DNA from: Flavobacteriales bacterium
GTDB taxonomy: Bacteria > Bacteroidota > Bacteroidia > Palsa-965
Length of the DNA stretch: 64,000 bases
Assembly: GCA_040377305.1 (NCBI GenBank)
Contig: JBEIPA010000014.1
Location: 32,001 to 96,000 of the forward strand
Direction of reading: 5' to 3'
This document shows positions 1-64,000 of this stretch, piece after piece. Each line of letters begins with the position of its first letter. Within the stretch, counting starts at the first letter, position 1. A program made the translations under genes and the position numbers. The notes under the pieces were generated by a model. That model did no database searches. It saw nothing but the letters and a program-made list of their open reading frames with translations, and was not told the DNA's origin.

Positions 1-25
1 GGGTGCACCAACCCCTTCGCATCAT

Positions 26-550
26 GTGAGCATTCTGCGCAACGCATGGAATATCGGAACGCATTATGTTAATTTCGATTCCATTCATTTTGCAGATACT
101 GTCCCCGGTTGGTTTACACCTTTGTACTACATCACACGCGGTGAATACGCGAGAATCGACATCGTTGCTATCGATTCTGCCGGTGGTTATTACCGCACCA
201 TTCTGAAAGACGACCAGGGTCGTGATGTTTGGGTGAAAAAACAAAAGCACATTACGTTTCTCACCTGGCTTGGGTTCTACAACACGGTTGCGAGCATAGA
301 ACTCAACGACGGCGATTTAATTCTCTACGACAAACCCGATCCGAAATCAAAGCGCGTGAACTACACACCTATGATGGGCACAGATGATCGCGCTACTATG
401 CGCGCACTCGAACTAAACGGACATTGGATGAAAGTTGAAATCCAAATTCCGCAACGCGATCCGATGATGTCGTGGAAAACCTACACGGGTTGGATCAAAT
501 GGCGTGATGAAAAGCAGCCGTTGATTAAGTACAATCTGATGGGATGCTAG
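26..550 (+). CDS. hypothetical protein, probably 5'-truncated at the window edge
   Basis: 174-aa ORF with a GTG start and no recognisable family; the C-terminus looks SH3-like (GHWMKVEI...YTGWIKW). Confidence 0.6.
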   Translation: MSILRNAWNIGTHYVNFDSIHFADTVPGWFTPLYYITRGEYARIDIVAIDSAGGYYRTILKDDQGRDVWVKKQKHITFLTWLGFYNTVASIELNDGDLILYDKPDPKSKRVNYTPMMGTDDRATMRALELNGHWMKVEIQIPQRDPMMSWKTYTGWIKWRDEKQPLIKYNLMGC

Positions 551-672
551 TGTGCTAATGGGATAATTTGCTAATGTGACAAATTGATTCGGAGTTCACT
601 GCCAGGTAATTTCCGGAAATATTTGTTCTAGCACATGAGCACACGAACAGATTACCACATTATCTTCGAGGG

Positions 673-1125
673 ATGAAATCCTTCTTCGACCCCGAAGCGA
701 AAACTGAGATACTTACCCGTCTCAATAAACTCACTCCCGAATCAAAACCGCTGTGGGGCAAAATGAACAGCGCGCAAATGATGGCACACAATGTGTCCGT
801 AATGGAATCCGCATGTGATACCGCCCCTCCAAGAAAACAAATGTTCATCGGAAAAGTGTTCATGTTGTTCATGAAGAAGCAGTTCACGAGCGACAAACCA
901 CACAGCAGAAACGCTCCCACGTCACCTGATTTTCTTATGGCGACAGAAAAAGATTTCGCGAAAGAGAAACATCGTCTCACGGAGATCATCACAAAATTTC
1001 ACGAGGGCGGTCCGGATAAAGTAACGAAGTATCCAAGTGTGTTCTGGGGAAAATGTACTCCGCAGGAATGGGGCATTGGAATGTATAAACACATGGATCA
1101 TCATTTTCAGCAATTCGGCATTTAA
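673..1125 (+). CDS. DUF1569 / DinB-like family protein
   Basis: LWGKMNSAQMMAH and C-terminal KHMDHHFQQFG motifs. Confidence 0.8.
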   Translation: MKSFFDPEAKTEILTRLNKLTPESKPLWGKMNSAQMMAHNVSVMESACDTAPPRKQMFIGKVFMLFMKKQFTSDKPHSRNAPTSPDFLMATEKDFAKEKHRLTEIITKFHEGGPDKVTKYPSVFWGKCTPQEWGIGMYKHMDHHFQQFGI

Positions 1126-1189
1126 TCAAACGGGAAACGACCGGCGGGAGACGGGAGTACAGACCGTAGTTTCATTTGAACCATCCAAT

Positions 1190-1939
1190 ATGTTTGCAAC
1201 GATCAATCACAAAGGCGAAGAATACAAAGTTGATCTTGGTCAACCCATTGACATTTCCATTCCGCTCTCCGACAAAAGTGCGCGTGCATGGTATGTTGAT
1301 CCGATGAAGATTGAAGCCGTGCGCAACGGAGATTGGGTTGGAGAAGTGAAATCAGGCGGTTCTGTGAATTTCAGAAACATCTTTTTCAATCCGCACGGAC
1401 ATGGCACGCATACCGAATGTGTAGGCCACATTGCGCCGGAGATATACAGCGTGAACGAACACGTGAAGAAGTATTTCTTCATCGCGGAATTGATCACCGT
1501 ACTTCCGGAACAACGCGACAATGGAGATTTCGTGATCACCGAAAAGCAGCTGCAGAATTTACTCGAGGGAAAAAGTCCGGAAGCGGTTGTGTTGCGCACC
1601 ATCAGCAATGCAGAATCCAAACTCGTGCAGAACTGGTCGAACACGAATCCGCCTTACCTGGAAGAAGCTGCTGCGAAATTTATCGCGTCGAAGAAAATTA
1701 ATCACTTGCTCATCGACCTGCCTTCTGTCGACCGTGAAGTGGATGATGGAAAGTTGCTTGCGCATCGCGCGTTCTGGGAATATCCACACAACACACAATT
1801 CCAGAGAACGATCACAGAATTCATTTATGTTCCGAATGATGTATTTGACGGAACGTATTTGCTGAATCTGCAGTTTGCGCCGTTTGAGAATGATGCTTCT
1901 CCTTCCAGGCCGGTGTTGTTCAGAATCACGAATCTTTAA
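1190..1939 (+). CDS. cyclase family metal-dependent hydrolase (kynurenine formamidase-like)
   Basis: NPHGHGTHTECVGH, DLPSVD..DDG.L.AH and DASPSRP motifs; ATG at 1190 chosen over the upstream GTG. Confidence 0.85.
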   Translation: MFATINHKGEEYKVDLGQPIDISIPLSDKSARAWYVDPMKIEAVRNGDWVGEVKSGGSVNFRNIFFNPHGHGTHTECVGHIAPEIYSVNEHVKKYFFIAELITVLPEQRDNGDFVITEKQLQNLLEGKSPEAVVLRTISNAESKLVQNWSNTNPPYLEEAAAKFIASKKINHLLIDLPSVDREVDDGKLLAHRAFWEYPHNTQFQRTITEFIYVPNDVFDGTYLLNLQFAPFENDASPSRPVLFRITNL

Positions 1940-2152
1940 ACACATAGAATCATAGAAACCGGGCGTGTTAAAAGGTGCATCAACAGAGTTGATGCAAAAC
2001 ATAGTTCACAGGAGAAGATCGCAAAGCGATCCGTGTATCCGTCACAATGCGCACGCGCATCGCGCATACTGCCCATTAAGACGAGAACCCTCATGTGATC
2101 TATGTACTTCTTGAGCCCCGCTAGCAAACAACGACCTATGATACTATGTGGT
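1938..2152. repeat. dispersed element with terminal inverted repeats (AAACACATAG..TCATAG / CCTATGATACTATGTGGT), copy 1
   Basis: Same ends recur at 49977-50123 around a different interior. Confidence 0.6.
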
Positions 2153-2166
2153 AAACACTTTCCGGG

Positions 2167-2544
2167 ATGAATTTAGAAGAACTCCGCAACTATTGTCTGT
2201 CAAAATCTGGTGTCGAAGAAACCTTTCCCTTCGGTGAAGAAACGCCCGTTTATAAAGTCATGGGCAAAATGTTTCTCCTCACCGGCTTCGAATACAATCC
2301 TGTTCAGTTCAATGTGAAATGCGATCCGGAATTAGCCATTGAATTGCGTGAACGTTATTCCTGCGTCGAGCCGGGCTTTCACATGAGCAAGAAGCATTGG
2401 AACACCGTTACCTGTGATGGATCTGTTTCCCGAAAGTTGTTGCACGAGTGGATCGATCACTCGTATGAACTTGTTGTGAGCGGACTGAAGAAGAATGAGC
2501 AGGAGGCGCTGAAGAAGATCTCACAGAGAAAGAGCAGGAACTAA
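2167..2544 (+). CDS. MmcQ/YjbR family DNA-binding protein
   Basis: ETFPFG...VYKVMGKMF, KCDP and PGFHMSKKHWNTV motifs. Confidence 0.9.
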   Translation: MNLEELRNYCLSKSGVEETFPFGEETPVYKVMGKMFLLTGFEYNPVQFNVKCDPELAIELRERYSCVEPGFHMSKKHWNTVTCDGSVSRKLLHEWIDHSYELVVSGLKKNEQEALKKISQRKSRN

Positions 2545-2557
2545 CTACCTTTGTACC

Positions 2558-3139
2558 ATGAAACGTCTCCTGCGCTATTTCATTCAAGGTCTCGTCGTAA
2601 CCGTTCCGATCGGAATTACTGTTCTGATTATCGCCAAAATTTTCTTCTGGATAAAAGGGTGGTTTGCACAATGGGACGTAATTGTACACCCGTACGCCGA
2701 TCCATTCATAATGATGGGGATAGTGGTGTTCTGTATTGTACTTGCAGGAATTTTCGCATCGAATGTTGTCGCGAATTTCTTCATCAACGAATCGGGAAAG
2801 TTCATTGAGAAGATTCCGTTCATTCGCCACATCTATTCTCCGGTAAAAGATTTTACAAGTGCATTCATCGGAAACAAGAAGAGATTCACGCGTCCCGTTT
2901 TAGTAATCACAAACAAAGAAGCCGATATCCGCGAAATTGGTTTCATTACAGACGACGACCTTCGCGAAATTAAAATAGGTCCCGAATATGCTGCAGTGTA
3001 TATGCCGGCTTCTTACTCCATCGCAGGACGTTTGCTGATCGTTCCAAAAACCAACATCACGCCAATGGAAGCCAATGCCGGTGATGTGATGAAGTTTGTG
3101 GTGAGTGGCGGAGTTGCTGAAGTGGAAGAACATCATTAG
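2558..3139 (+). CDS. DUF502 membrane protein
   Basis: Two TM helices; IPFIRHIYS, VYMPASYSIAG and FVVSGG motifs. Confidence 0.85.
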   Translation: MKRLLRYFIQGLVVTVPIGITVLIIAKIFFWIKGWFAQWDVIVHPYADPFIMMGIVVFCIVLAGIFASNVVANFFINESGKFIEKIPFIRHIYSPVKDFTSAFIGNKKRFTRPVLVITNKEADIREIGFITDDDLREIKIGPEYAAVYMPASYSIAGRLLIVPKTNITPMEANAGDVMKFVVSGGVAEVEEHH

Positions 3140-3420
3140 AAGAAGGGAGTCGGGAGATTGGAGTCGGGAGTAACGACCAGTGTGTATACATCTACTGAGG
3201 TCAGAACAAATATATTTCGAAATTGGCATGAAGTTTTCTTTAGCAGCTTGAGGTCATCCCGCAATTAAAGAAATGTGTTTGTTTAAAAACAACTTTCCAC
3301 TCCAGCCTCCCATTTCCCGACTCCCATCTTTTTCTTACCTTACGTAGACAAACTGCGACAAATGAAATCCTGACGTTTACAGTCGGGATTCACGAATTCA
3401 CAAACTCAAAACTCAAAAGA

Positions 3421-4089
3421 ATGCGTAAAATATTCCTACTCGTGCTCGCTACGGCTGCACTTACACTTCCTGCTCTTGCTGGCGACGGCGTTAAGGTCAA
3501 AGTGGAATCGAAGAATGAAAAGATCAATGGAGGTTCCCATCCTTGTCTTGTTGTAACTATTTACGATGCAACTCCCAGCGACATCGAGAGTGAATGGAAA
3601 AGCACGATGAAAGGTTACGATGCGAAAGTGAGCGGCAAGGATGAAATTTTTGCCGACAACGCACTCATCAAAGCAATCAGTGAGAACACCTGTGATGTGT
3701 ATGCGTACACAGAAAAAATCAGCGATACAGAAACAAAATTTGTTGTCGGATTTCTTCTCGGTGAAACCTGGATCGATTCCAAAAGCACTTCCTACAATGC
3801 GGCTGAAAAAATCGTGAAAGATTTTGCCATTGAGCAATCCAAAGATGGAATTGCAGTAAAGAGAAAAGCTGCAGAGAAACTGCTCGACGATCAGAAAGAC
3901 GATCAGTCCGATCTTGAAAAGAAGAACAAAGATCTGCACGACGATATCGCAGATTATAACGAGAAGATCAAGAAGGCTGAAGCCGATATCAAATCCAACG
4001 AGGACGAGCAAACAAAAAAGAAAGCGGAGATTGATGCGCAGCAGAAGGTGGTTGATGACCTGAAATCGAGAGAAAATTCTGTCGAATGA
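3421..4089 (+). CDS. secreted protein with C-terminal coiled coil
   Basis: Signal peptide and K/E/D-rich heptad C-terminus. Confidence 0.7.
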   Translation: MRKIFLLVLATAALTLPALAGDGVKVKVESKNEKINGGSHPCLVVTIYDATPSDIESEWKSTMKGYDAKVSGKDEIFADNALIKAISENTCDVYAYTEKISDTETKFVVGFLLGETWIDSKSTSYNAAEKIVKDFAIEQSKDGIAVKRKAAEKLLDDQKDDQSDLEKKNKDLHDDIADYNEKIKKAEADIKSNEDEQTKKKAEIDAQQKVVDDLKSRENSVE

Positions 4090-4290
4090 TAGGATGATAG
4101 AATTATCGGATGATGGGATGGAGTCACGTTTAAAGTGGCCTTAACCCTCTTTTCAATAAGAATTCAGACCAAGTGGTTTTTGTAAGTAGCTGTTTATCTG
4201 ATCATTATATCATCCAATCATCAAATGATCCTACCGAGGGCGCCTCATTTTTTGGTAACTTCGAGTCCCTAAATTTTAAGAGACTATCGA

Positions 4291-5274
4291 ATGAAGACGT
4301 TGGTTGAACAGTTTCCGTCGCAACTCAGTAAAGCGATCGAAATCGGAAGAAGTGCGAAGCTCACAGCAGCGAAAAACGAAATCAGAAATGTACTGGTTAC
4401 TGGTCTTGGTGGATCAGGTATTGGAGGCACAATCGTTTCTGAGCTTGCTTTCCCCGAGTGCCCTGTTCCTATGCAGGTAAGCAAAGGCTATTTCATTCCT
4501 GCTTACGTTAATGCGAACACGCTGGTCGTTGTTTCATCGTATTCAGGAAATACAGAAGAAACGTTGGCGTGCATGAAACAGGCATTTGAAAAAGGTGCAA
4601 CTGTTTGTGCAATCACTTCCGGAGGTGCTGTTGAAGCATTCGCAAAAGAAAATAAGCTCGACTATATTTTAATTCCGGGGGGCATGCCTCCGCGATCGTG
4701 TCTTGGTTATTCATTAACGCAGCTCGTTGCAATACTTGCACATCATCAATTGATTTCCGGTGATCACCTTGCCAATATTGAAAAAGCAAATGCACTGATT
4801 TCAAAAAATCAGGATGCTATTGCCGCACAGGGAAAATCAATTGCACAGTTTCTCCTCGGAAAAATTCCGGTGATCTACAGCACCACTCTATTCGAAGGAG
4901 TTGCCGTACGTTTTCGCCAGCAGCTGAATGAAAATTCAAAAGTGCTTTGCTGGCACCACGTAATTCCGGAGATGAACCACAATGAACTTGTAGGTTGGGC
5001 CGGCGGAACAGAAGAATATGCAGTAATTGTTTTCCGCGATTCTTCCGAGTACGAGCGCAACGCAATCCGTATTCAGCTCAACAAAGAAATTATTACACGG
5101 TATACACCGCACTATCTCGAGATACCTACCGAAGGAACTTCATATCTCGAGAAAGCAATTTATCTCGTTCACATCGGCGATTGGATTTCAGTAGAGCTTG
5201 CAGCTTTACGTGGCGTTGATCCGGTAGAGGTGAATGTGATTAATTTTCTCAAAGGAGAACTCAGTAAAAAATAA
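4291..5274 (+). CDS. bifunctional phosphoglucose/phosphomannose isomerase (SIS domains)
   Basis: GLGGSGIGG, SSYSGNTEET, QLNENSK and PEMNHNE motifs. Confidence 0.92.
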   Translation: MKTLVEQFPSQLSKAIEIGRSAKLTAAKNEIRNVLVTGLGGSGIGGTIVSELAFPECPVPMQVSKGYFIPAYVNANTLVVVSSYSGNTEETLACMKQAFEKGATVCAITSGGAVEAFAKENKLDYILIPGGMPPRSCLGYSLTQLVAILAHHQLISGDHLANIEKANALISKNQDAIAAQGKSIAQFLLGKIPVIYSTTLFEGVAVRFRQQLNENSKVLCWHHVIPEMNHNELVGWAGGTEEYAVIVFRDSSEYERNAIRIQLNKEIITRYTPHYLEIPTEGTSYLEKAIYLVHIGDWISVELAALRGVDPVEVNVINFLKGELSKK

Positions 5275-5344
5275 TACGCAATATTCAATGCGCAATGCGC
5301 AGTTCATGGAACCATTGCATATTGCGCATTGAATATTGCGTATT
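5273..5344. repeat. 24-bp perfect inverted repeat (REP-like hairpin)
   Basis: aatacgcaatattcaatgcgcaat at 5273-5296 is the reverse complement of 5321-5344. Confidence 0.8.
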
Positions 5345-5358
5345 GAATCCGACTCCTC

Positions 5359-6084
5359 ATGCGTAACGTAGTATTCTCAGACTTAGGATTGATTGACTAC
5401 AAGGAAGCCTGGGATTTTCAGGAGAAACTTTTCGCGCGAATTGTTGAGCAGAAATTAGCCAATCGCGACAAACCTGAAAGCGAGCAAATCACCCCGGAAA
5501 ATTTTTTGCTCTTCTGCGCACATCCGCACGTGTACACGCTGGGAAAAACCGGTCATCAAGAAAATCTATTGGTGAATGAAGAACAGCTCAACGAAATCCA
5601 TGCTACGTTTTACAAGATCAATCGCGGTGGAGATATTACATACCACGGGCCCGGACAAATTGTGGGCTACCCGTTAATCGATCTCGATCAGTTTTTCACC
5701 GACATTCACAAGTACCTGCGCTTCCTCGAGGAAACAATCATTCGGATGCTCGCCGAATTTGGTATCAAAGGCGAACGCTATCCAGGTTATACTGGAGTTT
5801 GGATAGATGTCGACGATCCGATCAAAGCCAGAAAAATCTGCGCAATGGGCGTTCGTACAAGTCGCTGGGTAACCATGCATGGCTGGGCGTTAAATGTAAA
5901 TTCAGATCTCTCCTATTTTCGGAATATCGTGCCGTGTGGAATTGACGACAAGGCTGTGACTTCGATGGAGAAAGAACTCGGCACGAAAGTCAATGAGGAG
6001 GAAGTCAAAGAAAAGTTGAAGAAACACTTTGCTGAATTGTTCGGGTGTACGGTAGTCGGAACTGAACAGCCGGGGCTGCCTTGA
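5359..6084 (+). CDS. lipB: lipoyl(octanoyl) transferase
   Basis: RGGDITYHGPGQ, KICAMG, HGWALNV and IVPCGI motifs. Confidence 0.95.
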   Translation: MRNVVFSDLGLIDYKEAWDFQEKLFARIVEQKLANRDKPESEQITPENFLLFCAHPHVYTLGKTGHQENLLVNEEQLNEIHATFYKINRGGDITYHGPGQIVGYPLIDLDQFFTDIHKYLRFLEETIIRMLAEFGIKGERYPGYTGVWIDVDDPIKARKICAMGVRTSRWVTMHGWALNVNSDLSYFRNIVPCGIDDKAVTSMEKELGTKVNEEEVKEKLKKHFAELFGCTVVGTEQPGLP

Positions 6085-6184
6085 TTTACTCGGCCGGCTG
6101 AAGCCGCGCGGAACCAATATCTGCAATACACAGCCTATAACTTTTCATTAGAATCTGCGTTTAATAGATAGTTGTTCACCCCCT

Positions 6185-7354
6185 ATGAAGAAGTTTTTCA
6201 AGCGAACCGGTCTTGTGTTGTTGGCGATTTTCATGCTCGCGAACCTTTTCATTTTGTTCTCCGGTCGCACTTATCTCTACAAAGGCGTTTGGAATACCTA
6301 CATGCAAGGTCGTTCAGGACCGGCGGTTGATGAATACAGCATTTTTGCGAACAACGAAATCAAAGGCGGCAACCCGAAGCCCTGGCCGATGTCGGTTAAC
6401 TACAACACCAACAAAATTCCGGCAGACATGATTACGAAAATGAGTGAGATTGAAACCGGGTCATTTCTCATCATTCAGCACGATTCCATTTTACACGAAG
6501 AATATTGGGGCGACTTCAGCGACAAGTCGTACACGAACTCATTCTCCATGGCGAAAACGGTGGTGAGCGTTTTGCTCGGTTGTGCCTTGCAGGATGGCTC
6601 AATAAAATCACTCGATCAACCCGTGAGCGATTTTCTTCCGGAATACAAGGAAGGTGATCTTTCGAAAATTACCATTCGTCATCTGGTGAACATGAACTCC
6701 GGAATTGCTTTTGATGAAGACTATGTGGACCCGTTCGCATATCCTGCCGAAGCTTATTACGGAAGCGATTTGCGTTCGCTCACGATGGGATACAGCACGG
6801 TGACGGAAGAACCCGGAAAAACTTTTCGCTACCTCAGTGGCAATTCTCAGCTCCTTGGATTTGTGCTGATGAAAGCAACCGGCAAAACACTTTCACAATA
6901 CGCATCCGAAAAATTGTGGAACCCACTTGGCTGCGAACAGCCTGCTTTCTGGAGTCTCGATGCAGAAGGTGGAAGCGAAAAATCATTCTGCTGCCTCAAC
7001 TCGAATGCGCGCGACTTCGCACGAATCGGTCAGTTGTATCTCGACAGCGGAAAATGGAATGGACAACAAATTGTTCCACTTGAATACGCCGTTGCTTCTA
7101 CGCAACCAACTGGAATGCTGAACCCCGACGGTACTCCTTGTCTCGAATACAGTCAGGCGTGGTGGATGATTCCCGACTACAAAGGACATCACATCTTTTA
7201 CGCACAAGGAATTCTTGGGCAATACGTGCTGGTGATTCCCGACATGGACATGGTTGTTGTTCGTCTCGGTAAACAACGACTCGCTGATGATGCCGATGGG
7301 GTTCCCGCTGATGTTTATTGGTATCTCGATGTGGCCCTCGCGATGGGTCAGTAA
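6185..7354 (+). CDS. serine hydrolase, beta-lactamase-related family
   Basis: SMAK (SxxK), FRYLSGN and ARDFARIGQLYL motifs; N-terminal anchor. Confidence 0.88.
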   Translation: MKKFFKRTGLVLLAIFMLANLFILFSGRTYLYKGVWNTYMQGRSGPAVDEYSIFANNEIKGGNPKPWPMSVNYNTNKIPADMITKMSEIETGSFLIIQHDSILHEEYWGDFSDKSYTNSFSMAKTVVSVLLGCALQDGSIKSLDQPVSDFLPEYKEGDLSKITIRHLVNMNSGIAFDEDYVDPFAYPAEAYYGSDLRSLTMGYSTVTEEPGKTFRYLSGNSQLLGFVLMKATGKTLSQYASEKLWNPLGCEQPAFWSLDAEGGSEKSFCCLNSNARDFARIGQLYLDSGKWNGQQIVPLEYAVASTQPTGMLNPDGTPCLEYSQAWWMIPDYKGHHIFYAQGILGQYVLVIPDMDMVVVRLGKQRLADDADGVPADVYWYLDVALAMGQ

Positions 7355-7480
7355 AACCGATATTCCGATTTACCATTTCCGAATGCGGTTCGGGTCTGAT
7401 ATAAATTTTATCAGCTCATCCAAAACGTGTTCTGAATTGGGCGAAGGAGGAAATCAGCTAATTAATTACATTTGTGCCGT

Positions 7481-7882
7481 ATGAGAAAAGACATTCCAGC
7501 GCCGCAAGTTGAAAACGTTGTAATGGCCGTTGTACTTGAAGAAGATAACGGGCAACCCGTGTGGAATGTTTTTCTGATTAACCTCGACATCGTGCCTATC
7601 ACGAATGTAATTGTGACTTCGCGCGGGTACGGAGAAATTAACGGAGAGAAAAGATCTACTTCAACTCTACGACACTTCTACGAGAATATTCCGGACCTGG
7701 AGTTCACACGCGTCGAGCCTATCATGGAAAACACGTTTGGGCTTACCAATGAATATTGGGTGAGTTTTTTCATAGGCGGTCAGGTGTACGACAAGAAATA
7801 CATTTTCCTTCCCGAGTCCATTACGGAGAAAAACTTCACACAAATTCCTTTGCTGAATGTTGAAGGTGTAATGATAAGATGA
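7481..7882 (+). CDS. conserved Bacteroidota hypothetical protein
   Basis: MRKDI..P.VE start; SRGYG...TSTLRH and NEYWVSF motifs. Confidence 0.75.
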   Translation: MRKDIPAPQVENVVMAVVLEEDNGQPVWNVFLINLDIVPITNVIVTSRGYGEINGEKRSTSTLRHFYENIPDLEFTRVEPIMENTFGLTNEYWVSFFIGGQVYDKKYIFLPESITEKNFTQIPLLNVEGVMIR

Positions 7883-7996
7883 TGAGATGATTGGATGATG
7901 AGATGATAGGATGATGATAGGATGGGTTCGTTTCTATAGAAACGAACCCATTGTATTTCCTGATCGTCCCTCATATAGCTAAGGAGCTGTACTGTC

Positions 7997-8371
7997 TTAC
8001 TCAGGCTTGGTGCCTTGATTTTTCGGTGGAGTGCTTTTGCCTTTCCCTTTCTTCGGAGGTTGACTCTTGTCGATTGAATCCTGGCGACGCATTTGTTCTG
8101 CATTGTAAATGGAATCGCGACGTGTGCGATCATACTTGATGCTGTCGTTGCGACGGATTTGCGTCACGCTATCGCGGTAATTAGCATACCGCGTACTGTC
8201 ACTTACCCGTTTCATCTCTGCTTCGCGATTCCGTTCTTCATCAGCTCGCTGCTTATTCTGAAGGTAGGTCGAATCCTGTTTCTTCTTCTTGTTCTTCTCC
8301 TGTGCATTTACTTCTGCACTGATGAAAAGAGCCAGTGTGCCTGCAATCAAAAACTTTATAATCGGTTTCAT
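7997..8371 (-). CDS. small secreted hydrophilic protein with RxDS repeats
   Basis: Signal peptide and repeated DST/DSI motifs. Confidence 0.65.
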   Translation of the reverse strand: MKPIIKFLIAGTLALFISAEVNAQEKNKKKKQDSTYLQNKQRADEERNREAEMKRVSDSTRYANYRDSVTQIRRNDSIKYDRTRRDSIYNAEQMRRQDSIDKSQPPKKGKGKSTPPKNQGTKPE

Positions 8372-8572
8372 AGTTGTTGAGTTTAGATGAGATGCATTGA
8401 AAATTACGTGCCAACAAAAACTGCTGTAAATTCTTCAGATCGTAATAAGTGTATGAGGTCGATATTCCTCACTCTGGGTAATTGAACTAACTACCTGTTC
8501 AATGAATTTCTGCTTTTACGTAATACTTTTTTCGCGGAACTATTTTTGCAAGTCACAACATAAATATTCGTT

Positions 8573-10195
8573 ATGACAGACGATCCGAAAATCCCTGAGC
8601 GCTCAGGCAAAGAAACTTCTGGCGCAAACACTCCTTATTGGGTGGCAAGTGTGCAGCCCTTCTCTACTCGCAAACTCACTCGTGATCTCGAAACAGAAGT
8701 TGTTGTCGTCGGAGGAGGAATTGCCGGTGTGAGCGTTGCGTATAATCTCGCACGCCACGGAGTCAAAGTGGTTCTGGTAGAAGACGGGAATATCGGTAGT
8801 GGCGAAACAGGTCGCACCAGTGCTCACCTCGTTTCTGCGCTCGACGATCGTTACTATGATCTTGAATCAATGTATGGTGAGGAAAGCACGAAAATGATTG
8901 CCGATAGTCACATGCGCGCCATTGAATTCGTAGAATCTGTTTGCGAAACTGAAGCGATCGAGTGTGACTTCGAACGTGTGCCGGGATATTTATTCCTGCA
9001 CCGCAACGACAAACCGGATTCATTACTCAAAGAATATGAAGCTGCGCAAAAAGCAGGACTCGACGTAACCCAACTGACAGACATTCCCGGAGTAAATGAA
9101 GACGGCAACTCTTTGCGGTTCAATCGACAGGCTATATTTCATCCACTCAAATATCTCAAAGGCTTATGTGAGGCCATCATCGAATACGGCGGGGAAATTT
9201 ACACCGACACGCATGCCAATGAAATTAATGGTGACGGAGTTGTAACCGCAGAAGGTCACAAGATTTCTGCGCAGCACATTGTAGTTGCAACGAATACTCC
9301 AGTCAACAACAAGCTCTTACTCCACCTGCGTCAGTATGCATACAGAACGTATATCGTGGGAATGAAAGTGAAAAAAGGCGCAGTACCGAATGCATTATGG
9401 TGGGACACCGGAGATCACGAAGAGAGTAGTCATTTCGCACCATATCACTATGTACGTTTGCAGTCTTATGATGAAACCCATGACATGCTTATTATCGGTG
9501 GAGAAGATCATGCAACTGGTTTGCCTGAAGCGAGCGGATCCGAAATGATACGTTACTCACGACTTGAACAATGGGCACTCAAACGTTACCCGGTTGAAGA
9601 AACGGTTTATCATTGGTCAGGTCAGGTGATGGAAACAATGGATGCGCTTGGCTACATCGGTCACAATCCGCTTGACAAGGAAAACGTGTACATCGTCACC
9701 GGCGATTCCGGAAACGGGTTAACGAATGCAGGAGTTGCAGCCATCCTGCTCACCGCATTGATCATTAAAGGAGAGCATCCCTGGAAGGATCTCTATTCTC
9801 CTGCGCGATTCAAACTGTTCACAGCCGGAAAAGTTTTCATGAAAGAAGTGATTGGAGGTTTGGCGCAATACATGAAAAACAAACCGCACAATACGGAACG
9901 CGATGTGATCGCAGAGATGAATGCAGGCGATGGAAGAATCGTTGAGCTTCACGGACGAAAATATGCGGTGTACAAAGATGATCGCAATCGGCTTCACCTG
10001 GTAAGTTCGGAATGCACACATATCGGATGTCAGGTTAAGTGGAACACCGATGAGAAAACCTGGGATTGTCCATGCCACGGAAGCCGTTTTACATTCGAAG
10101 GAAAAGTGGTGAATGGTCCGGCGAATCGTGATCTGTATTACCATTCAATCAAAACAGAATCGCAGGCTCTCGACAAAGACGAAAATGCTGCATAA
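8573..10195 (+). CDS. FAD-dependent oxidoreductase with C-terminal Rieske [2Fe-2S] domain (YhfW-like)
   Basis: VVGGGIAG, GDSGNG and CTHIGC...CPCHGSRF motifs. Confidence 0.92.
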   Translation: MTDDPKIPERSGKETSGANTPYWVASVQPFSTRKLTRDLETEVVVVGGGIAGVSVAYNLARHGVKVVLVEDGNIGSGETGRTSAHLVSALDDRYYDLESMYGEESTKMIADSHMRAIEFVESVCETEAIECDFERVPGYLFLHRNDKPDSLLKEYEAAQKAGLDVTQLTDIPGVNEDGNSLRFNRQAIFHPLKYLKGLCEAIIEYGGEIYTDTHANEINGDGVVTAEGHKISAQHIVVATNTPVNNKLLLHLRQYAYRTYIVGMKVKKGAVPNALWWDTGDHEESSHFAPYHYVRLQSYDETHDMLIIGGEDHATGLPEASGSEMIRYSRLEQWALKRYPVEETVYHWSGQVMETMDALGYIGHNPLDKENVYIVTGDSGNGLTNAGVAAILLTALIIKGEHPWKDLYSPARFKLFTAGKVFMKEVIGGLAQYMKNKPHNTERDVIAEMNAGDGRIVELHGRKYAVYKDDRNRLHLVSSECTHIGCQVKWNTDEKTWDCPCHGSRFTFEGKVVNGPANRDLYYHSIKTESQALDKDENAA

Positions 10196-10655
10196 CGTGC
10201 AATTGGTAAAACTGTTACAGTCGAGAGGCTTGAAGTTGGCGTTGGCTGAAAGCATGACCTGTGGAGAAGCCGCAGGGCGACTTGTTTCAGTGCAGGGGAC
10301 TTCCGAAGTATTGCTTTGCTCCGTGGTGTGTTATCATGAATCAGCGAAAACGTCGTTGCTCAAAGTAAGCCAGCGCATCATCAGGAAATACACTGCCGAA
10401 TCGCAACAAACAACGGATGCAATGGTCATGAAATTGAAGAGGTTGATCAAAGCAGACGTATACGCAGCGATAACCGGTCTTGCATCACCAGGCGGAAGCG
10501 AAACAAAACGCAAACCAGTTGGAACAGTTTTCTTTTCTCTAATTGCAGGAAAGAAATTGCGCCGCGTGAAAAAGAAATTCAACGGCTCACCTTCTGAAAT
10601 AAGAAAAAAGGCTTGCGATTTTGTTTACCGCGAGATGATAACCCAACTGCGATAA
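10185..10655 (+). CDS. CinA C-terminal / PncC family NMN deamidase-like protein
   Basis: AESMTCG and ITGLASPGG...KPVGTV motifs; ATG at 10185 overlaps the upstream stop. Confidence 0.85.
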   Translation: MLHNVQLVKLLQSRGLKLALAESMTCGEAAGRLVSVQGTSEVLLCSVVCYHESAKTSLLKVSQRIIRKYTAESQQTTDAMVMKLKRLIKADVYAAITGLASPGGSETKRKPVGTVFFSLIAGKKLRRVKKKFNGSPSEIRKKACDFVYREMITQLR

Positions 10656-10661
10656 GAATTG

Positions 10662-11033
10662 TCAATCATTGATGACAAGCATATCCTGCACGTCATACGT
10701 TTTGGGGGTTACCACCACATCAAAACTTCGAACGAAACAGAATAGTTCGCCCCACATGAGTTGTAGCTTCAGCTTACGTACAGGCAATTTGTCTTTCGGA
10801 TAATTTCCGGACTCCTGTGCGTTCTTGTCTACAACGTACAGTGTCACCGTCGGGTGATTTTCCGAAATGTACACTTTCAATGCCACCGGATCATAACGAT
10901 CGGGATCATAATCCGCAACGCCAGCAAGAAATGTGTAGAACGCATTCTGATCATGCAGGTCGAGTGATGCCATTCCGGTAAAATCATGTCCTTCCTTTTC
11001 GAACGGCTGCTCTTTGGTAGTGTGCGGTTTCAT
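10662..11033 (-). CDS. hypothetical protein
   Basis: 123-aa ATG ORF with plausible composition. Confidence 0.65.
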   Translation of the reverse strand: MKPHTTKEQPFEKEGHDFTGMASLDLHDQNAFYTFLAGVADYDPDRYDPVALKVYISENHPTVTLYVVDKNAQESGNYPKDKLPVRKLKLQLMWGELFCFVRSFDVVVTPKTYDVQDMLVIND

Positions 11034-11072
11034 TTTGTTTACGGTTAATGTGTTTCACGAATTGGCTTAACG

Positions 11073-11112
11073 AAAAATAATCCCCGGACCTTTATCGTCG
11101 CGGGGATTTTTT
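11073..11112. terminator. intrinsic terminator-like hairpin
   Basis: aatccccg...cggggatt flanked by A and T runs, downstream of the minus-strand low-complexity gene. Confidence 0.5.
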
Positions 11113-11240
11113 CTACAGGGTTATTAGTGCTGCCACACATCGAAAAAGAGGGCCCTGTAGAATTTTTTGCTGCCGCGTACCCGACCGTTTTTAACCAACC
11201 AACTCTAGGAAAACGATCGGGCATACGCGGAGCTCATTAT

Positions 11241-12689
11241 TTATTTGCGACGATCATTGGTGCGTCGTGAGTTTGATTGTCCCTCGCGTGAAGATGATCC
11301 TCCACGATTTGAAGAACGATTCCGGTCAGAAGACGATGAAGAACGGTTGTCGTCATCGTAACGTGATGTGCGCTCGTCGTTATAACGGCGATCACTGTTG
11401 TCATCATCTTCTGAATAAGATGAACGATTGCTCGAGCGTGTTTCGTAACGGTCATCATCATCGCCGTGGCGACTTGACTCCTGTTGCCATGTGTTGCGAT
11501 TGTCGTTGCCCCACATTCCTCGACGCGAGTTCTCGTCTGAAAATTCATTGTTTCCGCGCTCAGATGAACGGTTGTTCGATCCTTCATAGCCGCCGCTCCA
11601 GTCATTCGTACGTTGCTGGTTCTGGTAACCATCGCCGAAGTACTGATTGCCTTCGTTACGCGTGTTGCTGCGTGAATCGCCACGGTTCCATGAACGATCG
11701 TCATTACCCCAACCTTCTGATTGGTTCATGCCGCTGTTACCGCGTCCACGATTAGTAGACCAGCTACCGTTCCCGCTGTTGCCTTGACGATATTCAGCGT
11801 TTCCGCCGTATCCGTGTCCACCAGAATACTGGTCGCCGCCTTCGTTGCGGCTGGATCCGAAGTTGCGATGCTGATTGTACTCCTGACCTGAACCTTGTTC
11901 TCCGTAACCACCGCGATTGTATTGTGACTGCGATTCATTGCCGCCATAATTCATATTGCCATAGCCCTGGTTGTTGCCACCACCAAACTGCTGGTTGCCT
12001 TGACGATACTGTTGAGTGTCGCCAAAATTCCCACCACCGTGTTGTTGACCGCTTCCGAATTGGTTGTCCTGACGATACTGCTGGTTGCCACCACCAAATT
12101 GTTGGTTGCCCTGACGGTACTGCTGATCATTCCCTTGATTCTGCCAACCCGATTGCTGGTTGTGTGATCCGTATTGCTGGTTGCCACCGAACTGCTGGTA
12201 GCCCTGACGATGCTGCTGATCATTTCCCTGCGAACCATATTGCTCATTGCCCTGCTTGTTCTGGTTACGCGTGCTGTTCTGATCGTCACGACGATTACCT
12301 GAACGCTCGTTATCACCGAAACGTGTTTGCACTTCGTCTTCATCATCTTCACTTTCCTCAGAACCTGAAGTCATGCTGCTGCGCTTTGTGTCGCCCTCAT
12401 TTCTGTTCGACTCCGACTTCTCATTGCGATCAGTAGAAGTAGTCAACTTGCTGTCTTTACCAGCGGTGCTCTTGTTCTCAGTTTCGTAATCAGCGTTTAG
12501 CTTGCCTTCAGTGGAAATAGTGCTTTTGGATGTGGAAGTTGATTCGTCGTCATCTGAAGTGTTCGTCGCGTCCTTCTTGTCAGAAGTAGTCGCTGTTGTG
12601 TCCTTTGTGTCTTTGGCGTTAGACGACGCGTAGCCATATCGCGAAGTTGTATTGTCATCTTCGCGATCCTTTTTGCTCTTGTTGCTCAT
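11241..12689 (-). CDS. low-complexity G/Q/N/S/R/D-rich disordered protein
   Basis: Repeats QQYRQGNQQFGGG with almost no hydrophobic core; likely start MSNKSKK at 12689. Confidence 0.75.
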   Translation of the reverse strand: MSNKSKKDREDDNTTSRYGYASSNAKDTKDTTATTSDKKDATNTSDDDESTSTSKSTISTEGKLNADYETENKSTAGKDSKLTTSTDRNEKSESNRNEGDTKRSSMTSGSEESEDDEDEVQTRFGDNERSGNRRDDQNSTRNQNKQGNEQYGSQGNDQQHRQGYQQFGGNQQYGSHNQQSGWQNQGNDQQYRQGNQQFGGGNQQYRQDNQFGSGQQHGGGNFGDTQQYRQGNQQFGGGNNQGYGNMNYGGNESQSQYNRGGYGEQGSGQEYNQHRNFGSSRNEGGDQYSGGHGYGGNAEYRQGNSGNGSWSTNRGRGNSGMNQSEGWGNDDRSWNRGDSRSNTRNEGNQYFGDGYQNQQRTNDWSGGYEGSNNRSSERGNNEFSDENSRRGMWGNDNRNTWQQESSRHGDDDDRYETRSSNRSSYSEDDDNSDRRYNDERTSRYDDDNRSSSSSDRNRSSNRGGSSSREGQSNSRRTNDRRK

Positions 12690-12881
12690 AGGTTTGTTTG
12701 TTTTACTTGTGTGTTTTGTTGTGAAAAGGGTCTTGCAGGAATTACGAACGAAAATCCATGCCACTCGAGTTTATAAAACCTTAATCCCGTGATTCACAAC
12801 TAACGAGATGCAACCTCTGAATTTGGTGAGAAAAAGTTTGACGAAAAAAATCCCCGAGTGGGGAATTGTGTTTCGCACAAA

Positions 12882-12918
12882 TAAAAAAGGGGTTGCGGAA
12901 ATACCGCAACCCCTTTTA
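12882..12918. terminator. intrinsic terminator (aaaaggggttgcgg/ccgcaacccctttt)
   Basis: Perfect GC-rich stem with a T tract on the minus strand, after the HYR gene. Confidence 0.8.
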
Positions 12919-12933
12919 GCAAGAAAAATGATG

Positions 12934-15375
12934 TTATCGCTGAACCTGCAGCGAAGTTGTAGAAACTGTTCCGCTTGTAGAAGTAAACTGAACAACGTAC
13001 ACCCCTGTCGCGAATCCTTCAATGCCGATTTGTGTCTGTGAATCGACAATTGATTTCGTGAGCACAACATTTCCAAGTGCATCCATCATCACCATCGTTC
13101 CTTGTGCAGCGCAACTAAAAGTGAAAGTTGTATTCGCCGGATTTGGGAACAGCGTGAATGCTATCGCACCTGATTCTGTGATGCCGGTACATGGCACAAC
13201 CGCAATTGTGTCTGATCCGAAACCATTACAACCATTTGCGTCAGTGTAAGAATACATCACAGTAAACGTTCCATTGCCTGCTGTAGACGGAGAGAACATA
13301 TTTCCGCTCACTGCAGTCCCACTCCATGTGCCACCCGCAGGTGTACCCGTGAGTGTGTAGTTACCGTCCGTTACACAAACAGTATCCGGTGAAACGGTTG
13401 TTACCACAGGAAGTGGATTCACTGTAATGATGAATGAACAGGAGTCCATGTTTCCAGCTGAATCCATTGCAGCAAATACTGCAGGATAAACTCCAACTGT
13501 TAATGTGCTTCCTGATGTTGGACCGCTCAATTGGGTTACTGATGCACCGCAATTATCTGTAGCTGTCGGTGAATTGAACACAACAACTCCCGGACAAAAC
13601 GTAGCATCCTGCGGACATGATCCGATAATTGGTGCTTCCGTATCATTCACTGTTACCAGTTGTGTACATGTAGAAGAATTGCCACCTGCGTCTGTAACTG
13701 TATGAGTAACTGTAGTTGTTCCCACCGGGAAAACAGACGGAGCATCATTCGTCGAAGTAGTTGTACAATTGTCAGTAATCGTAAGTGAACCCAACTGAAC
13801 ATTGGATGCAGAACACATTCCGGAATCTGTAGAAACGGTTACATCCGAAGGGCAAATTACCACAGGCAGTTCAGTATCAGATACTGTAATTGTGAATGAA
13901 TCTGTATCTATATTTCCGGAAGGATCAGTAGCAACATAAATCACTGTAGTTACTCCTACCGGGAAAGCGTCACCCGAATTAAAATTAGAGCTTAGGGTTG
14001 CAGTGCAATTGTCCTGCGCGTTAGGAAGTGTCCATGTAACAACCGCGGTGCACATGCCGGGATCGTTATTCACTGAGATATTCGCCGGTAAATTAGCAAC
14101 CACCGGTGCTTCATTGTCACTCACCGTAACTGTAAACGAAGATGTGTCGGCGTTTCCGGAAGGATCTGTCGCAATAACATCTACCAGAGTAGTTCCTACC
14201 GGGAAAAAGTCGCCACTGTTCATTGTCGAGGTTATCACGGATGTACAATTGTCCGGTGCTGAAATTGCTGCCCAGGTTACAACTGCGCCACACTGACCTG
14301 CATCATTCGCTTGTGAAATAGCGGATGGTACATTCGCAAGAACGGGTACTTCATTATCAATTACAGTGATGTCAAAGCTGCACGATGCAGTGTTCACACC
14401 GTCAGTGCTCGTGAATGTATTTGTTGTTGTTCCTACCGGGAAAACAGATCCGGAAGGCAGTCCCGCAGTTTGAACAACCGAAGGCGTTCCTGCCGCGTAA
14501 CCAATGATTACTCTGCCGTTTCCTGGGCGAACACCGGTTTGCATCACAACGTTTGTTGCAGCAGGAATTGCATAGCCGCTTCCACCGCCGCCGCCGCGAC
14601 AATTTCCGCTTGCAGCACCACCGTACCAACCGCCACCACCGCCATAAACTTCACAACCACAACCTGTGATTGATCCGCCAAAACCAAAGCCACCTGCACA
14701 TGCAATAACGTTGAAGTTTACACACGTTCCATCAGCACCGCCTCCAATTTGTGTTCCGCCCTTCCCACCGGGATTAGCTGCAAAACTTGGATCACGATAA
14801 CCATCACCGCCGGTCAGACCACCGCCTGCTCCACCCACAACATGCAACGAGCTCCAATAGCCAGCACCACCGCCGCCACCAGCTACAACTACGCGATCAT
14901 TATATGTTATGCCGCCGATACGAACATCTGTTCCACCGCCGCCACCTTTTCCTGCGCCTTCACCGCTTCCGCCGCCGTTAAATCCTCCAGCGGTTGTTGT
15001 TGCTTGCCCACCAACAAAAATGTACAGAGTTGATCCCGGAGTAACGGCAACATCAGCTGCAACATATCCGCCCAGGTTGGTATTGTTTATCCAGTTAGAG
15101 CCGCCCTGTGCGCCCCACGTCTGAATAGTAACAGATGTTACGTTAGGCGGAACCACAAACGTTTCCATCGCGCCCGTGTAATCAAATGTGTCCAGGTTTG
15201 CGGCCGGACAAGTGTAAGCCGTAACAGCCGGTGTTGTGTAATTCACAACCGCACCACACGTTCCTGCGTCGTTACTTACCGTCGTGTTGCTATTACAGGA
15301 AATTTGTAAGCATTGTGCAGAAGCACTCACGCAGATTGTTGTTGCGACGAGCACTGTGTAAAGTTTTTTACTCAT
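12934..15375 (-). CDS. T9SS-secreted glycine-rich and HYR-repeat surface protein
   Basis: Signal peptide, Gly-rich domain (WGAQGG...GGGGG), HYR repeats (FPVGTT.V...ATD.SGN), C-terminal LFPNPA...GVYVV sorting domain. Confidence 0.88.
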   Translation of the reverse strand: MSKKLYTVLVATTICVSASAQCLQISCNSNTTVSNDAGTCGAVVNYTTPAVTAYTCPAANLDTFDYTGAMETFVVPPNVTSVTIQTWGAQGGSNWINNTNLGGYVAADVAVTPGSTLYIFVGGQATTTAGGFNGGGSGEGAGKGGGGGTDVRIGGITYNDRVVVAGGGGGAGYWSSLHVVGGAGGGLTGGDGYRDPSFAANPGGKGGTQIGGGADGTCVNFNVIACAGGFGFGGSITGCGCEVYGGGGGWYGGAASGNCRGGGGGSGYAIPAATNVVMQTGVRPGNGRVIIGYAAGTPSVVQTAGLPSGSVFPVGTTTNTFTSTDGVNTASCSFDITVIDNEVPVLANVPSAISQANDAGQCGAVVTWAAISAPDNCTSVITSTMNSGDFFPVGTTLVDVIATDPSGNADTSSFTVTVSDNEAPVVANLPANISVNNDPGMCTAVVTWTLPNAQDNCTATLSSNFNSGDAFPVGVTTVIYVATDPSGNIDTDSFTITVSDTELPVVICPSDVTVSTDSGMCSASNVQLGSLTITDNCTTTSTNDAPSVFPVGTTTVTHTVTDAGGNSSTCTQLVTVNDTEAPIIGSCPQDATFCPGVVVFNSPTATDNCGASVTQLSGPTSGSTLTVGVYPAVFAAMDSAGNMDSCSFIITVNPLPVVTTVSPDTVCVTDGNYTLTGTPAGGTWSGTAVSGNMFSPSTAGNGTFTVMYSYTDANGCNGFGSDTIAVVPCTGITESGAIAFTLFPNPANTTFTFSCAAQGTMVMMDALGNVVLTKSIVDSQTQIGIEGFATGVYVVQFTSTSGTVSTTSLQVQR

Positions 15376-15490
15376 TTTTTTCTGATTTGAGTTCTCGAAT
15401 TCATTAATCGTCCCAACTGTTAAAGTCGGGGTCGGTTTCATGTTAGAATATTAGCCTGTGCAATTTAGCCCAATTTCTCCAACTGAAAAC

Positions 15491-16720
15491 TCAATATTGG
15501 CGGATAATCTTCATTCTTTCTCCCCCGCAATTCAGGATATAGACAGCGGGAATAAGCGGCGTGAGATCGATCGTTTCCTCACACGTGGGTAAAGTGCCTG
15601 AAAGAACTTGTTCACCCAACGCGTTTTCTAGCGTGAATGCTGTTCCTTCGGCACCATAGACAATAATAGAATCCTGTGTTTTTGCGGGATGAACCGCGAC
15701 TGAAATCCATGGCACAATCATGGGTTCCTCCACGTGATAATTTCTACGTGGATTTCTATACGATGAATAATTGTACCCGTAATAAGATTCACTTCTGCGA
15801 ACAGAAATTGTGTCAGAAATCTCAAGTTCCGCCAAGCCAACCGGCATAGAAATCTGAAGAACATGCCCATTCCCCAGTGCAACTTTTCGCGCCGATTCAT
15901 TCCCATGAAAGACCAAATCCATCAGTGCGTCTGTCATGCGGAATAATGTGTAGTGATCCATTGCGTCATAACAATGGAGTGTGTTGGGTGCAACATGATT
16001 GGCATCATACGCGTAATTTCCCGCGTCGGAAGAACGGATGTAAACCATGTCCTTTTCCTCTTTTGGAATACTGATGTTTCTGAAAATATCAATTGCCATC
16101 CGGTGATCACACACCGCATCTTCGTCATAAATGAAACTCAACAACCTGGTATTCTCCGGATAATTCTCCAGCTGCTGCTGTGAAATTGCGTACGAATACC
16201 ACTGTGCAGAAGTCACAATAAACCTGCCGTTGCTTCCCCAATTATCGTGTTTGAAAAAATCATAGGCAATAGCAAAACTCGCGCCACCACCGAATGAATG
16301 TCCAACAAAACCAATACGTGTTGTATCAATCAACCGCGGATAATTTTTTACTGCGTAACGAAATCCAGTGTTGAGATTGTGATAACGCGTAAGTGTAGGC
16401 TGCGAAGTTGGGGAAGGAACAAATACGACGGAATAACCTTTCGATACAATCAGGTTTATGAACGGACGATAACCGTATGGTGTATTCGCACCATTACCTC
16501 CGAGGAAAAATACAGTGGGAGCCGGTGCAGAAATATCCTTTGGAAAATAAACGAATGAAACAAAAGTAGAGTCGGCAGGATTCACGAACAACACCGAATC
16601 AACTGCATGTGTGCCGAATGATCCGTAACCCATTACCGGCGCTGGAACCGGACCCGTAAAGTATTGTGCAAAGCAAGAACCGTGCATCAACATCAGCAAT
16701 CCGAATACCAAGCATTTCAT
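15491..16720 (-). CDS. secreted alpha/beta hydrolase with T9SS-like C-terminal domain
   Basis: GFVGHSFGGG nucleophile elbow; paralogue of the next gene; likely start MKCLV. Confidence 0.8.
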   Translation of the reverse strand: MKCLVFGLLMLMHGSCFAQYFTGPVPAPVMGYGSFGTHAVDSVLFVNPADSTFVSFVYFPKDISAPAPTVFFLGGNGANTPYGYRPFINLIVSKGYSVVFVPSPTSQPTLTRYHNLNTGFRYAVKNYPRLIDTTRIGFVGHSFGGGASFAIAYDFFKHDNWGSNGRFIVTSAQWYSYAISQQQLENYPENTRLLSFIYDEDAVCDHRMAIDIFRNISIPKEEKDMVYIRSSDAGNYAYDANHVAPNTLHCYDAMDHYTLFRMTDALMDLVFHGNESARKVALGNGHVLQISMPVGLAELEISDTISVRRSESYYGYNYSSYRNPRRNYHVEEPMIVPWISVAVHPAKTQDSIIVYGAEGTAFTLENALGEQVLSGTLPTCEETIDLTPLIPAVYILNCGGERMKIIRQY

Positions 16721-16813
16721 ATTTGTTAAACGTATTATTCGCAGGATCAATTCGGGATTTTCGTCCCGTGTCTATTCCCGATGTATAAGCGGACTGTTTA
16801 AGCGCACTGCTGG

Positions 16814-18037
16814 TCATTTCATAAAGCGGTATGTTGTTGCTCCGCATTGCAAAACATACAGTCCAGACGGTAAATACGCAATCGATATTTCAACACGTTC
16901 TGCTCTTGCATAATCTTCTGCAATAACCTGACCGAGTGCATTCACCAGACAATAAGTAGTGCCCGGATTGACATTTTTTATACAAATAAAATCACTGTAA
17001 GGTGTAACCACGGTGATCTCATGTTCTTCACCCGGCACAACAGTTGGAATTCCACAGTACATGTAACGTGGATTGCCCGGAACCGAACACGGATAACCAT
17101 AGCTGCCTTCCGCGTGCCATGCAGACAGTGTGTCACTCACCACGAGCGATTGAAGTCCAGGCGGCATGCTAATCTGCTGTACCGAGCCGTCACCCAGACA
17201 AACATTTCTCGCAGCGTTATTTTGGTTGAAGGTTAAATCCATCAACGCATCGAGTAACCGAAAAACCACATACGCATCCAACGCATCGTAAGTTGTTGTG
17301 TTTAATGCGGTGTGCGATGACTGATATGAATAGGACTGATACTGTGAAGATCTGACTAATACCATATCCTTATCAGCCGAAGGAATTCCAATGTGATTGA
17401 AAACGTCAATACCCATACGATGATCGCACACATTATCTTCATCATAGAAAATATTGAGAAGATAAGTCGCTGATGGAAATGTCTGGAGTTGCGGTTCGGA
17501 AATTAACAACGTGTAATGAGAAGCGACCGGCATGAGAAATCTTCCATTGCTTCCCCAGTTGAACATGGTGAATAAATCGTAGCTGATATAGTAGCACGCA
17601 GAACCTCCGAACGAGTGTCCGACAAATCCTACTCGCGTTGTGTCGATAATGTTCGGATAGTTGCGAGCTGCTTCTGTAAAGCCAATATACATCTGTGCGT
17701 AATCCATTACGGCATTACTTCCATCGTGCGGAGCAAACACACAGGCGAATCCTTTCGAAGCGATAAAGTGAAGCAACCAGCGACAGTATGCAGGACTTTC
17801 TCCGTTAAGTCCGTGCAGAAAAAATACGGTTGGGATCGCACTGTTTGTTCCCTGCGGGTAATAAATGAGGGATGTGTCGGTTCCGTTTCCGGCATTATAA
17901 AATTCTATGGAATCGACCTGATGGGAACCCCAGGCGCCGTAACCAGACGTCGGTGCAGCAATAGGACCGCTATAAAGTTGGGCATGCAAAAAGATTGTGG
18001 CACAAATTGACGACAAAGTCAATAGAAAACTCTTCAT
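16814..18037 (-). CDS. secreted alpha/beta hydrolase with T9SS-like C-terminal domain
   Basis: FFLHG and GFVGHSFGG motifs; C-terminal NALGQ...LPSGLYVL. Confidence 0.82.
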   Translation of the reverse strand: MKSFLLTLSSICATIFLHAQLYSGPIAAPTSGYGAWGSHQVDSIEFYNAGNGTDTSLIYYPQGTNSAIPTVFFLHGLNGESPAYCRWLLHFIASKGFACVFAPHDGSNAVMDYAQMYIGFTEAARNYPNIIDTTRVGFVGHSFGGSACYYISYDLFTMFNWGSNGRFLMPVASHYTLLISEPQLQTFPSATYLLNIFYDEDNVCDHRMGIDVFNHIGIPSADKDMVLVRSSQYQSYSYQSSHTALNTTTYDALDAYVVFRLLDALMDLTFNQNNAARNVCLGDGSVQQISMPPGLQSLVVSDTLSAWHAEGSYGYPCSVPGNPRYMYCGIPTVVPGEEHEITVVTPYSDFICIKNVNPGTTYCLVNALGQVIAEDYARAERVEISIAYLPSGLYVLQCGATTYRFMK

Positions 18038-18113
18038 TCTTCTCGTTCTGGTTTCCGGATATGCTAAGCTAATCTATTGATTTTGCCCCACACAAGATCC
18101 ATTCAACAACAAT

Positions 18114-18707
18114 CTACTGCAGATTATCCGTTGGGAGAAAGAATGAGTCTGCAGAAATCGTGTCGCTTTCATCCATGAGAATGAAAGATAAATCGTAGTA
18201 ATACACATTCAGCTTACCATAGCCATAACCCATTTCTTCAACGAGTTCAACGCGGGCAGGACGTTTTCCGTTTTTGATTTCCCAGGTGAGCGCCACGCCA
18301 TCATCTGTGGCAGGTCCAAAACGATCTGTGAAATATGATGTGATGTCGGTATACCACTCTGTTGCTGTTTCTTCATCCATCAAATAGATGTCGAGCGTAA
18401 GTGCGTACAATCCTGCTGAATCAAATTCGCAATCCCAGGTGAAATGTTTCTGTTCATCAAAACGCCCTTCAACGAGCAGGTAGTCCACATCTTCTTCGGT
18501 TATACTATCGCCCGGGGCGAGCATTTTCTTTATCTCCTCTTTCGACATGCCAAGTGAAATGCCGTGAAATAAAGAATCGTCGCTGTAGAATATTTTCTGA
18601 ACGAGTGGTGTGTGCGTTAAGAGCAATTTGTTGTTCACTTCCGGTTCGCTTGAACACGACGCCAGCAGTATAACGCTCAAAAGACTGCTATATAGAAACG
18701 TTCTCAT
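18114..18707 (-). CDS. putative lipoprotein
   Basis: Lipobox LLASC. Confidence 0.7.
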   Translation of the reverse strand: MRTFLYSSLLSVILLASCSSEPEVNNKLLLTHTPLVQKIFYSDDSLFHGISLGMSKEEIKKMLAPGDSITEEDVDYLLVEGRFDEQKHFTWDCEFDSAGLYALTLDIYLMDEETATEWYTDITSYFTDRFGPATDDGVALTWEIKNGKRPARVELVEEMGYGYGKLNVYYYDLSFILMDESDTISADSFFLPTDNLQ

Positions 18708-18728
18708 TCCGCCTCAAAGGTACGCAAG

Positions 18729-19242
18729 ATGTGCCGATGTGCCGATATGCCGATGTGCCAATATGCCGATGAATGAAACAATGAATCAATCAAATGTGCT
18801 ATCTAGTTTTCTGAACCTCCTTTTGCACTAACGATGATTTTGTTCAACACTTTGTTAATTGACTTAAGGTCCGTTTGTAAATCTCCCGGATCCGGCAATT
18901 CAGGCGACTGCGCACATAATTTTAACCAAAATGCAGTTTCATCTCCTTCTTTGGCCGCAATCTTCATCTTATGAATGAAATCCTTTTTGCTTTCCGCATT
19001 TTGAGCTTCACTTACGTTGGCACCAATCGAAGTGCCGGAATCAAATAGTTGTTGGGCCATGGAGCTTATCCCAGCTTTTTTCACCTCGAGGTGAAATGAA
19101 ATTATTTTCACCGCAAATTTTTCGGTTAGTTCTACAATTAGGTTTCCTTTTTCCATAAAATAATAAAGTTGAATGAGTAAATATTAAAACATCAAATCGG
19201 TAAATTCAATCGGCATATTGGCACATCGGCATATCGGCACAT
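18729..19242. mobile_element. four-helix-bundle gene cassette bounded by 34-bp perfect inverted repeats built from 8-nt units
   Basis: 18737-18770 is the exact reverse complement of 19209-19242 (atgtgccgatatgccgatgtgccaatatgccgat). Confidence 0.6.
18803..19156 (-). CDS. four helix bundle protein (23S rRNA IVP-like family)
   Basis: QLFDSGTSIGANVSEA...DFIHKMKIAAKEGDET.FWL signature. Confidence 0.9.
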   Translation of the reverse strand: MEKGNLIVELTEKFAVKIISFHLEVKKAGISSMAQQLFDSGTSIGANVSEAQNAESKKDFIHKMKIAAKEGDETAFWLKLCAQSPELPDPGDLQTDLKSINKVLNKIIVSAKGGSEN

Positions 19243-19266
19243 AATTCAGGTTGTAGTAAAGGTTAG

Positions 19267-19989
19267 TTACTCCGTAATTACGCAAGCTTTTGAGTCGAGT
19301 AAAACCTCACCACGAAATCGTCGAAGCACTTGCGCCACAGTAAAAACATCCTTCTGACAGTAAGTAACAATACGTGGAAGATTTTTCTCCGTGTAGTAAA
19401 CATGCGCGACCATACTGCCGTCTATATCATCTTTCGGCGTTGGGATTCCCAATGAAGCAGCGAGCAACACAAGCGAAGTATAACTCTTGTAATCGCCGAA
19501 CTTCCAAAGCTCCATGGTGTCGAGGTGCGGAATCTCCCATGGCTTTTTGCCGGCGATATCGAGCATATTCGGCAGCTGCACACTGTTAATGATCATACGT
19601 CGTGCGATGAATGGAATGTCGAATTCCTTAATGTTGTGGCCGCATAAACGATGTTCCGGACGAGCGTAATGTTTGCGCAGAAGATTTGCGAAATCAGTAA
19701 GCAGAATTTTTTCATCGTCGCCTGCGAACGATTTCATGCGGAAGGTCTGGCTGCCGTCTGTCCACGATAGTATACCCACCGTAATGCAGATTATCTTTCC
19801 GAACTCGGCGTAAATTCCAGCGCGACCGTATAACGACTGCGCGGTTTCATCCTCATTGCGGCGCAACGTTTCTGCTTTTTTGTTCCACAGCGCTTGCCAT
19901 GATTCGGGCACGGAATTGTAGTCGGGATAAAGAGGGACGGTCTCAATGTCGATAAATAAGACGTTCTCGGGATTGATTTGCTGGTACAT
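19267..19989 (-). CDS. PolB-like 3'-5' exonuclease family protein
   Basis: FIDIETVP, GHNIKEFDIPF and YCQKDV (DEDDy-type) motifs. Confidence 0.88.
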   Translation of the reverse strand: MYQQINPENVLFIDIETVPLYPDYNSVPESWQALWNKKAETLRRNEDETAQSLYGRAGIYAEFGKIICITVGILSWTDGSQTFRMKSFAGDDEKILLTDFANLLRKHYARPEHRLCGHNIKEFDIPFIARRMIINSVQLPNMLDIAGKKPWEIPHLDTMELWKFGDYKSYTSLVLLAASLGIPTPKDDIDGSMVAHVYYTEKNLPRIVTYCQKDVFTVAQVLRRFRGEVLLDSKACVITE

Positions 19990-20070
19990 AAATCAGTTAT
20001 GATTGGAGGTTTGTAATTTGAGATTTTCACCGCAAAGCAAATAAACAGGGTTCGAATTAGCCGTACAACA

Positions 20071-20154
20071 AACGTTTATAGTCGTTTGTAAGTACTTGTA
20101 AGCGTTTGTAAGTACTTGTAAACGTTTGTAAGCATTTGTAAACGTTTGTAAACG
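20071..20154. repeat. 10-bp period tandem repeat (about 8 units, consensus AACGTTTGTA/AGTACTTGTA)
   Basis: Directly visible periodicity in a divergent intergenic region. Confidence 0.8.
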
Positions 20155-20277
20155 GCTAGCGTCCGAAGTGCATTTGGCGACAATTTCGAGTAAATAATAC
20201 CAGATTCGGCGAAATATCCCCGTTTTTATCCCTTCGCCCGACTCCCGACTCCCATCTCTTTCGTATTTTTATCCTCT

Positions 20278-22386
20278 ATGGAAAAATTCCATGAGAACCG
20301 TGCCGGCGCCCCCTCGCCGGGCGTGTTGTTGGACATCCGCAATCTCGTTACTGAATTCCGCACCGATAGCGAAGCGGTCAAAGCCGTGAATGATGTTTCA
20401 TTCCAGGTGAAGGCCGGTGAAACGGTTGGTATTGTGGGAGAATCAGGCTCGGGCAAGTCAGTAACTTCTTTGTCGGTGATGGGACTCATTCCTAATCCTC
20501 CGGGAGAAGTGACTGGTGGTGAAATCATTTACAATTCACGCGAAGATGGTCCGGTAGATCTTACCAAGCTTTCTGAAAAACAAAAAAGAAAATACCGCGG
20601 GAATGAAATCGCGATGATTTTTCAGGAGCCAATGACTTCTCTTAACCCTGTTTTCACATGCGGCGAACAGGTAATGGAAGCAATTCTCCGCCATAAAAAA
20701 TATCCGAACCCGAAGAGAAGCGACGGCTTCAAAACATTTATTGCAAACTGGATTGTTCAGTTCTGCGTGTTCATTGCAATTTCTATTCTCGCATACAGTT
20801 GGGCAACGGCTCCGGGGAAAAATGCTCCGCCTGAAGTACAGGAGCAAGCGGTAATCGTTTCTCTCATTCTCGATTCTATCGTACTCGCCTTCTTTGTTGC
20901 GTTGGTTATTGTATATAATTACCGCAGGCACAAAATGGGCATACGCAACGGACTCCGCTTCTATTCTCCGGCAGAAAAGAAAGCGAGAGAAATTACCATG
21001 CGCCTGTTCGAGCAGGTAAAGCTTCCCGATCCGAAACGAATTTTCGAAGCATATCCGCACCAGATTTCCGGCGGACAAAAACAGCGCGTGATGATTGCAA
21101 TGGCCATGTCGTGCAATCCACAGTTGCTTATTGCGGACGAACCAACAACTGCACTCGACGTTACCGTTCAGAAAACAATTCTGGAGTTGATGAAAGATCT
21201 GCAGGCTGAACACAACATGTCCATTATGTTCATCACGCACGATCTGGGTGTAATTGCAGAACTCGCCGATCGCGTGATGGTGATGTACAAAGGAAAAATT
21301 GTGGAGCAGGGAACGGTACTCGAGATCTTCTCTAATCCGCAGCACCCATATACCAAGAGTCTGCTTGCCTGTCGTCCTCCGCTCACTCGTCGTTTGCATT
21401 GGTTGCCAACAGTTAGTGATTTCATGCGCACTGACGAAATGGGAAACATTATTCAGAACGAACAATCGGTTCACGAAGTAACATACAATCTCGTTGTTAC
21501 TGAACAGGAGCGCCGCATGCAACACCAGCAACTTTATTCGAAAGAGCCGGTGCTGAGCGTGAAAAATATTGAGACACATTTCGTCACGAGCAAAAACATC
21601 TTCGGCAAACCAATTAAAGTAGTGAAGGCTGTAGACAATGTTTCTTTCGACGTTTACCCGGGAGAAACACTGGGCCTCGTTGGAGAATCGGGTTGCGGGA
21701 AAACAACTCTGGGTCGATCTATTTTACGATTGATTGAGCCAACCGGCGGACAAGTGCTTTATCAGGGAAAAGACATCACAAAGCTGTCCGCAAACGATCT
21801 GCGTGCAATGCGCAAGGACATTCAGTTTATTTTTCAGGATCCGTACTCATCGCTTAATCCGCGTATCACTATTGGTAATGCCATTATGGAACCAATGCGT
21901 GTACATAACATCGGGAAAGATGAACGCGAACGGAAACAGATTGTGCTCGATCTGCTCAAGCGTGTGAACATGAATCCTTCACACTTTTATCGTTATCCGC
22001 ATGAATTCTCTGGCGGTCAGCGACAGCGTATTTGTATTGCGCGGGCGTTAGCATTGAATCCGAAGTTCATCATCTGCGATGAAATGGTTTCTGCACTCGA
22101 CGTTTCTGTACAGGCGCAGGTATTGAATCTTCTCAACGAGCTCAAGAAAGAATTCGGTTTCACATACATCTTCATCTCTCACGATCTCTCAGTAGTTAAA
22201 TTCATGAGCGATCGTATGGTGGTGATGCAGGAAGGAAAAATTGAAGAGATGGGCGATGCTGATGCGATTTGTGATAATCCACAGCGGGAATACACACAGA
22301 AGCTCATCAACGCAATTCCGAAAGGTGAGTTGGACGATATCCGCGCAAGCATGTCGCAGAAGCGGATGCGTGAACAGGCTTTCTGA
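20278..22386 (+). CDS. fused double-NBD oligopeptide/dipeptide ABC transporter ATP-binding protein with a hydrophobic insertion
   Basis: Two Walker A motifs ([16 protein letters not shown]), two SGGQ signatures, oligopeptide C-terminal motif HPYTKSLL. Confidence 0.92.
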
Positions 22387-22448
22387 TGATTCAGTGATCC
22401 AATGATGCGATACTGCAATCCCCACATCGCATTTGAATCAAGTATTCT

Positions 22449-23894
22449 ATGGACTTAGATTCCCCTTCATCCGCCAATCATCAGATCGCAAGATTAGCGA
22501 ATCGCTTTGTGCGTCCGTTTTTCGCGGTAGCGTTCGTGCTGATGGTGATTGTTTCTATGATGAGTGAAGCAATCTACGATACCGGCGATGGAATAATGCA
22601 CTACCAGATTGCACGTTGGTCGTGGACACATCCGGAACTACTGTTGCATCACTGGGGAAAACCATTTTTCACGCTGCTGTGTTCTCCATTCGCTCAGTTC
22701 GGATACAAAGGAGCTGTGTTCTTCAATGTTCTTTGTCATGTCGGAGCTGCATGGCTCACATGGCGCATTGCAGATCGTATGAAGCTGCCGTATTCGTACC
22801 TCGCCGGACCGCTACTCATTTTCGCGCCACTCTCCTGGGGCGTTGCACAAAGCGGATTGACCGAACCACTTTTTGCATTGACGCTGATGGCCGGAATTTA
22901 CTACATCATCGGCGGAAGAAACACAGTTGCCGCAGTCATCATTTCACTTCTGCCATTTGCGCGCACGGAAGGATTTCTCATTGCACCCTTGTTCGGATTG
23001 TTCTTTCTCCTTCGAAAGGATTATCTCTCCATGTGTTTGCTTGCTTCCGGAACTGTACTGTACTCGCTGATCGGCGGACTATTTTTTCACCACGACTTTC
23101 TCTGGATCATGCATCAGAATCCTTACGTCGGAGAAGCGGCATACGGACACGGAAATTTATTTCACTTCGTTGCGAACAATGAATTTTTGTTCGGGTGGTC
23201 AATAACGGCACTCGTCGTTCTCGGCTTAATTACTATTCCATTGCGACGTTTTTTTGTGCCCCGCCATTCACTCGCTGAAATCACTCTTGTCTTCTGCACC
23301 TTCCTCGTGTTCTTTATTGCGCATTCCATTTTCTGGTGGAAAGGAATTTTTGGCTCGTACGGACTGCTGCGCGTAGTTGCCTGTGTACTTCCTTGTGCGG
23401 TTCTCATTTCCATTCGCGGATTGCAATTGCTCACCTGGCCGATTTATCAGCGGAAAACTGCTGTGATCATCGTGTCTACCATTATCGTCGGTCTCACAAT
23501 CTTCAACACGATGAATCAGCGCGGGTTGGTAATGAAAGCAGACGAAAGACAACGTGCTGCGGAAGAAGTTGCGCGTGAGATCAAAGAACTCAAACTCGAA
23601 TCGCGTTTGATGTATTGTAGTCATCCCATTATGGCTCATCTGCTACAAAAAGATCCATTCGATCTCACGCAATGCAAACATCTTTATGAACTTAGAAATG
23701 CATATCCGCAATCTGAATCCATTATAGTTTGGGATGCGAATTTTGGCGGAATAGAATTTACGGATATTGGGAAATGGAGTGTAGATATCGGGCGCATGGA
23801 CGAGGTCATCACAATTGTTGCCCCTGATGATTCACAGAAAGTTCTCTGGCGTGTATATTACAGACCACAAGTTGATACGACACTGGGGATTTGA
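22449..23894 (+). CDS. multi-TM GT-C-like glycosyltransferase
   Basis: First luminal loop DTGDG..HY, LTEPLF and ARTEG motifs, about 11 TM helices. Confidence 0.7.
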   Translation: MDLDSPSSANHQIARLANRFVRPFFAVAFVLMVIVSMMSEAIYDTGDGIMHYQIARWSWTHPELLLHHWGKPFFTLLCSPFAQFGYKGAVFFNVLCHVGAAWLTWRIADRMKLPYSYLAGPLLIFAPLSWGVAQSGLTEPLFALTLMAGIYYIIGGRNTVAAVIISLLPFARTEGFLIAPLFGLFFLLRKDYLSMCLLASGTVLYSLIGGLFFHHDFLWIMHQNPYVGEAAYGHGNLFHFVANNEFLFGWSITALVVLGLITIPLRRFFVPRHSLAEITLVFCTFLVFFIAHSIFWWKGIFGSYGLLRVVACVLPCAVLISIRGLQLLTWPIYQRKTAVIIVSTIIVGLTIFNTMNQRGLVMKADERQRAAEEVAREIKELKLESRLMYCSHPIMAHLLQKDPFDLTQCKHLYELRNAYPQSESIIVWDANFGGIEFTDIGKWSVDIGRMDEVITIVAPDDSQKVLWRVYYRPQVDTTLGI

Positions 23895-24013
23895 AACTCC
23901 AATAATTCGTTTTGATTGCGCCGTACTGCCGGTTGGGTCTCTCGCGATTAAAACTAAAACTTTTCGCCGTGCTCGCCGTGTCTCCGTGGTAGCCCGCGGC
24001 AGGCGGCCAGAAG

Positions 24014-24742
24014 TTACTTCTTAAACTTCGTATCGAAGATATTGTAGCGCAGAATGCAATAGATCGCACGGAATCCATCTTTCCAACCAATCTTCTTTCC
24101 TTCTTCATACGTGCGGCCGTAATAAGAAATCCCAACTTCGTAAATGCGCACTTTTTCAACGCGTGAAATTTTCGCAGTTACTTCAGGTTCGAAGCCAAAA
24201 CGATTTTCTTTCAGCAAAAGACTCTGCACCATTTTCGCATTGAAGAGCTTGTAACATGTTTCCATATCTGTAAGGTTCAGATTGGTAAACATGTTTGAAA
24301 GAAAAGTCAGGAATTTATTTCCGATCGTGTGCCAGAAGAAAAGTACGCGGTGTGGTTTTCCGCCCATGAAGCGTGAACCGAAAACAACATCGGCGAATCC
24401 GTCGAGAATTGGTTTCAACAAAATATTGTATTCATTCGGATCATATTCCAGATCGGCATCCTGAATGATGATGTAGTCGCCCGTTGCAATTTCAATTCCC
24501 TTGTGAAGTGCAGCACCCTTGCCCATGTTGTATGGCTGGTTGAACAAACGAATGCCTGCTTCCGGATGCTCTGCAATGTATTTCTCCACTACCGCTTGCG
24601 TGTCGTCCTTGGATGAATCGTTCACAATCAGGATTTCCTTTTGTATACCGCCGATCAGATTCACTTCTAAAACCTTGTTCAGGATGAAGTGAATAGTTCG
24701 TGCTTCGTTATAGGCAGGAATTACGATGGAAAGTTTTTGCAT
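24014..24742 (-). CDS. glycosyltransferase family 2 (polyprenol-phosphate sugar synthase-like)
   Basis: [16 protein letters not shown] and DMETCYK motifs. Confidence 0.92.
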
Positions 24743-24771
24743 AACAGAGTCCAAAAGTACTGTTTTTGGTC

Positions 24772-26625
24772 TTATCGCGATAGCTGCAAATGCGCCTTGA
24801 TCTGCGATATTTCAATTGGTCCGCCAGGCGATTCAAATGGGACAGCACTTACATGGATAACGTCGTTGGGCGCGAGCTTGTTTGGCAAATTGCGGTTAAT
24901 GATTTGTCTTCCGACGAGATCACCCGGCCACGCTTCGATAAAGTAATACCCGCACCATAACAGGGAATCTCCTCTATTGTGCCAAAATTGTACGACACAT
25001 TGAGTCTTCGGTGCGGTAAACACAAGTTCGCATTGCAGGTCAACTCGTGCAGAAACGGTATCCGCCCCACGGTACACGTAGCGGTATAATTCGCGATTGG
25101 TTGCTGCATCCGGCAAATCAATTGTTGGATCGGAGGTGGTTTCCGAGTTCAGGTCAATAACCCTTTCGGCATGCGTGGTGCTCTGCAGAATCAATAGCTC
25201 AGATGGCTCGTACTGCAATAACGTATCCGCGGCTGCAATTGCGTGCTTTCCATACGGCGAGACAATATAAAAGTCTGCATCGGCATCTTCGGTCTCTGAG
25301 CACTGTACACGCGATACATTTCTCAACCCTTCAAGTTGCAGATAATAATTGATGATGTTGCCGAATTCGTTGTCATATCCCAACACCACACCGCCATATG
25401 CATTTTTCTCAACCTCTGCTTTTGCTTTCACGACGAGAATCGCATTCCGCACATCAGCGCAATAAGCCCACTCCGAAGTGTGTGAGAAGTTGAGTGTATT
25501 GCCCACATGAAACATTTGCAATGCTACAATCAAAGTGCACACTATTCTTCCGATCCGTTTCGGAAACACCGTATCTCGCAATGCTGACGCAAGAATCCAG
25601 ATTACAAGCAGGAACAAAAACAAAGCTGTACGTCCGCTTGGATACGGAACATCTAACACAATGTGCTGAACGACTACTTGCAACATCACCACAGCAAGTA
25701 TAGATGAGAGCACAATAAGTTCTGTGCGCGGTGCATCTGTCCGATTCCTGTAGAGCGAGTAACCCACAATTAATGCAGCGAGCAACATCGATGCTATCAT
25801 TCCGAAATCAGCAACATGCGGAGTGTTGTAGATCTGTCCGTTGAGTGGATAGGCAAGTTTCGCTGCAAGCACGCACACCGTTTGGTTCCACAGCCCGCTC
25901 GCCGTCCAGAAGAAAGCATTTACTTCCTGAAGTTGCGAAAGCACCGGGTAAGCCACACCAATGAACAACGCGAAAATTCCTGCTCCAACCCCAATGGCGC
26001 TTAATTTATTTCCGGTCGAAATTCCTTTCGCAAAAAGTAATGCCATGAAAATGACCGCTGCAATTGCCAGGAATACAGCAAGCATAACAAAATTCGACCA
26101 CATGGCGAACCCCGCAAACAGCAACGTCAACGCGAGATGCTTCAACTGTTTTTCCTTGCTGAAGTATTCGGTTACATACCACAAACTGCCTGCGAGAAAT
26201 CCGAACGACAATCCGTATCCTCTTGCTAAAGAGAAAAAATCAATCAGGTACGGATGAACATTCAGGAATACAAACACCGCAACAATGCTCCATACATCCT
26301 TGCTTCTTCTGGCGAATTTCACGGTGAAATAAAGATACACGCCGTATGCGAGTACATTCGGTAGTCGCAACGACCATTCTGCTATTCCGAAAACCTTCGA
26401 GCAAAGAATCATCAGCCACGTATTCAGCATGTGATAATTGGCGGTGTGCATATCATATTCCGCCGGAAAGAAGTTGGAGTTCTTCACATATCGCTGGAAC
26501 GTAAATGCTTCATCGATGGTAAGGCAAACCGACGAAGAGCGGATACCACAATAGATGAAAAGCAGCAGCGACAATCCACCGAGTATCCAAAACACAATAC
26601 GATTGTTCGGGGAAGATGTCATCAT
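24772..26625 (-). CDS. multi-TM GT-C-like glycosyltransferase
   Basis: [18 protein letters not shown] and ARGYGL motifs; paralogue of 28501-30345. Confidence 0.72.
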
Positions 26626-28481
26626 TTTAGTGATTGTCCGGCCGGCTCGAATACTTCAATGCGGAAGTCGTCCATGTAGACCGCGGTTTTAGATGGGTGC
26701 CATATCTGTACAATCCACTTATCGTCGCGATACAATGAAATAGGAGACATTACTTCGCACACCACCTTCTGCCATTCACCCGGCACATATCCAATACTAT
26801 CGAATGCTGTTGCCTCCCACTTCAGTGAGCGTCCACCCGCATCATACGACACGCATAACATAGGAGGAATCATTCCCGGCTTTAGTGCCGTGTCCATTCT
26901 CATCCATACGGATGCGCGTACCCACTGGTATTCGTTTGTGCCACCGTAGAAATTAACTTCGCGTTTTACACCGAACTCCGCTGGCGGGCGTATCAGATAA
27001 CTTCGCGTTCCACGGTATGCAATCGAGTCAACAATACTTTCGTGAGTAAATGACGAATCGCTTTCAAATGTGTAGAGATAATCATCAACACAAACGAGTC
27101 CCGCATTTTCGGGCATTACACGGGGCTGCGGCCAGTGATCTACTTCGAGAAAATTTAAATCTTCTGCCGTCACTGCTGTTTTTCCGAACACGCGCCAGTA
27201 ATAGGCTTCTGACATTCTCTCCGTATGAATAATACCATGATTGTACTGCCACGTTTGAAAAACAGAAAGCACCAGACAAAATCCGAGTAGTGATGCTACA
27301 GTAATTTTCACCCAGACTGCTTTCTCCCATGTTGCAACGATGAGGAAGCCTAATGGAATGGTAAGGGCAGCATACATATCAATTGCACCACGCTGACTAA
27401 AGCATGCTGCGTACCACCAACACTCCCAACTGAAGATTACCCAGGTATGCAACACGGTCAGCAATGCAATCGACCAGAAGACTTCACGTTTTCGTTTCCA
27501 CAGAAAATAAAATCCGGCGAAACAGAAAATCATGAGCGGTGTGTAAACGAACCAACCTTTTTTGAAAGTGAACATGCACTCGTATAAGAATGGCTTCCAT
27601 ATTGCGAATCGTTCTTCGTAACCATACGACACCCAAACTCCGAGCGAGTATTTCCAGTACGACAACTGGATAAATATCACGGCGCTGAACACTGCAATGA
27701 ACACGAGCAACTTCATTCTCTGTTCCCACAAAAACCTGAATTTTGTAATCAGCGTCTTCCACGATGAAACATTCCAGAAAAGTGGTACGAGAATCCAGAA
27801 GATTTCTGTTGGACGTACTAACACTCCGATTCCTAGCGTAAGACCCATTGCAAAGCTTCTTCCGAATGAAGGTTGTTCATGCCAGCGGATCACGAGCCAC
27901 AACAAAACACAATTGAGTGCGAAACTATTTCCATGCGGCATCACAGTTTCCGAAGCGGCCATGGACCAGTAATTAGTACCCATGGTAATCAGAATCATGA
28001 CCACTGCTGCGACGGGATCATTGAAGAAACGCAACAATACTTTCCTCAGAAACCACAATCCGATAAACGCGTAAATGCATCCTCCAAGCAAAATCGCCCA
28101 ACTGTAGGGTGGAGACAGACCGTCTGCCGGATAACCCAATGGCTCTGCAAGCAAATGTGCCGTGAAGAAGAATGGTGACCAAAGTATTGCGCTTCCGCAT
28201 GGATACTTAATCGACTTCATTCCTTCATGTCCATCGCGCAACTGATACAAAGTTGCAGTCGGATTGTAACGATGTTGCAGCGTATCGACCCACGACATGT
28301 CTTTGAAACCCGGATCATCATAAATGAAAATAGACGGCAGGTAGAGGTAATAGCCATAGCTATCCCATTTGATCATTTCGCCGTTGTTGTAGGCCGGTCC
28401 CCAACCGCTCCAAAAACGGTTGAGCACGAACAAGAAGCATAATGCAAAAAATACGTTTCGTGATGTAAGAAATTTCTTCAC
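26622..28481 (-). CDS. multi-TM GT-C-like glycosyltransferase with C-terminal carbohydrate-binding-like domain
   Basis: WDSYGYYLYLPS, KYPCG, VRPT and KGWFVYTP motifs. Confidence 0.72.
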   Translation of the reverse strand: MKKFLTSRNVFFALCFLFVLNRFWSGWGPAYNNGEMIKWDSYGYYLYLPSIFIYDDPGFKDMSWVDTLQHRYNPTATLYQLRDGHEGMKSIKYPCGSAILWSPFFFTAHLLAEPLGYPADGLSPPYSWAILLGGCIYAFIGLWFLRKVLLRFFNDPVAAVVMILITMGTNYWSMAASETVMPHGNSFALNCVLLWLVIRWHEQPSFGRSFAMGLTLGIGVLVRPTEIFWILVPLFWNVSSWKTLITKFRFLWEQRMKLLVFIAVFSAVIFIQLSYWKYSLGVWVSYGYEERFAIWKPFLYECMFTFKKGWFVYTPLMIFCFAGFYFLWKRKREVFWSIALLTVLHTWVIFSWECWWYAACFSQRGAIDMYAALTIPLGFLIVATWEKAVWVKITVASLLGFCLVLSVFQTWQYNHGIIHTERMSEAYYWRVFGKTAVTAEDLNFLEVDHWPQPRVMPENAGLVCVDDYLYTFESDSSFTHESIVDSIAYRGTRSYLIRPPAEFGVKREVNFYGGTNEYQWVRASVWMRMDTALKPGMIPPMLCVSYDAGGRSLKWEATAFDSIGYVPGEWQKVVCEVMSPISLYRDDKWIVQIWHPSKTAVYMDDFRIEVFEPAGQSLK

Positions 28482-28500
28482 TCCATTAAGTTAGTTAAAA

Positions 28501-30345
28501 TCAATATGCTTCTACCGTAATCGTGAAGTGTTTGATCTCTCGCGGAAGCGCCGGGAATGCATTTAAAGATGCGACAACGCAATCTCCTTTTTGCAGGCCT
28601 GGTACAACAATTTTGTTAGTGCCGGCAATCTGATTTTCTCCGTCCGGGTAAATATCCACAACTGAGCTGTAGATCACTTTGTCTCCACGGAATACCAGCA
28701 AGTCCATGAAACCCGTGGACTTCGTTTCAGTAACGAAGTCGTAACTGATATTCAGCAAAGTTCCGATCGGCGCAACAAGTGAATCCGTAACGTATCCACC
28801 GTAATTGTAGATCAGCCTGCCATCAGCAGCTCCGGTAATGGTGTCCTTGATCAGTTCCAAAATTATTCTGCTGGTTGGTTCTGTGGGAAACGCGTTGTTC
28901 TTATATAAAATTGAACCGTTAATGTATTGTTGTTCGGCAATCCAGTTGTTGGTGATTGGCTTTCCAGTGTACTGCCGGGAGATCAGCAAGTACTGATTGA
29001 GCGGGTGTTGGGCCAATGTATCTCTCGACAAATCGAATTCCTTTAGTGGTAATGTCTGCCTGTAATATTCCATTCCTGAAGACCAAAACTCGACGTCGTA
29101 CCCAAGCAGGATGCGCTCATCACTACTTGTTTTGTCTCTCAGATACGCAAGTGCGTCATCTGTTTGCACACTTGTCGGACTATAAAACATATCCTCAAGG
29201 CTCATGGTATTCACGAAGTGCCCGAGCTGAATTCCGCTTAGCAAAAGCAATCCTCCTGCAATCCATCGCTGAAATCGGGATGACAAAGAAGCTCCAACTG
29301 CCACAATCATAAGCCAGGGCCCAACGAGGAATAAGCCTATCCGCTGAACCGGGAGCGGAGTATTTAAAACCCAGAACTGAATCATCACTCCCAACACCGC
29401 AATAGTAATGATTGTCACAAGCACAATCGGGAACAGATCAAATTGCTTCTTTCTCCACTGCTGCACGGTCCACCAAATAATTCGTGCAAATAGGAGTACA
29501 GTAATAATCTGGACAATTAGAACAATTGTTTGAATAACCGCTTCATCGTTGGTTGTATTCATCAGCGTGCATTCAATAACACTGGCTACAGAGTGAGACC
29601 AGAAATCTGTGAACCACGTTGTCCAGAAACCATGTGCTGCAGATATTTTTAACGCGATCGGAATTACGATGGCGAGGGTTCCAAGCAATGCAATCACCGG
29701 CGTGAAAGCGTGCAACAATTTCGTTCTGATCGAAATTCCTGTCACGGAAGGTTGCCACAACCCAATGAAGAACAAACATCCGGTCAAGGGCAATACAAGA
29801 TTGAGATACGTGTAGTTCGCAAACACCGCTAATACAGATGCAGCAGTAATCAGCGCCAGATTTTTCCAGCGATATCCGGAGTTACAATAAATCCACAGTT
29901 GCCAGAATGCAAACGCCATAAGTCCGCTGGCAAGTCCATACCCACGTGCGAGTCCGAAGTATTCTACCATAAAAGGGTTGCTATTCATCAGGACAAACGC
30001 AGCAACGCCAATGAGTGGAGTTCTCATTCTGCGGGAAATCATTGCAGTGCTGAAGATGTACAATCCGCCCGCCAGTAAATTCGGCAATCGCAAACTCACC
30101 TGATCTGGTCCGAACAAATTGTTGCACACCCACATCAGAAATGTATTCAACGCGTGGTTGTTGGCCGACCATTGATCGTATGTCTCCGGAAAAAATTGGG
30201 AGCTGGTAACAAACATGAAATAGCTTCCCTGTTCGTCGACAGACATGGAAACATTAATGACGCGCAGAAGAATGTAAACGAAAATTCCTACTCCTCCAGT
30301 GATGAGAAAAATATCTCTGAGCTGATGAGAAGTCAGTTTACCCAC
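28501..30345 (-). CDS. multi-TM GT-C-like glycosyltransferase
   Basis: DEQGSY, ANNHALNT, LRLPN and ARGYGL motifs; GTG start. Confidence 0.72.
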   Translation of the reverse strand: MGKLTSHQLRDIFLITGGVGIFVYILLRVINVSMSVDEQGSYFMFVTSSQFFPETYDQWSANNHALNTFLMWVCNNLFGPDQVSLRLPNLLAGGLYIFSTAMISRRMRTPLIGVAAFVLMNSNPFMVEYFGLARGYGLASGLMAFAFWQLWIYCNSGYRWKNLALITAASVLAVFANYTYLNLVLPLTGCLFFIGLWQPSVTGISIRTKLLHAFTPVIALLGTLAIVIPIALKISAAHGFWTTWFTDFWSHSVASVIECTLMNTTNDEAVIQTIVLIVQIITVLLFARIIWWTVQQWRKKQFDLFPIVLVTIITIAVLGVMIQFWVLNTPLPVQRIGLFLVGPWLMIVAVGASLSSRFQRWIAGGLLLLSGIQLGHFVNTMSLEDMFYSPTSVQTDDALAYLRDKTSSDERILLGYDVEFWSSGMEYYRQTLPLKEFDLSRDTLAQHPLNQYLLISRQYTGKPITNNWIAEQQYINGSILYKNNAFPTEPTSRIILELIKDTITGAADGRLIYNYGGYVTDSLVAPIGTLLNISYDFVTETKSTGFMDLLVFRGDKVIYSSVVDIYPDGENQIAGTNKIVVPGLQKGDCVVASLNAFPALPREIKHFTITVEAY

Positions 30346-30361
30346 AATAAGAATTTGTTAT

Positions 30362-31018
30362 TTACAGCGCCATTTCAGGAATGTCGCCTTCTACGACGAG
30401 CTTTCCTGCAGTTGCATTTTTGATTTGCTCGACTGAAATTCCCGGTGCACGTTCGAGCAATACAAATCCTTTTCCCGGAACAATATCGAATACGCCAAGT
30501 TCGGTTACAACTTTCTTCACACAGCGAACTCCGGTCAACGGAAGCGAACATGACGGAAGCAATTTCGATTCTCCTGCTTTGTTAACGTGTTGCATGGCAA
30601 CAATGATATTTTTTGCTGCAGCAACGAGATCCATTGCGCCACCCATTCCTTTCACCATCTTGCCAGGAATTTTCCAGTTCGCGATGTCGCCTTGTTCACT
30701 TACTTCCATTGCACCGAGAATTGTGATATCTACTTTACCCGCGCGAATCATTCCAAAGCTCAACGCCGAATCGAAATAGGCTGTTCCCGGAATTTCGGTG
30801 ATCGTTTGCTTTCCGGCATTGATCAGATCAGCATCTTCATCTCCTTCGAATGGAAAAGGACCCATTCCTAACATTCCGTTTTCCGACTGAAGCATTACGG
30901 TAATTCCATCAGGAATATAGTTCGCAACCAACGTTGGAATTCCAATTCCAAGGTTTACGTAGTAACCATCCTTCAGTTCTTGTGCTATTCGCTTGGCGAT
31001 TCCGGTCTTATCAAGCAT
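30362..31018 (-). CDS. scoB: 3-oxoacid CoA-transferase subunit B
   Basis: VNLGIGIPT, QSENG and GMGGAMDL motifs. Confidence 0.93.
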   Translation of the reverse strand: MLDKTGIAKRIAQELKDGYYVNLGIGIPTLVANYIPDGITVMLQSENGMLGMGPFPFEGDEDADLINAGKQTITEIPGTAYFDSALSFGMIRAGKVDITILGAMEVSEQGDIANWKIPGKMVKGMGGAMDLVAAAKNIIVAMQHVNKAGESKLLPSCSLPLTGVRCVKKVVTELGVFDIVPGKGFVLLERAPGISVEQIKNATAGKLVVEGDIPEMAL

Positions 31019-31126
31019 ATCAATTAGTTAATGTGCGTATTGGTTAATTGGTTGATTCCTGTGTTTTCTATTTACAACTGTTAACGTGCCGGCATCAACT
31101 AATCCGCACATTAACTGATCAACTAA

Positions 31127-31837
31127 TTATCCGCGTTTGCGTGTAGTGCGCTGCTCAATCCTCTTCTCATAATTATTCCCCTGGAAAATCCGCTGCACAA
31201 AAATTCCCGGAATGTGAATGCTGTTCGGATCTAACACGCCAGGCTCTACCAATTCTTCTACTTCCGCGATGGTAATTTTCGCAGCACCTGTCATCGCATC
31301 ATTGAAGTTGCGCGCTGTTTTTCTGAAAACGAGATTACCGTATTTGTCGCCCTTCCATGCTTTCACAATGGAAAAGTCGGCATTGAATGCATGCTCGAGG
31401 AGGAAGTTGTGTTTCTCTCCCTGAAAATCGAATTCACGGGTTTCTTTGCCCTGTTGAATTTCAGTTCCGAAACCAGCACGAAGCCACACTGCGGGCATTC
31501 CGTACTTCGCAGCCATGCAACGAGTAGCAAGTGTTCCCTGCGGAACTAAATCAACTTCAAGTTCTCCGCTCAATAGCTGACGCTCGAATTCTGCGTTCTC
31601 ACCAACGTATGATGAAATCATTTTCTTCACCTGACGTGTTTTCAGCATCAACCCGATTCCGAAATCATCGACACCGGCGTTGTTGGAAATGCATGTGAGA
31701 TTTTTCACGCCCTTTTTAATAAGAGCAGTAATCGAATTTTCAGGAATACCGCAGAGGCCGAATCCGCCGAGCATAATCACCGAACCATCGGCAACATCAC
31801 GGATCGCTTCATCGGCATTGGCAACGACTTTGTTCAT
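31127..31837 (-). CDS. scoA: 3-oxoacid CoA-transferase subunit A
   Basis: GGFGLCGIPE, SNNAG, PQGTLA and KTARNFN motifs. Confidence 0.93.
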   Translation of the reverse strand: MNKVVANADEAIRDVADGSVIMLGGFGLCGIPENSITALIKKGVKNLTCISNNAGVDDFGIGLMLKTRQVKKMISSYVGENAEFERQLLSGELEVDLVPQGTLATRCMAAKYGMPAVWLRAGFGTEIQQGKETREFDFQGEKHNFLLEHAFNADFSIVKAWKGDKYGNLVFRKTARNFNDAMTGAAKITIAEVEELVEPGVLDPNSIHIPGIFVQRIFQGNNYEKRIEQRTTRKRG

Positions 31838-31980
31838 AAAGCAACTGTATTAGTCCTCAAATGTAACAAGGAAATGGGCATTAAGGCATTGGGGCATTAA
31901 GGGATTTAGGCTTGAACTTGATTGCCGGAATACCTTAATGCCCCAATGCCCTAATGCCGTAATGCCTGATTCTGCTGTAG

Positions 31981-34302
31981 CTATGGAGTATAGTCCGAGC
32001 CCCACATGTCCGTATCATCAAAACCCGGATCGTAAATTCCTCCCGGAGAATCGTCTTCGTACTTGCTGCAATCGAGATCCATCATCATTTTACGCTTCGG
32101 TTTTTCGAATGCGCCCTTGGAAATCTTGATCGTTTTATCCGCGTAAACACGTTGGAAGAAATACGCCCAGATCGGCAATGCCATACTTGCACCCTGGCCT
32201 TCACTCGTGTTGTCGAAGTGAACGCTACGGTCTTCGCCACCAACCCACGCACCGGCTACTAGCTCTGGTGTAATTCCCATGAACCAACCATCCGAGTTGT
32301 TCTGCGTGGTTCCGGTTTTACCTGCGATAGCCGTGTTGAGATTGTATTTGTAACGCAAACGAACACCTGTTCCGGAGGACACAACGCCTTCCATCAGATT
32401 GACCATGAGGAATGCCTTTTCCTCGCTGAGCACTTCCTTCGATTCCGGAATAAATTCTTCGAGCACTTTGCCGTTACGATCTTCAATGCGCGTGATGAAT
32501 GTTGGTTCAATCCACGTGCCTTTGTTCGCGAATGTACTGTACGCGCCAGTCATTTCGTAAAGAGAAATGTCTGCGCTGCCGAGACACAGCGATGGAACAG
32601 GATCAAGCGGACTTGTGATGCCAACGTTTCTTGAAAACTCAACCACGGCAGCAGGACCGAATTGCTTCATGATGTACGCTGTAATGTAGTTCACGGAATT
32701 CGCCAATGCTTTTTTCAGTGTGAGCATTTGTCCGTTCATCTTGTTGTCGGAATTTTCCGGACACCATTCCACATCTGTTTCAGTTGTGATACAGGTTTTC
32801 ACATTCGGAATCTGATCGCATGGCGACCACCCTTCCTGAATTGCGAGCGCGTATACAAACGGCTTGAACGTAGAACCAACCTGACGGCGGCTTTCTTTTA
32901 CGTGATCGTATTTGAAGTGGTGAAAATCAATTCCGCCAACCCAGGCACGTATGTAACCGGTTTGTGGTTCCATGGCCATGAATCCCGCCTGCAAAAATCC
33001 TTTGTAATAGCGAATAGAATCCAACGGCGACATCACCGTGTCTATTTCACCTTTCCAGGAGAAGACAGACATTTCCACAGGTGTTACGAATGCGGTATCG
33101 ATTTCCTCTTCGGTTGCACCATCCGCTTCCATGTGCTTGTACCGATCAGAACGTTTCTTCGCGGAGTTCATGATGTTCGTTATCTCATCCTGCTTCACCT
33201 GCCAACTGAACGGACGATTCTTCTTCTTCTCCAGCGATTTGTCGAACTGCGCCTGCAAGTCAGTCATGTGTTGTGTTGTAGCTTCTTCCGCATATTGCTG
33301 CATGCGCGAATCGATTGTGGTGTAAATCTTCAATCCATCGCGATACATATCGTATGGCTTTCCGTTTGGCTTGAGATGTTCTGCGCACCATTTCTTCAGG
33401 TAATTGTCGCGCAGATACTCCCGGAAATACATTGCCAATCCTTCGTTGTGTGTTTCCGGATTGAAGTCAATCTCTAATGGGATTTCTTTGATAGAATCGT
33501 ATTGTGCCTGCGAGAGAAACCCATTCTTCTTCATCTGAGAAAGAACTATGTTTCGACGCGTGAGTGCATTCTCCGGAAAACGAATTGGATTCCAGCGGGA
33601 AGGATTCTGACACATTCCAACGAGCATGGCAGCTTGTTCTACGGTGAGCGAATCGGCTGTTGCTCCGAAATAAACTTTCGAAGAAGATTTGATTCCTACC
33701 GCGTTGTATGTGAAATCGAATTTATTCAGATACAAAGCGAGAATTTCTTCTTTCGTGTACAAACGCTCGAGACGAATGGCGATGATCCACTCTTTCAGTT
33801 TCTGGAACACACGCTCAAAGAATCCTGCTGTTTGAGATTCCTCCTGGTGAAATTGCATTTTCGCAAGCTGCTGTGTAATTGTTGATGCACCACCTCCCTT
33901 GCCCATTTTCACAATTGCACGCACGAGTGAACGAGCATCTATTCCGGAGTGTTCGAAGTAACGTTCATCTTCTGTTGCGATGAGTGCGTTGATTACATCC
34001 GAATCAATTTCATTGTACGCAACGTTTACGCGGTTCTCTGCATAAAAACGTCCGAGCTCTTTTCCATCAGAAGAATACAATACCGTTGCCTGATTACTTT
34101 CCGGATTCTGCAATTCTTCCACATCCGGAAGATCCGCAAACCACGCAATGCCCAGCATCAATCCAACAAAACCAAGAATGGGAGCGAGAAACATAAACCA
34201 GAAAAGGCGCACGATGTATTTCTGCAACTTGCTTTTCTTCTTACCTCCGACCGCTTTTTCCTTCGGTTTATTCTCGGATTTTTCTGGTTTTTCTTCAGCC
34301 AT
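31981..34302 (-). CDS. class A penicillin-binding protein (PBP1A family)
   Basis: ATEDERY and GASTITQQLAK (transglycosylase); STFK, SVN and KTGT (transpeptidase). Confidence 0.95.
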   Translation of the reverse strand: MAEEKPEKSENKPKEKAVGGKKKSKLQKYIVRLFWFMFLAPILGFVGLMLGIAWFADLPDVEELQNPESNQATVLYSSDGKELGRFYAENRVNVAYNEIDSDVINALIATEDERYFEHSGIDARSLVRAIVKMGKGGGASTITQQLAKMQFHQEESQTAGFFERVFQKLKEWIIAIRLERLYTKEEILALYLNKFDFTYNAVGIKSSSKVYFGATADSLTVEQAAMLVGMCQNPSRWNPIRFPENALTRRNIVLSQMKKNGFLSQAQYDSIKEIPLEIDFNPETHNEGLAMYFREYLRDNYLKKWCAEHLKPNGKPYDMYRDGLKIYTTIDSRMQQYAEEATTQHMTDLQAQFDKSLEKKKNRPFSWQVKQDEITNIMNSAKKRSDRYKHMEADGATEEEIDTAFVTPVEMSVFSWKGEIDTVMSPLDSIRYYKGFLQAGFMAMEPQTGYIRAWVGGIDFHHFKYDHVKESRRQVGSTFKPFVYALAIQEGWSPCDQIPNVKTCITTETDVEWCPENSDNKMNGQMLTLKKALANSVNYITAYIMKQFGPAAVVEFSRNVGITSPLDPVPSLCLGSADISLYEMTGAYSTFANKGTWIEPTFITRIEDRNGKVLEEFIPESKEVLSEEKAFLMVNLMEGVVSSGTGVRLRYKYNLNTAIAGKTGTTQNNSDGWFMGITPELVAGAWVGGEDRSVHFDNTSEGQGASMALPIWAYFFQRVYADKTIKISKGAFEKPKRKMMMDLDCSKYEDDSPGGIYDPGFDDTDMWGSDYTP

Positions 34303-34410
34303 AGAGCGAAATTACGGAAAATAGGACACCATAGCCGCTACGGGAATAACTGTTAAGAGTGTTTGAATAAGTGTTATTGGATATGTTGGATTTCCCTAAC
34401 TTAACAGTGT

Positions 34411-35349
34411 ATGTTGCTTCGAGTCGCCTTCATCGTCGTTTGCTTGTCGTGCACACAGCTTCACGCACAAAGAACAATAACCGCATCAGACGGGTCTCAA
34501 TTCGTTATTGAATATTATCTCCAAGGCGATAGCTTATTCAAGCTAGGTCAGTACGATAAATCAATTGAAGCTTTTCGAAAAGAATATGCTATTTCAGCAA
34601 TGTTTACGTCGTATAATCTCGCATGTGCGTTTGCCAAGGCTAATGAACCAGATTCGGCTTTCAAGTATCTCTTTGAGGACTTAAAATTTGATAGTTCTAA
34701 GTATCCTTTAACGAATCCTGATTTTATCGGTTTACGAGGCGATAAGCGCTGGACCGAAGTTGTGAGCATTTCAACGAACAGTATAGCTGCATCAACTCCT
34801 AATGGAATCCCCGATTTACCCTTGGCGGTTAAGTTGTGGGATATGAGTGCTTGGGACCAGGCATATTATCATGAGATATTTATTGCCGAAGCCGAACTGG
34901 GAAAAAAATCCTCACGATGTGATTCACTCTGGAAGATGAAAGAAACAGTCAATATAGAGAATCAGCGCTTGTTGGATTCTATCATTACTGTAAAAGGTTG
35001 GCCGAAAAACTCACAGGTTGGAGACTATGCTGCGTCGGCAGCTTTTCTGATTATACAGCACTCTACTGAGGAGAAACAAAAAAAATATCTACCCATTATT
35101 AAAGACTTATGCGAGATCAAGGAAGCTTCATGGGAGTCTTATGCACTGATGTATGATCGGATTCAATTTCATGAAGGTAAACCTCAGCTATATGGTACGC
35201 AGATCATTTCTGATGAAGAAACTCATCAGATGAAATTCTACCCGATCGAAGACGAAGCGAATGTCAACAAACGCAGAGCAGAATTCGGGATGATGCCAAT
35301 TGAAACTTATGCGGAAATGATGGGTGTAAAATACACTCCGAAAAAGTAG
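34411..35349 (+). CDS. secreted TPR + DUF6624-like protein
   Basis: YNLACA, GWPK.SQVG...AFLIIQH and YDR...GKPQLYGTQ motifs. Confidence 0.75.
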   Translation: MLLRVAFIVVCLSCTQLHAQRTITASDGSQFVIEYYLQGDSLFKLGQYDKSIEAFRKEYAISAMFTSYNLACAFAKANEPDSAFKYLFEDLKFDSSKYPLTNPDFIGLRGDKRWTEVVSISTNSIAASTPNGIPDLPLAVKLWDMSAWDQAYYHEIFIAEAELGKKSSRCDSLWKMKETVNIENQRLLDSIITVKGWPKNSQVGDYAASAAFLIIQHSTEEKQKKYLPIIKDLCEIKEASWESYALMYDRIQFHEGKPQLYGTQIISDEETHQMKFYPIEDEANVNKRRAEFGMMPIETYAEMMGVKYTPKK

Positions 35350-35380
35350 TTTCTATTCTATCCGATTGCGTAAATTTCGC

Positions 35381-35818
35381 ATGATCATGGTCTACAAAAA
35401 GGAACATAAATACTCCTCATTTGTGATGCGCAACTTAAAAGATGCGTGGCCTGTGTTGCTGCTCGCATGCATACCGTTCGTAATCTGGCGCGACTTTCAT
35501 TTCGGCGTGTTCGCTTTTGCTCTGGTGATTATCGGAATCGGAATTGTGCACAACGAAAGACGACAGCGCTATTTCGTGGAGGAAATTACCGTTGAAGGAA
35601 ATCAGACCACCGTTGTTTACTACAAATACGGAAAACGACACACCATGATTCTGGACAAAAACCCAGTTTCTTCGATCAGAACATTTGATTACAAAGGGTT
35701 CAAATGGCGCGAACCTGTTCTGGAAATTGGAGATGGAAAAACACGTCTGTTGCAGTTTGCTGTGAGTGGCTGGACGCCTGAGGACTTTCAGAATTTAAGC
35801 GCTGAGTTCGCAGCTTAG
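35381..35818 (+). CDS. hypothetical membrane protein
   Basis: Two TM helices; start uncertain. Confidence 0.6.
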   Translation: MIMVYKKEHKYSSFVMRNLKDAWPVLLLACIPFVIWRDFHFGVFAFALVIIGIGIVHNERRQRYFVEEITVEGNQTTVVYYKYGKRHTMILDKNPVSSIRTFDYKGFKWREPVLEIGDGKTRLLQFAVSGWTPEDFQNLSAEFAA

Positions 35819-35820
35819 AA

Positions 35821-36768
35821 TCACTTCAAAAGTTTCGACATCACTCTTCCTGTCGCTGTTGGCATTGGGAAACTCATGAGCGTGCTTGTTGTTTTTGCAA
35901 TGTCGCACAGCACGTATGATTCGTCGCAGGAATAATTCTCTTTGAAGTCAGGGCCCATTGCGAGAAGCATAATGTGTTTGCAACCTTCGCAATTGTCGCC
36001 GTGGCTTACAAACCCATCGAGGTGACCATCGTCGTGGCGACCATGATCGTTGGTAACGAAAAGCGTTGTGGTTCCTGCGTAGTATGGATCGCTCTGCAGA
36101 TAGTCCCAGATTCGCTGCACGTAAATATCGCCCTGAATAATTCCGTTGAGGTAGCCGGGCCAGTTGTTCGAGTGTGCATATGCATCGGGATCTTTGAAGT
36201 TAACGAGCATAAGATCGGGTTGATGCATTGTCAGAATACTCAATGTGCGATTGAACGTAATCGAATCATCGCGATAACCAGTGAAGGGTCCATTCACACC
36301 ACAGTCGTAAGAAGCGATGAACTGATTGTCGTAAGAAGAATCAGCAGCGTTGTCGCAATTCGCAAGCACGAACAATTTGTCTTTACTCGATACAACCCAG
36401 CATTTTGCTTGCGGTGCGCCCGTAGCCTGTCGCCAATACTGGAAAATGCTTGGATACGTTGGATACTGATAACCGCTGTTGTTGATGAACTCATCGACAC
36501 CCGTTGTCATTGCACAGTGTCCACCATTCGTAAAAGTGAAAGAGGGATTGTGAAAGTTCGTGCATACGCTTCCGCTCAGGCTCATCTGTGCCATGTTTGG
36601 AATGTACGTGAGTTCCCCGTTGCCAAATGTTTCCTGGTACCGCGCACCATCTAGAACGACGATGATGACGTGTTTGGTTTTGTAAGGAGGAATTTCCGGG
36701 TCCTTCTTACACATGGAACACAGCACAAAAATTGCTGCGGCGAGAAAAATAGAATGGAGTGGTTTCAC
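35821..36768 (-). CDS. alkaline-phosphatase-superfamily metalloenzyme
   Basis: VLDGAR, DAYAH and TNDHGRH motifs. Confidence 0.8.
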   Translation of the reverse strand: MKPLHSIFLAAAIFVLCSMCKKDPEIPPYKTKHVIIVVLDGARYQETFGNGELTYIPNMAQMSLSGSVCTNFHNPSFTFTNGGHCAMTTGVDEFINNSGYQYPTYPSIFQYWRQATGAPQAKCWVVSSKDKLFVLANCDNAADSSYDNQFIASYDCGVNGPFTGYRDDSITFNRTLSILTMHQPDLMLVNFKDPDAYAHSNNWPGYLNGIIQGDIYVQRIWDYLQSDPYYAGTTTLFVTNDHGRHDDGHLDGFVSHGDNCEGCKHIMLLAMGPDFKENYSCDESYVLCDIAKTTSTLMSFPMPTATGRVMSKLLK

Positions 36769-36952
36769 GTGACACTAAGTTAACTATTCCGCTACGGAAA
36801 CAGAGTAGCTAACGACGAAATGCGGTCAATGTGCTCGGTTTTGTGAGAACCAAGATTATTCTCGGTGCGTGAGAGACGATATTGTAGCTTTATTTTGCCG
36901 CAGATTCGCAGATTGCGCAGATTGTATTCAACCGAGCACTGAGAACCGAGCA

Positions 36953-37420
36953 CTATTCAACCGAACGTTCAATCCGAATCCCAACGTCCTTCACTCCAGG
37001 AAGTTTTTCCATGCGCATGGCTTGCTCAATTTCCATGTGATATTTTCCAGCAACAGGGAAGCGAACGTTTTTGCGGAAGATGAGTTGACAATCGTGAATG
37101 TCTCCCTGACCATTGCCGATCCATGAGCCGTCTGGATTTGTCAGAGGCAATTCGATGGTGTCGGTTCCGGTTTTGCCGTTGGGAAATGTAATGTGCGAGA
37201 ACACGTACAAATTGCTGAACGGGTAATCGTCGGTATTGCGCACGTTGAAGTAGAAATTGTAGAAGGTGGTTGTATCGGGAACATCGAAATCGAAAACAAC
37301 GCGTTCGCTGATGTCCCAATCGCCACCGGGAATTTCCTGGTTCTCTTCGAACATGCGGGTGTCATCGCAAGAAGTAAATGCGAGACAAACAATAACGAGA
37401 AGCGAAAGAAAATACTTCAT
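36953..37420 (-). CDS. gldH: gliding motility lipoprotein GldH
   Basis: Lipobox; RNTDDYPFSNLY, G.WIG.G and EQAMR...GV.DVGIRIE motifs. Confidence 0.9.
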   Translation of the reverse strand: MKYFLSLLVIVCLAFTSCDDTRMFEENQEIPGGDWDISERVVFDFDVPDTTTFYNFYFNVRNTDDYPFSNLYVFSHITFPNGKTGTDTIELPLTNPDGSWIGNGQGDIHDCQLIFRKNVRFPVAGKYHMEIEQAMRMEKLPGVKDVGIRIERSVE

Positions 37421-37423
37421 GCT

Positions 37424-38911
37424 CTATTGAGACGGAGGACTTGGCGGATTATTGTTCCCACCCGGTTTTGGACCACGATTTTGATTGCGGTTCTGATTAT
37501 TCGGATTGCGCTGATTCGGATTCAGTCCGCTTCTATTTTGCGGAGGACGATTCTGATTCGGCGGCTTCGGTCCTTGCTGCGGAGGTCTATTCGGATTTGG
37601 TCCTTGCGGCTTAGGAGTTTGCGGTCCTTTATTTTGCGGTGGACGATTCTGCTGAGGCTTTGGTCCTTGCTGTCTCGGTCCTTGCTGTTGTGGAGGACGC
37701 GGATTAGGTCCTTGCGGTCTATTCTGCTGCGCACCTTGTGGATTGTTCTCGCCACCAGGTCCTCTGCCCTTGCCCTTTTTCCTTTTCTTGTTGCCAGTCT
37801 TCTGCTTGTCAAAACGCGTCAGAGAATCTTGTCCCACGACGTTTTCAAAATCAGGAGCTTTCACTGCTACTTTTTCTTCTTTCACTTTCTCGATAAGAAC
37901 ATCCGCTTTTTCACCACGCTTATTCATCTCAATCAATTCCTTCGCGCGAAAATTCGGAACCGCAATAAACTGGTCCGGCTCATCGAAGAACGTGTAATAC
38001 ATCACGCCTTTGAAAATATCTGTCTTCTGGTGACGTGCTCTTCCGCGAGTAGTTTCAATGTCGGTTGCTTCCGGAAAATCTTTCAGCGCATCGAGATACG
38101 AATCGAGTTCGTAATTCAGACAGCACTTTAATTTTCCGCACTGACCGGCAAGCTTCAACGGGTTCAACGAAAGCTGCTGATATCGCGCAGCACTCGTAGT
38201 CACTGAACGGAAATCAGTAAGCCATGTACTGCAACACAATTCACGTCCACAAGAACCAATTCCTCCCAGACGGGCTGCTTCCTGTCGCGCACCGATCTGA
38301 CGCATTTCAATCCGCACCCGGAAATCGTCCGCCATTACTTTGATGAGCTCACGGAAATCAACGCGGTCCTCAGCAGTGTAATAGAAAATTGCCTTCGTCT
38401 TATCGCCTTGATATTCTACGTCACCAATTTTCATTTGCAATCCGAGTCGAATCGCAAACTCACGTGCTTTCACAAGAGTTGCTTTCTCGTGCGACTGCGC
38501 TTCCATCCACTTGTCAATATCGTTTTGCTTCGCCTTGCGATATACTTTCTTCATCGCAGGATCGGCAGCATTTACGTTCTTACGCTTGAGTTGATTCTTC
38601 ACAAGCTCTCCCGAAAGTGAAACTGTACCGATATCGTGACCGGGTGATGATTCAACCGCAATCACATCGCCCATTGCCAAAGGCAGATCATTCACGTTGC
38701 GGAAAAATTCCTTGCGATTGTTTTTGAAACGAACCTCAACAACATCGAATGGTTTTTGTCCGGGCGGCAACGACATATCCGACAACCAGTCGAACACGTT
38801 CATCTTGTTACATCCGCCTGTACTGCATGACGTAGCCGCACCACCTTCTCCGGTTTTACCCGAAGTTGCAGTGCTGCATCCTCTTCCGCTTGAACATCCT
38901 CCACAGGCCAT
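37424..38911 (-). CDS. PSP1 / RicT (YaaT-like) protein with P/Q/N-rich tail
   Basis: RVDFRELIK, GSCGRELCC and GQCGKLKCCLNYE motifs; holB-PSP1-gldH gene order. Confidence 0.9.
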   Translation of the reverse strand: MACGGCSSGRGCSTATSGKTGEGGAATSCSTGGCNKMNVFDWLSDMSLPPGQKPFDVVEVRFKNNRKEFFRNVNDLPLAMGDVIAVESSPGHDIGTVSLSGELVKNQLKRKNVNAADPAMKKVYRKAKQNDIDKWMEAQSHEKATLVKAREFAIRLGLQMKIGDVEYQGDKTKAIFYYTAEDRVDFRELIKVMADDFRVRIEMRQIGARQEAARLGGIGSCGRELCCSTWLTDFRSVTTSAARYQQLSLNPLKLAGQCGKLKCCLNYELDSYLDALKDFPEATDIETTRGRARHQKTDIFKGVMYYTFFDEPDQFIAVPNFRAKELIEMNKRGEKADVLIEKVKEEKVAVKAPDFENVVGQDSLTRFDKQKTGNKKRKKGKGRGPGGENNPQGAQQNRPQGPNPRPPQQQGPRQQGPKPQQNRPPQNKGPQTPKPQGPNPNRPPQQGPKPPNQNRPPQNRSGLNPNQRNPNNQNRNQNRGPKPGGNNNPPSPPSQ

Positions 38912-39075
38912 AGGTCATTTTTTGAATGAACACAAATATACGGTCAGACGAGGGACTGGAAACGGGCATCTTGAGAATCTACTATCGAAATTGGGCGAAT
39001 TTTAACGAATTGAATGTGGATAAGTAGTTGGTTAGATCCGCGACCATCCGCTTGATCCGCTAAATCCGCGTTCCA

Positions 39076-40218
39076 TTACACCGATGCCTTATCGGGATTT
39101 GGCACATTCAGCTGCTCATTCGCCTTGAACGAAAGATCCATGAACACAATTCTTGCACTGCCGTTTCTTTCGATATGCTGCAGCGCAAGATTGATTTCGT
39201 TCATGAACTTGTAAGCATTTGCAGCATGAACGAACGGAGCGAATTTTGTGACGAATGCTTTCTCATCGCCGGCAATCCGTACGAGCGACTGATCTGCATA
39301 ATTCACGAGCAGGCTTTCGCGAATCATTTCGAGTGCGTACGCCAGAAATTGTTTTTGCCGCTCACGGCCCGCAGTTGCAAATTCATCTACTGCTTCCATG
39401 AGCACAGGCATGTTGAATTTCAGACATCCGCGCATCCATTTCTGGAATACCTGCAGATTGAAAACTGCTTGTTCGTCGGTGGTTACCAATTGCGATGCCG
39501 CAGCAAAACTTCCGTCGGCCTGAAATGTAATTCGTGTGGCGTCTGTATCACTCAATGAAAAGCGAACCTTGAGTGCAGCGTGTATATCATCATCATTGAG
39601 TCGCGACAATTTCACAAGTTGTGTGCGCGAAACAATGGTTCGAAGCAATTGATCTTCTGCTTCAGTGACGAGGAGGAACAACGTTTTATCCGGTGGCTCT
39701 TCGAGAATTTTCAGAAGCTTGTTCGCTGCAGTCAGGTTCATCTTCTCTGCCATCCAGATGATCATGATCTTGTATTCCGCTTCGAATGTGGTGAGTGAAA
39801 GTTTCTTCAGAATTTCTCCGCTCTCTTCTGTGCCGATGACTGGCTGCTTGTTCTCTGCTTCGATCTTTCCGAACCAATCGTCGAGTGTGAGATACGGATT
39901 CGCCAAAAACGATTCGCGAAATTCTTTGATCACAACTGTGCTCACACGCATTTCCTTCGATAATGCAATCGGATAAACGAGATGCAAATCGGGATGCACC
40001 AGTTTGTCGTGTTTCTGGCAGCTCGGGCAACTTCCGCAAGAATCATTCTCCCCGCGATTCGTGCAATGCACATAACGTGCGTAAGCAAACGCCATAGGTA
40101 ACGTTCCACAGCCGTCCGGACCGAAAAACAATTGCGCGTGAGAAATGCGATTGTCGCGCACGCTATTGACGAGTCGTTCTTTAATTGGGTGCTGGCCGAT
40201 GATGTCGCGGAAAAACAT
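39076..40218 (-). CDS. holB: DNA polymerase III delta' subunit
   Basis: SHAQLFFG, C.SC.SC, HPDLH, AANKLLKILEEPP and TIVSR motifs. Confidence 0.92.
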   Translation of the reverse strand: MFFRDIIGQHPIKERLVNSVRDNRISHAQLFFGPDGCGTLPMAFAYARYVHCTNRGENDSCGSCPSCQKHDKLVHPDLHLVYPIALSKEMRVSTVVIKEFRESFLANPYLTLDDWFGKIEAENKQPVIGTEESGEILKKLSLTTFEAEYKIMIIWMAEKMNLTAANKLLKILEEPPDKTLFLLVTEAEDQLLRTIVSRTQLVKLSRLNDDDIHAALKVRFSLSDTDATRITFQADGSFAAASQLVTTDEQAVFNLQVFQKWMRGCLKFNMPVLMEAVDEFATAGRERQKQFLAYALEMIRESLLVNYADQSLVRIAGDEKAFVTKFAPFVHAANAYKFMNEINLALQHIERNGSARIVFMDLSFKANEQLNVPNPDKASV

Positions 40219-40317
40219 GGGGCAAAAGTAGGGATTAAGGGATTAGGGAATTTGGGAATCGGGCGCGCTGAAAAAATAAAAGGGATTCAGCCTGCGCCAA
40301 ATTCCCAATTCCTATTA

Positions 40318-40779
40318 CTACGTTGACGTCTTGAACGCGTGCACAATTCCAACGATGTGCAATCCGAGCAATGCGATACCCGCGAGAATAAATGCTGGAG
40401 CAACTTCATCGAATGAAATGTTGTCAGGTGAAGTCATTGGGAGCAATGACCACAAAAGGAACAATCCGGAAAGTGAAAGTCCGATAATGGAAATCACTTT
40501 CATGGTTTTGGTCTTGATCTTCATGAGCGCAAGCACAAATGCTCCTACAGACATTAGCATGTACAGCACGCTCACAATTCCGCCCATGCGAGTTGAATCG
40601 TTTGCTTCCTCCTCGTAGAAAGAAGAGCCGTCGTAATCGTAACTGTAATCATTGTTGTAGTAATCGTTACTATCAAAATAAGCCCATCTTGCGTCTCGTA
40701 CTTCCTTTGCAATGCCAATACAGGCAACAATGTAGACCAGCGATAAAACACAGGCAGTGATAAAAAATGCGCGCATCAT
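40318..40779 (-). CDS. hypothetical membrane protein
   Basis: Four TM helices with a Y/D-rich loop. Confidence 0.7.
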   Translation of the reverse strand: MMRAFFITACVLSLVYIVACIGIAKEVRDARWAYFDSNDYYNNDYSYDYDGSSFYEEEANDSTRMGGIVSVLYMLMSVGAFVLALMKIKTKTMKVISIIGLSLSGLFLLWSLLPMTSPDNISFDEVAPAFILAGIALLGLHIVGIVHAFKTST

Positions 40780-40858
40780 AGGAGCATGGGTTTTCGTGTT
40801 CGACTAAGATAATCCAGTGGACAATTACCGTGCATTGCACCGGGAAGTATTTTTCTCC

Positions 40859-41506
40859 TTAGTGCATTATTTCGACTTGTTCAACGAAAATCCGTCCTTC
40901 TGAGTCGATAACACGACAGAAGTAGACTCCATCTGAGATAGATCCCGTAGAAATTTCGCTCGTGGATGTCATTGGAACACTTGTCATAACGACTTCTCCG
41001 ATCATGTTTACAATTTCAACCCGCACAATTGTACCCGCAGAAATTTGTACCGATAAGTTCTCTGAAGCAGGATTCGGAAATACGCGCGCATATATTTCAG
41101 GCAATGCCGGAATGTCGAGAACGGTTGAGACCTGAAACTGTAGAGTATCTTCATCATCAGCTTGAAAGCCCGGAGTGCAGTTTGGTATGCCGTAACCCGA
41201 ACTCAAGGTGAAGTACACGGTATAGTTGCCCGCGGTGAGTGGTGGAAACACCAAGGTATCTACGTCGTTACAGATAAACATAGCGGCGCCCATGCAATGC
41301 AGTGTGCTTCCGTAAATACTGTTTCCTACTACGGAGCCATAAGCTACGCCTGCGCAATTGCCTTGCGGAAATGTGAGATAAGCGTAGATGCGCACGGTGT
41401 CATTAGCATCTGGCATAGCAGGTGAAACTACCAGAGAATCGATCCACTGGGCCTTTGCGGCGAATGAGAACAATAAAATTGCGCTGAGTGTAAATAATTT
41501 TTTGAT
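40859..41506 (-). CDS. T9SS type A sorting domain protein; start codon uncertain (ATC at 41506)
   Basis: Signal peptide KKLFTLSAILLFSFAAKA and VFPNPA...GVYFCRV C-terminal domain. Confidence 0.75.
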   Translation of the reverse strand: MKKLFTLSAILLFSFAAKAQWIDSLVVSPAMPDANDTVRIYAYLTFPQGNCAGVAYGSVVGNSIYGSTLHCMGAAMFICNDVDTLVFPPLTAGNYTVYFTLSSGYGIPNCTPGFQADDEDTLQFQVSTVLDIPALPEIYARVFPNPASENLSVQISAGTIVRVEIVNMIGEVVMTSVPMTSTSEISTGSISDGVYFCRVIDSEGRIFVEQVEIMH

Positions 41507-41674
41507 GGGTTTTAAGTTTGCTGCTGCGAAGTTACCTCCAATTGACACGCAGCGCAATAGGCAATGGGCAATAGGGCATTGCGACGATGGGGATAGACAT
41601 TCGTCACTTCCTTACCTCGATGCCCTATTGCCTTAATGCCTAATACTTATCTTTGCGTCCGAATAAATTTTCCT

Positions 41675-42868
41675 ATGAAAACTGTTGACCAACTCAATTT
41701 CTCAGGCAAAAAAGCCCTCATCCGTGTCGATTTCAATGTGCCGCTTGATGCCGCCTTTGCAATTACAGATGATACGCGCATGCGTGCCGCAATTCCCACA
41801 ATCAGGAAAATTCTTGCTGATGGTGGCGCCTGCATTTTGATGTCGCATCTTGGCCGACCGAAAGAAGGACCGGCAGAGAAATTTTCTCTGAAGCATCTGG
41901 TGAGTCACTTGTCGACCTTGCTTGGTGGAACAAAAGTTCATTTCGCGACGGACTGCATTGGTACACCTGCACAGGATGCAGCGAAGAATTTGCAGATGGG
42001 AGAAGTTTTGTTGCTGGAAAATCTGCGCTTCCATAAGCAGGAAGAAAAAGGTGATGAAACATTTGCACAGGAATTATCGAAGCTTGGTGATGTGTATGTG
42101 AATGATGCTTTCGGAACCGCGCACCGTGCACATGCTTCCACTGCAGTGATCGCAAAATTCTTCGCCGGGAATAAGTGTTTTGGCTATGTCATGAACGGAG
42201 AAATTGCGAGCGTGAATAAAGTTCTCAATGGTGCTTCAAAACCATTTACCGCAATTATGGGCGGAGCAAAAGTTTCTGATAAAATTCTCATTCTCGAACA
42301 GCTCATTAAGAAAGCGGATAACATCATCATTGGTGGCGGAATGGCTTTCACATTCGTCAAAGCACAAGGCGGAAACATCGGAAACTCATTGGTAGAAGAA
42401 GATCGTTTGCCGAATGCCTTGAAAATTCTGGAAGAGGCGAAAAAGCTAGGCGTAAATATTTACATTCCCGTAGATGCGATTTGTGCTGACAAATTCGATA
42501 ACGCTGCCAATAAAATGACCTGCGATGTGAAATCGATCGGAGAAGGCTGGATGGGTCTCGACATTGGTCCGGAAACAGAAAAGCTGTATGCTGATGCTAT
42601 CGCGAAATCGAAAACTATTTTGTGGAATGGTCCGATGGGTGTTTTCGAAATGGAAAACTTTGCACACGGAACAAAATCTGTTGCCGATGCAATTGTTACC
42701 GCTACTGCGAACGGTGCTTTCTCGCTGATCGGCGGTGGCGATTCGGTTGCTGCGATCAATAAATACAATCTTGCCGATAAAGTGAGCTATGTTTCAACTG
42801 GTGGCGGTGCATTACTCGAATACATCGAGGCCGGAACTCTTCCAGGTGTAGAAGCAGTAAATAATTAG
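41675..42868 (+). CDS. pgk: phosphoglycerate kinase
   Basis: [28 protein letters not shown] and STGGGA motifs. Confidence 0.97.
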
Positions 42869-42883
42869 TAATTCGGATTGATC

Positions 42884-43402
42884 ATGAAACGAATTCTCGC
42901 TTGTTTGACTTTCGTCGTTTTGCTTGCCGCTGGTTGCATGAGTGGTGGCTGGCGCGTCGTAGAAGATGAAGAATTCACGATTGAATTTCCGGGTATTCCT
43001 GTCGATACCGTAACTGCAGTTGGAGAAACGGCCGGAGCAAAAATGTACTTTATTCCTGTCGACGGCGGATTAGATTCAAACGCTTACTACGCAGTTTCCG
43101 TTTACGAACTCAACGATTCCGCAAGCATACTAGGTGATCAACTCGATGATATGCTATTGAAAGATGCCGAGATTTACGCGTGGTCGATGGGCGCATTTCT
43201 CACCGACAGCGGAAGAGTAGTAACGAGCGGAACATACGAAGGACGTGAATACACCATCTTCCTTGCGGAGAATGCAGGCGTGCTGAAGATGAGAAAGTTT
43301 GCGAAAGGAAAAAATCTCTATACCCTCGTTGTGATTACACGGAACGCGTACATGGATAACCGCGATGTGTTTCGCTTTCTGGATTCGTTTAAACTCAAAT
43401 AA
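42884..43402 (+). CDS. putative lipoprotein
   Basis: Lipobox LAAGC. Confidence 0.7.
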   Translation: MKRILACLTFVVLLAAGCMSGGWRVVEDEEFTIEFPGIPVDTVTAVGETAGAKMYFIPVDGGLDSNAYYAVSVYELNDSASILGDQLDDMLLKDAEIYAWSMGAFLTDSGRVVTSGTYEGREYTIFLAENAGVLKMRKFAKGKNLYTLVVITRNAYMDNRDVFRFLDSFKLK

Positions 43403-43480
43403 TTTGAAATTTGAAGATTTGAAATTCTGATGGTGCTAGCTACGCCCAAGAATCAAATTTTCGAATCTCGAATCTTCGAA

Positions 43481-44050
43481 TTACCAGGAACCCGCACTAT
43501 CCTTCGGCGATAGTGTTACATCAACTTCAACATTCGCAGAGTCAGTCTCCGGAATCATCTTTCCTAAGTCGCTGTCCTGTAATCCCGGAATAACTTTCGG
43601 TGCAACAGTTGCAACAGGACGATACAGCAACGAGTTGTTTTTCATTCCCGCAGGAATTATGTTGATGCTCTTTTCGATTGCATCAATCACGAAAAAAATC
43701 ACGCTGAGAATGAGTACGAATTTGAATCCTCCGAAAGCTGCTCCCGCAATTTTGTTGATGATGCCAATGGAAGCTTTCTCCATCAGCTTCTCAATCAACT
43801 TCGCCACACCGAACACGAGCATGAGAATGCCAACGAAAATCAGCGCAAATGCAATCAGCGGAATGTATGGCGATTGAGAATCAAACCAATCGCTAATCCA
43901 GCCTGCGATAAGGTCTGAGAATTTCATTCCACCCCAAACGCCCAGGAAGAATGCAGCGAGTGTTCCCACTTCCATCACCACTCCTTTCATGAAGCCGCGC
44001 CAGAATCCCCAGAGAACAGGAATGATGATTAAGATATCAATGAAATTCAT
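43481..44050 (-). CDS. CvpA family membrane protein
   Basis: IDIL...GFWRGFMKG and NKIAGAAFG motifs. Confidence 0.88.
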   Translation of the reverse strand: MNFIDILIIIPVLWGFWRGFMKGVVMEVGTLAAFFLGVWGGMKFSDLIAGWISDWFDSQSPYIPLIAFALIFVGILMLVFGVAKLIEKLMEKASIGIINKIAGAAFGGFKFVLILSVIFFVIDAIEKSINIIPAGMKNNSLLYRPVATVAPKVIPGLQDSDLGKMIPETDSANVEVDVTLSPKDSAGSW

Positions 44051-44245
44051 ACTCAAAAGTAATGTGCTAACATGCTAATGGGATAATGTGCTAAAAGCAG
44101 TTGTGAATATCCATTGGTTGACAAGTCGGATAGTACTCCTTGAAGATTATGTCTTGCTTGATTTTTCGCGAACGTTTTTACGACGCAGCTAACCTGTACC
44201 TTTGGCTAGCACATTAACTTATTGGCACATTAGCATATTGTTCGA

Positions 44246-44590
44246 ATGCACATTGATGAACTCATCGCAAGTTGGAAAGCCCTGAAAGTCGCACTCAGAC
44301 CAAAGTTTGGTGACGATATCGACATGCAGGCTATTCTTTTTCTGATCGGCATGCAGGAGCTAGGTCAAGGACCGAAGAAACTTGAAAAGGCAGAGAAGGT
44401 GGATATCATGCATGTTGCAATTTGCACTTTACTCGAACCGCTAGGCTACTACATCTACAAAGGTCGCGACGAAGACAACTGGCCTCATTGGGAAAATACC
44501 GGAAAGATGCCACACATGACTTCCATGGAACAAAATCGTTTTATGCAGATCAGAATCATCGAGTATTTCCGTAGGCAGGGCCTCATCTAA
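44246..44590 (+). CDS. conserved Bacteroidota hypothetical protein
   Basis: ILFLIGMQELG...K.DIMHVAIC.LL...GYY...D.D.WPH. Confidence 0.78.
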   Translation: MHIDELIASWKALKVALRPKFGDDIDMQAILFLIGMQELGQGPKKLEKAEKVDIMHVAICTLLEPLGYYIYKGRDEDNWPHWENTGKMPHMTSMEQNRFMQIRIIEYFRRQGLI

Positions 44591-44712
44591 TGATCGGATG
44601 ATAGGATTATGTGATGATAGGATAGCGTGAGTCGAAATAAAAAATCCGGACTCATAGCCCGGACTTATATTTTTTCATCAGATGATTTTATCATCCAATC
44701 ATTCTATCATCA

Positions 44713-45039
44713 TTACATCTGCACCGTAACGTTATCCGTTTTGTCGTCCTCGAAGCGAGCTACACGACCTGTAGGATTTCCGTTTACGAAGATGTCGAGA
44801 ATCATTGGGAGATTCGTTTCGAAATTTACTGTTCCTGATCCATCAGTTGTTGCAGTGAGGGTTACATCACCACTCGTGCAATCTACCTGCGCACCAGCCA
44901 TTGGCGCTCCGCCAGGAGCAAGTACAGTGATAACAGCTTTGCAATTGATTTCCTTTGCGCAGCCGGTTGTGAATGTCGTAATCGACACCATCAGCACGAA
45001 AACAAAGAGTCCTGCGAATTTTACGACGAGTTTGTTCAT
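44713..45039 (-). CDS. small lipoprotein with carboxypeptidase-regulatory-like beta domain
   Basis: Lipobox TTGC and GAPMAGA.V...TDGSG motif. Confidence 0.65.
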   Translation of the reverse strand: MNKLVVKFAGLFVFVLMVSITTFTTGCAKEINCKAVITVLAPGGAPMAGAQVDCTSGDVTLTATTDGSGTVNFETNLPMILDIFVNGNPTGRVARFEDDKTDNVTVQM

Positions 45040-45144
45040 ATTTGTGTCCTGTTTGCCAGCCACAAGACGGCTTTTAAGCGGGTTTGCTGCAAAGTAGCCG
45101 AATAACTACTTTTACATTCTAACAAATATAACAAAGTTTTCAAC

Positions 45145-46005
45145 ATGCTTCGTAGGATTACTGCGCTCTTAGCGCTCCCGTTTATCTTCCTGTTATGCAC
45201 CTCTTTCATTGCGGCCGATAACAGGTCTAAAGTGTTGATCTCCACCGAGTTTGGTGACATTAAAATCGTCCTTTTTGACGAGACTCCTAAGCACCGGGAT
45301 AACTTCCTGAAGCTGGTAAAAAACGGCACTATCGACAGCACTCTTTTTCACCGGGTGATCAAATCTTTCATGATTCAGGGTGGTGATCCCGACTCGAAAA
45401 ATGCGAAAAAGGGCGCCATTCTCGGCAACGGAGAAGTTGGTTACACGATTCCTGCAGAGATTCATCCAAACTTATATCACAAACGCGGTGCACTCGCTGC
45501 TGCGCGTCAGTCCGATGACGTGAACCCAAACAAAGAATCTTCAGGTTGTCAGTTCTACATCGTTGAAGGAAGTGTGTGGACAGACAGCTCACTCGATGCA
45601 TTGGTTCAGCAGCGCTGGTACCAGCCTATCAAGCAAAAGATTTTTGATACGTACATCAACAAACCGGAGAACGCAGCAACTAAGTCTGCATTCGTTCGTG
45701 CACAAATTCGCGCGCAACAACTGCGGAACCACGATTCTCTAAACTATTGGGTCGGTGTTGTGAATCCTATTATCGAAGCAGAGTTTGAAAAAACGCCACA
45801 TCGCATTTTGACTGCAGATCAGCGCAAGATGTATACAACCTTTGGTGGTACTCCGTTTCTGGATGGATCTTACACCGTGTTTGGTGAAGTGGTATCAGGC
45901 ATGGATGCAGTTGATGTAATTGCTTCTCAACCAAAAGACAAAAATGATCGTCCGTTCCGCGATGTGAAGATGACGGTGAAATTGAATACTGGTAAGGCTA
46001 AGTAA
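45145..46005 (+). CDS. cyclophilin-type peptidyl-prolyl isomerase
   Basis: FHRVIKSFMIQGGD, QFYIV and YTVFGEV motifs. Confidence 0.93.
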   Translation: MLRRITALLALPFIFLLCTSFIAADNRSKVLISTEFGDIKIVLFDETPKHRDNFLKLVKNGTIDSTLFHRVIKSFMIQGGDPDSKNAKKGAILGNGEVGYTIPAEIHPNLYHKRGALAAARQSDDVNPNKESSGCQFYIVEGSVWTDSSLDALVQQRWYQPIKQKIFDTYINKPENAATKSAFVRAQIRAQQLRNHDSLNYWVGVVNPIIEAEFEKTPHRILTADQRKMYTTFGGTPFLDGSYTVFGEVVSGMDAVDVIASQPKDKNDRPFRDVKMTVKLNTGKAK

Positions 46006-46013
46006 AAAGACGG

Positions 46014-47021
46014 ATGCGCGATAGAATAGAAGAACTGTTCAAAGAAGTTGAGGAATTTTCAGCGAAGACGAAAGAACACGCTGAGGAATTCCGTCTGAAA
46101 TATCTTAGCCGCAAGGGAAAAATTTCTGAGCTCTTTGATGAATTCAAAAATGTTTCTCCCGAGCTTAAGAAGGATGTGGGGCAGATGCTCAACAAGCTCA
46201 AAGTAAAAGCTCAGGAAAAACTCGATGGTGCGAAAGGTGATGCTGATGAATCGTCTGCTTCAACGGGAGAAGATCTCACACGTCCTGTTGCTGAATGGAA
46301 AGGATCACGTCACCCGATTTCAATCGTACGAAAAAACATTCTTGATATTTTCACGCGTCTTGGATTCACCGTTGAGGAAGGTCCGGAGATCGAAGACGAC
46401 TGGCATAACTTCACGGCACTGAATTTCCCGGAAGAACATCCTGCACGTGATATGCAAGACACGTTCTTCATTGGAAATGAAATTGCATTGCGCACACACA
46501 CTTCAAGTGTACAGGTTCGCATTCTTGAAAAAACAAAACCGCCCGTGCGCATTATGATGCCGGGCAGAGTTTATCGCAACGAAGCTGTTTCTGCGCGCGC
46601 ACATTGTTTCTTCCACCAGGTAGAAGGATTGTATGTAGACAAAGGCGTTTCATTCGCAGATCTGAAGCAAACACTTTTGTATTTCGCTCAGGAGATGTTC
46701 GGATCGGAAACTAAAATTCGTTTGCGTCCCTCCTACTTTCCGTTTACAGAGCCGAGTGCTGAGATGGATATCTCGTGCACAATCTGTCACGGAAAAGGAT
46801 GCAACGTTTGCAAACACTCCGGCTGGGTTGAAATTCTCGGTTGCGGAATGGTTGATCCGGCTGTACTTACGAACTGCAAAATCGATCCGGAAGTTTATTC
46901 GGGATTTGCATTCGGAATGGGCATCGAGCGTATCACTATGCTGAAGTACGGCGTGAATGATTTGCGTTTGTTCTCGGAGAACGACGTACGTTTCCTCGCT
47001 CAGTTCGAATCAGAAATCTAG
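46014..47021 (+). CDS. pheS: phenylalanine--tRNA ligase alpha subunit
   Basis: HPARDMQDTF, RTHTS, FPFTEPS and GFAFGMGIER motifs. Confidence 0.97.
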   Translation: MRDRIEELFKEVEEFSAKTKEHAEEFRLKYLSRKGKISELFDEFKNVSPELKKDVGQMLNKLKVKAQEKLDGAKGDADESSASTGEDLTRPVAEWKGSRHPISIVRKNILDIFTRLGFTVEEGPEIEDDWHNFTALNFPEEHPARDMQDTFFIGNEIALRTHTSSVQVRILEKTKPPVRIMMPGRVYRNEAVSARAHCFFHQVEGLYVDKGVSFADLKQTLLYFAQEMFGSETKIRLRPSYFPFTEPSAEMDISCTICHGKGCNVCKHSGWVEILGCGMVDPAVLTNCKIDPEVYSGFAFGMGIERITMLKYGVNDLRLFSENDVRFLAQFESEI

Positions 47022-47072
47022 ATCGAGGCTGTTTTCTGCTACAAAGCTCACTAAGTTCACTAAGCTAAAATC

Positions 47073-47390
47073 ATGACTGTTTCGCGGCTTGATCAATTGC
47101 AGCAAATGTTGACCGAAGAACCAGGCGATTCTTTTCTACAATACGCTGTAGCAGTAGAATATGCAGTCGCTGGAAATATTTCAGAAGCCATCTCAAGAAT
47201 AGAAACGTTGATCGCCGACAAGCCGGATTATCTCGGTGCTTACTACAAACTCGGACAACTTCACGAACAAGTCGGTGCTACTGAAAAAGCCATTGATGTT
47301 TACCGCAGAGGTGCGGAAGTTGCGAAGAAGCAGAATAATGTTAAGACGTTGGGTGAGTTGAATACGGCGATTCTGTTGCTCGAAGATTGA
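47073..47390 (+). CDS. TPR protein
   Basis: P.DSFLQYA.A.EY and YYKLG TPR pattern. Confidence 0.8.
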   Translation: MTVSRLDQLQQMLTEEPGDSFLQYAVAVEYAVAGNISEAISRIETLIADKPDYLGAYYKLGQLHEQVGATEKAIDVYRRGAEVAKKQNNVKTLGELNTAILLLED

Positions 47391-47398
47391 CTACGGAC

Positions 47399-48016
47399 GA
47401 TGTGCAGATTTGCAAATGTGAAGATGTGCAAATGCGAAACTCAGATTGTAACAATCAAAGCTGCGGCTCTAAGGTTCCCATCGTGACCACCGAATCAAGA
47501 ATCAAGAGTTCGGTGTCAAACTTTTCCGTCTGCCTCAAGCGCATCATGTAATCCGCTAGCGAATCGTACGCAACATTTACAAAACTTGAGTCGCGTAGAA
47601 TAAATCTAAATGAATAATACGCAGGCGGTTCGGAACCTTCAAAACATGAATCGAGGGAAACTTTAGAAAACATTCCGGGATTAGGATTTCTCAGCTCCCG
47701 AGAATAACCCTTCGCCATGATTGTTTGTCCATCAATCTCCATCCATTCTATCAATTCACCATTCTCAAAAATATATTCTCCGCGATGCCGTGCACCAGTG
47801 TGCCTGATGATCGTAAATTCACCTTCCATTAGTTCTCCCTGGTAATAGCACTTGCCATTCTTCGTCGCAATTTCATTAGACCCAATATCTTTCGGGCCAC
47901 ACGAACAACAGCACACGCACAGGAGACAAATAAAAATGAAGGTGCCTGTATTACACATTTTTTGAGAGAAAATAAATTCAGCATCTGCACATTTGCAAAT
48001 CTGCACATCTGCACAT
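47399..48016. repeat. inverted 8-nt tandem arrays (ATGTGCAG-type) flanking an orphan gene
   Basis: 47399-47436 and 47981-48016 are near-perfect reverse complements. Confidence 0.7.
47455..47958 (-). CDS. hypothetical lipoprotein
   Basis: Hydrophobic Cys-rich N-terminus; the upstream ORF extension is repeat-derived. Confidence 0.55.
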   Translation of the reverse strand: MCNTGTFIFICLLCVCCCSCGPKDIGSNEIATKNGKCYYQGELMEGEFTIIRHTGARHRGEYIFENGELIEWMEIDGQTIMAKGYSRELRNPNPGMFSKVSLDSCFEGSEPPAYYSFRFILRDSSFVNVAYDSLADYMMRLRQTEKFDTELLILDSVVTMGTLEPQL

Positions 48017-48021
48017 ATACC

Positions 48022-49467
48022 CTACTCGACTTGTGTCAGCTTAATCATGTTCGTCTTCCCTTTCTCGCTGATCGGAATACTCGCGATGTTAACCAGGAAA
48101 TCGTCTTTCATGATGTGTCCTGCCTTTTTCAGGATGAACTTGATGTCGGCGATCGTATGATCAGTGCTGATGTCGCGATCGTAGTATAGGCCACGTACGC
48201 CCCACACGAGAGAAAGTTGTGTAAGAATTCTATAGTTATCCGTGAAGACAAAAATGTTTGCTTTCGGACGATACGATGAAACTTTAAAGGCCGTGTATCC
48301 CGAATGCGTCATGGTAACGATTGCAACTGCATCGACTTGTTTTGCGAGTTGTGTAGCGCCAAAACAAATGTGATCGGAAAGATAACGCTGCGGATCAGAA
48401 ATTTCGCTGCTGATTTCGGAATAGTACAAATCACTTTCTTCTTCTACCTGCGCAATAATTTTCGACATTGCTCCCACAACTTTGTGCGGATGACGTCCGA
48501 CAGAAGTTTCTCCGCTCAGCATTACTGCATCTGCACCTTCCATTACCGAATTAGCAACGTCGCTTACTTCAGCACGTGAAGGAGAAATGTTCGTGATCAT
48601 GCTTTCCATCATTTGCGTAGCAATGATTACGGGAATTGCAGCACGGCGACATTTACGCACGAGCATTTTCTGAATAACAGGAACGCGCTGCATCGGAACC
48701 TCAACACCGAGATCGCCACGCGCAACCATGATAGCATCCGTTTGTGCGAGAATTGCATCAATGTCCATCACCGCTTCCGGCTTTTCAATCTTCGCAATAA
48801 CTTTCGCTTTGCATCCCGGATCAAGAGTCTGGATGATTGATTTTAATTCGATGATGTCGGTAGAATTTCGCACAAACGACAATCCGATCCAATCGAAATT
48901 GTGTTTCAAAGCGAACTCAAGATCTTTCAGATCCTTTTCGGTAAGACAAGGCAAAGAGATTTTCGTATTCGGAAGGTTCACTCCCTTTTTCGAAGAGAGA
49001 ATTCCTCCGTGCAGAATTGTGGCCACGACTTCATTTACTCCGTTCGTACTGTCGACGTTCAGTACCAGTTTCCCATCGTCGACCAGAATATTTTCACCGG
49101 CTTGTACATCCTTCGGAAACTGCGGATAGGTGATGAATACTTTCGAAGCATTCCCGATCATTTTCTCTGTGGTGAAAATGATCTTCGCACCCTCTACGAG
49201 TTCTACACCATTGTTCTCCACTTCACCAATACGCAATTTCGGACCCTGCAAATCGCCAAGAATTCCGACGTGAGAGCCGAGCTTACGATTCACTGCGTAA
49301 ATATTATTGAGCTGTGCTTCCACCGCAGAATAATCTCCGTGAGAAAAATTGATTCTGAAAATATCAGCGCCTGCCTTTACCATTTCCTCCAGCATCTCGG
49401 GTGAAGAAGATGCGGGGCCCAGCGTTGCAACAATTTTCGTGCGGTTGAATTGTAAACGTTCACTCAT
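48022..49467 (-). CDS. pyk: pyruvate kinase
   Basis: TKIVATLGP, RINFSHG, MVARGDLGVE and MLSGETS motifs. Confidence 0.97.
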   Translation of the reverse strand: MSERLQFNRTKIVATLGPASSSPEMLEEMVKAGADIFRINFSHGDYSAVEAQLNNIYAVNRKLGSHVGILGDLQGPKLRIGEVENNGVELVEGAKIIFTTEKMIGNASKVFITYPQFPKDVQAGENILVDDGKLVLNVDSTNGVNEVVATILHGGILSSKKGVNLPNTKISLPCLTEKDLKDLEFALKHNFDWIGLSFVRNSTDIIELKSIIQTLDPGCKAKVIAKIEKPEAVMDIDAILAQTDAIMVARGDLGVEVPMQRVPVIQKMLVRKCRRAAIPVIIATQMMESMITNISPSRAEVSDVANSVMEGADAVMLSGETSVGRHPHKVVGAMSKIIAQVEEESDLYYSEISSEISDPQRYLSDHICFGATQLAKQVDAVAIVTMTHSGYTAFKVSSYRPKANIFVFTDNYRILTQLSLVWGVRGLYYDRDISTDHTIADIKFILKKAGHIMKDDFLVNIASIPISEKGKTNMIKLTQVE

Positions 49468-49471
49468 GTCT

Positions 49472-49897
49472 TTAGAAAATCAGATTTTGTTTAGACTTCA
49501 GCACCTGAGGGTCGATGCGGTAAGCCATTAATATAAACGGAACTCCGCGCATACCGGCAATCATTTGCTGTTCATCTTCCTGCGTGAACGGCCCTTGTGC
49601 GAGGAGAAAATAATCGGCTTGATGTTGTTCAGGCACTAGCAAGCCATGTGTGCCTTTATTGCTGAGCAAAGTGTAGGTTGCTTCGAAATCGGGGTGATCC
49701 CAGGAGTACTGCGTAAAATCGGAAGTAGGTTCGCCCTTCTTCAATGCAAGACTGTACGGTTCTGTTTTCGCCAAATCAATTTCAAGTGATGTATTCAATC
49801 CCCATGCAACACGGTGTGATTTTTCGTGAGATGATATTCCTACGAGAATAAAATCATACTCGTATTCTACTTCCAGCTTATGGCGTTGGATGGGCAT
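49472..49897 (-). CDS. IPExxxVDY family protein
   Basis: LVPEQHQADY motif, C-terminal LKSKQNLIF, position upstream of pyk. Confidence 0.82.
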   Translation of the reverse strand: MPIQRHKLEVEYEYDFILVGISSHEKSHRVAWGLNTSLEIDLAKTEPYSLALKKGEPTSDFTQYSWDHPDFEATYTLLSNKGTHGLLVPEQHQADYFLLAQGPFTQEDEQQMIAGMRGVPFILMAYRIDPQVLKSKQNLIF

Positions 49898-49976
49898 TCC
49901 GGTAAAGTTAGTCATTGCCTGTGTTCTGCAAGTTATGATTACCTGCTGTTACCAACAACCCCTTGTGAACCGTTTT

Positions 49977-50123
49977 AAACACATAGCATCATAGTCCTTT
50001 GTTTTCTTGCCGGGCGAAAGGAATTCATAGCTCACAAGAGAATATCGCTAAGCGATATTTCTCCTGTGTTCTATGATCGCGGTGCACATTAGCACCTAAC
50101 GAAACCTATGATACTATGTGGTT
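49977..50123. repeat. dispersed element with terminal inverted repeats, copy 2
   Basis: aaacacatagcatcatag ... cctatgatactatgtggtt; same ends as 1938-2152. Confidence 0.6.
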
Positions 50124-50682
50124 AGAGTTCCGTTCGAAGTCCCGAAGCAACCGCAATGACAACAGGAATTCCGGGAAGAATATTGGTTGACCAGTCGAGC
50201 GTTTCCGTAATCGGATAGTTGTATTCAATCTCCCCACCGTGCCACACAAATTTTTTCTGCCATTTTCCGGAAGGTGAAAGCTTGAAGTAGCCATCGTCTT
50301 CGTATCCTGAAATATTGAACCACGAACGTCGATAATACCAGAATGGCCCGAGCCCGGCGCTTATGTCGCCCGCATCGCCCATGTCAATTGTGCCGCGTAA
50401 ATTAATCATCGTCATTCCGGCAAATTTTCCTGCACAGTCGCGAAAACCCGATTGGCTGGCTTTCACAGAAAAGAAGCTGTTGATTTTGTATTCACAGGTT
50501 ACTGCCAATCCAAAGTGAAATGCAACCCGATTCTTCTTTCCGATCGCAGTTTTGTAGAGATGGCCGTTGAAATTGTTGTCGGTGTGAATAGAAACTCCCA
50601 TGAATTTGACGCCGACGTACCACTGCGCGTAATTCTGCAAAGCGAATAAAAGAAAGGCAAACAGGAGTATCGTTCGCTTCAT
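50122..50682 (-). CDS. secreted / outer-membrane beta-rich hypothetical protein
   Basis: Signal peptide and alternating beta pattern. Confidence 0.7.
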   Translation of the reverse strand: MKRTILLFAFLLFALQNYAQWYVGVKFMGVSIHTDNNFNGHLYKTAIGKKNRVAFHFGLAVTCEYKINSFFSVKASQSGFRDCAGKFAGMTMINLRGTIDMGDAGDISAGLGPFWYYRRSWFNISGYEDDGYFKLSPSGKWQKKFVWHGGEIEYNYPITETLDWSTNILPGIPVVIAVASGLRTEL

Positions 50683-50737
50683 AAGCTTGCTGTAAATCTA
50701 CACGTAAATGTTCTATTTTCGTTGCAAGAACTCTGCC

Positions 50738-51976
50738 ATGAAGAACATTCTCCTGTTGTTTGCATTTGTAATCGGTTTCGCATCGTGCGGAACGAAAGAA
50801 GATCCGTTCACCCGAGAACAAAAAGAAATTGATGAATATCTTTCTTCCGATGGACTGAATGTTTACAAAGCATTCAAGGTTTCTATTCGCGGCACGAAAG
50901 CGGCAGGACAAGATCCGGAATTCGATAAAGCACGTGCACAGTTGTTTCTGCTAACCGGATATCTGCTGCAACAGGCGACAGACACCACGCACGAAGTAGA
51001 TGCGTTTGAAGTTTACGAAACTGTTACCGAAGCAAAACCTGCAATCGATGAACTAATCAAGAAAGACGAAGACAGTCTTCCAACGGTGATGGAAAATATT
51101 TCATTCGTGGTAGGGCCAACAAGCGGGGAAGATCCGTTGGCCGGTATGTTTACAGAGAGTGAAGAACATCTTATCCTAAGCGGACTTTGGTTTGCTGGTG
51201 CACATGCACATCCGGACCTTGCGCTGTACGAATTGAATCGCGTGCAATCTGCAGACATTCGCGATCCTCAATTCAAGTGTCTTGCTGAAATGACGCGTTC
51301 ACTATTGTATCTCACGAACAACTGGCCGTATCATGCTGAGAAAAGTGCGGATGATTTTCTCGCAGTTACTGAATCAGAAAAAGCGGCACTGATTGCGAGT
51401 CCATGGCCGATGGTCGATGCAAACGGTAACGAAGTGACACCGGAACAATCATGGCATCAGTTACGTGCGATCGGATATGTATTGCGCGGTGTTGCCCGTG
51501 AGAAATGCGAAGAGGATGAAAAGAAAGAACAGGGTATTGAAGATTTTGAAACCTTCATAACGGAAGCAGAAGCCGGCGGACTAGATCACAAAGTTGTGGA
51601 TCTGGTAGGTTTGCTGGTTGCACTGGAGAAAAAAGATGCCGACAGGGCGAACAGCTACATTGTGAAACTCGAAGCACGTCCTGATCTGACTCAGGAAGAA
51701 AAAGATCTGATTGCGGAAATCAAACCACTCGTTGCAGAAATGAAAGCGGAAGAAGCAAAGGATGCAATTGGTGAGAACAATTTACTCCCCTCTTTCGCGA
51801 CCAACCTGTTTGCAGAACAGTTCATGAATCTACAGGTTGTGAAAGATCTGAAAGCATCGGAAGGCGGAAAGAAATTCATTGGCATAACCGAAATCAAAGC
51901 TCAAGAGCTGATTCCGACCGATGCCATCGACAGCCTCAAAAAGGATGCTGAAGGATTGTTTGAGAAAGTTCTCTAG
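50738..51976 (+). CDS. helical lipoprotein, hypothetical
   Basis: Lipobox FASC. Confidence 0.72.
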   Translation: MKNILLLFAFVIGFASCGTKEDPFTREQKEIDEYLSSDGLNVYKAFKVSIRGTKAAGQDPEFDKARAQLFLLTGYLLQQATDTTHEVDAFEVYETVTEAKPAIDELIKKDEDSLPTVMENISFVVGPTSGEDPLAGMFTESEEHLILSGLWFAGAHAHPDLALYELNRVQSADIRDPQFKCLAEMTRSLLYLTNNWPYHAEKSADDFLAVTESEKAALIASPWPMVDANGNEVTPEQSWHQLRAIGYVLRGVAREKCEEDEKKEQGIEDFETFITEAEAGGLDHKVVDLVGLLVALEKKDADRANSYIVKLEARPDLTQEEKDLIAEIKPLVAEMKAEEAKDAIGENNLLPSFATNLFAEQFMNLQVVKDLKASEGGKKFIGITEIKAQELIPTDAIDSLKKDAEGLFEKVL

Positions 51977-52299
51977 TACGGATTCTTCATCGTTTCGCCC
52001 GCAACAGATCCGTTCTGATCAATGCACTGACCCTCTTTCAATGAAAAGCGTACGCCGTCTTTAGAGATGACCGTACCATCGGGTTTGATTGTGCTTCCGT
52101 TTTTCAGGAATACATCTCCCGTGATTTCTTTCCCGTCGAAAAGGACAACCATTTTTCCGTCTCGCATTCTCGCACAATATTGTCCTGGCTCGTCTGCAGA
52201 GAACTCGGTTTTAACAACTCGAGTATTCGCATCGTATGCGTAAGCCGCACCTGTTGAAAGCATTGCTCCTAATGACCAAATGAATAATCGATTTTTCAT
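51973..52299 (-). CDS. small secreted DUF6799-like protein
   Basis: M.DGKM...L.NG..I.PDG.V..KDG....L.EG.CI...G pattern. Confidence 0.7.
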   Translation of the reverse strand: MKNRLFIWSLGAMLSTGAAYAYDANTRVVKTEFSADEPGQYCARMRDGKMVVLFDGKEITGDVFLKNGSTIKPDGTVISKDGVRFSLKEGQCIDQNGSVAGETMKNPY

Positions 52300-52425
52300 G
52301 ACCGTTTTGCTTTAGTTTGTACTTGTAATGGTCGCAAAATCGTGCCGTAAGAAAAAGGAGGGAAAACGTTCGGTAACAAGGGGTTTTTCGCTTCCTGTCG
52401 TGCAGGAGTGTTGACCTTACTCCAC

Positions 52426-52462
52426 AAAAAAAGCGTCCCGTCAGTTTAAATTGCCGGGACGC
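52426..52462 (-). terminator. intrinsic terminator
   Basis: gcgtcccg/cgggacgc stem plus U7 on the minus strand. Confidence 0.7.
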
Positions 52463-52485
52463 CTTAATTGTAATTATCGTGAAGA

Positions 52486-53055
52486 CTATTCGTAAGGCTC
52501 TTCGAAGTAAATCAGGATGTAACCTGCTTCGCTGTCGATCATGCGCTGAGTAGTAACTTCTGTTTTTTGTCCGCCGATTTCAGCAGTCCAGAGGTACTCT
52601 TCCCAATCTTTGTCATCAGTGCGTTTACCTTTGCCATATTTCGCATCGAAATTTGCAACGATGTCTTTGTACAGCTCTTCACCTGATTGTGCGTCAGGCA
52701 TAGTGATGTCCAAATGCACTTTCCAGACCTTCTTTGTGTCTGAATCATAAGCGTACTCGAGCATATACTCGTGATCGTACTCTTCAGTTCCCAGCTTGTA
52801 TAGGTAAGTGAGGTAACCGTCTTCGTCGCTGTCAGCAACTTCACTTCCGTGTTTTTTGCGGACATCATCGATAGACATACCTATAACAGCGCCATTCTCA
52901 AGAATAGTTGTGTTGCTGAAATGTAGTTTAGCGAAATCTGCAGATTTAGCTGCTGGAACTGTTACCGTGCTCTCTTCAGCATCTCCGGTTTTTTCGCCGC
53001 TTCCGCCGCATGCGATCAATGCGCAAAGTGGAAGTGCAAGTAGTAGATTTTTCAT
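52486..53055 (-). CDS. putative lipoprotein
   Basis: Lipobox LIAC; resembles 18114-18707. Confidence 0.72.
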   Translation of the reverse strand: MKNLLLALPLCALIACGGSGEKTGDAEESTVTVPAAKSADFAKLHFSNTTILENGAVIGMSIDDVRKKHGSEVADSDEDGYLTYLYKLGTEEYDHEYMLEYAYDSDTKKVWKVHLDITMPDAQSGEELYKDIVANFDAKYGKGKRTDDKDWEEYLWTAEIGGQKTEVTTQRMIDSEAGYILIYFEEPYE

Positions 53056-53363
53056 TTTCGGTTTTGATTTTGCTGCAAATGTACGAGCCACCACGACATA
53101 CGCCAATATTTATTCATAAATGGGTTCGCTTGATTGACCGTTACTGCTGCACATTTAACAAATGAAATTGCCAATTCGCCCATTTTGAAAGACTTGGGGT
53201 GAATCCAGATAACCGTAGTCCCAAAGGCTGGCACCTTGTATTCATGTTTATTCCGCTGATTTCAAAAGGAACCGGGCTGATGATTCCTTTAATCTCGCTG
53301 CATGCGGGTGGATTGTTCAGCATTTCCTGGGATTTCAATCTGAGGTTTTATCCAGTGATCGTC

Positions 53364-53882
53364 CTATTCAAGTTTCTCGATGCGCGCTACTTTGAAAATA
53401 TAAAGCATGCGGTCATCCCACACTTTTCCGGTTACACGCACCTTATCACCATGAACGATTTCGTTCCCACTATTGTCGTAAATCAATAGATCCTTGTCTT
53501 CGTAATCTTCCGGAATGGGTGCCATGGTGTTTTCGCAATCGCCTTCCCAAATCATCATGGTTACGTAGTCTCCTTCCATTGTTGAATCCTGTTTAAGATT
53601 CACGAGATACGTTCCGCTGTTCAGGTAAGTCATATTAGGCATTTCCGCATAACCTTCGAAGGTTACAAGTTCTTCCTTCGCAGGATAATTTGCGGCCGTA
53701 TCCCATTCGAGTGGCGTGCCGTGTGCAACCTTTGCAGGGCCTCCAGGACAAACTTCTTCTTCAGGCGTCTTGTGTACAGCAGGTTTGTCGTTGCAGTTTG
53801 CCCAGATTAAACCCGTTGTAATTCCACCAACAACGATCAATGCCATGATAAATCGGACGATAGCTTGTGCTTTGCTTTCCAT
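53364..53882 (-). CDS. membrane-anchored hypothetical protein (OB-fold-like C-terminus)
   Basis: N-terminal TM helix and GDKVRVTGKV motif. Confidence 0.65.
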   Translation of the reverse strand: MESKAQAIVRFIMALIVVGGITTGLIWANCNDKPAVHKTPEEEVCPGGPAKVAHGTPLEWDTAANYPAKEELVTFEGYAEMPNMTYLNSGTYLVNLKQDSTMEGDYVTMMIWEGDCENTMAPIPEDYEDKDLLIYDNSGNEIVHGDKVRVTGKVWDDRMLYIFKVARIEKLE

Positions 53883-53903
53883 ATTCCAGATATTTAGTTT
53901 GTT

Positions 53904-54419
53904 CTACTGTTCAGTACCATGAAGCCAGAATCGCGATACTGGTTTACTGCCGCGTTCATCTATATTTTTGTCTATCTCTTCGTCAAAGAAATAATAAATT
54001 CTGTTTCCGGGAAGCGAAAAACTTTGGCAGGACCATGCTTGAATTGGAATTACTTCACTGCTTCCGCTATTCCCACTTAGTGTGTAAATGATTTCCTCCA
54101 GCAAAAGCGTGTTGAATGAATTATTGATAATCATCACCGAATCGGAATCATAGGTTTTTGTTATCTCGTTTCCATCGGCGAGCATATAACTGAAAGTTCC
54201 GAAAGCGCGGTAAGTAGAAACTTCATTCTCTGCGTCAACAATATACAGTCGCCCGACTCCGAACATCAGTCCCGCAAACAATACACCTGCAAGAAATAGT
54301 CCGACCACAAAACCCTGGCGGCTTTTCATTTTTGTCCGGATGAACCACGAAACACCCCAGAAAATTGCGATGGTAAAAAGTGAGACGAGAATAGTGTAAA
54401 TGATATTGTTGATCAGCAT
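53904..54419 (-). CDS. hypothetical membrane protein
   Basis: Two TM helices; ATG at 54419 lies downstream of the rtcB terminator. Confidence 0.6.
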   Translation of the reverse strand: MLINNIIYTILVSLFTIAIFWGVSWFIRTKMKSRQGFVVGLFLAGVLFAGLMFGVGRLYIVDAENEVSTYRAFGTFSYMLADGNEITKTYDSDSVMIINNSFNTLLLEEIIYTLSGNSGSSEVIPIQAWSCQSFSLPGNRIYYFFDEEIDKNIDERGSKPVSRFWLHGTEQ

Positions 54420-54433
54420 GCAGGCAAAAGGTA

Positions 54434-54476
54434 TAAAAAAAGGTCCAGACAACACCAGGTCATCCGGACTCTTTTC
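54434..54476 (-). terminator. intrinsic terminator ending the rtcB operon
   Basis: Minus strand GTCCGGATGAC...GTTGTCTGGAC followed by CTTTTTTT, just after the rtcB stop. Confidence 0.7.
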
Positions 54477-54481
54477 ATTCT

Positions 54482-55885
54482 TTACCCATCCATTCGCACG
54501 ATACGCGGACTGAACTTTCCTACGATGTCGACTAAATCAACTTGCGCCTCCATCACCTGAAAAATGTCTTTGTACGCATGTGGCGATTCATCCAGACCAC
54601 CACCGATTAACGTCACGTTATTTTCTTTCAGCACAGATTTCATCTCTGCATTCGTTACGTTTTTCATTGCTGCTGTACGCGACATTTTACGTCCCGCTCC
54701 ATGAGAAGCAGAGTTGATGGAAATGCTCGCACCTTTTCCGCGTACAATGAATCCCGGTGCAGTCATCGATCCCGGAATAATTCCGAGAACGCCTTTGCCG
54801 GCAGGTGTTGCACCTTTACGATGCACGATTACATCTTTGCCGTTGAATTTTTCTTTCCATGCAAAGTTGTGGTGGTTTTCTACCATCGCGATGGGTTCAA
54901 CACCAAGCGCAGCTGCAATCTTCTCGTGAATTTTGTGATGACACGCCGAAGCATAATCACCAGCGAGATTCATTGCAAGCCAATACTCTTGTCCTTCCTG
55001 AGTTGAAAGATCAAGCCACGCAAGATGTTTTGCTTCCTGCGGCAAACGACATTTCTCCATTGCCACTTTCGTGTAATGGTTCGCAATCGTTGCGCCAAGT
55101 CCGCGCGAACCGGAATGCGACAACAACGCGAGGTATCGACCTAATGGAAGATTGAACTCGTTGTTCTCATCGCTGATATCAACAACTCCGAATTCCACAA
55201 AGTGATTTCCCGAACCGGATGTTCCCATTTGCTTCACTGCTTTCAGCTGCAGACCTTTCAGCAATGGAATTTCATCGAACAACTTTCGGTCAGTCACTTC
55301 AAACTCTTTGTTCTCCTTGAACTCTTGTCCTGAACCAAAGAGTGTATTATCCGTAAGCACTTTGTAAAGTCCGCGCGAGTCGGTGTCGATGATCTCGTGC
55401 GGAGTCGGAAAAATACTCAGGCACATTCGGCAACCGATGTCGACGCCAACTCCATAAGGAATAATTGCGTTTTCCGTAGCGAGTACACCACCGATCGGCA
55501 ATCCATAACCCTGATGCGCATCCGGCATCAAAGCACCGGCAACTGCAACCGGCAAACGAATTGCCACATCCATTTGTTTACGCGCACCATCTTCGATCTG
55601 ATCTCCACCGTAAATTGCGTAAGATCCTTGTTCGATGCGCAATGCAATTTCGGGACCTTCCGCTTCTTTCGGCTTTTCCGTCAACGCATCCGCAATCGCA
55701 GCGAGGTTCGTGTCGTCGAGATAATCCGCAGGTGCAGCAAGAATATTTTTCAGCATCTCCATCACATCTTCACGTGATGATTTGCGGTAATACTTTTCAA
55801 TGATGTTGAGGGCAATTCCCACAACGCGTCCTTGTTTGTATCCAAGTTCGCGAAGGTGATCTCCGGTGATGTTTAATTTGTTCAT
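54482..55885 (-). CDS. rtcB: RNA 2',3'-cyclic phosphate/5'-OH ligase RtcB with N-terminal extension
   Basis: MPDAHQGYGLPIGGV, GVDIGC, GNHFVE, HSGSRG, HHN, HRKGATPA, PGSM, SHGAGR and DESPHAYK motifs. Confidence 0.96.
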   Translation of the reverse strand: MNKLNITGDHLRELGYKQGRVVGIALNIIEKYYRKSSREDVMEMLKNILAAPADYLDDTNLAAIADALTEKPKEAEGPEIALRIEQGSYAIYGGDQIEDGARKQMDVAIRLPVAVAGALMPDAHQGYGLPIGGVLATENAIIPYGVGVDIGCRMCLSIFPTPHEIIDTDSRGLYKVLTDNTLFGSGQEFKENKEFEVTDRKLFDEIPLLKGLQLKAVKQMGTSGSGNHFVEFGVVDISDENNEFNLPLGRYLALLSHSGSRGLGATIANHYTKVAMEKCRLPQEAKHLAWLDLSTQEGQEYWLAMNLAGDYASACHHKIHEKIAAALGVEPIAMVENHHNFAWKEKFNGKDVIVHRKGATPAGKGVLGIIPGSMTAPGFIVRGKGASISINSASHGAGRKMSRTAAMKNVTNAEMKSVLKENNVTLIGGGLDESPHAYKDIFQVMEAQVDLVDIVGKFSPRIVRMDG

Positions 55886-56514
55886 TTTACTAATTGTATT
55901 TCTTGTGTAACATAAATTCGAGGTTGTTCAACTTTATTTGTTGACTCGAATTTCATAGCGATGATTTCTTCGCAAGCGCGAGTAATGTGCACAACCATTT
56001 CATCGACATTAATATTTAATATCCCGTCTGCACGAAGAATTGTACCTCCACCTTGCGCATGTGAAAACCTGAGTTTGCCCTTTGGGGCAAAACAGTGAAC
56101 TAAGCCGCATCGCATTTCATCATATAGATCAAATGTTCCATTGGATTCTGCTTTTAAATACGCTCGATAATCCTTAAGAGATGCGAGATTCCGAATGGAG
56201 CGCTCAAAGTCCTCACGAACAGTGCCCGATTTATCCCAAACTGTTGGGGAATTTTCATTTATACACTTTCCGAAGAATTCAATTGCCGAACTCATGCAAA
56301 TTGCCCCGAGCCATGGCGATACTTTAACCACAGCTTGCATTTCGTCAATAAGTACAGTCCGCATAAATTGCTTAGTTGGAATGGGCATCTGCACAACAAA
56401 ATGTGATTTATCATCAGTAAAGCCAAAGACAACATTTTTCATTTGTTCATCCGTGAAAAGGTGCTTTCGTTGAAACTCTTGAAGGATCGATTGAACTGAT
56501 ATTTCTTTCATCAT
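55882..56514 (-). CDS. putative HEPN-domain protein
   Basis: SSAIEFFG helix followed by MRCGLVH (Rx4H); ATGA overlap with rtcB. Confidence 0.6.
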   Translation of the reverse strand: MMKEISVQSILQEFQRKHLFTDEQMKNVVFGFTDDKSHFVVQMPIPTKQFMRTVLIDEMQAVVKVSPWLGAICMSSAIEFFGKCINENSPTVWDKSGTVREDFERSIRNLASLKDYRAYLKAESNGTFDLYDEMRCGLVHCFAPKGKLRFSHAQGGGTILRADGILNINVDEMVVHITRACEEIIAMKFESTNKVEQPRIYVTQEIQLVK

Positions 56515-56552
56515 GATTATTCTATACTAATCAATTTACAAAATTTGTTTTG

Positions 56553-56623
56553 ACGACCGACAGGGATTCGAACCCCGATCCTCAGATTCGTATTCTGAGA
56601 TTCTTCCGTTGAACTATCGATCG
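56553..56623 (-). tRNA. tRNA-Arg(ACG), no encoded CCA
   Basis: CGATCGA/TCGGTCG acceptor, TCAGA-ATACGAA-TCTGA anticodon arm, GGTTCGAATCC T arm. Confidence 0.85.
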
Positions 56624-56630
56624 AAATACA

Positions 56631-56653
56631 GTGTCGGGATACGATCCCGACAC
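56631..56653. repeat. small palindrome GTGTCGGGAT-ACG-ATCCCGACAC (related copies near 58529-58553 and 58651-58671)
   Basis: 10-bp perfect stem; the motif recurs within this locus. Confidence 0.65.
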
Positions 56654-56656
56654 CTC

Positions 56657-56788
56657 ACAGGCAAAAAGCGAAAAGAGACTGTTTGCATTGCTCTACCACT
56701 GAGCTACACACAACTTTCGCTATGTGGCCGGATTCGAACCGGCGTCCCATGGATTGGAAGTCGAAGTAACTCTTTTCTACGGCACTGT
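56657..56788 (-). ncRNA. Y RNA of YrlA type (Y1): Ro-binding-like stem plus circularly permuted tRNA domain
   Basis: Order is T arm (GCCGGTTCGAATCCGGC), GAAA-capped acceptor stem (CACATAGC GAAA GTTGTGTG), D arm (TAGCTCAGTGGTAGAGC), enclosed by a terminal stem; lies near the TROVE gene. Confidence 0.88.
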
Positions 56789-56794
56789 TCATTG

Positions 56795-56868
56795 GGTGTT
56801 AGATCGGTTTCGATCCGATTACCTCTTGCTTCACAAGCAAGCGCTCTCCCGAGTGAGCTACAAACACC
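56795..56868 (-). tRNA. tRNA-His(GTG) with G-1:C73 and atypical T loop (ATCGAAA)
   Basis: CTTGC-TTGTGAA-GCAAG anticodon arm; 8-position acceptor with one mismatch. Confidence 0.8.
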
Positions 56869-56873
56869 GTGTT

Positions 56874-56957
56874 CAGTAGGCAGTTTGGCAGTAGTGCAGT
56901 TGGCAGTCAAAATATAATTCTCTGACTGCCTACTGCCCAACTGCTTACTGCCTACTG
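56874..56957. repeat. REP-like imperfect palindrome of GGCAGT units (second copy at 58336-58421)
   Basis: cagtaggcag...gactgcctactg arms; near-identical architecture in both copies. Confidence 0.75.
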
Positions 56958-56963
56958 TTCTTG

Positions 56964-57037
56964 TACTCTGTGTGGGATTCGAACCCACGTGATCTGGTCG
57001 AAAACCAGATATACTAGACCAACTATATGAACAGAGC
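56964..57037 (-). tRNA. tRNA-Glu(TTC), no CCA
   Basis: GCTCTGT/ACAGAGT acceptor, TCTGG-TTTTCGA-CCAGA anticodon arm, GTGGGTTCGAATCCCAC T arm. Confidence 0.85.
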
Positions 57038-57039
57038 CT

Positions 57040-57117
57040 GATTGATTTGCGGATGACGCGCCGGGTTCTCTCCTTTGGAGAGTTAGAGAGGCGCGGCGCG
57101 TAATCCGCAAATCAATC
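57040..57117. repeat. long spacer hairpin between tRNAs
   Basis: gattgatttgcggat.acgcgccg / cggcgcgt.atccgcaaatcaatc. Confidence 0.75.
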
Positions 57118-57122
57118 TTCAG

Positions 57123-57196
57123 TCGCGACAGCAGGATTCGAACCTACATCTTCTCCAGTCCAAGTGGAGAGGCTTAGCCAATTAGCCGACCTCGCG
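57123..57196 (-). tRNA. tRNA-Pro(TGG), no CCA
   Basis: CTCCA-CTTGGAC-TGGAG anticodon arm, GTAGGTTCGAATCCTGC T arm, C1:G72 and A73. Confidence 0.82.
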
Positions 57197-57285
57197 ATGT
57201 TGATTAGCTGATTTTTAATTTCTGATTTCTGATGCTGAAAGGTGTTACCCCAAGAGCTAATCAAAAATCAGCTAATCCTATTTAT

Positions 57286-57390
57286 TGTGAGGAAAAAATC
57301 ACAGAAAAGACGAAAGCGCCATCTTTCGATGTCAGGATTCGAACCTGTTTCTTCCTGCCACGAAGTATCTCTTCTGTTACGTCACTCACA
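57286..57390 (-). ncRNA. Y-like RNA Y2: shared scaffold plus T arm and GAAA mini-hairpin
   Basis: TGTGAG-TGACGTA-ACAGAAGAG-ATACTTCG...CAGGTTCGAATCCTG...CTTTTCTGT-GATTTTTTC-CTCACA. Confidence 0.78.
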
Positions 57391-57418
57391 AACTCAAAGA
57401 ACAAATTCAATTTCAAAA

Positions 57419-57513
57419 TAAGCGGGCAAAAGTCAATCAGAGTCTGCCGGGATTTGAACCCGCGTCTTTCGACTTTCTACCAAAGAAGTATCTCTGATTT
57501 ACGGCACCGTTTA
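57419..57513 (-). ncRNA. Y-like RNA Y3: shared scaffold plus D-loop-like TGGTAGA, GAAA hairpin and T arm
   Basis: TAAACGG-TGCCGTA-AATCAGAG-ATACTTC...CGGGTTCAAATCCCG...CTCTGATT-GACTTTTGC-CCGCTTA. Confidence 0.78.
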
Positions 57514-57523
57514 CTTTTAACTA

Positions 57524-58051
57524 TTATCTCGTCGGGATCTTCAATCCCATTTTCTTCATCGCAAGCAATGCTTCTGCATTTCCGATTGCGTCGTTGACCG
57601 GGTTGTGATCATGACGCGTTTTGCGAAACAATCGCTTCCACTCGCTGTTCAGTCCTCCATCCATTTTCATTCCACAATACAGATCACCGATTCGTCTGCC
57701 TGAAAATCCAAACGGATTTTTTCCCAGGTAGAAATGGAAGTAATAATTAATCCACTGCCAATCGAACGCGAGGTTATCGCTGATGAATATTGCTTTGCCG
57801 TCGGATGTTGCGTTCAACCATTCGGAGAAACGTTTCATCACTTCGGCGGGCTCCTCGAACGACTCGTGTTGCCCGCGTGTGAAACCACTTACTGCAAGTG
57901 CATCCGGAATCCATTCTTTGGAAATTGGTTGCGTCTTTCCGTAGAATGTTTTCGCGAGTGTGGGTTCTATCACCACTGCACCGAAGCAAACCATCGAATA
58001 TTTATTTGGGATGGGCCCATCGGCCTCTACATCCACTACTATGTAACTCAT
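57524..58051 (-). CDS. DEDDh 3'-5' exoribonuclease (Rv2179c/RNase AS-like)
   Basis: VDVEADGP, SDNLAFD and HNPVNDA motifs; likely start MSYIVVD. Confidence 0.85.
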   Translation of the reverse strand: MSYIVVDVEADGPIPNKYSMVCFGAVVIEPTLAKTFYGKTQPISKEWIPDALAVSGFTRGQHESFEEPAEVMKRFSEWLNATSDGKAIFISDNLAFDWQWINYYFHFYLGKNPFGFSGRRIGDLYCGMKMDGGLNSEWKRLFRKTRHDHNPVNDAIGNAEALLAMKKMGLKIPTR

Positions 58052-58083
58052 TTTGTTTTTGTTTTTAATCAATTTAATAATTT

Positions 58084-58156
58084 AAGCTGGCAACAAACTC
58101 GCAGAGGTTTTGGTCTAATTAACAGTTAGAAGTAACTCTGCAATACGGCACAGCTT
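58084..58156 (-). ncRNA. Y-like RNA Y4: minimal scaffold with only a short hairpin insert
   Basis: AAGCTG-TGCCGTA-TTGCAGAG-TTACTTC...CTCTGCGA-GTTTGTTGC-CAGCTT. Confidence 0.75.
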
Positions 58157-58214
58157 GCCGATGTGCCGATTTCCAATATGCCAATATGCCGATTGGAAAT
58201 ACCTCAATAAAATT

Positions 58215-58332
58215 CGGAAGCAAAAAACGATTCGGGTGGGGCGTCGCAATGAGGATTTGCACCTCTTCCTGGTTTTTACATCAGGACCCTTGCCCCCTGT
58301 CGAGCGAAGTATCCCGGCTCTACGGCATTCCG
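58215..58332 (-). ncRNA. Y-like RNA Y5: scaffold plus D-armless tRNA-like insert
   Basis: CGGAA-TGCCGTA-GAGCCGGG-ATACTTCG...TCCTGA/CCAGGA hairpin, GAGG-TGCAAAT-CCTC T arm...CCCGAATC-GTTTTTTGC-TTCCG. Confidence 0.75.
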
Positions 58333-58335
58333 TTT

Positions 58336-58421
58336 CAGTAGGCCGTTTGGCAGGCGTTCAGTAGGCAGTCAAAATTTATTCCTAATGACTGCCGACTGCA
58401 CTACCGCACTACTGCCTACTG
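58336..58421. repeat. REP-like GGCAGT palindrome, second copy
   Basis: Similar to 56874-56957. Confidence 0.72.
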
Positions 58422-58426
58422 ATTAA

Positions 58427-58646
58427 ACAACGGTAACTGGCAACAAGTCTGCTTTCTGCTTTCACAGAATACGGCCGTCCTATTTCTGTATTGCTACAGA
58501 CAGTTGACTGGTAATCATCATCCGCATGGTGTCAGGATCTGAAATCCTGATACTGCGCACTCAGATTAACGTTCGCGAACCACAGTTACCCGTGCATCAC
58601 TACCTTAGGACCGTTATCGAAGTATGACCCGTTTACGACACGTTGT
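58427..58646 (-). ncRNA. Y-like RNA Y6: scaffold plus about 170-nt insert containing 23S rRNA H69/H70-like sequence
   Basis: ACAACG-TGTCGTA-AACGGGTC-ATACTTCG-ATAACGGTCCTAAGGTAG...CGGCCGTA...GACTTGTT-GCCAGTTAC-CGTTGT. Confidence 0.75.
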
Positions 58647-58686
58647 GTGATGTCAGGATCCTATCCTGACAGTGCACATAATTTTT

Positions 58687-58696
58687 TCAAAGAACG
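58687..58696 (-). promoter_or_regulatory. boxA-like antitermination motif (CGTTCTTTGA); second copy at 57394-57403
   Basis: GTTCTTTGA occurs ahead of or inside the ncRNA blocks that follow TROVE and the exonuclease. Confidence 0.5.
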
Positions 58697-58766
58697 TTTG
58701 TACTAACCAAGCCGTCGGGCGACCTCTCCTTCAGTGCAATTTCCGAAGGAGAGGCGTAGCCGTAAA

Positions 58767-60281
58767 CTACAACTCGAGTTGTTTTATCATCGCGATTGCA
58801 TCTGTACCGTTTTCTGCAGCATACAATACGTCGAACACTTTATCTGACCAGCCCGCGATGAGTGTTACATCGTCGCGCTGCACACTGATTGGTGTGTTAC
58901 CGTAACCTGCGAGGTCGAACAAGTACAGTTTCGCCATTGGCGCAATCTGTTTGTATTCTTTCCACGCCGTCTGCAACGAATCACCGTCAGCTTTGGTATT
59001 CCACATCTGGCAGTCAGTGAACATCATCACTTTGTCCATCACAACATTGCGCTGAACAAGATCTTTGATCACCAGGTAACCATTTGTGGCGTAACCAACT
59101 TCACCTTCCCGCTTGTAGTACTCATCAACATTCGCAAGTACTCCACGGTTAGGCATGTTGATTACCTTCCAGCGATCTCCGAACATTCCGGAAACCACTC
59201 GTTCACACTTGCTCTGCATCAGCATACCCAGTACCAGACCGATATCGAACAAATACACTTTGCTCTTCGCCGAGATTGGTTTCTGCATTGAACCCGAAAC
59301 GTCACACGCAATCAACACACGTGTTTTGTAATCGAATCCGCTGATGTTTTTCGCTGAAGCTACAATTGCATCTTCCAGCGCGTTAAGTATCATCGACACG
59401 TAATCAGCTTTCAGCACTTTCACTTCACGGTATGCAGACAGGAAACGGAATGGCAACTGCTTCGATTTCGCAACCTGGTTTGCATCAGAAAGCGTATCAC
59501 ACACTTTTTTGATTGCATCCCATGATACACCCGCTTCAATCATGTTACGGATGTTACGCAACATCGCCATGTATCCCAGCTTACCGCTGAAGATCAGTTC
59601 TTCCCATTTCGCACGAACCGCAAGCTCTTTTGCTTTTGCATCAGCGAATTTTTGCTGACCCAAAGCAGAAAGTTCAGTTTCCCAGGTATAAGCAACAGAC
59701 AGCTCTTTCGCAGCGATCTTGTTGAAGACTGCTTGCTGTTCATCACTTTTCGCTTTCGGGTGAACAAGGAACAATGCATCACGCAACGTTACTGCCGCTT
59801 CACGGTTGTATTTCGAGAACTGGTATTCATCAAAACGATTGAACGCCTTTGCGAGTCCTTTCTGTACCTGTTTCGAAAGCTTGTTCAGTTTCTTAGTTCC
59901 CGAACGGTTGTTCGCCAGTTGGTAGTAAGCCAGAAGCTCAGTGATCTCATCAGCACGCTGAACGACACCGTTCACCGCTTTGGATACAACTATATTTCCG
60001 GAGTTACGTTTTGCAAGTTCGACTGCAAGCACCTGTGGAATAGAACGCATGTACATTTTGTTACGTGCATACACCGCAAGCTTCGCCACGAATTCAGCAT
60101 CTGTCTTCTCCATGAGATCCACGATACGTTGAAGACGCTCGTTTCCTTTCTCATAGAACGAATCGCTCAGTCCTGCGGTTACTACCGCTGAATACAGTTC
60201 GAGCTCAGGAGTCATTGCGAATGCTTTTGCGCCTTCGTAATTAGTGACTGCTGTTTTACGTTTGAAGATGTTGAATTTCAT
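58767..60281 (-). CDS. rsr: TROVE domain protein (Ro60/Rsr orthologue) with vWA domain
   Basis: NYEGAKAF, YARNKMYMRS, TWE, GYMAMLRNIRN, QLPFRFLSAY, MIDAS DVSGSM and AGWSD motifs. Confidence 0.93.
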   Translation of the reverse strand: MKFNIFKRKTAVTNYEGAKAFAMTPELELYSAVVTAGLSDSFYEKGNERLQRIVDLMEKTDAEFVAKLAVYARNKMYMRSIPQVLAVELAKRNSGNIVVSKAVNGVVQRADEITELLAYYQLANNRSGTKKLNKLSKQVQKGLAKAFNRFDEYQFSKYNREAAVTLRDALFLVHPKAKSDEQQAVFNKIAAKELSVAYTWETELSALGQQKFADAKAKELAVRAKWEELIFSGKLGYMAMLRNIRNMIEAGVSWDAIKKVCDTLSDANQVAKSKQLPFRFLSAYREVKVLKADYVSMILNALEDAIVASAKNISGFDYKTRVLIACDVSGSMQKPISAKSKVYLFDIGLVLGMLMQSKCERVVSGMFGDRWKVINMPNRGVLANVDEYYKREGEVGYATNGYLVIKDLVQRNVVMDKVMMFTDCQMWNTKADGDSLQTAWKEYKQIAPMAKLYLFDLAGYGNTPISVQRDDVTLIAGWSDKVFDVLYAAENGTDAIAMIKQLEL

Positions 60282-60327
60282 GACTGTTTGTTTTAATTGT
60301 TATTGACGCTGCAAATGTTTTACTCAT

Positions 60328-60348
60328 CTACGCAATGGTCTTGCGCAG
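60328..60348. promoter_or_regulatory. palindromic operator CTACGCAA-N5-TTGCGCAG upstream of the TROVE gene
   Basis: Matches 61490-61510; lies 8 nt from a -7-like box AACATTTG (60312-60319, minus). Confidence 0.72.
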
Positions 60349-60434
60349 TTCGATTTATTTTAACTTTTTGTTTTAATCGCCTGATTTTCAGTTGGCATTA
60401 ATTCGTTTTTTCAATCGCAACATTTATTGCGGCG

Positions 60435-60507
60435 TTGGAAAGGAAGGGCTCGAACCTTCGACCTTGTGCGTATAAGGCACGTGCTCTTACCACTGAGCTA
60501 CTCTCCA
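60435..60507 (-). tRNA. tRNA-Ile(TAT), rare anticodon, no CCA
   Basis: TGGAGAG/CTTTCCA acceptor, GTGC-CTTATAC-GCAC anticodon arm, GAAGGTTCGAGCCCTTC T arm. Confidence 0.85.
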
Positions 60508-60514
60508 AGTCTTG

Positions 60515-60586
60515 CGGCGCGGATTGGACTTGAACCAATATAATCTCCCTTAACAGGGGAGAGCTCTACCATTGAGCTACCAGGCC
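60515..60586 (-). tRNA. tRNA-Asn(GTT), no CCA
   Basis: CTCCC-CTGTTAA-GGGAG anticodon arm, ATTGGTTCAAGTCCAAT T arm, G73. Confidence 0.85.
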
Positions 60587-60591
60587 ATTTG

Positions 60592-60664
60592 CGGTAACGA
60601 TGGGATTCGAACCCACAACTTTCCGATAGACAATCGGACGCTCTAGCCGTTGAACTACGCTACC
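60592..60664 (-). tRNA. tRNA-Asp(GTC), no CCA
   Basis: GGTAGCG/CGTTACC acceptor, TCCGA-TTGTCTA-TCGGA anticodon arm, G73. Confidence 0.87.
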
Positions 60665-60669
60665 ATTTG

Positions 60670-60742
60670 TGGACAAGGAAGGAATTGAACCTTCATCTTC
60701 TGATCTTCAGTCAGCCGCATTCACCGCGTTTGCTACCTGTCC
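60670..60742 (-). tRNA. tRNA-Phe(GAA), no CCA
   Basis: GGACAGG/CTTGTCC acceptor, CTGA-CTGAAGA-TCAG anticodon arm, GAAGGTTCAATTCCTTC T arm. Confidence 0.8.
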
Positions 60743-60748
60743 GTTTTG

Positions 60749-60822
60749 TTGACCCACCAGGGCTCGAACCTGGAACCCCCACTTTAAAAGAGCGGTGCAT
60801 CTAACCATTGAGCTATGGATCA
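60749..60822 (-). tRNA. tRNA-Lys(TTT), no CCA
   Basis: TGATCCA/TGGGTCA acceptor, CCGCT-CTTTTAA-AGTGG anticodon arm, CCAGGTTCGAGCCCTGG T arm. Confidence 0.86.
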
Positions 60823-60834
60823 ATATTTCTTCGC

Positions 60835-60891
60835 TTGTCCTCCTTCGGCAAAGCCTGTGCTGAGCGAAGTCGAAGTGCTCAGTCTGACAAG
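60835..60891. repeat. Bacteroidota REP-like element (CTGAGCGAAGTCGAAG); complementary half CTTCGACTACGCTCAG near 60981-61010
   Basis: The two halves are complementary and bracket tRNA-Gln. Confidence 0.55.
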
Positions 60892-60894
60892 TCG

Positions 60895-60965
60895 TTGTCG
60901 GAAATGGATTTGAACCACTATAGCCAGATTCAAACTCTGGTGTCCTACCATTAGACGATCCGACA
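60895..60965 (-). tRNA. tRNA-Gln(TTG), no CCA
   Basis: TGTCGGA/TCCGACA acceptor (U1:A72), CCAGA-GTTTGAA-TCTGG anticodon arm. Confidence 0.86.
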
Positions 60966-61011
60966 TTCAGTGTGTTTTCTTGTCATTCTTCGACTACGCT
61001 CAGTATGACAA

Positions 61012-61043
61012 TAAAAAAACCCGGTCGTGTGCGGACCGGGTCT
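61012..61043 (-). terminator. attenuator terminator 2
   Basis: AGACCCGGTC-CGCACAC-GACCGGG-TTTTTTT; the 5' arm can alternatively pair with GTGGACCG (61081-61088). Confidence 0.8.
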
Positions 61044-61064
61044 AACAAATCAGTTCAACTGATT

Positions 61065-61154
61065 TCAGTTATGACAACATCGGTCCACGAATTTTCCTTT
61101 CTGAAAATCTCGTTCGCTAAAATTGGGCAAGGCTATATAACTATGTTTCTTCAT
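61065..61154 (-). CDS. putative leader peptide 2 MKKHSYIALPNFSERDFQKGKFVDRCCHN
   Basis: 29-codon uORF containing the antiterminator and ending about 20 nt before terminator 2. Confidence 0.7.
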   Translation of the reverse strand: MKKHSYIALPNFSERDFQKGKFVDRCCHN

Positions 61155-61254
61155 GGTGTTTCTTTCTCTTCAACTTTTTTATTGTCAGGCCGAGTAGTCA
61201 TTGCAGTCTGCGGAGCAACTTGTGCTTGAAGATCGACGTACCGAGGTCGGGCAA

Positions 61255-61284
61255 TAAAAAAGCCCCGAATCTCTCCGGGGCTTT
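61255..61284 (-). terminator. attenuator terminator 1
   Basis: AAAGCCCCGGA-GAGA-TTCGGGGC-TTTTTT; the 5' arm can alternatively pair with CGGGGT (61312-61317). Confidence 0.8.
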
Positions 61285-61307
61285 ACTTCAGTTATATCCT
61301 AAAGCAA

Positions 61308-61385
61308 TTACACCCCGTGCAACAGACGATCTCCTTCGAGATTTATCTGTTTGCGTGTTTGCGGATATGTAAAATGCTTTTTCAT
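61308..61385 (-). CDS. putative leader peptide 1 MKKHFTYPQTRKQINLEGDRLLHGV
   Basis: 25-codon uORF with an A-rich upstream region; its last codons form the antiterminator. Confidence 0.7.
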   Translation of the reverse strand: MKKHFTYPQTRKQINLEGDRLLHGV

Positions 61386-61404
61386 TTTTCTTCTTATTCT
61401 GCGA

Positions 61405-61412
61405 CAAATATA
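61405..61412 (-). promoter_or_regulatory. Bacteroidota housekeeping-sigma -7 box TATATTTG for the leader/tRNA transcript
   Basis: Perfect TAnnTTTG about 20 nt upstream of the leader 1 ATG. Confidence 0.65.
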
Positions 61413-61489
61413 TTGTAAAGAAATAATGCGATCCAAATTATTCTGCAATTATTTTTCATGATTTGCAGTATTTACTTCACTTTGTCCAA

Positions 61490-61510
61490 CTGCGCAAATA
61501 CATTGCGCAG
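61490..61510. promoter_or_regulatory. palindromic operator CTGCGCAA-N5-TTGCGCAG upstream of the WYL gene
   Basis: Perfect 8-bp arms; lies 7 nt from a -7-like TATCTTAG (61518-61525). Confidence 0.72.
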
Positions 61511-61545
61511 ATAATTCTATCTTAGATGAGCCAATCACGCACATC

Positions 61546-62574
61546 ATGCCGATAAACAAACTCGCACTCATCCGCTACAAGACAATTGATAACTGTCTGC
61601 AGAACCGTTTCCGCAAATGGACACTTGACGATCTAGTGGATGCATGCTCGCGTACACTGGAAGAGTTCGAAGGAATTACACAAGGAGTAAGCAAGCGTAC
61701 TGTTCAGCTCGATATTCAGACGATGCGCAGTGAAAAGCTAGGATACAATGCTCCTATTGTGGTCAGCGACAAGAAGTATTATTCGTACGAAGACAAGAAT
61801 TACAGCATCACGAATATTCCGTTGACGAGTCAGGATTTAGGAACGCTCACGGAAGTTGTAGATATTCTACGCCAGTTTAAAGGGTTCGGTTACTTCGAAG
61901 AGCTCAGCACAATGGTGAACAAGCTCGAGGACAAAGTGCAGTCTCAGAAGAACAAAGGTCGCTCGTATATACACTTTGAGAAAAATGATTTGCTAAAAGG
62001 TCTCGAGTACATCGAATCATTGCACAAGGCGATCATTCGTCAGAAAACGATTGACGTATTATATCAGTCGTTCAAAGCACGTGAAGCGACAAGCATCATT
62101 TTTCATCCTTATCTGCTCAAGGAATACCGCAACCGCTGGTTTGTGATCGGCTCAACGCAAAAGAAAACAATTCTTACTCTGGCACTGGATAGAATTTTTT
62201 CTGTGAAAGAAGTCGGTGGAGAGAAATACATCAAGAATACCTTCTTTGATGTTGACTCGTACTTTGATGATACGATTGGCGTTACGAAGAATCTCGGGAT
62301 TCGACCACAATTGGTCGTGATGAAAATTGATCGTACGAATGCGCCATACGTAATCACAAAACCGATTCACCACACGCAGAAGATTCTGAAGACAGAACCC
62401 GACGGAATGATTTTCAGTATTAACGTGACGTGGAATTTTGAGTTGGAAAGAGAAATCCTTGGGTTTGGTGAACAGATAAAGGTGTTATCGCCAAAGAGAT
62501 TGCAGAATAAGATTAGCTGGAGGGTGAAGAGGATGGTGGAGAGGTATGAGGAACTTCAACCAAATGAACGATGA
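61546..62574 (+). CDS. HTH-WYL-WCX transcriptional regulator
   Basis: SKRTVQLDIQ HTH, HPYLLKEYRNRWFV...LALDRI WYL core, ILGFGEQIKVLSP C-terminus. Confidence 0.93.
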   Translation: MPINKLALIRYKTIDNCLQNRFRKWTLDDLVDACSRTLEEFEGITQGVSKRTVQLDIQTMRSEKLGYNAPIVVSDKKYYSYEDKNYSITNIPLTSQDLGTLTEVVDILRQFKGFGYFEELSTMVNKLEDKVQSQKNKGRSYIHFEKNDLLKGLEYIESLHKAIIRQKTIDVLYQSFKAREATSIIFHPYLLKEYRNRWFVIGSTQKKTILTLALDRIFSVKEVGGEKYIKNTFFDVDSYFDDTIGVTKNLGIRPQLVVMKIDRTNAPYVITKPIHHTQKILKTEPDGMIFSINVTWNFELEREILGFGEQIKVLSPKRLQNKISWRVKRMVERYEELQPNER

Positions 62575-63659
62575 GCGGCAAAGTAAATTCATTTCACGAA
62601 GCAGTTCGAACGAGACCTGGCATGTATATTGGCAGATTGGGTCCCGCTGGTTTCGGTTATCTTGTCAGCGAACTGATTAGAGATTTTGCTGCTGACCTGC
62701 AAGCAAAAGAAGCGCATGTGAGGATCGACATAAAAGGGAAGGTCACAATTAAATTTCCCGAAATAAATTGCACTCAGGCTGACCTTTATACTTTAATAAA
62801 AAATGGTCGGATGAGTCGCAGTTCTTCATTTTGGAGGACATCACTTGCCATTATCCCGCCGTTATCAAAAGCGACCACGCTCAAAATCGGAAGCACTAAG
62901 TATACTGTCAGCCGCAACGCTAAACTTAATCCTCACTTCGAGTCCGATACCGCTAAAGCTATTTCACGATTTGAAATAACCTTTCAACCGGATGCAGGTA
63001 TTCTCAAAGCCAAAGCGCCTGAAATACTTACTTTATGTGCTCGCTTGCATGAGCTCACGGTGGTTTGTCCCGGATTAAAAATCACTTACCGTGATGACAA
63101 TACAAAACCATTTACGCAAATGGTCTGGCATACTCCTGAAGGAATACGCACACTATTGGCGCCGGCACGAAATATGTTTTATGAAAAGAAATTAGAAGGA
63201 GGTTTTTCCTTTAACGAAAAAGGACTACGCGGTGAGGTGTACTGGTTATGTGCAAACGGGGGATGTGATCCTATCTATTCATTTGCTAACGGTGAACGTA
63301 CTGTGAAAGGCGGATCGCATGTGAAAGGATGCGTACAAGGTATACTGGACGCGTTGAAGGATTTAGTCAAAGGAAATGGCGAGAAATATGACTTCAGTGT
63401 GTCTCGTGCAATCCGACATCAATGTCTCGTAGTTTCCGTTTGGGGAAACGGCCTAAGCTATGCGGGCAGTACAAAAGAATGTCTGGAACATAAACCTACA
63501 AACCAAATTCTCCGCAAACTTGTTGGTGCGCACATGGAGCAGCTGTGTGCGTCGAATCCAAAGGATGCTATACAACTTACGTATCGGTTGCAGAAATGGA
63601 ATCTTGCGGAGATGTATCCTGAATTGTATTCCGGAAAATCAAGGAAAAAGAAGAAGTAA
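62571..63659 (+). CDS. degenerate GyrB/ParE N-terminal-like protein (GHKL-like plus transducer, no TOPRIM)
   Basis: AVRTRPGMYIG, ITFQPD, RLHEL...PGLKI, SFANG..T..GGSH..G and YAGSTKE motifs; lacks DNGRG and GLHGVG. Confidence 0.78.
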   Translation: MSGKVNSFHEAVRTRPGMYIGRLGPAGFGYLVSELIRDFAADLQAKEAHVRIDIKGKVTIKFPEINCTQADLYTLIKNGRMSRSSSFWRTSLAIIPPLSKATTLKIGSTKYTVSRNAKLNPHFESDTAKAISRFEITFQPDAGILKAKAPEILTLCARLHELTVVCPGLKITYRDDNTKPFTQMVWHTPEGIRTLLAPARNMFYEKKLEGGFSFNEKGLRGEVYWLCANGGCDPIYSFANGERTVKGGSHVKGCVQGILDALKDLVKGNGEKYDFSVSRAIRHQCLVVSVWGNGLSYAGSTKECLEHKPTNQILRKLVGAHMEQLCASNPKDAIQLTYRLQKWNLAEMYPELYSGKSRKKKK

Positions 63660-63660
63660 G

Positions 63661-64000
63661 ATGAAAATCATAGCCATTTCAGATACACACGGTCAGCATG
63701 GGAAGGTTGTGCTACCGGAAGGTGATGCGATTATTCACGCTGGTGATGTTTCCGTACGTGGAACTGAATCGCAGATCGTCGATTTCATCAACTGGTTTTC
63801 GGGACTGAACTATCGGTACAAGATTTTCATTGCGGGCAATCATGACTTCTTCTTCGAAAGAGAGTCACAGGAGAAAATCAAATCTCTGATTCCCGAGAAC
63901 GTTATATACCTGAACGATTCCGGTATTGAACTAGAAGGAATCAAAATCTGGGGCTCGCCGATTCAACCCTGGTTTCAGGACTGGGCGTTTAATCGGCAGA
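63661..64000 (+). CDS. calcineurin-like metallophosphoesterase (partial, runs off the window)
   Basis: Manual translation MKIIAISDTHGQH...IHAGDVS...IAGNHD...IWGSP; absent from the ORF track. Confidence 0.88.
   Translation, partial: MKIIAISDTHGQHGKVVLPEGDAIIHAGDVSVRGTESQIVDFINWFSGLNYRYKIFIAGNHDFFFERESQEKIKSLIPENVIYLNDSGIELEGIKIWGSPIQPWFQDWAFNRQ

Follow-up and report, generated by a model that had tools for sequence, protein, structure and literature searches.

What kind of locus joins an RNA ligase, a Ro60 homologue, Y-like RNAs and supernumerary tRNA genes in a single bacterial operon, and what would switch such an operon on? We examined this question in a 64-kb window (the whole stretch of DNA analysed) of a Flavobacteriales genome that is 99.99% complete.

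Anatomy of the island

The main operon lies entirely on the minus strand. It opens with two leaders, each followed by a terminator, and continues with six tRNAs, the gene for Rsr (TROVE), three Y-like RNAs, a DEDDh exonuclease, two more Y-like RNAs, three tRNAs, a YrlA-like RNA, tRNA-Arg, a 210-aa protein named here for its R-x4-H motif (the Rx4H protein), RtcB and a final terminator; genes for WYL, GyrB-like and metallophosphoesterase proteins run divergently from it. A preliminary description had listed these elements, and ARAGORN, Rfam, Pfam and a covariance model recovered each of them in the order and on the strand claimed. It had also treated the locus as closed at 54434..64000; the island in fact runs on beyond the window edge, and the earlier inventory missed what lies there, namely leader 3 with its terminator (a predicted third attenuator), a Leu/Tyr/Ser tRNA array, an ATP-type RNA ligase (Rnl), an HD-kinase, PrfH and a second RtcB (RtcB2). 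The island is chromosomal, with housekeeping genes such as that for pyruvate kinase on its flanks. Conservation in relatives, on which the preliminary description had staked its interpretation, was found: the island core is present in 5/5 same-genus loci with sufficient contig, and a comparison of 85 loci shows WYL, Rsr, Y RNAs and RtcB as a recurrent core in Bacteroidota, accompanied by tRNA arrays that vary, with a divergent WYL gene in 48 of the 85 other loci. Cultured carriers include Epilithonimonas caeni DSM 17710 (L079) and Chryseobacterium formosense DSM 17452 (L078). Modules are freely shuffled between loci, and predicted viral contigs also carry TROVE adjoining large tRNA arrays (for example, 27 tRNAs in L105).

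The main operon ends with RtcB (54482..55885, minus strand; Pfam PF01139, E 2.9e-81) and, directly after it, a terminator-like hairpin with an 11-pair stem and then a T run (54443..54469, minus strand). The genome holds only two RtcB genes, both inside the island; for RtcB2, outside the window, the PrfH-linked RtcB model gives 139 bits, short of the 271.8 that it requires. Directly downstream of RtcB2 lies PrfH, whose TIGR03072 match of 252 bits exceeds the 166.65 cut-off. Rsr (58767..60281, minus strand) matches Pfam TROVE at E 2.4e-30 and vWA_Ro60 weakly (24.6 bits, under the Pfam cut-off of 27.7); its TROVE identity is at most about 35% to phage records and 54-62% to the best viral contigs. 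The DEDDh-type 3′-5′ exonuclease (57524..58072, minus strand) is matched by the Pfam Rv2179c-like model at 28.4 bits (cut-off 27) and by the PADLOC models 'Effector exonuclease' (E 2.1e-38) and DEDDh (E 3.1e-8).

The Rx4H protein (55882..56514, minus strand) bears the R135-x4-H140 motif that had been claimed for it; the motif is invariant across 47 aligned relatives, as are E79, G82, Y116, R135 and H140 individually, and the protein has 179 distant relatives. It has no match in Pfam, NCBIfam or PADLOC. Its AlphaFold model has a pLDDT of 92.3, and the four best VIA matches, all weak, are HEPN proteins (AbiV, Z 5.7; Csm6 HEPN domains, Z 4.2-5.0); it is probably a HEPN-like RNase. The protein had been counted as part of an integrated system, but tblastn returned no match in the 85 other loci, and by this comparison it is specific to the source genome among the loci compared and lies outside the conserved system.

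On the plus strand, the WYL-WCX transcription-factor-like protein (61546..62574; Pfam WYL E 7.2e-12, WCX E 4.4e-11; PADLOC WYL E 2.5e-25) is followed by a stand-alone GyrB-like protein comprising the ATPase/transducer part (62571..63659; Pfam DNA_gyraseB E 6e-11; NCBIfam gyrB residues 134-335) with no Toprim match. The Atlas clusters closest to it consist of 'DNA gyrase B domain' proteins of 320-365 aa, for the most part from Bacteroidota, and GyrB-like genes adjoin TROVE in L073 and L086 too. The metallophosphoesterase (63460..64000, plus strand, the ORF running to window-equivalent position 64293; Pfam Metallophos E 1.3e-11 for the full ORF) matches the PADLOC candidate defence family PDC-S10 (E 5.1e-94), and its true start is probably near 63650 because the domain begins at residue 68. 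Between the divergent genes, inspection of the sequence revealed a candidate -7 promoter box (61405..61412, minus strand) 19 nt upstream of the leader 1 ATG, judged by TAnnTTTG, which we take to be the Bacteroidetes-type consensus; a similar box precedes leader 1 in G024 and G008. A 19-nt palindrome (61491..61509) about 40 nt upstream of the WYL start codon, the single perfect copy in the genome, is a candidate WYL operator; of 51 loci with a WYL gene, 6 carry it in the interval from WYL to the operon when a strict pattern is applied, and the two closest relatives have variant forms. The divergent position and this one palindrome suggest WYL control of the operon.

ARAGORN and Rfam concordantly identified ten tRNAs in the window, all on the minus strand: a six-gene array (60434..60965; in transcription order Gln, Lys, Phe, Asp, Asn and Ile(TAT)), tRNA-Pro (57122-57196), tRNA-Glu (56963-57037), tRNA-His (56794-56867) and a supernumerary tRNA-Arg(ACG) (56552..56623) that is 69% identical to the housekeeping tRNA-Arg(ACG). 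Across the whole island the extra tRNA genes number 15-16 and are strongly diverged: they duplicate housekeeping anticodons, yet share just 56-76% identity with the housekeeping copies (62-76% for members of the six-tRNA array against their isoacceptors), and of the 13 anticodon types that can be compared, 10 have a different anticodon loop. The exception to duplication is tRNA-Ile(TAT), which has no second copy in the genome. tRNA-His retains an extra 5′ G together with a C at the discriminator position, the combination that forms the tRNA-His identity rule. The outer array, outside the window, consists of 5-6 genes, exclusively Leu, Tyr and Ser tRNAs. Both of its Leu tRNAs are without the long variable arm, its Ser-GCT is missed by Rfam at E <= 0.01, and the Sec model gives a sixteenth tRNA-like gene just 34.5 bits; array tRNAs with such features may be decoys or decaying genes.

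Rfam on its own detects one Y-like RNA, a YrlA at 56659-56776 (39.8 bits, under the gathering score of 69). A covariance model, R1, of 60 sequences from other genomes only (the source genome and its two closest relatives were excluded), gave exactly six full-length matches on both strands of the 64 kb, all on the minus strand between rtcB and TROVE. These are a YrlA-type RNA with T-arm-like and D-arm-like parts (RNA 1, 56655..56789; 114.7 bits, E 1.5e-24), RNA 2 (57286..57389; 54.2 bits, E 1.5e-10), RNA 3 (57420..57511; 54.6 bits, E 1.3e-10), RNA 4, a short form without the tRNA-like part (58084..58155; 49.6 bits), RNA 5 (58214..58332; 36.7 bits, E 1.7e-6) and RNA 6, which has a long insert (58427..58645; 36.1 bits, E 2.3e-6). 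The eight other matches at E<=1 score 27.5 bits or less each; six are partial, with the T-arm/D-arm section of the model aligned to tRNA genes or to sequence flanking the array, and two cover the model from end to end, at 17-18 bits, across a tRNA plus spacer (56898-57023 and 56493-56633). A GCAGT-rich hairpin repeat lies at 56872-56952, between tRNA-His and tRNA-Glu. This long hairpin and another at about 58340-58420 were rejected as Y RNAs, being copies of a genome-wide repeat with 167 motif matches on 29 contigs.

Leaders ahead of the tRNA genes

Leader ORF 1 (61308..61385, minus strand; 25 codons plus stop) and leader ORF 2 (61065..61154, minus strand; 29 codons plus stop) both start with ATG and end 29 and 27 nt, respectively, upstream of terminator-like hairpins (61259..61284 and 61017..61043, minus strand), the second of which has a 5′ arm that pairs with the last codons of leader 2. 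When the nascent leaders are folded with RNAfold, an antiterminator is predicted in each of leaders 1, 2 and 3, the last codons being complementary to the terminator 5′ arm. In leader 1 the 1:2, 2:3 and 3:4 pairings are all predicted, the antiterminator strand has a further pairing partner in codons 5-9, and the antiterminator duplex has an energy of -12.5 kcal/mol (z -2.2 against shuffles). The dual attenuator of the preliminary description is thus borne out at the level of prediction from sequence: the antiterminator overlaps the ORF end in both leaders, and the pairs are conserved in relatives. Leader 1 has 25 codons in 5/5 genus loci that have it.

Leader 2 includes all 13 amino acids of the island-encoded tRNAs (simulated P = 0.007), and island tRNAs can read 22 of its 28 codons, where the coding background is 0.55; leader 1 includes 12 of the 13 (P = 0.022), with 18 of 24 codons readable. 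Leader 3 contains 11 consecutive Leu/Ser/Tyr codons upstream of the Leu/Tyr/Ser-only array. By composition the chance of this run is <= 2e-7 for a 25-codon ORF; the six-frame genome translation has just six such runs, and among the small ORFs of 10-40 codons scanned only leader 3 has one. Comparison with G015 shows three synonymous and no non-synonymous changes within the run, against one synonymous and eight non-synonymous in the 15 codons outside it (ATG and stop excluded). The match at the codon level is partial, as the array reads 12 of 25 codons and, under strict wobble, its anticodons leave three of five Leu codons and one Ser codon unread.

We surveyed 25 leader/terminator units of three sequence types at 16 related, non-independent loci. 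In 25/25 units, 24-36 nt separate the stop codon from the terminator stem, and the pairing energy between ORF end and terminator 5′ arm has a mean z of -2.33 against dinucleotide shuffles (negative in 23/25, below -1.64 in 17/25). Leaders always face into the operon, between a candidate promoter and the first tRNA. Same-locus tRNAs read 317 of the 806 codons in the 25 leaders, compared with 218 and 249 in the off-frames and 267.9 (sd 12.4) predicted from background. Permuting tRNA sets among the 16 related, non-independent loci gave p 0.026, with the permuted sets still showing an excess, so that locus specificity of the leader codons is weak; Chitinophagales-type leaders show little cognate-codon enrichment (for example, 14/28 against a background of 0.59), and part of the leader conservation is at the nucleotide level, in different reading frames. 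Of 29 loci with at least three tRNAs on the same strand, 20 were positive in a crude detector of short ORFs plus terminators; of the 56 others, 11 were. Because no leader was detected in the remaining 9 of the 29 tRNA-bearing loci, and tRNAs follow Rsr in L027 with no leader before them, attenuators are, on this survey, not obligatory. The leaders are most likely ribosome-mediated attenuators sensing tRNA shortage.

A predicted rescue response and its competitors

We favour, at a probability of roughly 0.6, the reading that this is a chromosomal RNA-rescue island behind leader attenuators predicted to open on a shortage of the tRNAs that read the leaders; the island is likely a rescue kit against tRNA-cutting toxins. 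During smooth leader translation, a ribosome at the stop codon would cover the antiterminator strand, the terminator would form and the island would stay off. Were the tRNAs for leader codons cleaved, depleted or uncharged, the ribosome would stall early, the antiterminator would form and RNA polymerase would read through. The cell would then be supplied with replacement tRNAs that the attacking nuclease likely cuts poorly. RtcB would re-ligate broken RNA, and damaged RNA would be trimmed or cleared by Rsr-Y ribonucleoproteins, perhaps together with the neighbouring exonuclease. Two serial attenuators would keep the main operon tight, and the divergent WYL protein would likely add promoter-level control in response to a ligand. 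To our knowledge, it is not established that transcription-translation coupling in Bacteroidota is tight enough for attenuation, which counts against such a mechanism.

It is possible, if rather unlikely, that the leaders are instead general translation-stress sensors, read through whenever ribosomes slow for any reason (antibiotics, damaged rRNA or starvation), with codons unmatched to the tRNAs downstream. The attenuator design would be the same, cognate-codon enrichment is modest overall and absent at several loci with little locus specificity, and the Anabaena array is described, in the accessible part of the study, as responding to ribosome-targeting antibiotics generally (PMC8421152). 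What a general sensor would hardly explain is the 11-codon run of leader 3, with its purely synonymous divergence, before an array of the same three amino acids, and the near-complete sampling of island amino acids by leaders 1 and 2.

We consider it doubtful that the short ORFs and hairpins are non-regulatory, that is, small genes or insulators ending the WYL promoter region, with self-promoted tRNAs and Rsr linked by co-transfer. The genome-wide hairpin repeats among the tRNAs, the shuffling of modules and the tRNA-bearing loci without a detected leader fit this proposal, but the fixed spacing and antiterminator complementarity across 25 units of three sequence types, the conserved ORF length and the constant orientation and placement of the leaders speak against it. 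Least probable is a role of the extra tRNAs outside translation, as decoys for tRNA-targeting nucleases (like the tRNA-like Y RNAs) or as Rsr substrates or guides: a sponge role for array tRNAs (PMC8421152, in part) and YrlA as an inhibitor (PMC7790460, in part) are ideas in print, and the Leu tRNAs without a variable arm, poorly scoring Ser genes and altered anticodon loops, unusual position 37 included, would suit them, but most of the 15 tRNAs score well (those in the window at 49.6-67.2 bits, and four from the outer array at 40.2-58.3 bits), tRNA-His keeps its identity features and tRNA-Ile(TAT) provides decoding capacity otherwise without a gene in the genome.

Comparison with known systems

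As far as the available portions of the sources extend, Rsr-Y-RtcB operons and tRNA arrays linked to rtcB and translational stress are already in print (PMC8421152, PMC7790460, PMC7824862). The part that appears undescribed is the control, with leader attenuators ahead of tRNA and RNA-repair genes. Much of the local island is a mix of modules that recur separately, so that the emphasis on a complete architecture is overstated. The interpretation of the preliminary description is partly supported: its anatomy, conservation, dual attenuator and contrast with Salmonella stand, and the inclusion of the Rx4H protein is overstated.

The rsr-yrlBA-rtcBA RNA-repair operon of Salmonella Typhimurium was reportedly described by Chen et al. 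in 2013/2014. It responds to tRNA damage (Hughes et al. 2020, PMC7790460, in part) and, like the island, combines Rsr/Ro60, tRNA-like Y RNAs and RtcB with a divergent regulator and a link to damaged tRNA. There the operon has an RtcR/sigma-54 activator and RtcA, whereas neither RtcR (PF06956) nor RtcA (PF01137) was found in the 99.99%-complete genome, and WYL occupies the divergent position. The island also has six Y-like RNAs rather than two, ten tRNAs and an exonuclease within the operon, and leader-peptide attenuators as its predicted control.

PrfH and RtcB reportedly form a ribosome rescue and repair pair (Tian et al. 2022). The island resembles it in having PrfH directly downstream of RtcB2, just outside the window; PrfH neighbours the finding rather than belonging to it, and RtcB2 falls under the PrfH-linked model cut-off. 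Jumbo phages, in the accessible part of Iyer et al. 2021 (PMC7824862), combine tRNA sets with RtcB, Rnl1/2, polynucleotide kinase and ROT/TROVE, and phage tRNAs with RNA ligases and sometimes TROVE are read there as a counter to RNase effectors. Self-encoded tRNAs alongside RNA ligases and TROVE are common to both, but the island is chromosomal, with a putative WYL regulator and predicted attenuators.

In Anabaena, a tRNA array that is silent until translational stress is co-induced with rtcB (2021, PMC8421152, in part); it shares with the island supernumerary, horizontally spread tRNA genes and RNA-processing neighbours including rtcB. The available text of that paper lacks the words 'leader', 'terminator', 'TROVE' and 'Rsr'. 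Control there is ascribed to a ribbon-helix-helix repressor, TrcR, on promoter direct repeats (PMC10272220, in part), whereas here predicted attenuators precede the arrays. The arrays here are also short (6, 4 and 5-6 genes) and interleaved with Rsr, Y RNAs and enzymes.

Classical ribosome-mediated attenuators govern the trp, his, leu, thr and pheST operons. The leaders resemble them in their short ORFs rich in regulatory codons, their alternative 1:2, 2:3 and 3:4 hairpins and intrinsic terminators, and the read-through predicted to follow ribosome stalling. They differ in that leaders 1 and 2 form two tandem units sampling about 13 amino acids rather than one, and in that the genes under their predicted control are not biosynthetic enzymes or synthetases but the tRNAs themselves and RNA repair.

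Organization and distribution of the island

The island lies in a genome of 5.18 Mb in 60 contigs (99.99% complete), within a window (contig C7:32001-96000) of even base composition that holds ordinary genes nearby, for example that of pyruvate kinase. Its named relatives, and type IX secretion sorting domains encoded next to the loci of relatives, assign the genome to Bacteroidota. Its main operon occupies the minus strand and runs, in order of transcription, from 61412 down to 54443. It opens with a candidate Bacteroidetes-type −7 box, followed by leader ORF 1 (25 codons, 61308..61385) and leader ORF 2 (29 codons, 61065..61154), each with its own terminator. Behind this second predicted attenuator come six tRNA genes (Gln, Lys, Phe, Asp, Asn and Ile(TAT)), the TROVE/Rsr gene, three Y-like RNAs, a DEDDh exonuclease gene, two further Y-like RNAs and a second tRNA block, in which Pro, Glu and His precede a YrlA-like RNA and tRNA-Arg. 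The operon ends with genes for a 210-aa protein and RtcB and a terminator. Divergent from it stand genes for a WYL–WCX protein, a stand-alone GyrB-like protein and a metallophosphoesterase. These elements, and their order on the minus strand and in the divergent genes, match exactly those listed in the preliminary description. Directly 3′ of the rtcB terminator, at 53364-54455, are two ORFs of 172 and 183 aa, for which no family match was found except a weak one to OB_RNB (E 0.0011).

The island extends past the window end into L002 (C7:95000-112000 of the same genome). There, leader ORF 3 (26 codons, L002:2261-2181, minus strand) and its terminator precede, on the same strand, tRNAs Leu(TAG), Tyr, Leu(TAA) and Ser(GCT), a tRNA-like TGA gene and a second Tyr. 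Divergent from this unit are genes for an ATP-dependent RNA ligase (PF09414), an HD-plus-kinase protein, a 183-aa ORF without assignment and a GH25 muramidase; a second RtcB gene followed by PrfH (TIGR03072, 252 bits, over the cut-off) lies on the minus strand. Upstream of this pair, with a promoter-like box before it and the second RtcB gene after it, sits a 14-codon ORF (L002:8100-8170, minus strand) whose stop codon falls inside a short GC hairpin with no clear T run behind; it may be a fourth small leader. Both RtcB genes of the genome lie in the island and there is no third copy. Searches of the whole genome for RtcR (PF06956) and RtcA (PF01137) returned no match, with a positive E. coli control. 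The island thus has neither the divergent CARF plus sigma-54 AAA+ activator nor the RtcA cyclase of RtcR-controlled rtcBA operons, which bears out the contrast that had been drawn with RtcR/sigma54 control in Salmonella.

Of 26 genomes in the genus, 9 encode TROVE (the unpublished G012 among them); in a sister genus one genome of two does so and in another none of six, and this patchiness marks the island as accessory. The same-genus loci with enough contig number five (G007, G015, G024, G008 and G016); WYL is divergent from TROVE in all of them and RtcB lies downstream in four, the G015 contig ending before that point. A scan of GTDB representative genomes returned 556 TROVE relatives, of which the best 80 plus 5 were mapped, giving a set of 85 loci. 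Because many of these are cut by contig ends, the counts are lower bounds: 48 have a divergent WYL gene upstream, 44 have RtcB downstream on the same strand, and same-strand tRNAs number at least one in 38 loci and at least three in 29. The position of the tRNA block varies: ahead of Rsr, behind RtcB or between the two genes. RlaP, Rnl plus HD-kinase, and RtcB2 plus PrfH are repeatedly found nearby. The WYL/TROVE arrangement, for which a neighbourhood survey had been proposed as a check, is therefore conserved in these five same-genus loci and recurs in the 85-locus set; the GyrB-like gene occurs in two of the 85 and the phosphoesterase in one. Predicted viral contigs (IMG/VR L105, L112, L119, L123 and L127) also carry TROVE homologues, of 31-57% identity, next to 10 to 27 arrayed tRNAs, in some cases together with Y-like motifs and RlaP, so the association of Ro60 with tRNA arrays reaches beyond chromosomal islands. 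Against deposited phage genomes, TROVE identity reaches about 35% at most, and hence no direct phage origin is shown.

Rsr, Y-like RNAs and associated proteins

Rsr has the TROVE-then-vWA order of bacterial Ro60, with a TROVE match at E 2.4e-30 and a vWA_Ro60 match of 24.6 bits, slightly below the cut-off of 27.7. Since its NCBIfam Rsr score is 29.5 bits against a cut-off of 900, we place it in a distant subfamily. A motif scan revealed a 5′ and a 3′ module common to the Y-like RNAs. We aligned 60 Y-like sequences from other genomes, leaving out this genome and its two nearest relatives (alignment A2). Its RNAalifold consensus comprises outer and inner stems, a T-arm and an acceptor-like stem, with compensatory changes in 20 of the 25 predicted pairs across the 60 sequences. 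The covariance model made from A2, R1, gave exactly six full-length matches in the window (36.1-114.7 bits); the remaining eight matches at E <= 1 scored at most 27.5 bits and fell on tRNA genes or their flanks. All six Y-like RNAs claimed earlier are thus recovered by a model built without this genome. In the 85 other TROVE loci, R1 found 391 matches at E <= 1e-5, a mean of about 4.6 per locus and far above the number in the cases studied so far; the 300 of these that were listed all lie on the TROVE strand, mostly just downstream of TROVE. The conserved end-pairing stem and the position of these RNAs next to the Rsr gene are those expected of the Y RNA of a Ro60 RNP, a class in which a tRNA-like (YrlA) module is frequent, and, judged by covariation and position, the predicted Y-like RNAs are real. 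An ungapped test for the 3′ partner of the Y stem, positive for 274 of 334 real and 168 of 334 shuffled stems, was poorly controlled, and the covariance model was therefore used as evidence instead.

The best match to Rfam YrlA (RF02553) reached 39.8 bits (E 4.4e-6 over 10 kb, model positions 1-114), the gathering threshold being 69 bits, and five of the six Y-like RNAs went undetected by Rfam even at permissive thresholds. By Rfam, the six RNAs are therefore non-members, though they have their architecture in common with YrlA. Long imperfect GCAGT-rich hairpins lie among the tRNAs of the island, at 56872-56952 and about 58340-58420, and in L002 at about 1400-1460, 1650-1730 and 1910-1985. They were considered as Y RNAs or processing sites and rejected, as they belong to a genome-wide repeat family (167 motif matches on 29 of the 60 contigs) that resembles REP or MITE-type elements. 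In G015, a comparable hairpin stands behind a Y-like RNA.

The 210-aa protein falls into no family in Pfam, NCBIfam or PADLOC; a PDB sequence-profile search gave no match and a word-index search only the self match, and 179 distant relatives were found. Within 47 aligned sequences R135-x4-H140 is invariant. HEPN RNases carry a conserved R-x4-6-H motif in an alpha-helical fold. The structural model is confident (pLDDT 92.3). With it, Foldseek returned no match at E <= 0.001; in a second look with VIA, the top four chains were all HEPN (AbiV and three Csm6 domains), at Z of 4.2-5.7, a range that the tool calls common. Pfam HEPN families matched none of the 47 members. The protein is probably HEPN-like, as had been suggested for this Rx4H protein; as a conserved part of the system it does not stand, being found in none of the 85 other TROVE loci.

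Pfam identifies WYL and WCX domains in the WYL protein and, at E <= 0.01, no HTH in its residues 1-150. WYL-domain transcription factors of the PafBC, DriD and BrxR/CapW type have an N-terminal HTH, then WYL and WCX. The palindrome at 61491-61509, a candidate WYL operator, occurs in its strict form in 6 of 51 WYL-bearing loci, with one perfect copy in the genome, and no WYL regulon could be defined. Adjoining WYL, the GyrB-like protein (62571-63659, about 360 aa) consists of an ATPase/transducer part with no Toprim match; the Atlas clusters closest to it consist of unnamed ‘DNA gyrase B domain’ proteins, for the most part from Bacteroidota, and in L073 and L086, both from Chryseobacterium, the gene for such a protein immediately precedes that of TROVE. 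The metallophosphoesterase (63460-64000, continuing to 64293) matches the PADLOC candidate phage-defence family PDC-S10 (E 5.1e-94), and the DEDDh exonuclease matches the PADLOC ‘Effector exonuclease’ model (E 2.1e-38). At the sequence level, these two matches are links of the island to defence-island gene pools.

Spare tRNAs and leader peptides

ARAGORN finds 52 tRNAs in the genome, 15 of them in the island. Fourteen of the 15 repeat the anticodon of a housekeeping gene elsewhere, at 56-76% identity to that gene, and Ile(TAT) is the sole copy in the genome; a sixteenth tRNA-like gene, with anticodon TGA, scores 34.5 bits with the Sec model only. The anticodon loops deviate from the housekeeping copies at position 32, 37 or 38 in 10 of 13 comparable types, those of Asn, Lys and Tyr being identical. 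Certain phage tRNAs evade anticodon nucleases, and the island tRNAs with altered loops may be a parallel to them. The two Leu tRNAs (TAA and TAG; L002:1733-1806 and 1989-2061, equivalent to about 64732-65060 in the window) are only 74-75 nt long and so are without the long variable arm usual in bacterial tRNA-Leu; in the adjacent Tyr and Ser genes this arm is retained. By their predicted features the island tRNAs are spares of foreign type. Like L-arrays (Santamaria-Gomez 2021), they are supernumerary, foreign in type and patchily distributed. The tRNAs here stand in blocks of 6, 4 and 5-6 genes, with protein and Y-RNA genes in between; rows of 14-20 tRNAs occur in relatives, and PMC8421152 describes L-arrays of up to 43 genes.

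Each leader unit consists of a short ORF with a start codon and a close intrinsic terminator. For all three units of this genome, RNAfold predicts two alternative states: the full leader sequence folds into the terminator, and before the 3′ arm is made the last ORF codons pair with the terminator 5′ arm, an antiterminator that would be masked by a ribosome translating the last codons. The proposed dual attenuator thus takes the form of two leader/terminator units with an antiterminator, both of them present in four of the five same-genus loci; G016 has neither leaders nor proper tRNAs. Codons 5-9 of leader 1 can also pair with the antiterminator strand, which explains a nucleotide motif conserved across families in different reading frames. 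Across 25 units from 16 loci, representing three unrelated leader sequence types, the gap from stop codon to stem is 24-36 nt in every case, and the duplex of ORF end and 5′ arm has a mean z of −2.33 relative to dinucleotide shuffles (below −1.64 in 17 of 25, negative in 23). A changed 5′-arm base at locus L061 is matched in the antiterminator strand and pairs with the 3′ arm only as a G–U wobble. Wherever leader 1 occurs in the genus, in five loci, its length is 25 codons. Between leader 3 and its counterpart in G015, the regulatory run differs by three synonymous changes only, versus eight non-synonymous changes and one synonymous change in 15 flanking codons, and the antiterminator bases are kept, though shifted by one base relative to the frame. 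From the constant length of leader 1 and this pattern of substitution, leader translation seems to matter. In Epilithonimonas and Chryseobacterium (L079, L096, L071, L073, L078, L080 and L066), tRNA arrays upstream of TROVE stand behind a different, longer pair of leader ORFs, of 41-45 codons and with conserved terminators of their own, and the WYL query found no match in these seven loci.

Leader 3 contains 11 consecutive codons for Leu (5), Ser (4) and Tyr (2), and the array behind it has Leu, Tyr and Ser tRNAs only. By composition, such a run has a probability of <= 2e-7 in a 25-codon ORF, and only six such runs occur in the whole six-frame translation of the genome. Leader 2 includes all 13 of the 13 amino acids of the island tRNAs (simulated P 0.007) and leader 1 includes 12 (simulated P 0.022); codons read by island tRNAs make up 22/28 and 18/24 of these leaders, respectively, as against 55% in coding sequence. 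When the 25 leaders were compared with the tRNAs of their own loci, 317 of 806 codons matched in frame, compared with 218 and 249 in the other frames and 267.9 ± 12.4 predicted from coding usage. Regulatory codons of the kind found in ribosome-mediated transcription attenuators are thus present, their enrichment being clear in leader 3, moderate in leaders 1 and 2 and weak or absent in several other loci. Permuting tRNA sets among the 16 non-independent loci, several of them without enrichment, gave p 0.026, and locus specificity of the predicted codon–tRNA match is weakly supported. Of the 29 loci that have three or more tRNAs, 20 were positive with a crude detector of a short ORF plus terminator; of the remaining 56, 11 were. 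A Thr/Ile-rich small ORF, considered as an in-genome control for attenuation, was rejected as an off-frame artefact inside a Gly/Tyr-rich gene.

A proposed tRNA homeostat and its relation to known systems

We propose that smooth translation of a leader would mask the antiterminator, so that transcription stops, and that ribosome stalling for want of cognate tRNAs, or generally slow decoding, would permit read-through, with two units in series tightening the main operon. The products would then replace tRNAs, RtcB would re-ligate RNA, and the Rsr–Y RNP, perhaps with the exonuclease, would process damaged RNA. WYL control is suggested by gene position and by the single palindrome 40 nt before the WYL start codon. 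The sequencing runs found to contain this stretch are of DNA type, with no RNA run among them. That the leaders are attenuators as such we consider likely; the mechanism as a whole, predicted from sequence, we hold to be somewhat better than an even bet, and for tRNA-specific sensing by the leaders the odds appear balanced.

Taken together, these features may describe a tRNA homeostat against anticodon nucleases, a reading to which we give a probability of about 0.4. Leader peptides would probe the tRNA pool live; depletion of exactly those tRNAs cut by a toxin or defence nuclease would stall the ribosome, open the tandem attenuators and free nuclease-insensitive spare tRNAs together with RtcB, Rsr–Y RNPs and the exonuclease. 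The tRNA genes would thus be attenuated by the tRNAs they replace, in a system widespread in Bacteroidota and also present in phage-like elements. If the leaders work as predicted, attenuation, a textbook mechanism, gains a new class of target, governing tRNA supply and RNA repair and not amino-acid synthesis, and the molecules sensed and the genes regulated would be the same tRNA species. Such control would also explain the silence of supernumerary tRNA arrays until they are needed, give bacterial Ro60 and Y RNAs a concrete physiological setting in recovery from tRNA damage, and provide cells with a second way of detecting such damage, besides the sensing of tRNA fragments by RtcR. Strains of Flavobacterium, Chryseobacterium and Epilithonimonas that can be cultivated carry the system, which makes it directly testable; non-pathogenic examples with two leaders are Epilithonimonas caeni DSM 17710 (L079), Chryseobacterium formosense DSM 17452 (L078) and Flavobacterium strains with the WYL/Rsr/RtcB core.

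A literature search returned no description of leader-peptide attenuation before tRNA arrays or Rsr/RtcB operons, two key reviews (Burroughs & Aravind 2016, NAR 44:8525; Sim et al. 2020, Annu Rev Microbiol) lying beyond its reach. Nor did it return any description of WYL linked with Rsr/RtcB. Both reviews could have a bearing on the WYL and tRNA links. The component kinds are already known. PMC7790460 and PMC4201824 report Rsr–Y–RtcB operons and their response to tRNA damage, PMC8421152 reports tRNA arrays tied to rtcB and induced by translational stress, PMC10272220 reports the TrcR repressor as the control of those arrays, and PMC7824862 reports, for phages, tRNAs together with RNA ligases and TROVE. 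In our judgement, the novelty lies in the regulatory logic and in the Bacteroidota architecture taken as a class: whereas the L-array (Santamaria-Gomez 2021) is repressed by TrcR, the arrays of this island stand behind predicted leader-peptide attenuators.

Follow-up and report, generated by a model that had tools for sequence, protein, structure and literature searches.

A Bacteroidota Ro60 locus with six probable Y RNAs that share one handle and differ in their heads

Six structured-RNA genes were found between rsr, which encodes Ro60, and rtcB on the chromosome of a Flavobacteriales bacterium (Bacteroidota), within the 64-kb stretch of DNA analysed here (the window). They are probably paralogous Y RNAs of the YrlA/YrlB kind that belong to an rsr...rtcB operon; they would bind Rsr through a common handle, and their heads differ. 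This reading is based on one shared fold, a strict linkage to the TROVE gene, and heads that imitate pieces of the translation machinery: the elbow and acceptor region of tRNA, T arms, a look-alike of the anticodon arm and a 23S rRNA site. All six elements are encoded on the rsr strand downstream of the gene, at distances of 119-2114 nt, inside the 4 kb used as a criterion in PMC4201824. A first-pass annotation had described six minus-strand elements as Y-RNA-type ncRNAs of the TROVE/Ro60 gene. The limits given by our covariance model R2 are 2-5 nt wider than its own, and the assignment is strongly supported by co-occurrence, strand, position, a YrlA-like element 1, and GNCGUA with YUAY. The locus contains the following features, with tRNA genes called by ARAGORN and Rfam.

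54482..55885, minus strand: rtcB RNA ligase gene (Pfam RtcB, 2.9e-81), the final gene of the presumed operon
56552..57196, minus strand: four tRNA genes interleaved with the elements
56552-56623, minus strand: tRNA-Arg-ACG
56653..56792, minus strand: element 1 (R2 62.0 bits), 85-nt YrlA-type tRNA-like head
56794-56867, minus strand: tRNA-His
56963-57037, minus strand: tRNA-Glu-UUC
57122-57196, minus strand: tRNA-Pro-UGG
57284..57392, minus strand: element 2 (R2 42.8 bits, E 1e-10), 52-nt head; its UGACGUA pairs with a 3' strand ending in UC
57418..57514, minus strand: element 3 (R2 62.0 bits, E 1.3e-16), 42-nt head
57524..58072, minus strand: gene for an Rv2179c-like 3'-5' exoribonuclease, located within the RNA array (Pfam PF16473, 1.6e-6, 28.4 bits, cut-off 27)
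58082..58158, minus strand: element 4 (R1 84.9 bits, R2 60.4 bits), 22-nt head
58212..58335, minus strand: element 5 (R2 47.0 bits, E 5.3e-12), 69-nt head; UGCCGUA handle, helix with a conserved 2x2 mismatch
58425..58648, minus strand: element 6 (R2 44.2 bits, E 3.8e-11), 169-nt head
58640-58634, 58633-58626 / 58449-58442 and 58625-58619, minus strand: UGUCGUA, helix and AUACUUC of the element 6 handle
58441-58433, minus strand: 3' strand of the element 6 handle, GCCAGUUAC
58767..60281, minus strand: rsr, 504 aa, Ro60 orthologue with TROVE ring and vWA domain (Pfam TROVE 2.4e-30, vWA_Ro60 2.6e-5)
60434..60965, minus strand: six tRNA genes 5' of rsr (Ile-UAU, Asn, Asp, Phe, Lys-UUU, Gln-UUG)
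61546..62574, plus strand: divergent gene for a WYL-WCX domain protein (Pfam WYL 7.2e-12, WCX 4.4e-11)

The rsr gene is the sole TROVE gene of the genome, and residues 9-496 of its product align with phage Ro60 (PDB 9L5Y/9KOP; E 1e-29). Terminator-like hairpins in the operon frame were seen only before the first tRNA of the group upstream of rsr (61043-61017) and directly past rtcB (54469-54443). A sigma-70 promoter scan, which does not cover Bacteroidota promoters, found 17 candidates against 13.4 expected. The divergent WYL-WCX protein is likely the regulator of the rsr...rtcB operon; a homologue occurs in 50 of 80 related loci, in 48 of them on the strand opposite to rsr. The order rsr-array-rtcB was found in 8/8 family loci, and no rtcA was seen at this locus. 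All locus tRNAs but one are divergent second copies. A prophage origin was considered and rejected: the flanks carry pheS, pyruvate kinase and cyclophilin, and the locus is therefore a chromosomal accessory island.

The handle common to all six elements consists of an outer helix, a bulged U, a G-C pair with a covarying N-N' pair, a loop of CGUA opposite G-Y5-6, an inner helix and WUACUUC, from which the variable head extends. Along the sequence, an outer helix of 4-6 bp is followed by UG(C/A/U)CGUA, an 8-bp helix, (A/U)UACUUC and a head of 22-169 nt; the helix then returns, followed by a 9-nt G-Y-rich-NC strand and the return of the outer helix. This layout, given in the first-pass annotation with TGnCGTA and WTACTTC in DNA letters, could be read off the sequence of all six copies, and the likeness it drew to a bulged terminal helix is borne out by the bulged U and the asymmetric 4 x 7 internal loop, the presumed Ro60 contact site. 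The inner helix is extended to 9 bp in element 2, and in element 5 it forms 6 of 8 pairs, with both mismatches recurring in the three closest orthologues. A MAFFT alignment of the six full elements misaligned their 3' halves, and an anchored parse and model-based alignment were used instead. In the window copies UGC occurs with GC (four copies), UGA with UC (one) and UGU with AC (one). Among 40 elements of nine genomes the corresponding bases were C-G in 20, U-A in 9, A-U in 6 and U-G in 5; since the covarying position was never unpaired, the covariation noticed at first pass reflects a base pair beside the invariant G-C. The same 40 elements hold 34 distinct inner helices, in keeping with the earlier remark that the stems differ and stay complementary. 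In 148 distinct relatives, 96.6% of 2352 helix cells were paired, compared with 66.7% after shuffling, and helix covariation was 0.793, compared with 0.208 in shuffles (0/500 reaching 0.793) and at most 0.120 when the helix was slid. Both sides had changed in 15 of the 16 handle pairs. Across 150 relatives, whose rows were picked by a model that contains the motifs, the 5' unpaired positions were U in 149, G in 150, C in 122 or U in 28, C in 149, G in 148, U in 149 and A in 123; in the same motif-selected rows, those of WUACUUC after the first were U in 150, A in 144, C in 149, U in 142, U in 150 and C in 149. In animal Y RNAs, the 5' strand of the Ro site reads GGUCCGA. Its counterpart in YrlA and YrlB is GNCGAAN0-1G (PMC4201824); GNCGUA, present in 6/6 elements, agrees with GNCGAA at five of six positions, the fifth being U and not A, and YUAY follows it at the published distance (PMC4201824).

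R1, a covariance model for which five short copies were used, either did not find elements 1, 2, 5 and 6 or aligned them wrongly. R2, built solely from relatives' copies and two window copies, recovers them and found exactly the six elements in the window, with E values from 1e-10 to 1e-16. No R1 match lay outside the locus in the 5.2-Mb genome. The model search across Bacteroidota that the first-pass annotation had called for returned hundreds of relatives, tied to TROVE. Within the family, arrays were present in 11/11 genomes with a TROVE gene, including one unpublished genome (G015), and in 0/24 without one. In the phylum sample searched with R2, the figures were 7/8 and 0/112, genome G150 having TROVE and no R2 match; these arrays lie 1-3 kb from the TROVE gene, on its strand. 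Over the 80 related loci, 189/189 R1 matches and 353/356 motif matches were on the rsr strand, and closed handles were found in 77, with 16 of the 80 loci containing less than 3 kb downstream of rsr. A locus usually holds 3-6 copies (mode 4-5, up to 11). Culturable carriers of such arrays include strains of Chryseobacterium, Flavobacterium and Sphingobacterium. Rfam YrlA at its gathering cut-off gave 0 matches in 13 related loci.

The heads differ in kind. Element 1 has a T arm, a closed acceptor-like stem and a D arm, without an anticodon arm. Its alignment to Rfam YrlA (RF02553) confirms the permuted-tRNA payload proposed at first pass, although the score of 39.8 bits (E 2.2e-6) lies under the 69-bit gathering cut-off; elements 2-6 gave no match to RF02553 at E up to 10. 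The two T-arm payloads are visible as hairpins, CAGG-UUCGAAU-CCUG followed by a GAAA-tetraloop hairpin in element 2, and a GAAA-tetraloop hairpin followed by CGGG-UUCAAAU-CCCG in element 3. Element 4 bears the predicted bare hairpin, UCUAA-CUGUUAA-UUAGA, with a 5-bp stem and a 7-nt loop, CUGUUAA, which recurs as the anticodon loop in the genome's two tRNA-Asn(GUU) genes. The head of element 5 comprises a GGGG/CCCC stem, a covarying 7-bp hairpin and an invariant, T-loop-like hairpin, GAGG-UGCAAAU-CCUC, and its consensus fold from six orthologues shows compensatory change in 9 of 30 pairs. The fold partly bears out the 'D-armless tRNA-like' domain once assigned to it, with no Rfam match to add to it; searched alone, elements 5 and 6 returned nothing from Rfam beyond chance snoRNA-level matches.

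The first 18 nt of the element 6 head match exactly a site in domain IV of 23S rRNA, which we take to run from the 3' strand of H69 to H70/71, and a 5-bp GUAA-loop hairpin adjoins them. Since the genome's own assembly contains no 23S rRNA, that of relatives was used for comparison. The local score was 38, against 22.0 for shuffles (sd 1.9, maximum 30), and 21 nt matched positions 1925-1945 of a full operon's 23S at 95%. Beyond about 45 nt no significant rRNA likeness was detected (scores 40, 36, 33 and 45 against shuffle means of 32.8-37.1 and maxima of 45-51), nor did element 6 match Rfam LSU_rRNA_bacteria (RF02541) at E up to 10. The rRNA-like payload of the first-pass annotation holds for the exact match and its hairpin and not for the remainder of the head. 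Orthologues of element 6 were found in nine further loci, and a consensus fold was made.

Among relatives, head size and kind vary greatly between loci. A Prevotella head (locus L056) copies the GTPase centre and matches RF02541 at 73.6 bits, above the cut-off of 50. Hand-written T and D motifs both occur in 30/150 relatives. A 5-bp stem with a 7-nt loop whose second base is U and whose sixth is a purine, as in anticodon arms, was found in 27 of 59 distinct short heads, compared with a mean of 1.2 and a maximum of 6 in 300 shuffles; the triplets at the anticodon position include GUC (12), UUU (5), GUA (2) and UAG (2).

YrlA and YrlB are known from Salmonella Typhimurium and Mycobacterium smegmatis in an rsr-yrlBA-rtcBA operon (PMC4201824; PMC7790460). 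The elements here resemble them in being encoded next to rsr in the same orientation, often together with rtcB, in a terminal helix formed by the 5' and 3' ends, and in carrying G-N-C-G close to the 5' end and YUAY ahead of the head. The T / closed acceptor / D domain of YrlA is present in one copy, and elements 2, 3 and 4, whose handle is closed by a plain hairpin or a lone T arm, resemble YrlB, for which no covariance model exists and the published description served for comparison (PMC4201824). On the other hand, there are six copies here and two were reported there, the motif is GNCGUA rather than GNCGAA, the regulator is WYL where that operon has RtcR, and the heads include 23S copies and anticodon-arm look-alikes. 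Both handle strands are conserved here; for Salmonella and M. smegmatis, a recognisable sequence is reported for the 5' strand alone (PMC4201824). Two or more Y RNAs per species and co-transcription of a Deinococcus Y RNA with tRNA have been described, and each Bacteroidetes species in Table S1 of Chen et al. 2014 has a single putative YrlA (PMC4201824). In Deinococcus radiodurans, several small RNAs (Yrn1, Yrn2, RNAs a, b and d) likewise lie beside rsr, some with T arms, and are made with tRNA from one precursor, as presumed here. The Deinococcus Rsr-Y RNA-PNPase machine (RYPER) also combines a handle with an effector head, which brings an exoribonuclease; its handle sequence is different, and here an Rv2179c-like exoribonuclease is encoded within the array. 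Other cellular RNAs, namely tmRNA and the mRNA leaders of ribosomal proteins, also imitate a site on rRNA or tRNA and so draw in the protein that binds it. The leaders act in cis on translation and tmRNA acts in ribosome rescue, whereas the copies here sit on a Ro60 handle. To our knowledge, no animal Y RNA mimics tRNA or rRNA, and the elements showed no sequence match to metazoan Y RNA (RF00019) at E up to 10. Metazoan Y RNAs nevertheless share a bulged end-helix as protein site and a variable distal loop as effector module (PMC12135203). The closest solved relative of this Rsr is the Ro60 of Thermus phage phiLo (PDB 9L5Y, 9KOP), beside whose gene Yrl1 and Yrl2 were found through a CGAA motif and shown to bind (PMC12135203). 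That system differs in having two RNAs, upstream of the gene, in a phage setting, and the accessible text reports no mimic heads (PMC12135203). A literature search that did not cover Burroughs and Aravind 2016 or the Wolin-lab reviews of 2019/2020 found no earlier description of such arrays. The array is likely an expanded form of the known Ro60/Y RNA system; new relative to the papers covered are its size, a handle with two conserved strands that Rfam misses, and heads copying 23S H69-71, an anticodon arm and, in the case of Prevotella, the GTPase centre.

We propose that the Y RNAs would be cut out of one long transcript, each binding the Rsr ring through the shared handle and displaying a different head. 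The site that Rsr would recognise is the asymmetric loop, which hardly varies (bulged U, G-C, N-N' and CGUA opposite the G-Y-rich strand), in parallel with Ro60 recognition of GGUCCGA or GNCGAA in known Y RNAs. Known Y RNAs depend on Rsr for their stability. The head may decide which protein or RNA comes to Rsr, as the Deinococcus head brings PNPase; plausible partners are factors that bind tRNA or the ribosome, the exoribonuclease encoded in the operon, and RtcB substrates. We infer that the six RNAs could direct one Ro60 to several substrates or partners, an adaptor role that the field has already hypothesised for multiple Y RNAs (PMC4201824).

Other explanations were weighed against this adaptor reading. 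A dispersed repeat (REP or MITE-like) or chance similarity has repetition within 2 kb in its favour and nothing else, and we consider it refuted: the 5' pattern occurs six times in 2 kb and four more times in the other 5.17 Mb (reversed control, 2) and is therefore not REP-like, the genome-wide scatter named at first pass was looked for and the motif is confined to one locus, and the helix sequences differ yet remain paired. The handle might instead serve RtcB or an exoribonuclease, or be a processing stem of a tRNA-rich transcript, with the rsr linkage incidental. The interleaving of the elements with tRNA genes and long hairpins fits this, as does rtcB on the rsr strand in 41/80 loci; however, arrays track TROVE, and handles in 77/80 loci outnumber rtcB as well as tRNA genes (32/80) and the exoribonuclease gene (just 3/80), which makes it very improbable. 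That all copies do no more than control how much Rsr there is or what enters its cavity, with heads as interchangeable nuclease-resistant caps lacking specific partners, is unlikely. Nuclease protection has been offered as one role of the tRNA fold (PMC4201824), and heads do vary widely in size and kind, but head classes are kept across genera, with compensatory changes and with functional sites copied exactly, all of it superfluous for a mere cap.

It is possible, if rather doubtful, that the RNAs are Rsr-bound decoys or sensors whose heads, as baits, capture or signal ribotoxins (anticodon nucleases, rRNA-cutting toxins) or drugs directed at the copied sites, accompanied by RtcB repair and spare tRNAs. 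The excess of anticodon-arm-like short heads, the tRNA-Asn loop of element 4, the heads copying rRNA sites, RtcB in the operon and the divergent tRNA copies are consistent with this, and the YrlA tRNA-like domain has been proposed as a possible competitive inhibitor of an anticodon nuclease (PMC7790460). Against it, no toxin gene is present here, the mini-stems are short and built in part from the invariant UUC, the rRNA copies come without adjoining 23S sequence, and the match between particular toxins and these tRNAs is presumptive. Tentatively, Bacteroidota Rsr might then carry a display rack of translation parts that ribotoxins, phage nucleases or drugs attack, both decoy and damage sensor, showing anticodon arms (Asp, Asn, Tyr, Lys), the elbow, H69-71 and the GTPase centre. 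Attack on tRNA or rRNA would be coupled to Rsr-guided decay, RtcB ligation, stand-by divergent tRNAs and WYL control, and the locus, if so, would be a module for immunity or repair that works through RNA, and not a housekeeping particle for quality control.

The locus bears on the role of bacterial Ro60 and Y RNAs outside Deinococcus and on the partner of the YrlA tRNA-like head. The phylum-wide, sharply defined two-strand handle can be mutated and used as bait, and the natural series of heads on one handle turns head recruitment into a direct pull-down comparison, for which the heads name candidate partners, since the originals that they copy (anticodon arm, H69-71, GTPase centre) are known to be binding sites. 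Ro60 of gut Bacteroidota genera has been linked to lupus autoimmunity, and the covariance model recovers Bacteroidota Y RNAs that Rfam misses, those of gut genera included.

By its sequence, the locus is an expanded form of the known bacterial Ro60/Y-RNA system. A reading of the minus strand and an anchor-based parse bore out the claim of the first-pass annotation that six elements (elements 1-6: 56653-56792, 57284-57392, 57418-57514, 58082-58158, 58212-58335 and 58425-58648), putative Y RNAs, have a common layout. From 5' to 3', each contains an outer helix, UGNCGUA, an 8- or 9-bp inner helix, (A/U)UACUUC, a variable head of 22 to 169 nt, the return of the inner helix, a 3' strand and the return of the outer helix; the parts other than the head are called the handle. 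The 3' strand is 9 nt, G-(pyrimidine-rich)-N'-C, and single-sequence minimum-energy folds recovered the frame in four of the six elements. The covariation claimed between the variable base of TGnCGTA and the end of the 3' strand proved to be a true base pair. A bulged U is followed by G, whose partner is the final C of the 3' strand; the partner of N is the base just before this C. The unpaired remainder is CGUA facing G and five or six mostly U residues. N-N' is C-G, A-U or U-A in the window; in 40 elements from nine genomes it was C-G (20), U-A (9), A-U (6) or U-G (5), and never unpaired. The 5' pattern has six occurrences at the locus and four elsewhere in the genome, against two for its reversed control, which rules out a dispersed repeat.

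Because the heads blocked a MAFFT alignment of the six elements, a covariance model of the handle (R1) was built from one short copy in the window and four in relatives, and searched against related loci; a second model (R2) was rebuilt from 150 R1-derived matches in those loci. R2 recovered each of the six elements from end to end (E 1e-10 to 1e-16), with no other match in the whole window at E up to 1, and R1 gave four matches in the whole genome, all within the locus. In the 150-row alignment (148 distinct), whose fitting to the model favours structure, standard pairs filled 96.6% of 2352 cells against 66.7% when shuffled, the covariation score was 0.793 against 0.208 (0 of 500 shuffles as high), and both sides had changed in 15 of 16 handle pairs. 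With 3' partners slid by 1-3 columns, controls that carry the same bias, covariation was at most 0.120.

Searched in Bacteroidota, the covariance modelling suggested in the first-pass annotation found relatives across the phylum as well as the window's own elements. Clusters of at least two motif matches were present in 11 of 35 genomes of the window's family, exactly the 11 with a TROVE gene (10/10 versus 0/24 when G015, an unpublished genome among the 11, is left aside); the remaining 24 had scattered matches only, at control level. TROVE occurred in 8 of 120 other Bacteroidota genomes, 7 of which had 2-5 clustered R2 matches at a distance of 1-3 kb from the gene, on the TROVE contig and strand; R2 had no matches in the 112 genomes of this sample without TROVE. 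The sole TROVE-bearing genome of the sample without R2 matches has two TROVE matches, one of them in an open frame of 1255 aa that may encode a fused or divergent Ro60 paired with a different type of RNA. We also analysed 80 loci around relatives (55-89% identity) of Rsr, the product of the Ro60 gene rsr, from Chryseobacterium, Flavobacterium, Sphingobacterium, Pedobacter, Chitinophaga, Prevotella, Cyclobacteriaceae and many MAGs. All 189 R1 matches lay on the rsr strand, and a relaxed 5' motif matched 353 times on that strand versus 3 on the other, with 342 matches closable into a full handle. The number of loci with 0, 1, 2, 3, 4 and 5 elements was 3, 4, 5, 15, 17 and 19, and with 6, 7, 8, 10 and 11 elements 9, 3, 3, 1 and 1; six per locus is thus ordinary for the phylum.

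According to Chen et al. 2014 (PMC4201824), YrlA is marked by a GNCGAAN0-1G motif close to the 5' end, held to be the Rsr site for its likeness to the GGUCCGA that frog Ro60 contacts, by a conserved YUAY ahead of the head, and by a tRNA-like domain of T arm, closed acceptor-like stem and D arm. GNCGUA agrees with GNCGAA at five of six motif positions, and the counterpart of YUAY is (U/A)UAC, one 8-bp helix after GNCGUA. The authors also describe two or more Y RNAs per studied species, the second a hairpin or T-arm carrier, up to five small RNAs alongside Deinococcus rsr, co-transcription with a tRNA, and, in Table S1, one putative YrlA for each Bacteroidetes species (PMC4201824). Element 1 could be aligned with Rfam YrlA over its full 114 positions, T arm, closed stem and D arm among them; the score of 39.8 bits (E 2.2e-6) falls short of the 69-bit cut-off. 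The alignment agrees with the permuted tRNA proposed for this element, whose head is a tRNA without the anticodon arm. The Rfam terminal stem fell on the inner helix and not on the GNCGUA loop, so that model is blind to the outer handle. No Rfam family matched elements 2-6, and 13 related loci gave no YrlA matches at cut-off.

The T-arm/elbow payloads ascribed to elements 2 and 3 were confirmed (loops UUCGAAU and UUCAAAU), each T-arm-like hairpin standing beside a GAAA-tetraloop hairpin in an order reversed between the two. Element 4 is a hairpin as described, but not a bare one: its head joins with the last two bases of UUACUUC in a 5-bp stem, UCUAA-CUGUUAA-UUAGA, whose 7-nt loop has the same sequence as the anticodon loop in both tRNA-Asn genes of the genome. 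Such a stem (at least 4/5 pairs) with a 7-nt loop was found in 33 of 59 short distinct heads, and 27 of the 33 resemble anticodon loops in having U as the second loop base and a purine as the sixth; 300 shuffles gave 1.2 (sd 1.1, max 6). The triplets in the middle of these loops are GUC (12), UUU (5), GUA, UAG, UCC and CCA (2 each) and others found singly, and the loop CUGUCAC is constant across loci while its closing pairs vary. Element 5, folded with five orthologues, has three parts: a GGGG/CCCC stem, a hairpin of 7 bp in which compensatory changes occur, and a hairpin, GAGG-UGCAAAU-CCUC, that is invariant. "D-armless tRNA-like" is a plausible description of this consensus fold.

The head of element 6 opens with AUAACGGUCCUAAGGUAG, whose 18 nt are identical to a stretch of 23S domain IV that is conserved universally (local score 38; 200 shuffles gave 22.0, sd 1.9, max 30). 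It corresponds to positions 1925-1945 of a complete Bacteroidia 23S (95% over 21 nt), which in E. coli numbering we take to be the 3' half of helix 69 into helices 70-71, and a 5-bp GUAA-loop hairpin follows at the place of helix 71. The same head type is borne on the handle at nine further loci, including five Chryseobacterium species, where copies reach 26 exact nt, or 30-32 nt at 91-97%, helix 69 loop included. The "rRNA-like domain" holds for the copy and its GUAA hairpin and not for the rest of the head, where rRNA likeness was undetectable; the Rfam LSU model gave the head no score. In Prevotella sp. P3-122, an element (locus L056, 4553-4738, plus strand) has the outer helix, UGCCGUA, an 8-bp helix, UUACUUC and the 3' strand AAGUGUUGC, and its 84-nt head passes the Rfam LSU cut-off of 50 with 73.6 bits (E 1.9e-19). 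The match covers model positions 1077-1160, which form the GTPase-associated centre of helices 42-44, and settles that rRNA copies on the handle are real. Two further handle-bearing elements lie between this element and rsr.

The genome comprises 5.18 Mb in 60 contigs, with the window inside one of them, and the locus contains the following features.
61546-62574, plus strand: WYL-WCX protein gene, divergent from the tRNA-rsr operon
61043-61017, minus strand: terminator-like hairpin ahead of the first tRNA gene
60965-60434, minus strand: six tRNA genes upstream of rsr
60281-58767, minus strand: rsr (TROVE 2.4e-30 and Ro60-type vWA domain)
57524-58072, minus strand: Rv2179c-like DEDD 3'-5' exoribonuclease gene, mid-array between elements 4 and 3
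55882-56514, minus strand: 210-aa ORF, stop overlapping the rtcB start
55885-54482, minus strand: rtcB
54469-54443, minus strand: terminator-like hairpin after rtcB
58335-58422, 57040-57117, 57202-57277, 58644-58678 and about 56872-56952: long near-perfect hairpins between RNA genes, arms 16-37 nt

On the minus strand, rsr is followed by element 6, a long hairpin, elements 5 and 4, the exoribonuclease gene, elements 3 and 2, tRNA-Pro, -Glu and -His (set apart by long hairpins), element 1, tRNA-Arg, the 210-aa ORF and rtcB; housekeeping genes (pheS, pyruvate kinase) form the outer flanks. Among the 80 related loci, 16 of which have less than 3 kb downstream, rtcB was on the rsr strand in 41 and an exoribonuclease homologue was present in 3. 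WYL homologues occurred in 50 of the 80, 48 of them divergent from rsr, and the WYL-WCX protein is likely a regulator in the place of RtcR. The 210-aa ORF matched no Pfam family and had no homologue in 88 related loci. Two of the long hairpins have GGCAGU-rich arms in common, and L044, another related locus, has a similar hairpin after its element-5 orthologue. Elsewhere in the window, 51973-52299 (minus strand) encodes a 108-aa protein that matches DUF6799 (2e-17) and, weakly (1.8e-4), the phage T4 IPI nuclease-inhibitor family. In a Chryseobacterium locus (L098:6581-6671, minus strand), an Rfam Flavo-1 RNA (62.8 bits, cut-off 42) adjoins the rsr 3' end on the opposite strand.

The tRNAs of the locus lie at 56552-57196 and 60434-60965, with five more past the window end (contig positions 96294-96987). 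Nine of the ten at the locus are each a second copy of an isoacceptor present once elsewhere, the exception being Ile-UAU, unique in the genome. They share just 46-55 of 72-75 positions with the other copy, and several have altered anticodon-loop flanks (e.g. Arg AUACGAA versus CUACGGA); we call this divergent set stand-by, or spare, tRNAs. tRNAs accompany rsr in 32 of the 80 related loci (142 of 155 on the rsr strand), most commonly Lys-UUU, Pro-UGG, Phe, Arg-ACG and Gln-UUG.

Starting from the observed fold, linkage, head identities and operon frame, we propose a working order whose steps are given with falling confidence. A single transcript would start upstream of the first tRNA, end at the terminator that follows rtcB and be processed into tRNAs and Y RNAs; the long hairpins that separate the units are likely processing sites, possibly of RNase III type. 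Rsr is then predicted to contact the asymmetric loop of the handle and its flanking pairs. Finally, each head would deliver a different partner or substrate to the Rsr ring, candidates being proteins specific for the tRNA elbow, the anticodon arm, helix 69-71 or the GTPase centre; by analogy with Deinococcus PNPase, the in-array exoribonuclease is a candidate effector nuclease for the Rsr particle. For this last step, the heads could instead serve to bait or sense nucleases whose targets are tRNA anticodon loops and rRNA. RtcB in the operon, the spare tRNAs and the idea, raised by Hughes et al. 2020 (PMC7790460), that YrlA may inhibit an anticodon nuclease all fit such a role, which we consider rather improbable.

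Bacterial Y RNAs with Rsr and RtcB are already known. New relative to the literature searched are the size of the arrays (3-6 paralogues as a rule, 11 at most), the phylum-wide conservation of both handle strands, heads of anticodon-arm and rRNA-site type, and a putative WYL regulator replacing RtcR.

Follow-up and report, generated by a model that had tools for sequence, protein, structure and literature searches.

Bacterial Y RNAs have so far been known as tRNA mimics. According to passages in two reports (PMC4201824; 10.1101/312249), these RNAs are modular and combine a Ro60-binding stem with an effector-binding module, which in YrlA is a tRNA mimic. The window, by which we mean the whole stretch of 64,000 nucleotides analysed here, lies within a bacterial genome of 5.18 Mb and raises the question of whether such a module can also be a copy of ribosomal RNA. 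An earlier note on this DNA had described a Y-like RNA with a circularly permuted imitation of helix 69 (H69) of 23S rRNA. Helix numbers (H67-H71) are used as is customary for 23S rRNA.

The RNA is located in an RNA-centred island on the minus strand of the window (53.3-61 kb). Following the direction of this strand, the island consists of six tRNA genes (60434-60965), a TROVE/Ro60 gene encoding 504 aa (58767..60281; Pfam TROVE 2.4e-30, and Ro60 vWA at 2.6e-5, which is below its cut-off), the gene of a 3'-5' exoribonuclease of the Rv2179c type (57524-58072), four further tRNA genes and the gene of the RNA ligase RtcB (54482..55885; Pfam RtcB 2.9e-81). A stretch of 560 nt without an open frame lies between the TROVE and the exoribonuclease gene, and a WYL-WCX regulator gene is found upstream in divergent orientation. 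It is this context that suggests a Y-like nature of the H69-like RNA: it is the first RNA after the TROVE gene, 120 nt downstream of it on the same strand (58767 to ~58649), it has its 5' motif in common with five neighbours, and one of the neighbouring RNAs (56659-56776) is a sub-threshold match to Rfam YrlA (39.8 bits; cut-off 69). The motif, GTGCCGTA-N5/6-GRGWTACTTCG, opens six RNAs of the cluster; a pattern search returned five matches compared with 0.03 expected, and the sixth copy was read at ~57390. For the segment 58424-58649 itself, no Rfam match to YrlA or tRNA was obtained at E values up to 10.

A TROVE gene within ~2 kb on the same strand is also found at four orthologous loci. The core of TROVE, RNAs and RtcB is kept in relatives, with RtcB detected by tblastn in seven of eight relatives' islands. 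Co-occurrence gave no candidate for a partner gene, as the islands of the eight relatives have only WYL, TROVE and RtcB in common with the window and no protein gene tracks the H69-like RNA. A blastn search of phage records using 58200-58800 gave no match.

As rRNA reference, we used the 23S gene from a genome of the same genus (L009), which Rfam identifies as LSU rRNA. Across the H69 region it reads CGGCGGCCGTAACTATAACGGTCCTAAGGTAGCGAAATTCC, and it contains CGGCGGCCGTAACTATAACGGTCCTAAGGTAGCGAAA. The Rfam structure line for 23S gives H69 as GGCCGU paired with ACGGUC, with AACUAUA as the loop; downstream of it come a C-UAA-G mini-loop and GUAGC, which is single-stranded. On the minus strand of the window, the 18-mer ATAACGGTCCTAAGGTAG (58600..58617) is identical to 23S and consists of three H69 loop bases, the 3' strand ACGGTC (58609-58614), the C-TAA-G mini-loop (58604-58608) and GTAG. 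It is directly preceded by the scaffold sequence GTGTCGTAA-ACGGGTC-A-TACTTCG (58641..58618) and followed by TGATGCACG. The 5' strand of H69, GGCCGT, is likewise identical to 23S and lies at 58471..58476 on the same strand, where it pairs with 58609-58614 and forms the 8-mer CGGCCGTA together with one flanking base on each side (58470-58477). A script located the 18-mer and the 8-mer exactly where the earlier note had placed them. Its claim that the order of the two strands is inverted relative to 23S, with the 3' half of H69 first and the 5' half last, was borne out by the L009 gene and the Rfam structure line.

A collinear LSU match (RF02541) was not detected in 56400-61300 at E values up to 10, and the true 23S fragments of this genome are located at the ends of two contigs (C9 and C17). 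Excluding these two fragments, the 5.18-Mb genome has a single exact 18-mer locus in common with the L009 23S gene (58600-58617; 0.42 expected) and three exact 17-mer loci (1.7 expected). The 18-mer by itself is within chance genome-wide and not significant. The case therefore rests on conservation and on the model search.

As modelled, the whole RNA has a length of 226 nt (about 200-226 nt; 58424..58649, minus strand) and combines a two-step scaffold stem with an rRNA-like payload. In the nine-helix model, 96% of 327 cells are paired in seven full-length orthologues, with eight compensatory pairs, compared with 31-45% for slid controls. The minimum free energy of 58424-58649 is -70.8 kcal/mol (z -2.36), and the corresponding fold includes the H69-like stem. 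All parts named in the following are on the minus strand. The scaffold is built from the stems P1 and P2 around an internal loop, with GTGTCGTAA on one side and TGCCAG on the other. In the basal stem P1, the 5' strand ACAACG (58641..58646) pairs with the 3' strand CGTTGT (58427..58432); pairing is 100% in seven sequences, and two pairs show one-sided variation. P2 is formed by ACGGGTC (58626..58632) and GACTTGT (58443..58449), again with 100% pairing and with one-sided variation (GC/GU/AU) in four of seven pairs. After its 3' strand comes TGCCAG (58437-58442), similar to the consensus at the 3' end of Rfam YrlA. The element GTGTCGTAA (58633..58641) is a copy of the 5' motif of the six Y-like RNAs and a candidate Ro60 contact. 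The 5' motif of bacterial Y RNAs is given in a passage of PMC4201824 as GNCGAA(N0-1)G within the terminal stem, and the letters in the window, GTCGTAA at 58633-58639, differ from GNCGAA at one position. A second conserved scaffold block, TACTTCG (58618..58624), is present in all six Y-like RNAs.

The H69-like stem closes the payload and encloses P4, the central domain with P5 and P6, and P7. P4 is a hairpin with a GNRA loop (CACGG-GTAA-CTGTG, 58581..58594), in which four of five pairs show compensatory change across 14 RNAs; it stands where 23S has H71. The block CGCGAA (58572..58577) is kept across the family and is aligned by the family model to the CACGAA that follows H71 in 23S. Within the central domain (58510..58570), P5 joins GTTAATC (58564-58570) to GATTACC (58510-58516) and P6 joins 58554-58557 to 58523-58526; among the seven orthologues, P5 is 85.7% paired and P6 has two compensatory pairs. 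The insert hairpin of this domain (58532-58550) is absent in six of the seven orthologues and in the soil RNA contigs described below. Hairpin P7 (TCTGTA-GCAA-TACAGA, 58485..58500; two compensatory pairs, 100% paired) leads through AATAGGAC (58477-58484) into the H69 5' strand, and hairpin P8 (TTCTGT-GAAA-GCAGAA, 58454..58469; three compensatory pairs, 100% paired) lies between that strand and P2 of the scaffold.

The long-range H69-like stem, together with the GNRA hairpin, was predicted by RNAalifold on 14 payloads from several phyla, and unconstrained folding closed the stem in 13 of 15 payloads. In 14 RNAs of several phyla, 96.4% of 84 cells of this stem are paired. The changes are one-sided only (U-G to U-A), no compensatory change was found among the 14 RNAs, and the 5' strand is nearly invariant, in part because most members were found through that strand. 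Ample covariation elsewhere and its absence in the mimic stem are what sequence-level mimicry predicts, although pairing is not proven thereby. Taken together, the RNAalifold stem, the minimum free energy and the retention of both halves in orthologues and distant relatives support the proposal of the earlier note that the H69 halves pair on a Y-like scaffold, permuted as in YrlA. The alternative pairing GTCCTA/TAGGAC, to which it had also pointed, does exist in the window but is kept less well (72.6% versus 96.4% of 84 cells in the 14 RNAs).

Among relatives of the window's genome, the H69-like RNA was detected by blastn in 4 of 60. Including the window, it is present in 5 of 12 genomes with a TROVE orthologue among 61 relatives (the 12 include the unpublished genome G012). 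All five orthologues keep both H69 halves, and the block is changed at one position at most. Homologues lacking the 18-mer or its partner, which according to the earlier note would speak against mimicry, were looked for, and both elements turned out to be kept; yet 7 of the 12 TROVE loci have no such RNA. Both halves are conserved in homologues near TROVE genes, a point that the earlier note had proposed to check, and the stem shows no covariation. Among the window's relatives, the Y-RNA array is variable, and the H69-like RNA is an optional cassette within it.

When one genome per species was scanned with the 17-mer ACGGTCCTAAGGTAGTG, 26 loci were obtained, which by reading were divided into 3 23S genes, 7 unrelated or unclear loci and 16 RNAs of the H69-like kind. 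The latter come from Bacteroidota, Planctomycetota, Myxococcota and a Rivularia cyanobacterium. Scanning metagenomes with the same 17-mer added 12 further H69-like RNA loci out of 63, the remainder being mostly 23S variants; on viral contigs, none of five loci had features of the family. The whole H69 loop is kept in nine relatives, with exact 23S runs of 25-26 nt in eight of them and of 15 nt in one, and eight of the nine have GTAACTATA before the search pattern, exactly as 23S. Other members contain G(G/A)CCG(T/C/A), often GGCCGTAA or GGCCGTAAC, 80-140 nt downstream of the pattern. A covariance model that does not require the pattern found five more members in 150 other genomes of the class of the Myxococcus genome; these have GGTAGCAA or GGTAGCGA, nearer still to 23S. 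Members differ in where the scaffold enters the H69 loop, and in the loop-keeping class it enters between H68 and H69; the loop bases on either side stay rRNA-like. The RNA is rare: apart from these 5 in 150 other genomes of one class, samples of 150 other genomes from each of three phyla contained none. As a side observation, some 23S records are interrupted right after GGTA.

The strongest quantitative support for mimicry is a reciprocal test with a model (R1) made from 21 family RNAs only, whose 62 positions begin at the loop bases and extend to the CGAA block. Of 150 other genomes from the phylum of the window, 64 contained R1 matches, always end to end (positions 1-62), with scores of 29-34 bits on 52-72 nt compared with 68.5 bits for the window. 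All 29 loci fetched from these matches are true 23S genes, as judged by blastn against verified 23S. In the alignment, the family sequence CGCGAACG..TAATC is placed onto CACGAATGGTCTAAT of 23S with the hairpin skipped, and CGCGAA onto CACGAA. Since the matches beyond the family were all 23S among the loci fetched, the family profile 'sees' 23S and nothing else.

How far does the resemblance reach? Across both H69 strands, the adjoining loop bases and the C-UAA-G/GUAG linker, the RNA has the letters of 23S, and the two strands can pair. For myxobacterial and cyanobacterial members, two further stretches of the Rfam consensus have counterparts in position: cgCcUGCCC (H67 5' strand and start of H68) corresponds to CGCGTGCCC at the end of the central helix, and gGuaAACGGC-GgCCGUAA to GGTAAGAGC-GGCCGTAA after the last hairpin. 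The central domain in the window is more diverged. Pairwise alignments to 23S beyond the H69 block were not above shuffles. The H68-like echoes that the earlier note had seen between the two halves are at chance level: local alignment of all sequence downstream of the 17-mer scored 19-26 with a shuffle mean of ~21 in 18 of 18 members. Echoes of H72/H73 were considered as well, and Smith-Waterman alignments against 23S downstream of the 17-mer were not above shuffles in 18 of 18 members. Because the alignments did not exceed shuffles, we dropped both kinds of echo as evidence. The payload would fold like the H67-H71 junction of domain IV, with the GNRA hairpin P4, called H71-like from its position, in the place of H71 and the CGAA-closed central helix in that of H67, and the hairpin before UAAGAGC/AAUAGGAC would be a stub of H68. 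It is possible that the whole four-way junction H67/H68/H69/H71 is imitated, as judged from position and from short motifs picked after the fact.

The surroundings of the RNA were also analysed in other phyla. In a Chitinophagaceae genome, TROVE, the H69-like RNA, Band-7, an S24 peptidase, an RNase T-type exonuclease and RlaP follow each other in a row, and a Thermoguttaceae MAG contains Band-7, a group II intron, the H69-like RNA and TROVE. In both cases the RNA is ~1-2 kb from TROVE, and YrlA-like matches of 40.5 and 49.5 bits adjoin. tRNA genes adjoin three other H69-like RNAs. TROVE, YrlA-like RNAs, tRNAs and RNA-repair genes are linked to the H69-like RNA in Bacteroidota and Planctomycetota. 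The group II intron (Rfam 64.2 bits; reverse transcriptase) lies upstream of the Thermoguttaceae RNA, and a reading of the RNA as an intron remnant was considered, yet there was no sign of a remnant. In two further genomes, TROVE is on another contig than the H69-like RNA. The Rivularia locus (L021/L039) has as neighbours an HNH protein, an EF-Ts paralogue, an RNA ligase and a protein of 477 aa; TROVE families, at a score of 0.95, are among the Atlas clusters nearest to the 477-aa protein, and we regard this as a lead only. None of six myxobacterial carrier genomes has a TROVE match, and the RNA's neighbours there are unrelated genes. A tblastn search with four Ro60-type proteins for a hidden Ro60 near the myxobacterial and Zavarzinella loci gave nothing convincing, and the unlabelled neighbours at these loci had no match in NCBIfam and Pfam. 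A downstream radical-SAM gene was rejected as a partner in myxobacteria, as it occurs only in three closely related loci. The myxobacterial carriers have a separate GTCCGA-containing stem.

Soil metatranscriptomes contain contigs that resemble the RNA. Three runs yielded one whole contig each, with a length of 152-158 nt, covering 58447/9-58622/30 at a likeness of at least 85% and with nothing beside. Like the relatives, the soil contigs do not have the 24-nt insert hairpin. As these contigs are from relatives, make up small shares of the runs and may include DNA carry-over, they hint only weakly that relatives produce a discrete and abundant small RNA.

Identity with 23S, a fold supported by covariation in the non-mimic helices and a mimic block kept across phyla are observed features of this RNA. 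With a probability of roughly 0.5, we propose that the minus strand of 58424-58649 encodes a structured RNA with a Y-like scaffold and a permuted H69 payload, a modular adaptor like YrlA that would tether Ro60 to a reader of this region of the 50S subunit. In this reading, Ro60 would sit on the scaffold, and a protein or the small subunit would use the rRNA-like module as a handle, so that Ro60, and likely also the RNA-repair enzymes of the island, would be tethered to a partner recognising the H69 part of 50S. The adaptor is favoured because of the analogy with Yrn1 and YrlA, which, in the published passages that describe them, join a Ro60-binding stem to an effector module. It has to be weighed against several observations: the H69-like stem shows no compensatory change and the 18-mer alone is within chance; the RNA is optional, being present at only 5 of the 12 TROVE loci that 61 relatives contain, and no protein gene accompanies it; all six myxobacterial carriers are without a TROVE match, and in two more genomes TROVE is on another contig; and outside the H69 block, pairwise alignments with 23S score no higher than shuffles, and the assignments to H67, H68 and H71 rest on position and on short motifs chosen post hoc. 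A wider form of this proposal, which we put forward only tentatively, holds that bacteria of at least four phyla carry a portable miniature of the 50S inter-subunit junction (H67-H71, centred on H69) as an address label. On a Y scaffold, this label would direct Ro60, together with RtcB or exonucleases, towards ribosomal particles or an H69-inspecting factor, and in myxobacteria it would work free of Ro60. A guide role, also raised in the earlier note, is unlikely, since the RNA shares the sense of rRNA and lacks complementarity to it.

The main rival to the adaptor, although we consider it rather unlikely, is a decoy or pseudo-substrate. In this case, an enzyme that acts on this part of 23S, such as an rRNA-cleaving toxin of a competitor or phage or a modification enzyme, would be drawn by the imitation of H69 into binding or attacking the small RNA in place of the ribosome, or damage to the RNA would be sensed, and Ro60 would mainly stabilise the RNA. 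The same-sense orientation and the loop bases, which are kept as well as the stem, would fit such a role. To our knowledge, however, no toxin cuts inside the copied 18-26 nt, and the adjacent 23S stretch (AAATTCCTT in L009) is not copied. Also in line with a decoy are the surroundings in the window, where the island combines spare tRNAs and tRNA-like RNAs with RtcB and a 3'-5' exoribonuclease, and the neighbours Band-7, RlaP and RNA ligase in other phyla; gene sets of this kind are tied to RNA damage and repair in a passage of 10.1101/312249. The patchy spread (0 of 150 in each of three phylum samples, 5 of 150 in one class) is typical of conflict systems, and YrlA itself is described in part of PMC4201824 as a substrate of tRNA-modifying enzymes. 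On the other hand, with thousands of ribosomes present, a decoy in only a few copies would be a poor competitor unless its induction were strong.

Less likely than a decoy are a second contact to Ro60 and a resemblance without function. In the first case, which we judge improbable, the conserved block would contact or gate the surface of Ro60 that receives misfolded rRNA, and its likeness to H69 would reflect Ro60's own recognition, with no third partner involved. The block does contain GGTCCTA, one letter from the GGUCCGA contacted by Ro60 in vertebrate Y RNAs (passage in PMC4201824), and Ro60 of Deinococcus is described in parts of PMC4201824 and 10.1101/312249 as acting in 23S maturation and being inhibited by a Y RNA. 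However, the scaffold motif common to the five neighbours is already present, the identity with 23S extends over 25-26 nt and thus far beyond a 7-mer, and the myxobacterial carriers have their GTCCGA stem separately and no detectable TROVE gene. The least probable of these readings is that there is no mimicry, and that a stable module converged on or was copied from rRNA without reference to the ribosome, or is a mere processing signal in a polycistronic transcript of tRNAs and Y RNAs. It would account for an 18-mer within chance genome-wide, a stem without covariation and chance-level similarity to 23S elsewhere. It is at odds with the finding that the bases kept across four phyla are exactly those of 23S whereas the other helices covary freely, that the runs of 25-26 nt include loop bases which a mere stem would not need, and that in other genomes the family model picks only 23S.

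If the adaptor reading is true, the Y scaffold would be a general carrier for look-alikes of translation RNAs, and islands with Ro60 and RtcB would address not only tRNAs but also ribosomes. Beside the tRNA-like module there would then be another type that copies H69, the most conserved bridge element of the large subunit. If also the reading as an address label is true, this would be the first ribosome-directed Y RNP and the first small RNA to impersonate part of the large subunit. Because few bases are copied, and these are invariant and easy to mutate, there is a direct experimental handle on the partner. With members in Bacteroidota, Planctomycetota, Myxococcota and Cyanobacteria, the RNA is registrable as a new RNA family; Rfam 15 has no family matching it here (E up to 10) or at eight other loci (E up to 0.01), and a full-text literature search, with subscription journals outside its reach, gave no report of an rRNA-like Y RNA.

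Among known RNAs, the leaders of r-protein operons are similar in that a short RNA imitates a protein-binding site of rRNA. They are cis-acting 5' leaders of r-protein mRNAs that mimic r-protein sites, and the H69 region of 23S is, as far as is known, largely free of r-proteins. In contrast to them, the RNA of the window is a stand-alone small RNA in an RNA-repair island. A role as an r-protein leader mimic was considered and rejected: downstream of it lie further Y-like RNAs and the exoribonuclease gene, with no r-protein or rRNA-modifying gene. Yrn1 and Yrn2 of Deinococcus radiodurans and the metazoan Y RNAs also have a Ro60-bound stem and a second module that tethers an effector, PNPase in the case of Deinococcus, and the Yrn1/Yrn2 locus resembles the array of the window in having several Y RNAs co-transcribed with tRNAs, as far as published passages describe them. 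Their effector modules are instead loops or partial tRNA-like arms, and we found no rRNA likeness reported for them. A further close counterpart is YrlA (RF02553), which likewise lies beside Ro60/TROVE on the same strand, often together with RtcB, and joins a scaffold stem to an effector module that is a circularly permuted copy of a cellular RNA. A YrlA-like RNA is present in the same cluster as the RNA of the window and also beside its relatives in L024 and L031. The two differ in the 5' motif, which is GTCGTAA here instead of GNCGAA, with Ro60 binding only predicted for the RNA of the window, and in the copied molecule, which is the H69 region of 23S here and tRNA in YrlA. We read the H69-like RNA as a Y-RNA variant that is new in having an effector module which mimics rRNA instead of tRNA.

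Six Y-like RNAs, small RNAs with a common 5' motif (GTGCCGTA-N5/6-GRGWTACTTCG), are clustered on the minus strand at 56659-58649, with 5' ends near 58641, 58328, 58151, 57507, 57390 and 56785. Their payloads are unlike one another and include the rRNA-like one, which copies 23S helix 69 (H69), one resembling the tRNA-mimicking YrlA and two with a single T-arm-like hairpin, while a short RNA (58072-58151, minus strand) carries hardly any payload. The most widely kept member of the array is the second RNA (58215-58328, minus strand), which contains the T-arm-like hairpin GAGGTGCAAATCCTC. A close copy of it lies 3' of TROVE in most relatives, including those lacking the H69-like RNA.

Several other sequence elements accompany the array. 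Directly 3' of the TROVE stop codon, the minus strand encodes a strong hairpin (CCTCTCCTTCGG...GAAGGAGAGG, 58723-58754), which is kept in relatives with compensatory changes and is not followed by a T-run. The box CGTTCTTTGAAAAAA (58682-58696, minus strand), which precedes the first Y-like RNA by 30-40 nt, was found again at the same place in nine of the ten relatives' TROVE loci compared and may be a promoter element for the array. Between the RNA genes, two long imperfect hairpins of GGCAGTA-like heptad repeats (58335-58422 and 56873-56957) are 84-86% alike, and similar repeats are present in a relative (L113). These hairpins may serve as processing or termination signals. The surrounding Ro60/RtcB island also holds ten tRNA genes (56552-57196 and 60434-60965), namely Arg, His, Glu, Pro, Ile-TAT, Asn, Asp, Phe, Lys and Gln, which could be spares for use following tRNA damage.

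For comparison with 23S rRNA, the gene of a same-genus genome was used, because the window's own genome (G000) contains only two 23S fragments, located at contig ends (C9, start; C17, end), and the H69 region is absent from the assembly. Three public 23S records (L016, L047 and L090) matched the 17-mer pattern, a 23S-identical string from the H69-like RNA, because these genes are interrupted directly after ...CCTAAGGTA by inserts. The inserts begin with GTGCC or GTGTC, resembling the 5' end of a group II intron.

Outside the relatives of the window, the H69-like RNA of a Rivularia MAG (neighbourhood at L039 1284-7774) is accompanied by genes for an HNH endonuclease, a member of the alr0857 family, a putative divergent Ro60 of 477 aa, a short paralogue of EF-Ts and an RNA ligase. 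In the myxobacterial loci (L162-L167), a TROVE gene was not found in any of the six genomes carrying the RNAs, despite a sequence reminiscent of a Ro60 site: the long, GC-rich terminal stem of these RNAs contains GAGTCCGACAC, which resembles the Ro60 site of the vertebrate type.

Follow-up and report, generated by a model that had tools for sequence, protein, structure and literature searches.

A conserved palindrome and its likely WYL-domain regulator at RNA-repair promoters of Bacteroidota

We identified a 21-bp palindrome that recurs before genes for RNA repair and before the gene of a WYL-domain regulator (wyl). Such palindromes are real and conserved across Bacteroidota. The best explanation, which we consider probable, is that the WYL protein acts through this box as a homodimeric activator of an RNA-repair regulon, in the manner of DriD from Caulobacter crescentus. 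The locus was analysed in a window of 64,000 nucleotides from a Flavobacteriales genome, and all coordinates given below are positions in this window.

The gene wyl (61546..62574, plus strand) encodes a 342-aa regulator in which a winged helix-turn-helix (wHTH) and a predicted helical bundle precede WYL and WCX domains (PF13280 and PF25583, both above cut-off). It was the only WYL-domain gene found in a search of its own genome. The gene for a TROVE/Ro60 (Rsr-like) protein (58767..60281, minus strand; PF05731 above and vWA_Ro60 below cut-off) is predicted to be the first of a WYL-driven transcript. On the same strand it is followed by six Y RNA-like repeats (repeat D2, 56659..58646), interspersed with an Rv2179c-like 3'-5' exoribonuclease gene (57524..58072; PF16473) and three tRNAs, and then by tRNA-Arg, a 210-aa ORF without a Pfam match, and the RNA ligase gene rtcB (54482..55885; PF01139). 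The tRNA calls within this predicted operon are Pro, Glu, His and Arg (56552..57196). A terminator scan placed a terminator-like hairpin past rtcB (54469-54443), which is likely the final gene of the transcript.

The conserved parts of the Y RNA-like repeats lie on the minus strand at 58619-58641, 58305-58333, 58129-58151, 57485-57507, 57362-57385 and 56763-56785. All are within 4 kb of the Ro60 gene and on its strand, as is described for YrlA in PMC4201824. They read GNCGUA, while the YrlA motif is GNCGAAN0-1G. The last repeat overlaps a match to YrlA (Rfam RF02553) with an E-value of 2.5e-6 and 39.8 bits against a gathering score of 69. We use the label "Y RNA-like" because this one copy alone matches YrlA, and does so below the gathering score. 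Single-strand folds of the elements are individually weak (z -2.05 to 0.51). Related loci contain the motif in 25 of 30 cases where TROVE is present and in 1 of 50 where it is not.

Both palindromes proposed for this locus in a preliminary description were confirmed by the sequence. Box 1, the target box (60328..60348), reads CTACGCAA-TGGTC-TTGCGCAG and scores 29.1 bits. Box 2, the wyl-proximal box (61490..61510), reads CTGCGCAA-ATACA-TTGCGCAG and, at 30.3 bits, is the best site of the genome. The scores come from a matrix trained on 65 distinct sites, all from other genomes. In a scan of the 5.18 Mb genome these two were the sole sites with zero or one mismatch to a perfect CTGCGCAA-N5-TTGCGCAG, and palindromes with spacers of 3, 4, 6 or 7 had no site in that scan with fewer than two mismatches. 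The genome-wide motif scan that had been suggested as a check thus puts the two boxes well ahead of the runners-up. The first of these, at C46:44833 (20.7 bits), overlaps a stop codon and has no TTTG at 12 nt; the next, at window position 41350 (18.8 bits), lies within an ORF. We rejected both as boxes. When the intergenic region was shuffled 1000 times the top matrix score was 13.7 bits; a shuffle test with the pattern taken from boxes 1 and 2 is circular, because that pattern derives from the same two sites. The genome has no other target-type promoter, defined strictly as box, N12 and TTTG, and no box was found at its second rtcB-prfH-like operon or at an RNA ligase/HD-AAA pair just beyond the window edge. 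Rfam holds no family corresponding to the box.

The box is conserved at orthologous loci. Its consensus is CTRCGCAR-N5-YTGCGYAG, or in half-site form CTRCGCA-N7-TGCGYAG. In a first set of 30 loci, one of them on a contig that is cut off, the box is found 54-99 nt 5' of wyl at each of the 14 intact orthologues for which upstream DNA is available (identity 53-100%); it was found at none of 14 paralogues of at most 37% identity, nor at a 52% identical copy with an internal stop. Among 80 further loci, 78 have the box somewhere upstream of wyl, 68 of them within 150 nt, and the upstream DNA of the two misses extends for only 260 and 503 nt. Restricting the count to 28 loci outside the matrix training leaves 24 with a box of at least 15 bits within 1.5 kb. 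Two of the other four have a variant box, described below, and two have no box in 1.5 kb, with strict matches 3-5 kb away in the same genomes. The related loci are kin and not independent of one another.

Despite changes in gene order, further copies of the box stand in front of TROVE, rtcB and additional RNA-repair genes. The distance to TROVE is at most 110 nt in 24 of 30 cases and that to rtcB in 16 of 33; within 2.5 kb a box is found in 29 of 30 and 28 of 33, respectively. The genes behind box promoters are most often those for RtcB (47 loci), TROVE (26) and Band-7 (17), followed by RlaP (7), an S24-like protein (7), Pnkp (6), Hen1 (4), exonuclease (3) and Thg1 (2). The first ORF past 89 target-type promoters encodes RtcB in 36 instances, TROVE in 26, Band-7 in 13 and Hen1 in three; RlaP, Pnkp, Thg1, a T4-type ligase and an RF-1-domain (PrfH-like) gene are found further downstream. 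An orthologue of wyl is present in 30 of 251 sampled genomes of the phylum, and cultured strains of Dyadobacter, Mucilaginibacter, Pontibacter and Solitalea carry one.

The two boxes differ in how they are placed relative to the promoters. Read along the minus strand from box 1, a gap of 8 nt leads to AACATTTG (60319-60312), heading into TROVE (ATG at 60281). Judged by its sequence and the geometry of the family, this element (60312..60319) is a degenerate -7 box that lacks the T. From box 2, in the plus-strand direction, the gap is 7 nt and leads to TATCTTAG (61518..61525), a -7-like element with TA intact but outside the target register, heading into wyl (ATG at 61546). The gaps of 7-8 nt to a -7 box given in the preliminary description are thus correct, but they reflect different geometries, fixed at 8 nt for targets and variable for wyl, and we rejected the idea that boxes 1 and 2 are equivalent sites. 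The Bacteroidota -7 box is described as TAnnTTTG at -12 to -5 (PMC9723704). Counting from this position, with TTTG beginning 12 nt past box 1, we predict the transcription start site (TSS) near 60307, where about 60305 had been proposed, and box 1 would span -41 to -21 of the TROVE promoter.

This register is a property of the family. On the target side of 140 boxes, TTTG is at 12 nt in 97, at 11 in one and at 13 in three, while on the wyl-facing side it is at 12 nt for just three of the 140. Five nearer relatives (G001, G008, G016, G051 and G053) have a spacing of 13 rather than 12, and some untrained loci (such as L144, L146, L147, L151-L153 and L163) have a box without TTTG at 12 nt. In target promoters the box occupies the place of the -33 element, and the TA of the -7 box is rare. 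It is present in 4 of 100, against 23 expected from single-base frequencies, and exactly one of T and A is kept in 90. The shortfall persists after clustering at 80% identity (2.8 against 10.1 expected, 44 clusters) and in a set of 18 clusters (1.4 observed, 4.5 expected). It is strongest at this offset, smaller one base earlier (8 against 14), and seen at no other offset. The dinucleotide switches many times along a FastTree tree. By comparison, 15 of the 17 ordinary tRNA promoters examined in this genome retain TA, and the dinucleotide is four-fold enriched ahead of TTTG upstream of ORFs. A sigma-70 promoter scan performed at chance level, and the promoter type found here is outside its scope.

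Promoters activated by DriD have a 21-bp site at a fixed distance, a missing -35 element and a suboptimal core (PMC13004042). Since the target promoters combine a fixed spacing with a missing -33 element and a suboptimal core in the same way, we consider that the WYL protein is probably an activator of its target genes. The direction of regulation was absent from the preliminary description, and the evidence points to activation. That description did propose an internal WYL-controlled promoter for the part of the locus with TROVE, the Y RNA-like elements and rtcB, and this proposal is strongly supported by conservation, co-occurrence and covariation.

The predicted structure of the WYL protein (pLDDT 84, pTM 0.57) has the Class A HTH-WYL-WCX architecture, with an N-terminal winged HTH plus WYL and WCX domains. 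The model has helices at 5-60 with a wing, and it aligns to DriD at both ends. Helices 95-109 and 115-136 are predicted between the wHTH and the WYL domain, with pLDDT below 60 around 101-150. A structure search ranked DriD first (E-value 8e-15), PafBC next, and then BrxR/CapW (about 1e-8), while structural comparison gave DriD a Z of 15.8 over 279 residues at an rmsd of 12.8, against 13.2 for BrxR; this ranking separates activators from repressors modestly. Sequence identity to DriD is 14%, and a single-sequence search of the PDB was marginal.

The layout has to be weighed against repression. The WYL protein might be a repressor like CapW or BrxR that covers the -33 region of both promoters and is released when a ligand binds. 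The box lies inside the footprint of the polymerase (-41 to -21), the wHTH-WYL-WCX layout is common to CapW and BrxR, and the wyl promoter, with TA intact and loose spacing, is what a repressor would permit. However, repression requires neither constant spacing to TTTG nor a -7 box that is crippled, and the retention of TA at only 4 of 100 targets argues against occlusion of a functional promoter. In addition, full-length DriD and PafC can be aligned with the model over 279-302 residues, but BrxR and CapW over 172-222. We consider a repressor unlikely.

Co-occurrence connects the box with the WYL protein. The strict pattern of box, N12 and TTTG is found in 11 of the 16 genomes that have a close orthologue and in none of 45 without one; these counts include G000 and the unpublished G012, and two of the 11 matches (in G016 and G053) sit on the wyl-facing side. 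In the phylum sample it is found in 11 of 30 genomes with an orthologue and 1 of 221 others, and thus fails in 19 of the 30, while a reversed control pattern matched 1 of 251. The lone strict match in a genome without an orthologue (G066) adjoins a 30% paralogue, so similar boxes exist beyond the orthologue clade.

Covariation of protein and DNA leads in the same direction. The predicted recognition helix is K50-R51-T52-V53-Q54-L55. R51 is invariant and Q54 is present in 121 of 123 rows of the alignment, three of which represent one contig fetched twice. The two exceptions and three relatives found later have Arg at 54. At all five of these Q54R orthologues the box is STGTGCAA-N5-TTGCACAG, in which CG has become TG (C1 to T) in both arms. 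In DriD, G2 is read by R37, C1 by E40 and the C4 pair by R41 (PMC10853764). If the helix is aligned to R36-R37-T38-x-E40-R41 of DriD, which rests on residue pattern rather than on a residue-level readout, the change in the Q54R boxes falls on the base predicted from the DriD structure. The Q54R loci form one clade in a FastTree tree, so the covariation is a single event, and position 50 has changed in this clade too. Two loci with Q54 (L166 and L167) have TG in one arm.

Taken with conservation, these observations strongly support the earlier proposal that the WYL protein binds the palindrome. We regard it as very probable that the box is WYL-bound, and the neighbouring WYL regulator likely has its operator in this palindrome. 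Were another factor, such as an alternative sigma factor or a LexA-like repressor, to read the box, wyl would be a mere member of the regulon. A box before wyl would be expected in that case as well, and an S24-like gene is present in seven loci. However, the co-occurrence of box and wyl orthologue and the joint change of both arms with helix residue 54 argue against such a factor, and a sigma factor does not suit a 21-bp dyad. We judge it very unlikely.

The role of the box on the wyl side is less clear-cut. In 38 of 68 loci a TAnnTT towards wyl is 14-15 nt from the box; in this genus the distance is 6-7 nt. With this variable spacing, the wyl promoter lies outside the activating register. 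The promoter of driD itself contains a DriD site, but DriD does not control its own expression (PMC13004042). The autoregulation of wyl put forward in the preliminary description is thus not established. Many lineages have a single box shared by the divergent genes, and others have two. The distances in 44 such pairs are 100-102 nt (22 pairs), 111-114 nt (14), 119-123 nt (5) and 88-94 nt (3), in phase with a period of 10.5-11 nt (p about 0.002-0.003 on distinct values, with the period picked among several and the loci related as kin). Because the pairs are helically phased, the second box may help the target promoter. The retention of both copies suggests two roles, one for wyl and one in aid of the target promoter. 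At wyl itself, box 2 would either be neutral or exert weak repression.

The two boxes are separated in this genus by an array of six tRNAs (Gln, Lys, Phe, Asp, Asn and Ile(UAU); 60434..60965, minus strand). It has a consensus promoter, TTTG-N21-TATATTTG (61405..61437, minus strand), with no box in register and a -7 element that aligns across six genomes of the genus. Box 2 was rejected as a driver of the array, since the minus strand has no TTTG at 12 nt. Between the promoter and the tRNAs are two pairs of a leader ORF and a terminator-like hairpin on the minus strand, which may act as ribosome-dependent attenuators. In the first (candidate attenuator 61259..61385), an ORF of 25 aa (61385-61308) precedes a hairpin at 61284-61259; in the second (61017..61154), an ORF of 29 aa (61154-61065) precedes one at 61043-61017. 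Leader peptide 1 is kept in all six aligned genomes, and at the position of leader ORF 2 all six have a short ORF that carries a DR motif close to its end. The terminator scan found none between tRNA-Ile and TROVE.

Beside the 3' end of tRNA-Ile is a relic of an ancestral second box, CGCAA-N6-TTGCG (60416..60431), presumably non-functional in this genome. At this position, G015, G013, G001 and G008 have full boxes of 22-24 bits, and in G024 the box abuts the tRNA. The array was not found between the boxes in more distant relatives. From these comparisons, the tRNA array is a lineage-specific insertion between two boxes of this genus that were once back to back. It is very unlikely that the palindrome is mainly an element of recombination (the site at which the array inserted, for instance) or of the RNA level rather than a transcription signal: in five genomes of the genus the inserted array is bordered by copies of the wyl-type box, but the box is kept where no array separates the genes, its distance to a promoter element is constant, and it is upstream of the predicted TSS and thus not in the target RNA.

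Under the preferred reading of the WYL protein as an activator, the target promoters would stay almost inactive as long as no fragment of nucleic acid occupies the WYL/WCX pocket. With ligand bound, the two winged helices would settle on CTRCGCA-N7-TGCGYAG and assist the housekeeping polymerase in starting transcription. The transcript switched on through box 1 would carry TROVE, the Y RNA-like elements, the exonuclease gene, the four tRNAs and rtcB, and the regulator would fill the role held by RtcR and sigma-54 in enterobacteria. Read-through from the upstream tRNA array, which has a promoter of its own and two conserved leader/terminator pairs as candidate attenuators, could add a second input in this genus. 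The two inputs envisaged earlier are plausible but lineage-specific, and most relatives have no such array.

The nature of the ligand is a more tentative matter. The ssDNA-binding pocket residues of DriD are Y168, R176/R178, Y192, R204, R207 and Y240. Compared with DriD, the pocket retains Y173, K177/R179 and R216 (Y173 and K177/R179 matched by motif), while four ssDNA contacts differ: Tyr192 is Phe199, Arg204 is a hydrophobic residue at 210, Arg207 is Ala213, and Tyr240 is Thr/Ser247. Bacteroidota paralogues have similar replacements, so these are no proof of an RNA ligand, which we regard as possible but somewhat less than probable. On the boldest reading, likewise possible but less than probable, the protein would sense broken RNA (for instance pieces of tRNA or rRNA that end in a cyclic phosphate or a 5'-OH) instead of ssDNA, replace RtcR throughout the phylum, rescue a crippled -7 element of the Bacteroidota housekeeping sigma factor, and be coupled in this genus to a ribosome-sensing tRNA array inserted between duplicated operators. 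The analysis gives Bacteroidota a concrete candidate regulator, operator, promoter design and regulon for RNA repair. A WYL protein with mostly RNA-repair targets and four altered DriD contacts offers a test of whether WYL domains read RNA damage, and the natural Q54R/TG variant suits a specificity-swap comparison.

A 2016 survey of RNA repair by Burroughs and Aravind may mention WYL genes beside RNA-repair operons. Our literature search found no description of the box or of WYL control of rtcB or TROVE in Bacteroidota. CapW and BrxR are wHTH-WYL-WCX dimers that bind inverted repeats and are often encoded divergently from a defence operon. They repress, and match the model less well, whereas the layout here points to activation. 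DriD, PafBC and CapW are described as sensors of ssDNA.

DriD is the closest counterpart. Its site, ATACGAC-N7-GTCGTAT (PMC10853764), is likewise a 21-bp dyad with half-sites 7 bp apart, CG is at the identical place in both dyads, and many copies of the box contain TACG. The predicted wHTH-helical bundle-WYL-WCX fold has DriD as its top structural match, and Arg37, Thr38 and Glu40 correspond to Arg51, Thr52 and Gln54. In both systems a fixed distance separates the site from a -10-type element that lacks its -35/-33 partner, and the regulator is divergent from its target, often with one site common to both. In contrast, Arg41 of DriD has no counterpart (Leu, Ala, Met or Ser at 55), and the inner bases are CA here and AC in DriD. 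With a core of CGCA-N7-TGCG rather than CGXC-N7-GXCG and L/A/M/S at position 55, the protein does not count as an orthologue of DriD by specificity. Its targets serve RNA repair rather than the response to DNA damage, the -7 box itself is crippled, and many loci have a second, helically phased box.

The PafBC proteins of mycobacteria are the best sequence-profile matches in the PDB. They are also WYL-WCX proteins and activate suboptimal promoters. However, PafBC is a heterodimer that binds a non-palindromic site and needs the polymerase to bind DNA (PMC13004042), whereas here there is one gene and a palindrome.

The type of regulon, with Ro60, Y RNA and RtcB, resembles rsr-yrlBA-rtcBA of Salmonella, and in the publications consulted the control described for such operons is RtcR with sigma-54. 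RtcR (PF06956) was found in none of five genomes searched, while the E. coli control was positive. RtcR is activated via its ligand-binding domain, with damaged tRNA as the signal (PMC7790460). It is a CARF-domain enhancer-binding protein for sigma-54, whereas the regulon described here would be controlled by a WYL protein at housekeeping-type promoters.

The predicted WYL-driven transcript carries six Y RNA-like elements (window 56659-58646, minus strand) that share the common start GUGCCGUA...GAKWUACUUC. The motif is present in 25 of 30 loci with TROVE versus one of 50 loci without it, in at most four copies per locus. These elements likely constitute a Bacteroidota Y RNA family that is barely detected by the YrlA model of Rfam. 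Long imperfect hairpins composed of GGCAGT/ACTGCC units lie amid the RNA genes (56872-56957 and 58334-58422), and similar units recur in a second tRNA array and close to other tRNAs.

Outside the window, this second array (Leu, Tyr, Leu, Ser, Tyr) is joined by genes for an RNA ligase and an HD-AAA protein, as well as by another rtcB accompanied by an RF-1-domain (prfH-like) gene (locus L136, 3295-9815, corresponding to G000:C7:96294-102814). The RNA-repair island of this genome extends over approximately 16 kb. The WYL box is absent from this second group of genes (L136 3295-9815).

A 210-aa ORF lacking a Pfam match lies between tRNA-Arg and rtcB (55882-56514, minus strand); it is missing from genomes G007 and G015, and has a single partial relative, in locus L103. 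A truncated GyrB/ParE-like ORF of 362 aa (62571-63659, plus strand) overlaps the wyl stop codon, and is absent 3' of wyl in G007, G013, and G001, where wyl is immediately followed by the metallophosphoesterase.

In one family of loci (L144, L146, L147, L151-L153, and L163) the box is kept and the -7 position reads TATCATT rather than TTTG, possibly reflecting another promoter type or another target. In genome G036 (L016, L137) the WYL orthologue contains an internal stop and has no box; a target-layout box is still found upstream of TROVE, on a different contig.

Directly 3' of TROVE is the element GTTCTTTGAA (58686-58695, minus strand), also found downstream of several other box promoters, which resembles a boxA antitermination signal. 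The tRNA-Ile at 60434-60507 (minus strand) carries a UAU anticodon, which is uncommon among bacteria; tRNA-Ile(UAU) also occurs in the arrays of G007, G015, G001, G008, and G051. Genome G051 carries 20 tRNA genes in one array immediately 3' of an rtcB with a predicted box promoter (L129, 15-1763), bringing to mind the stress-induced tRNA operons of cyanobacteria.
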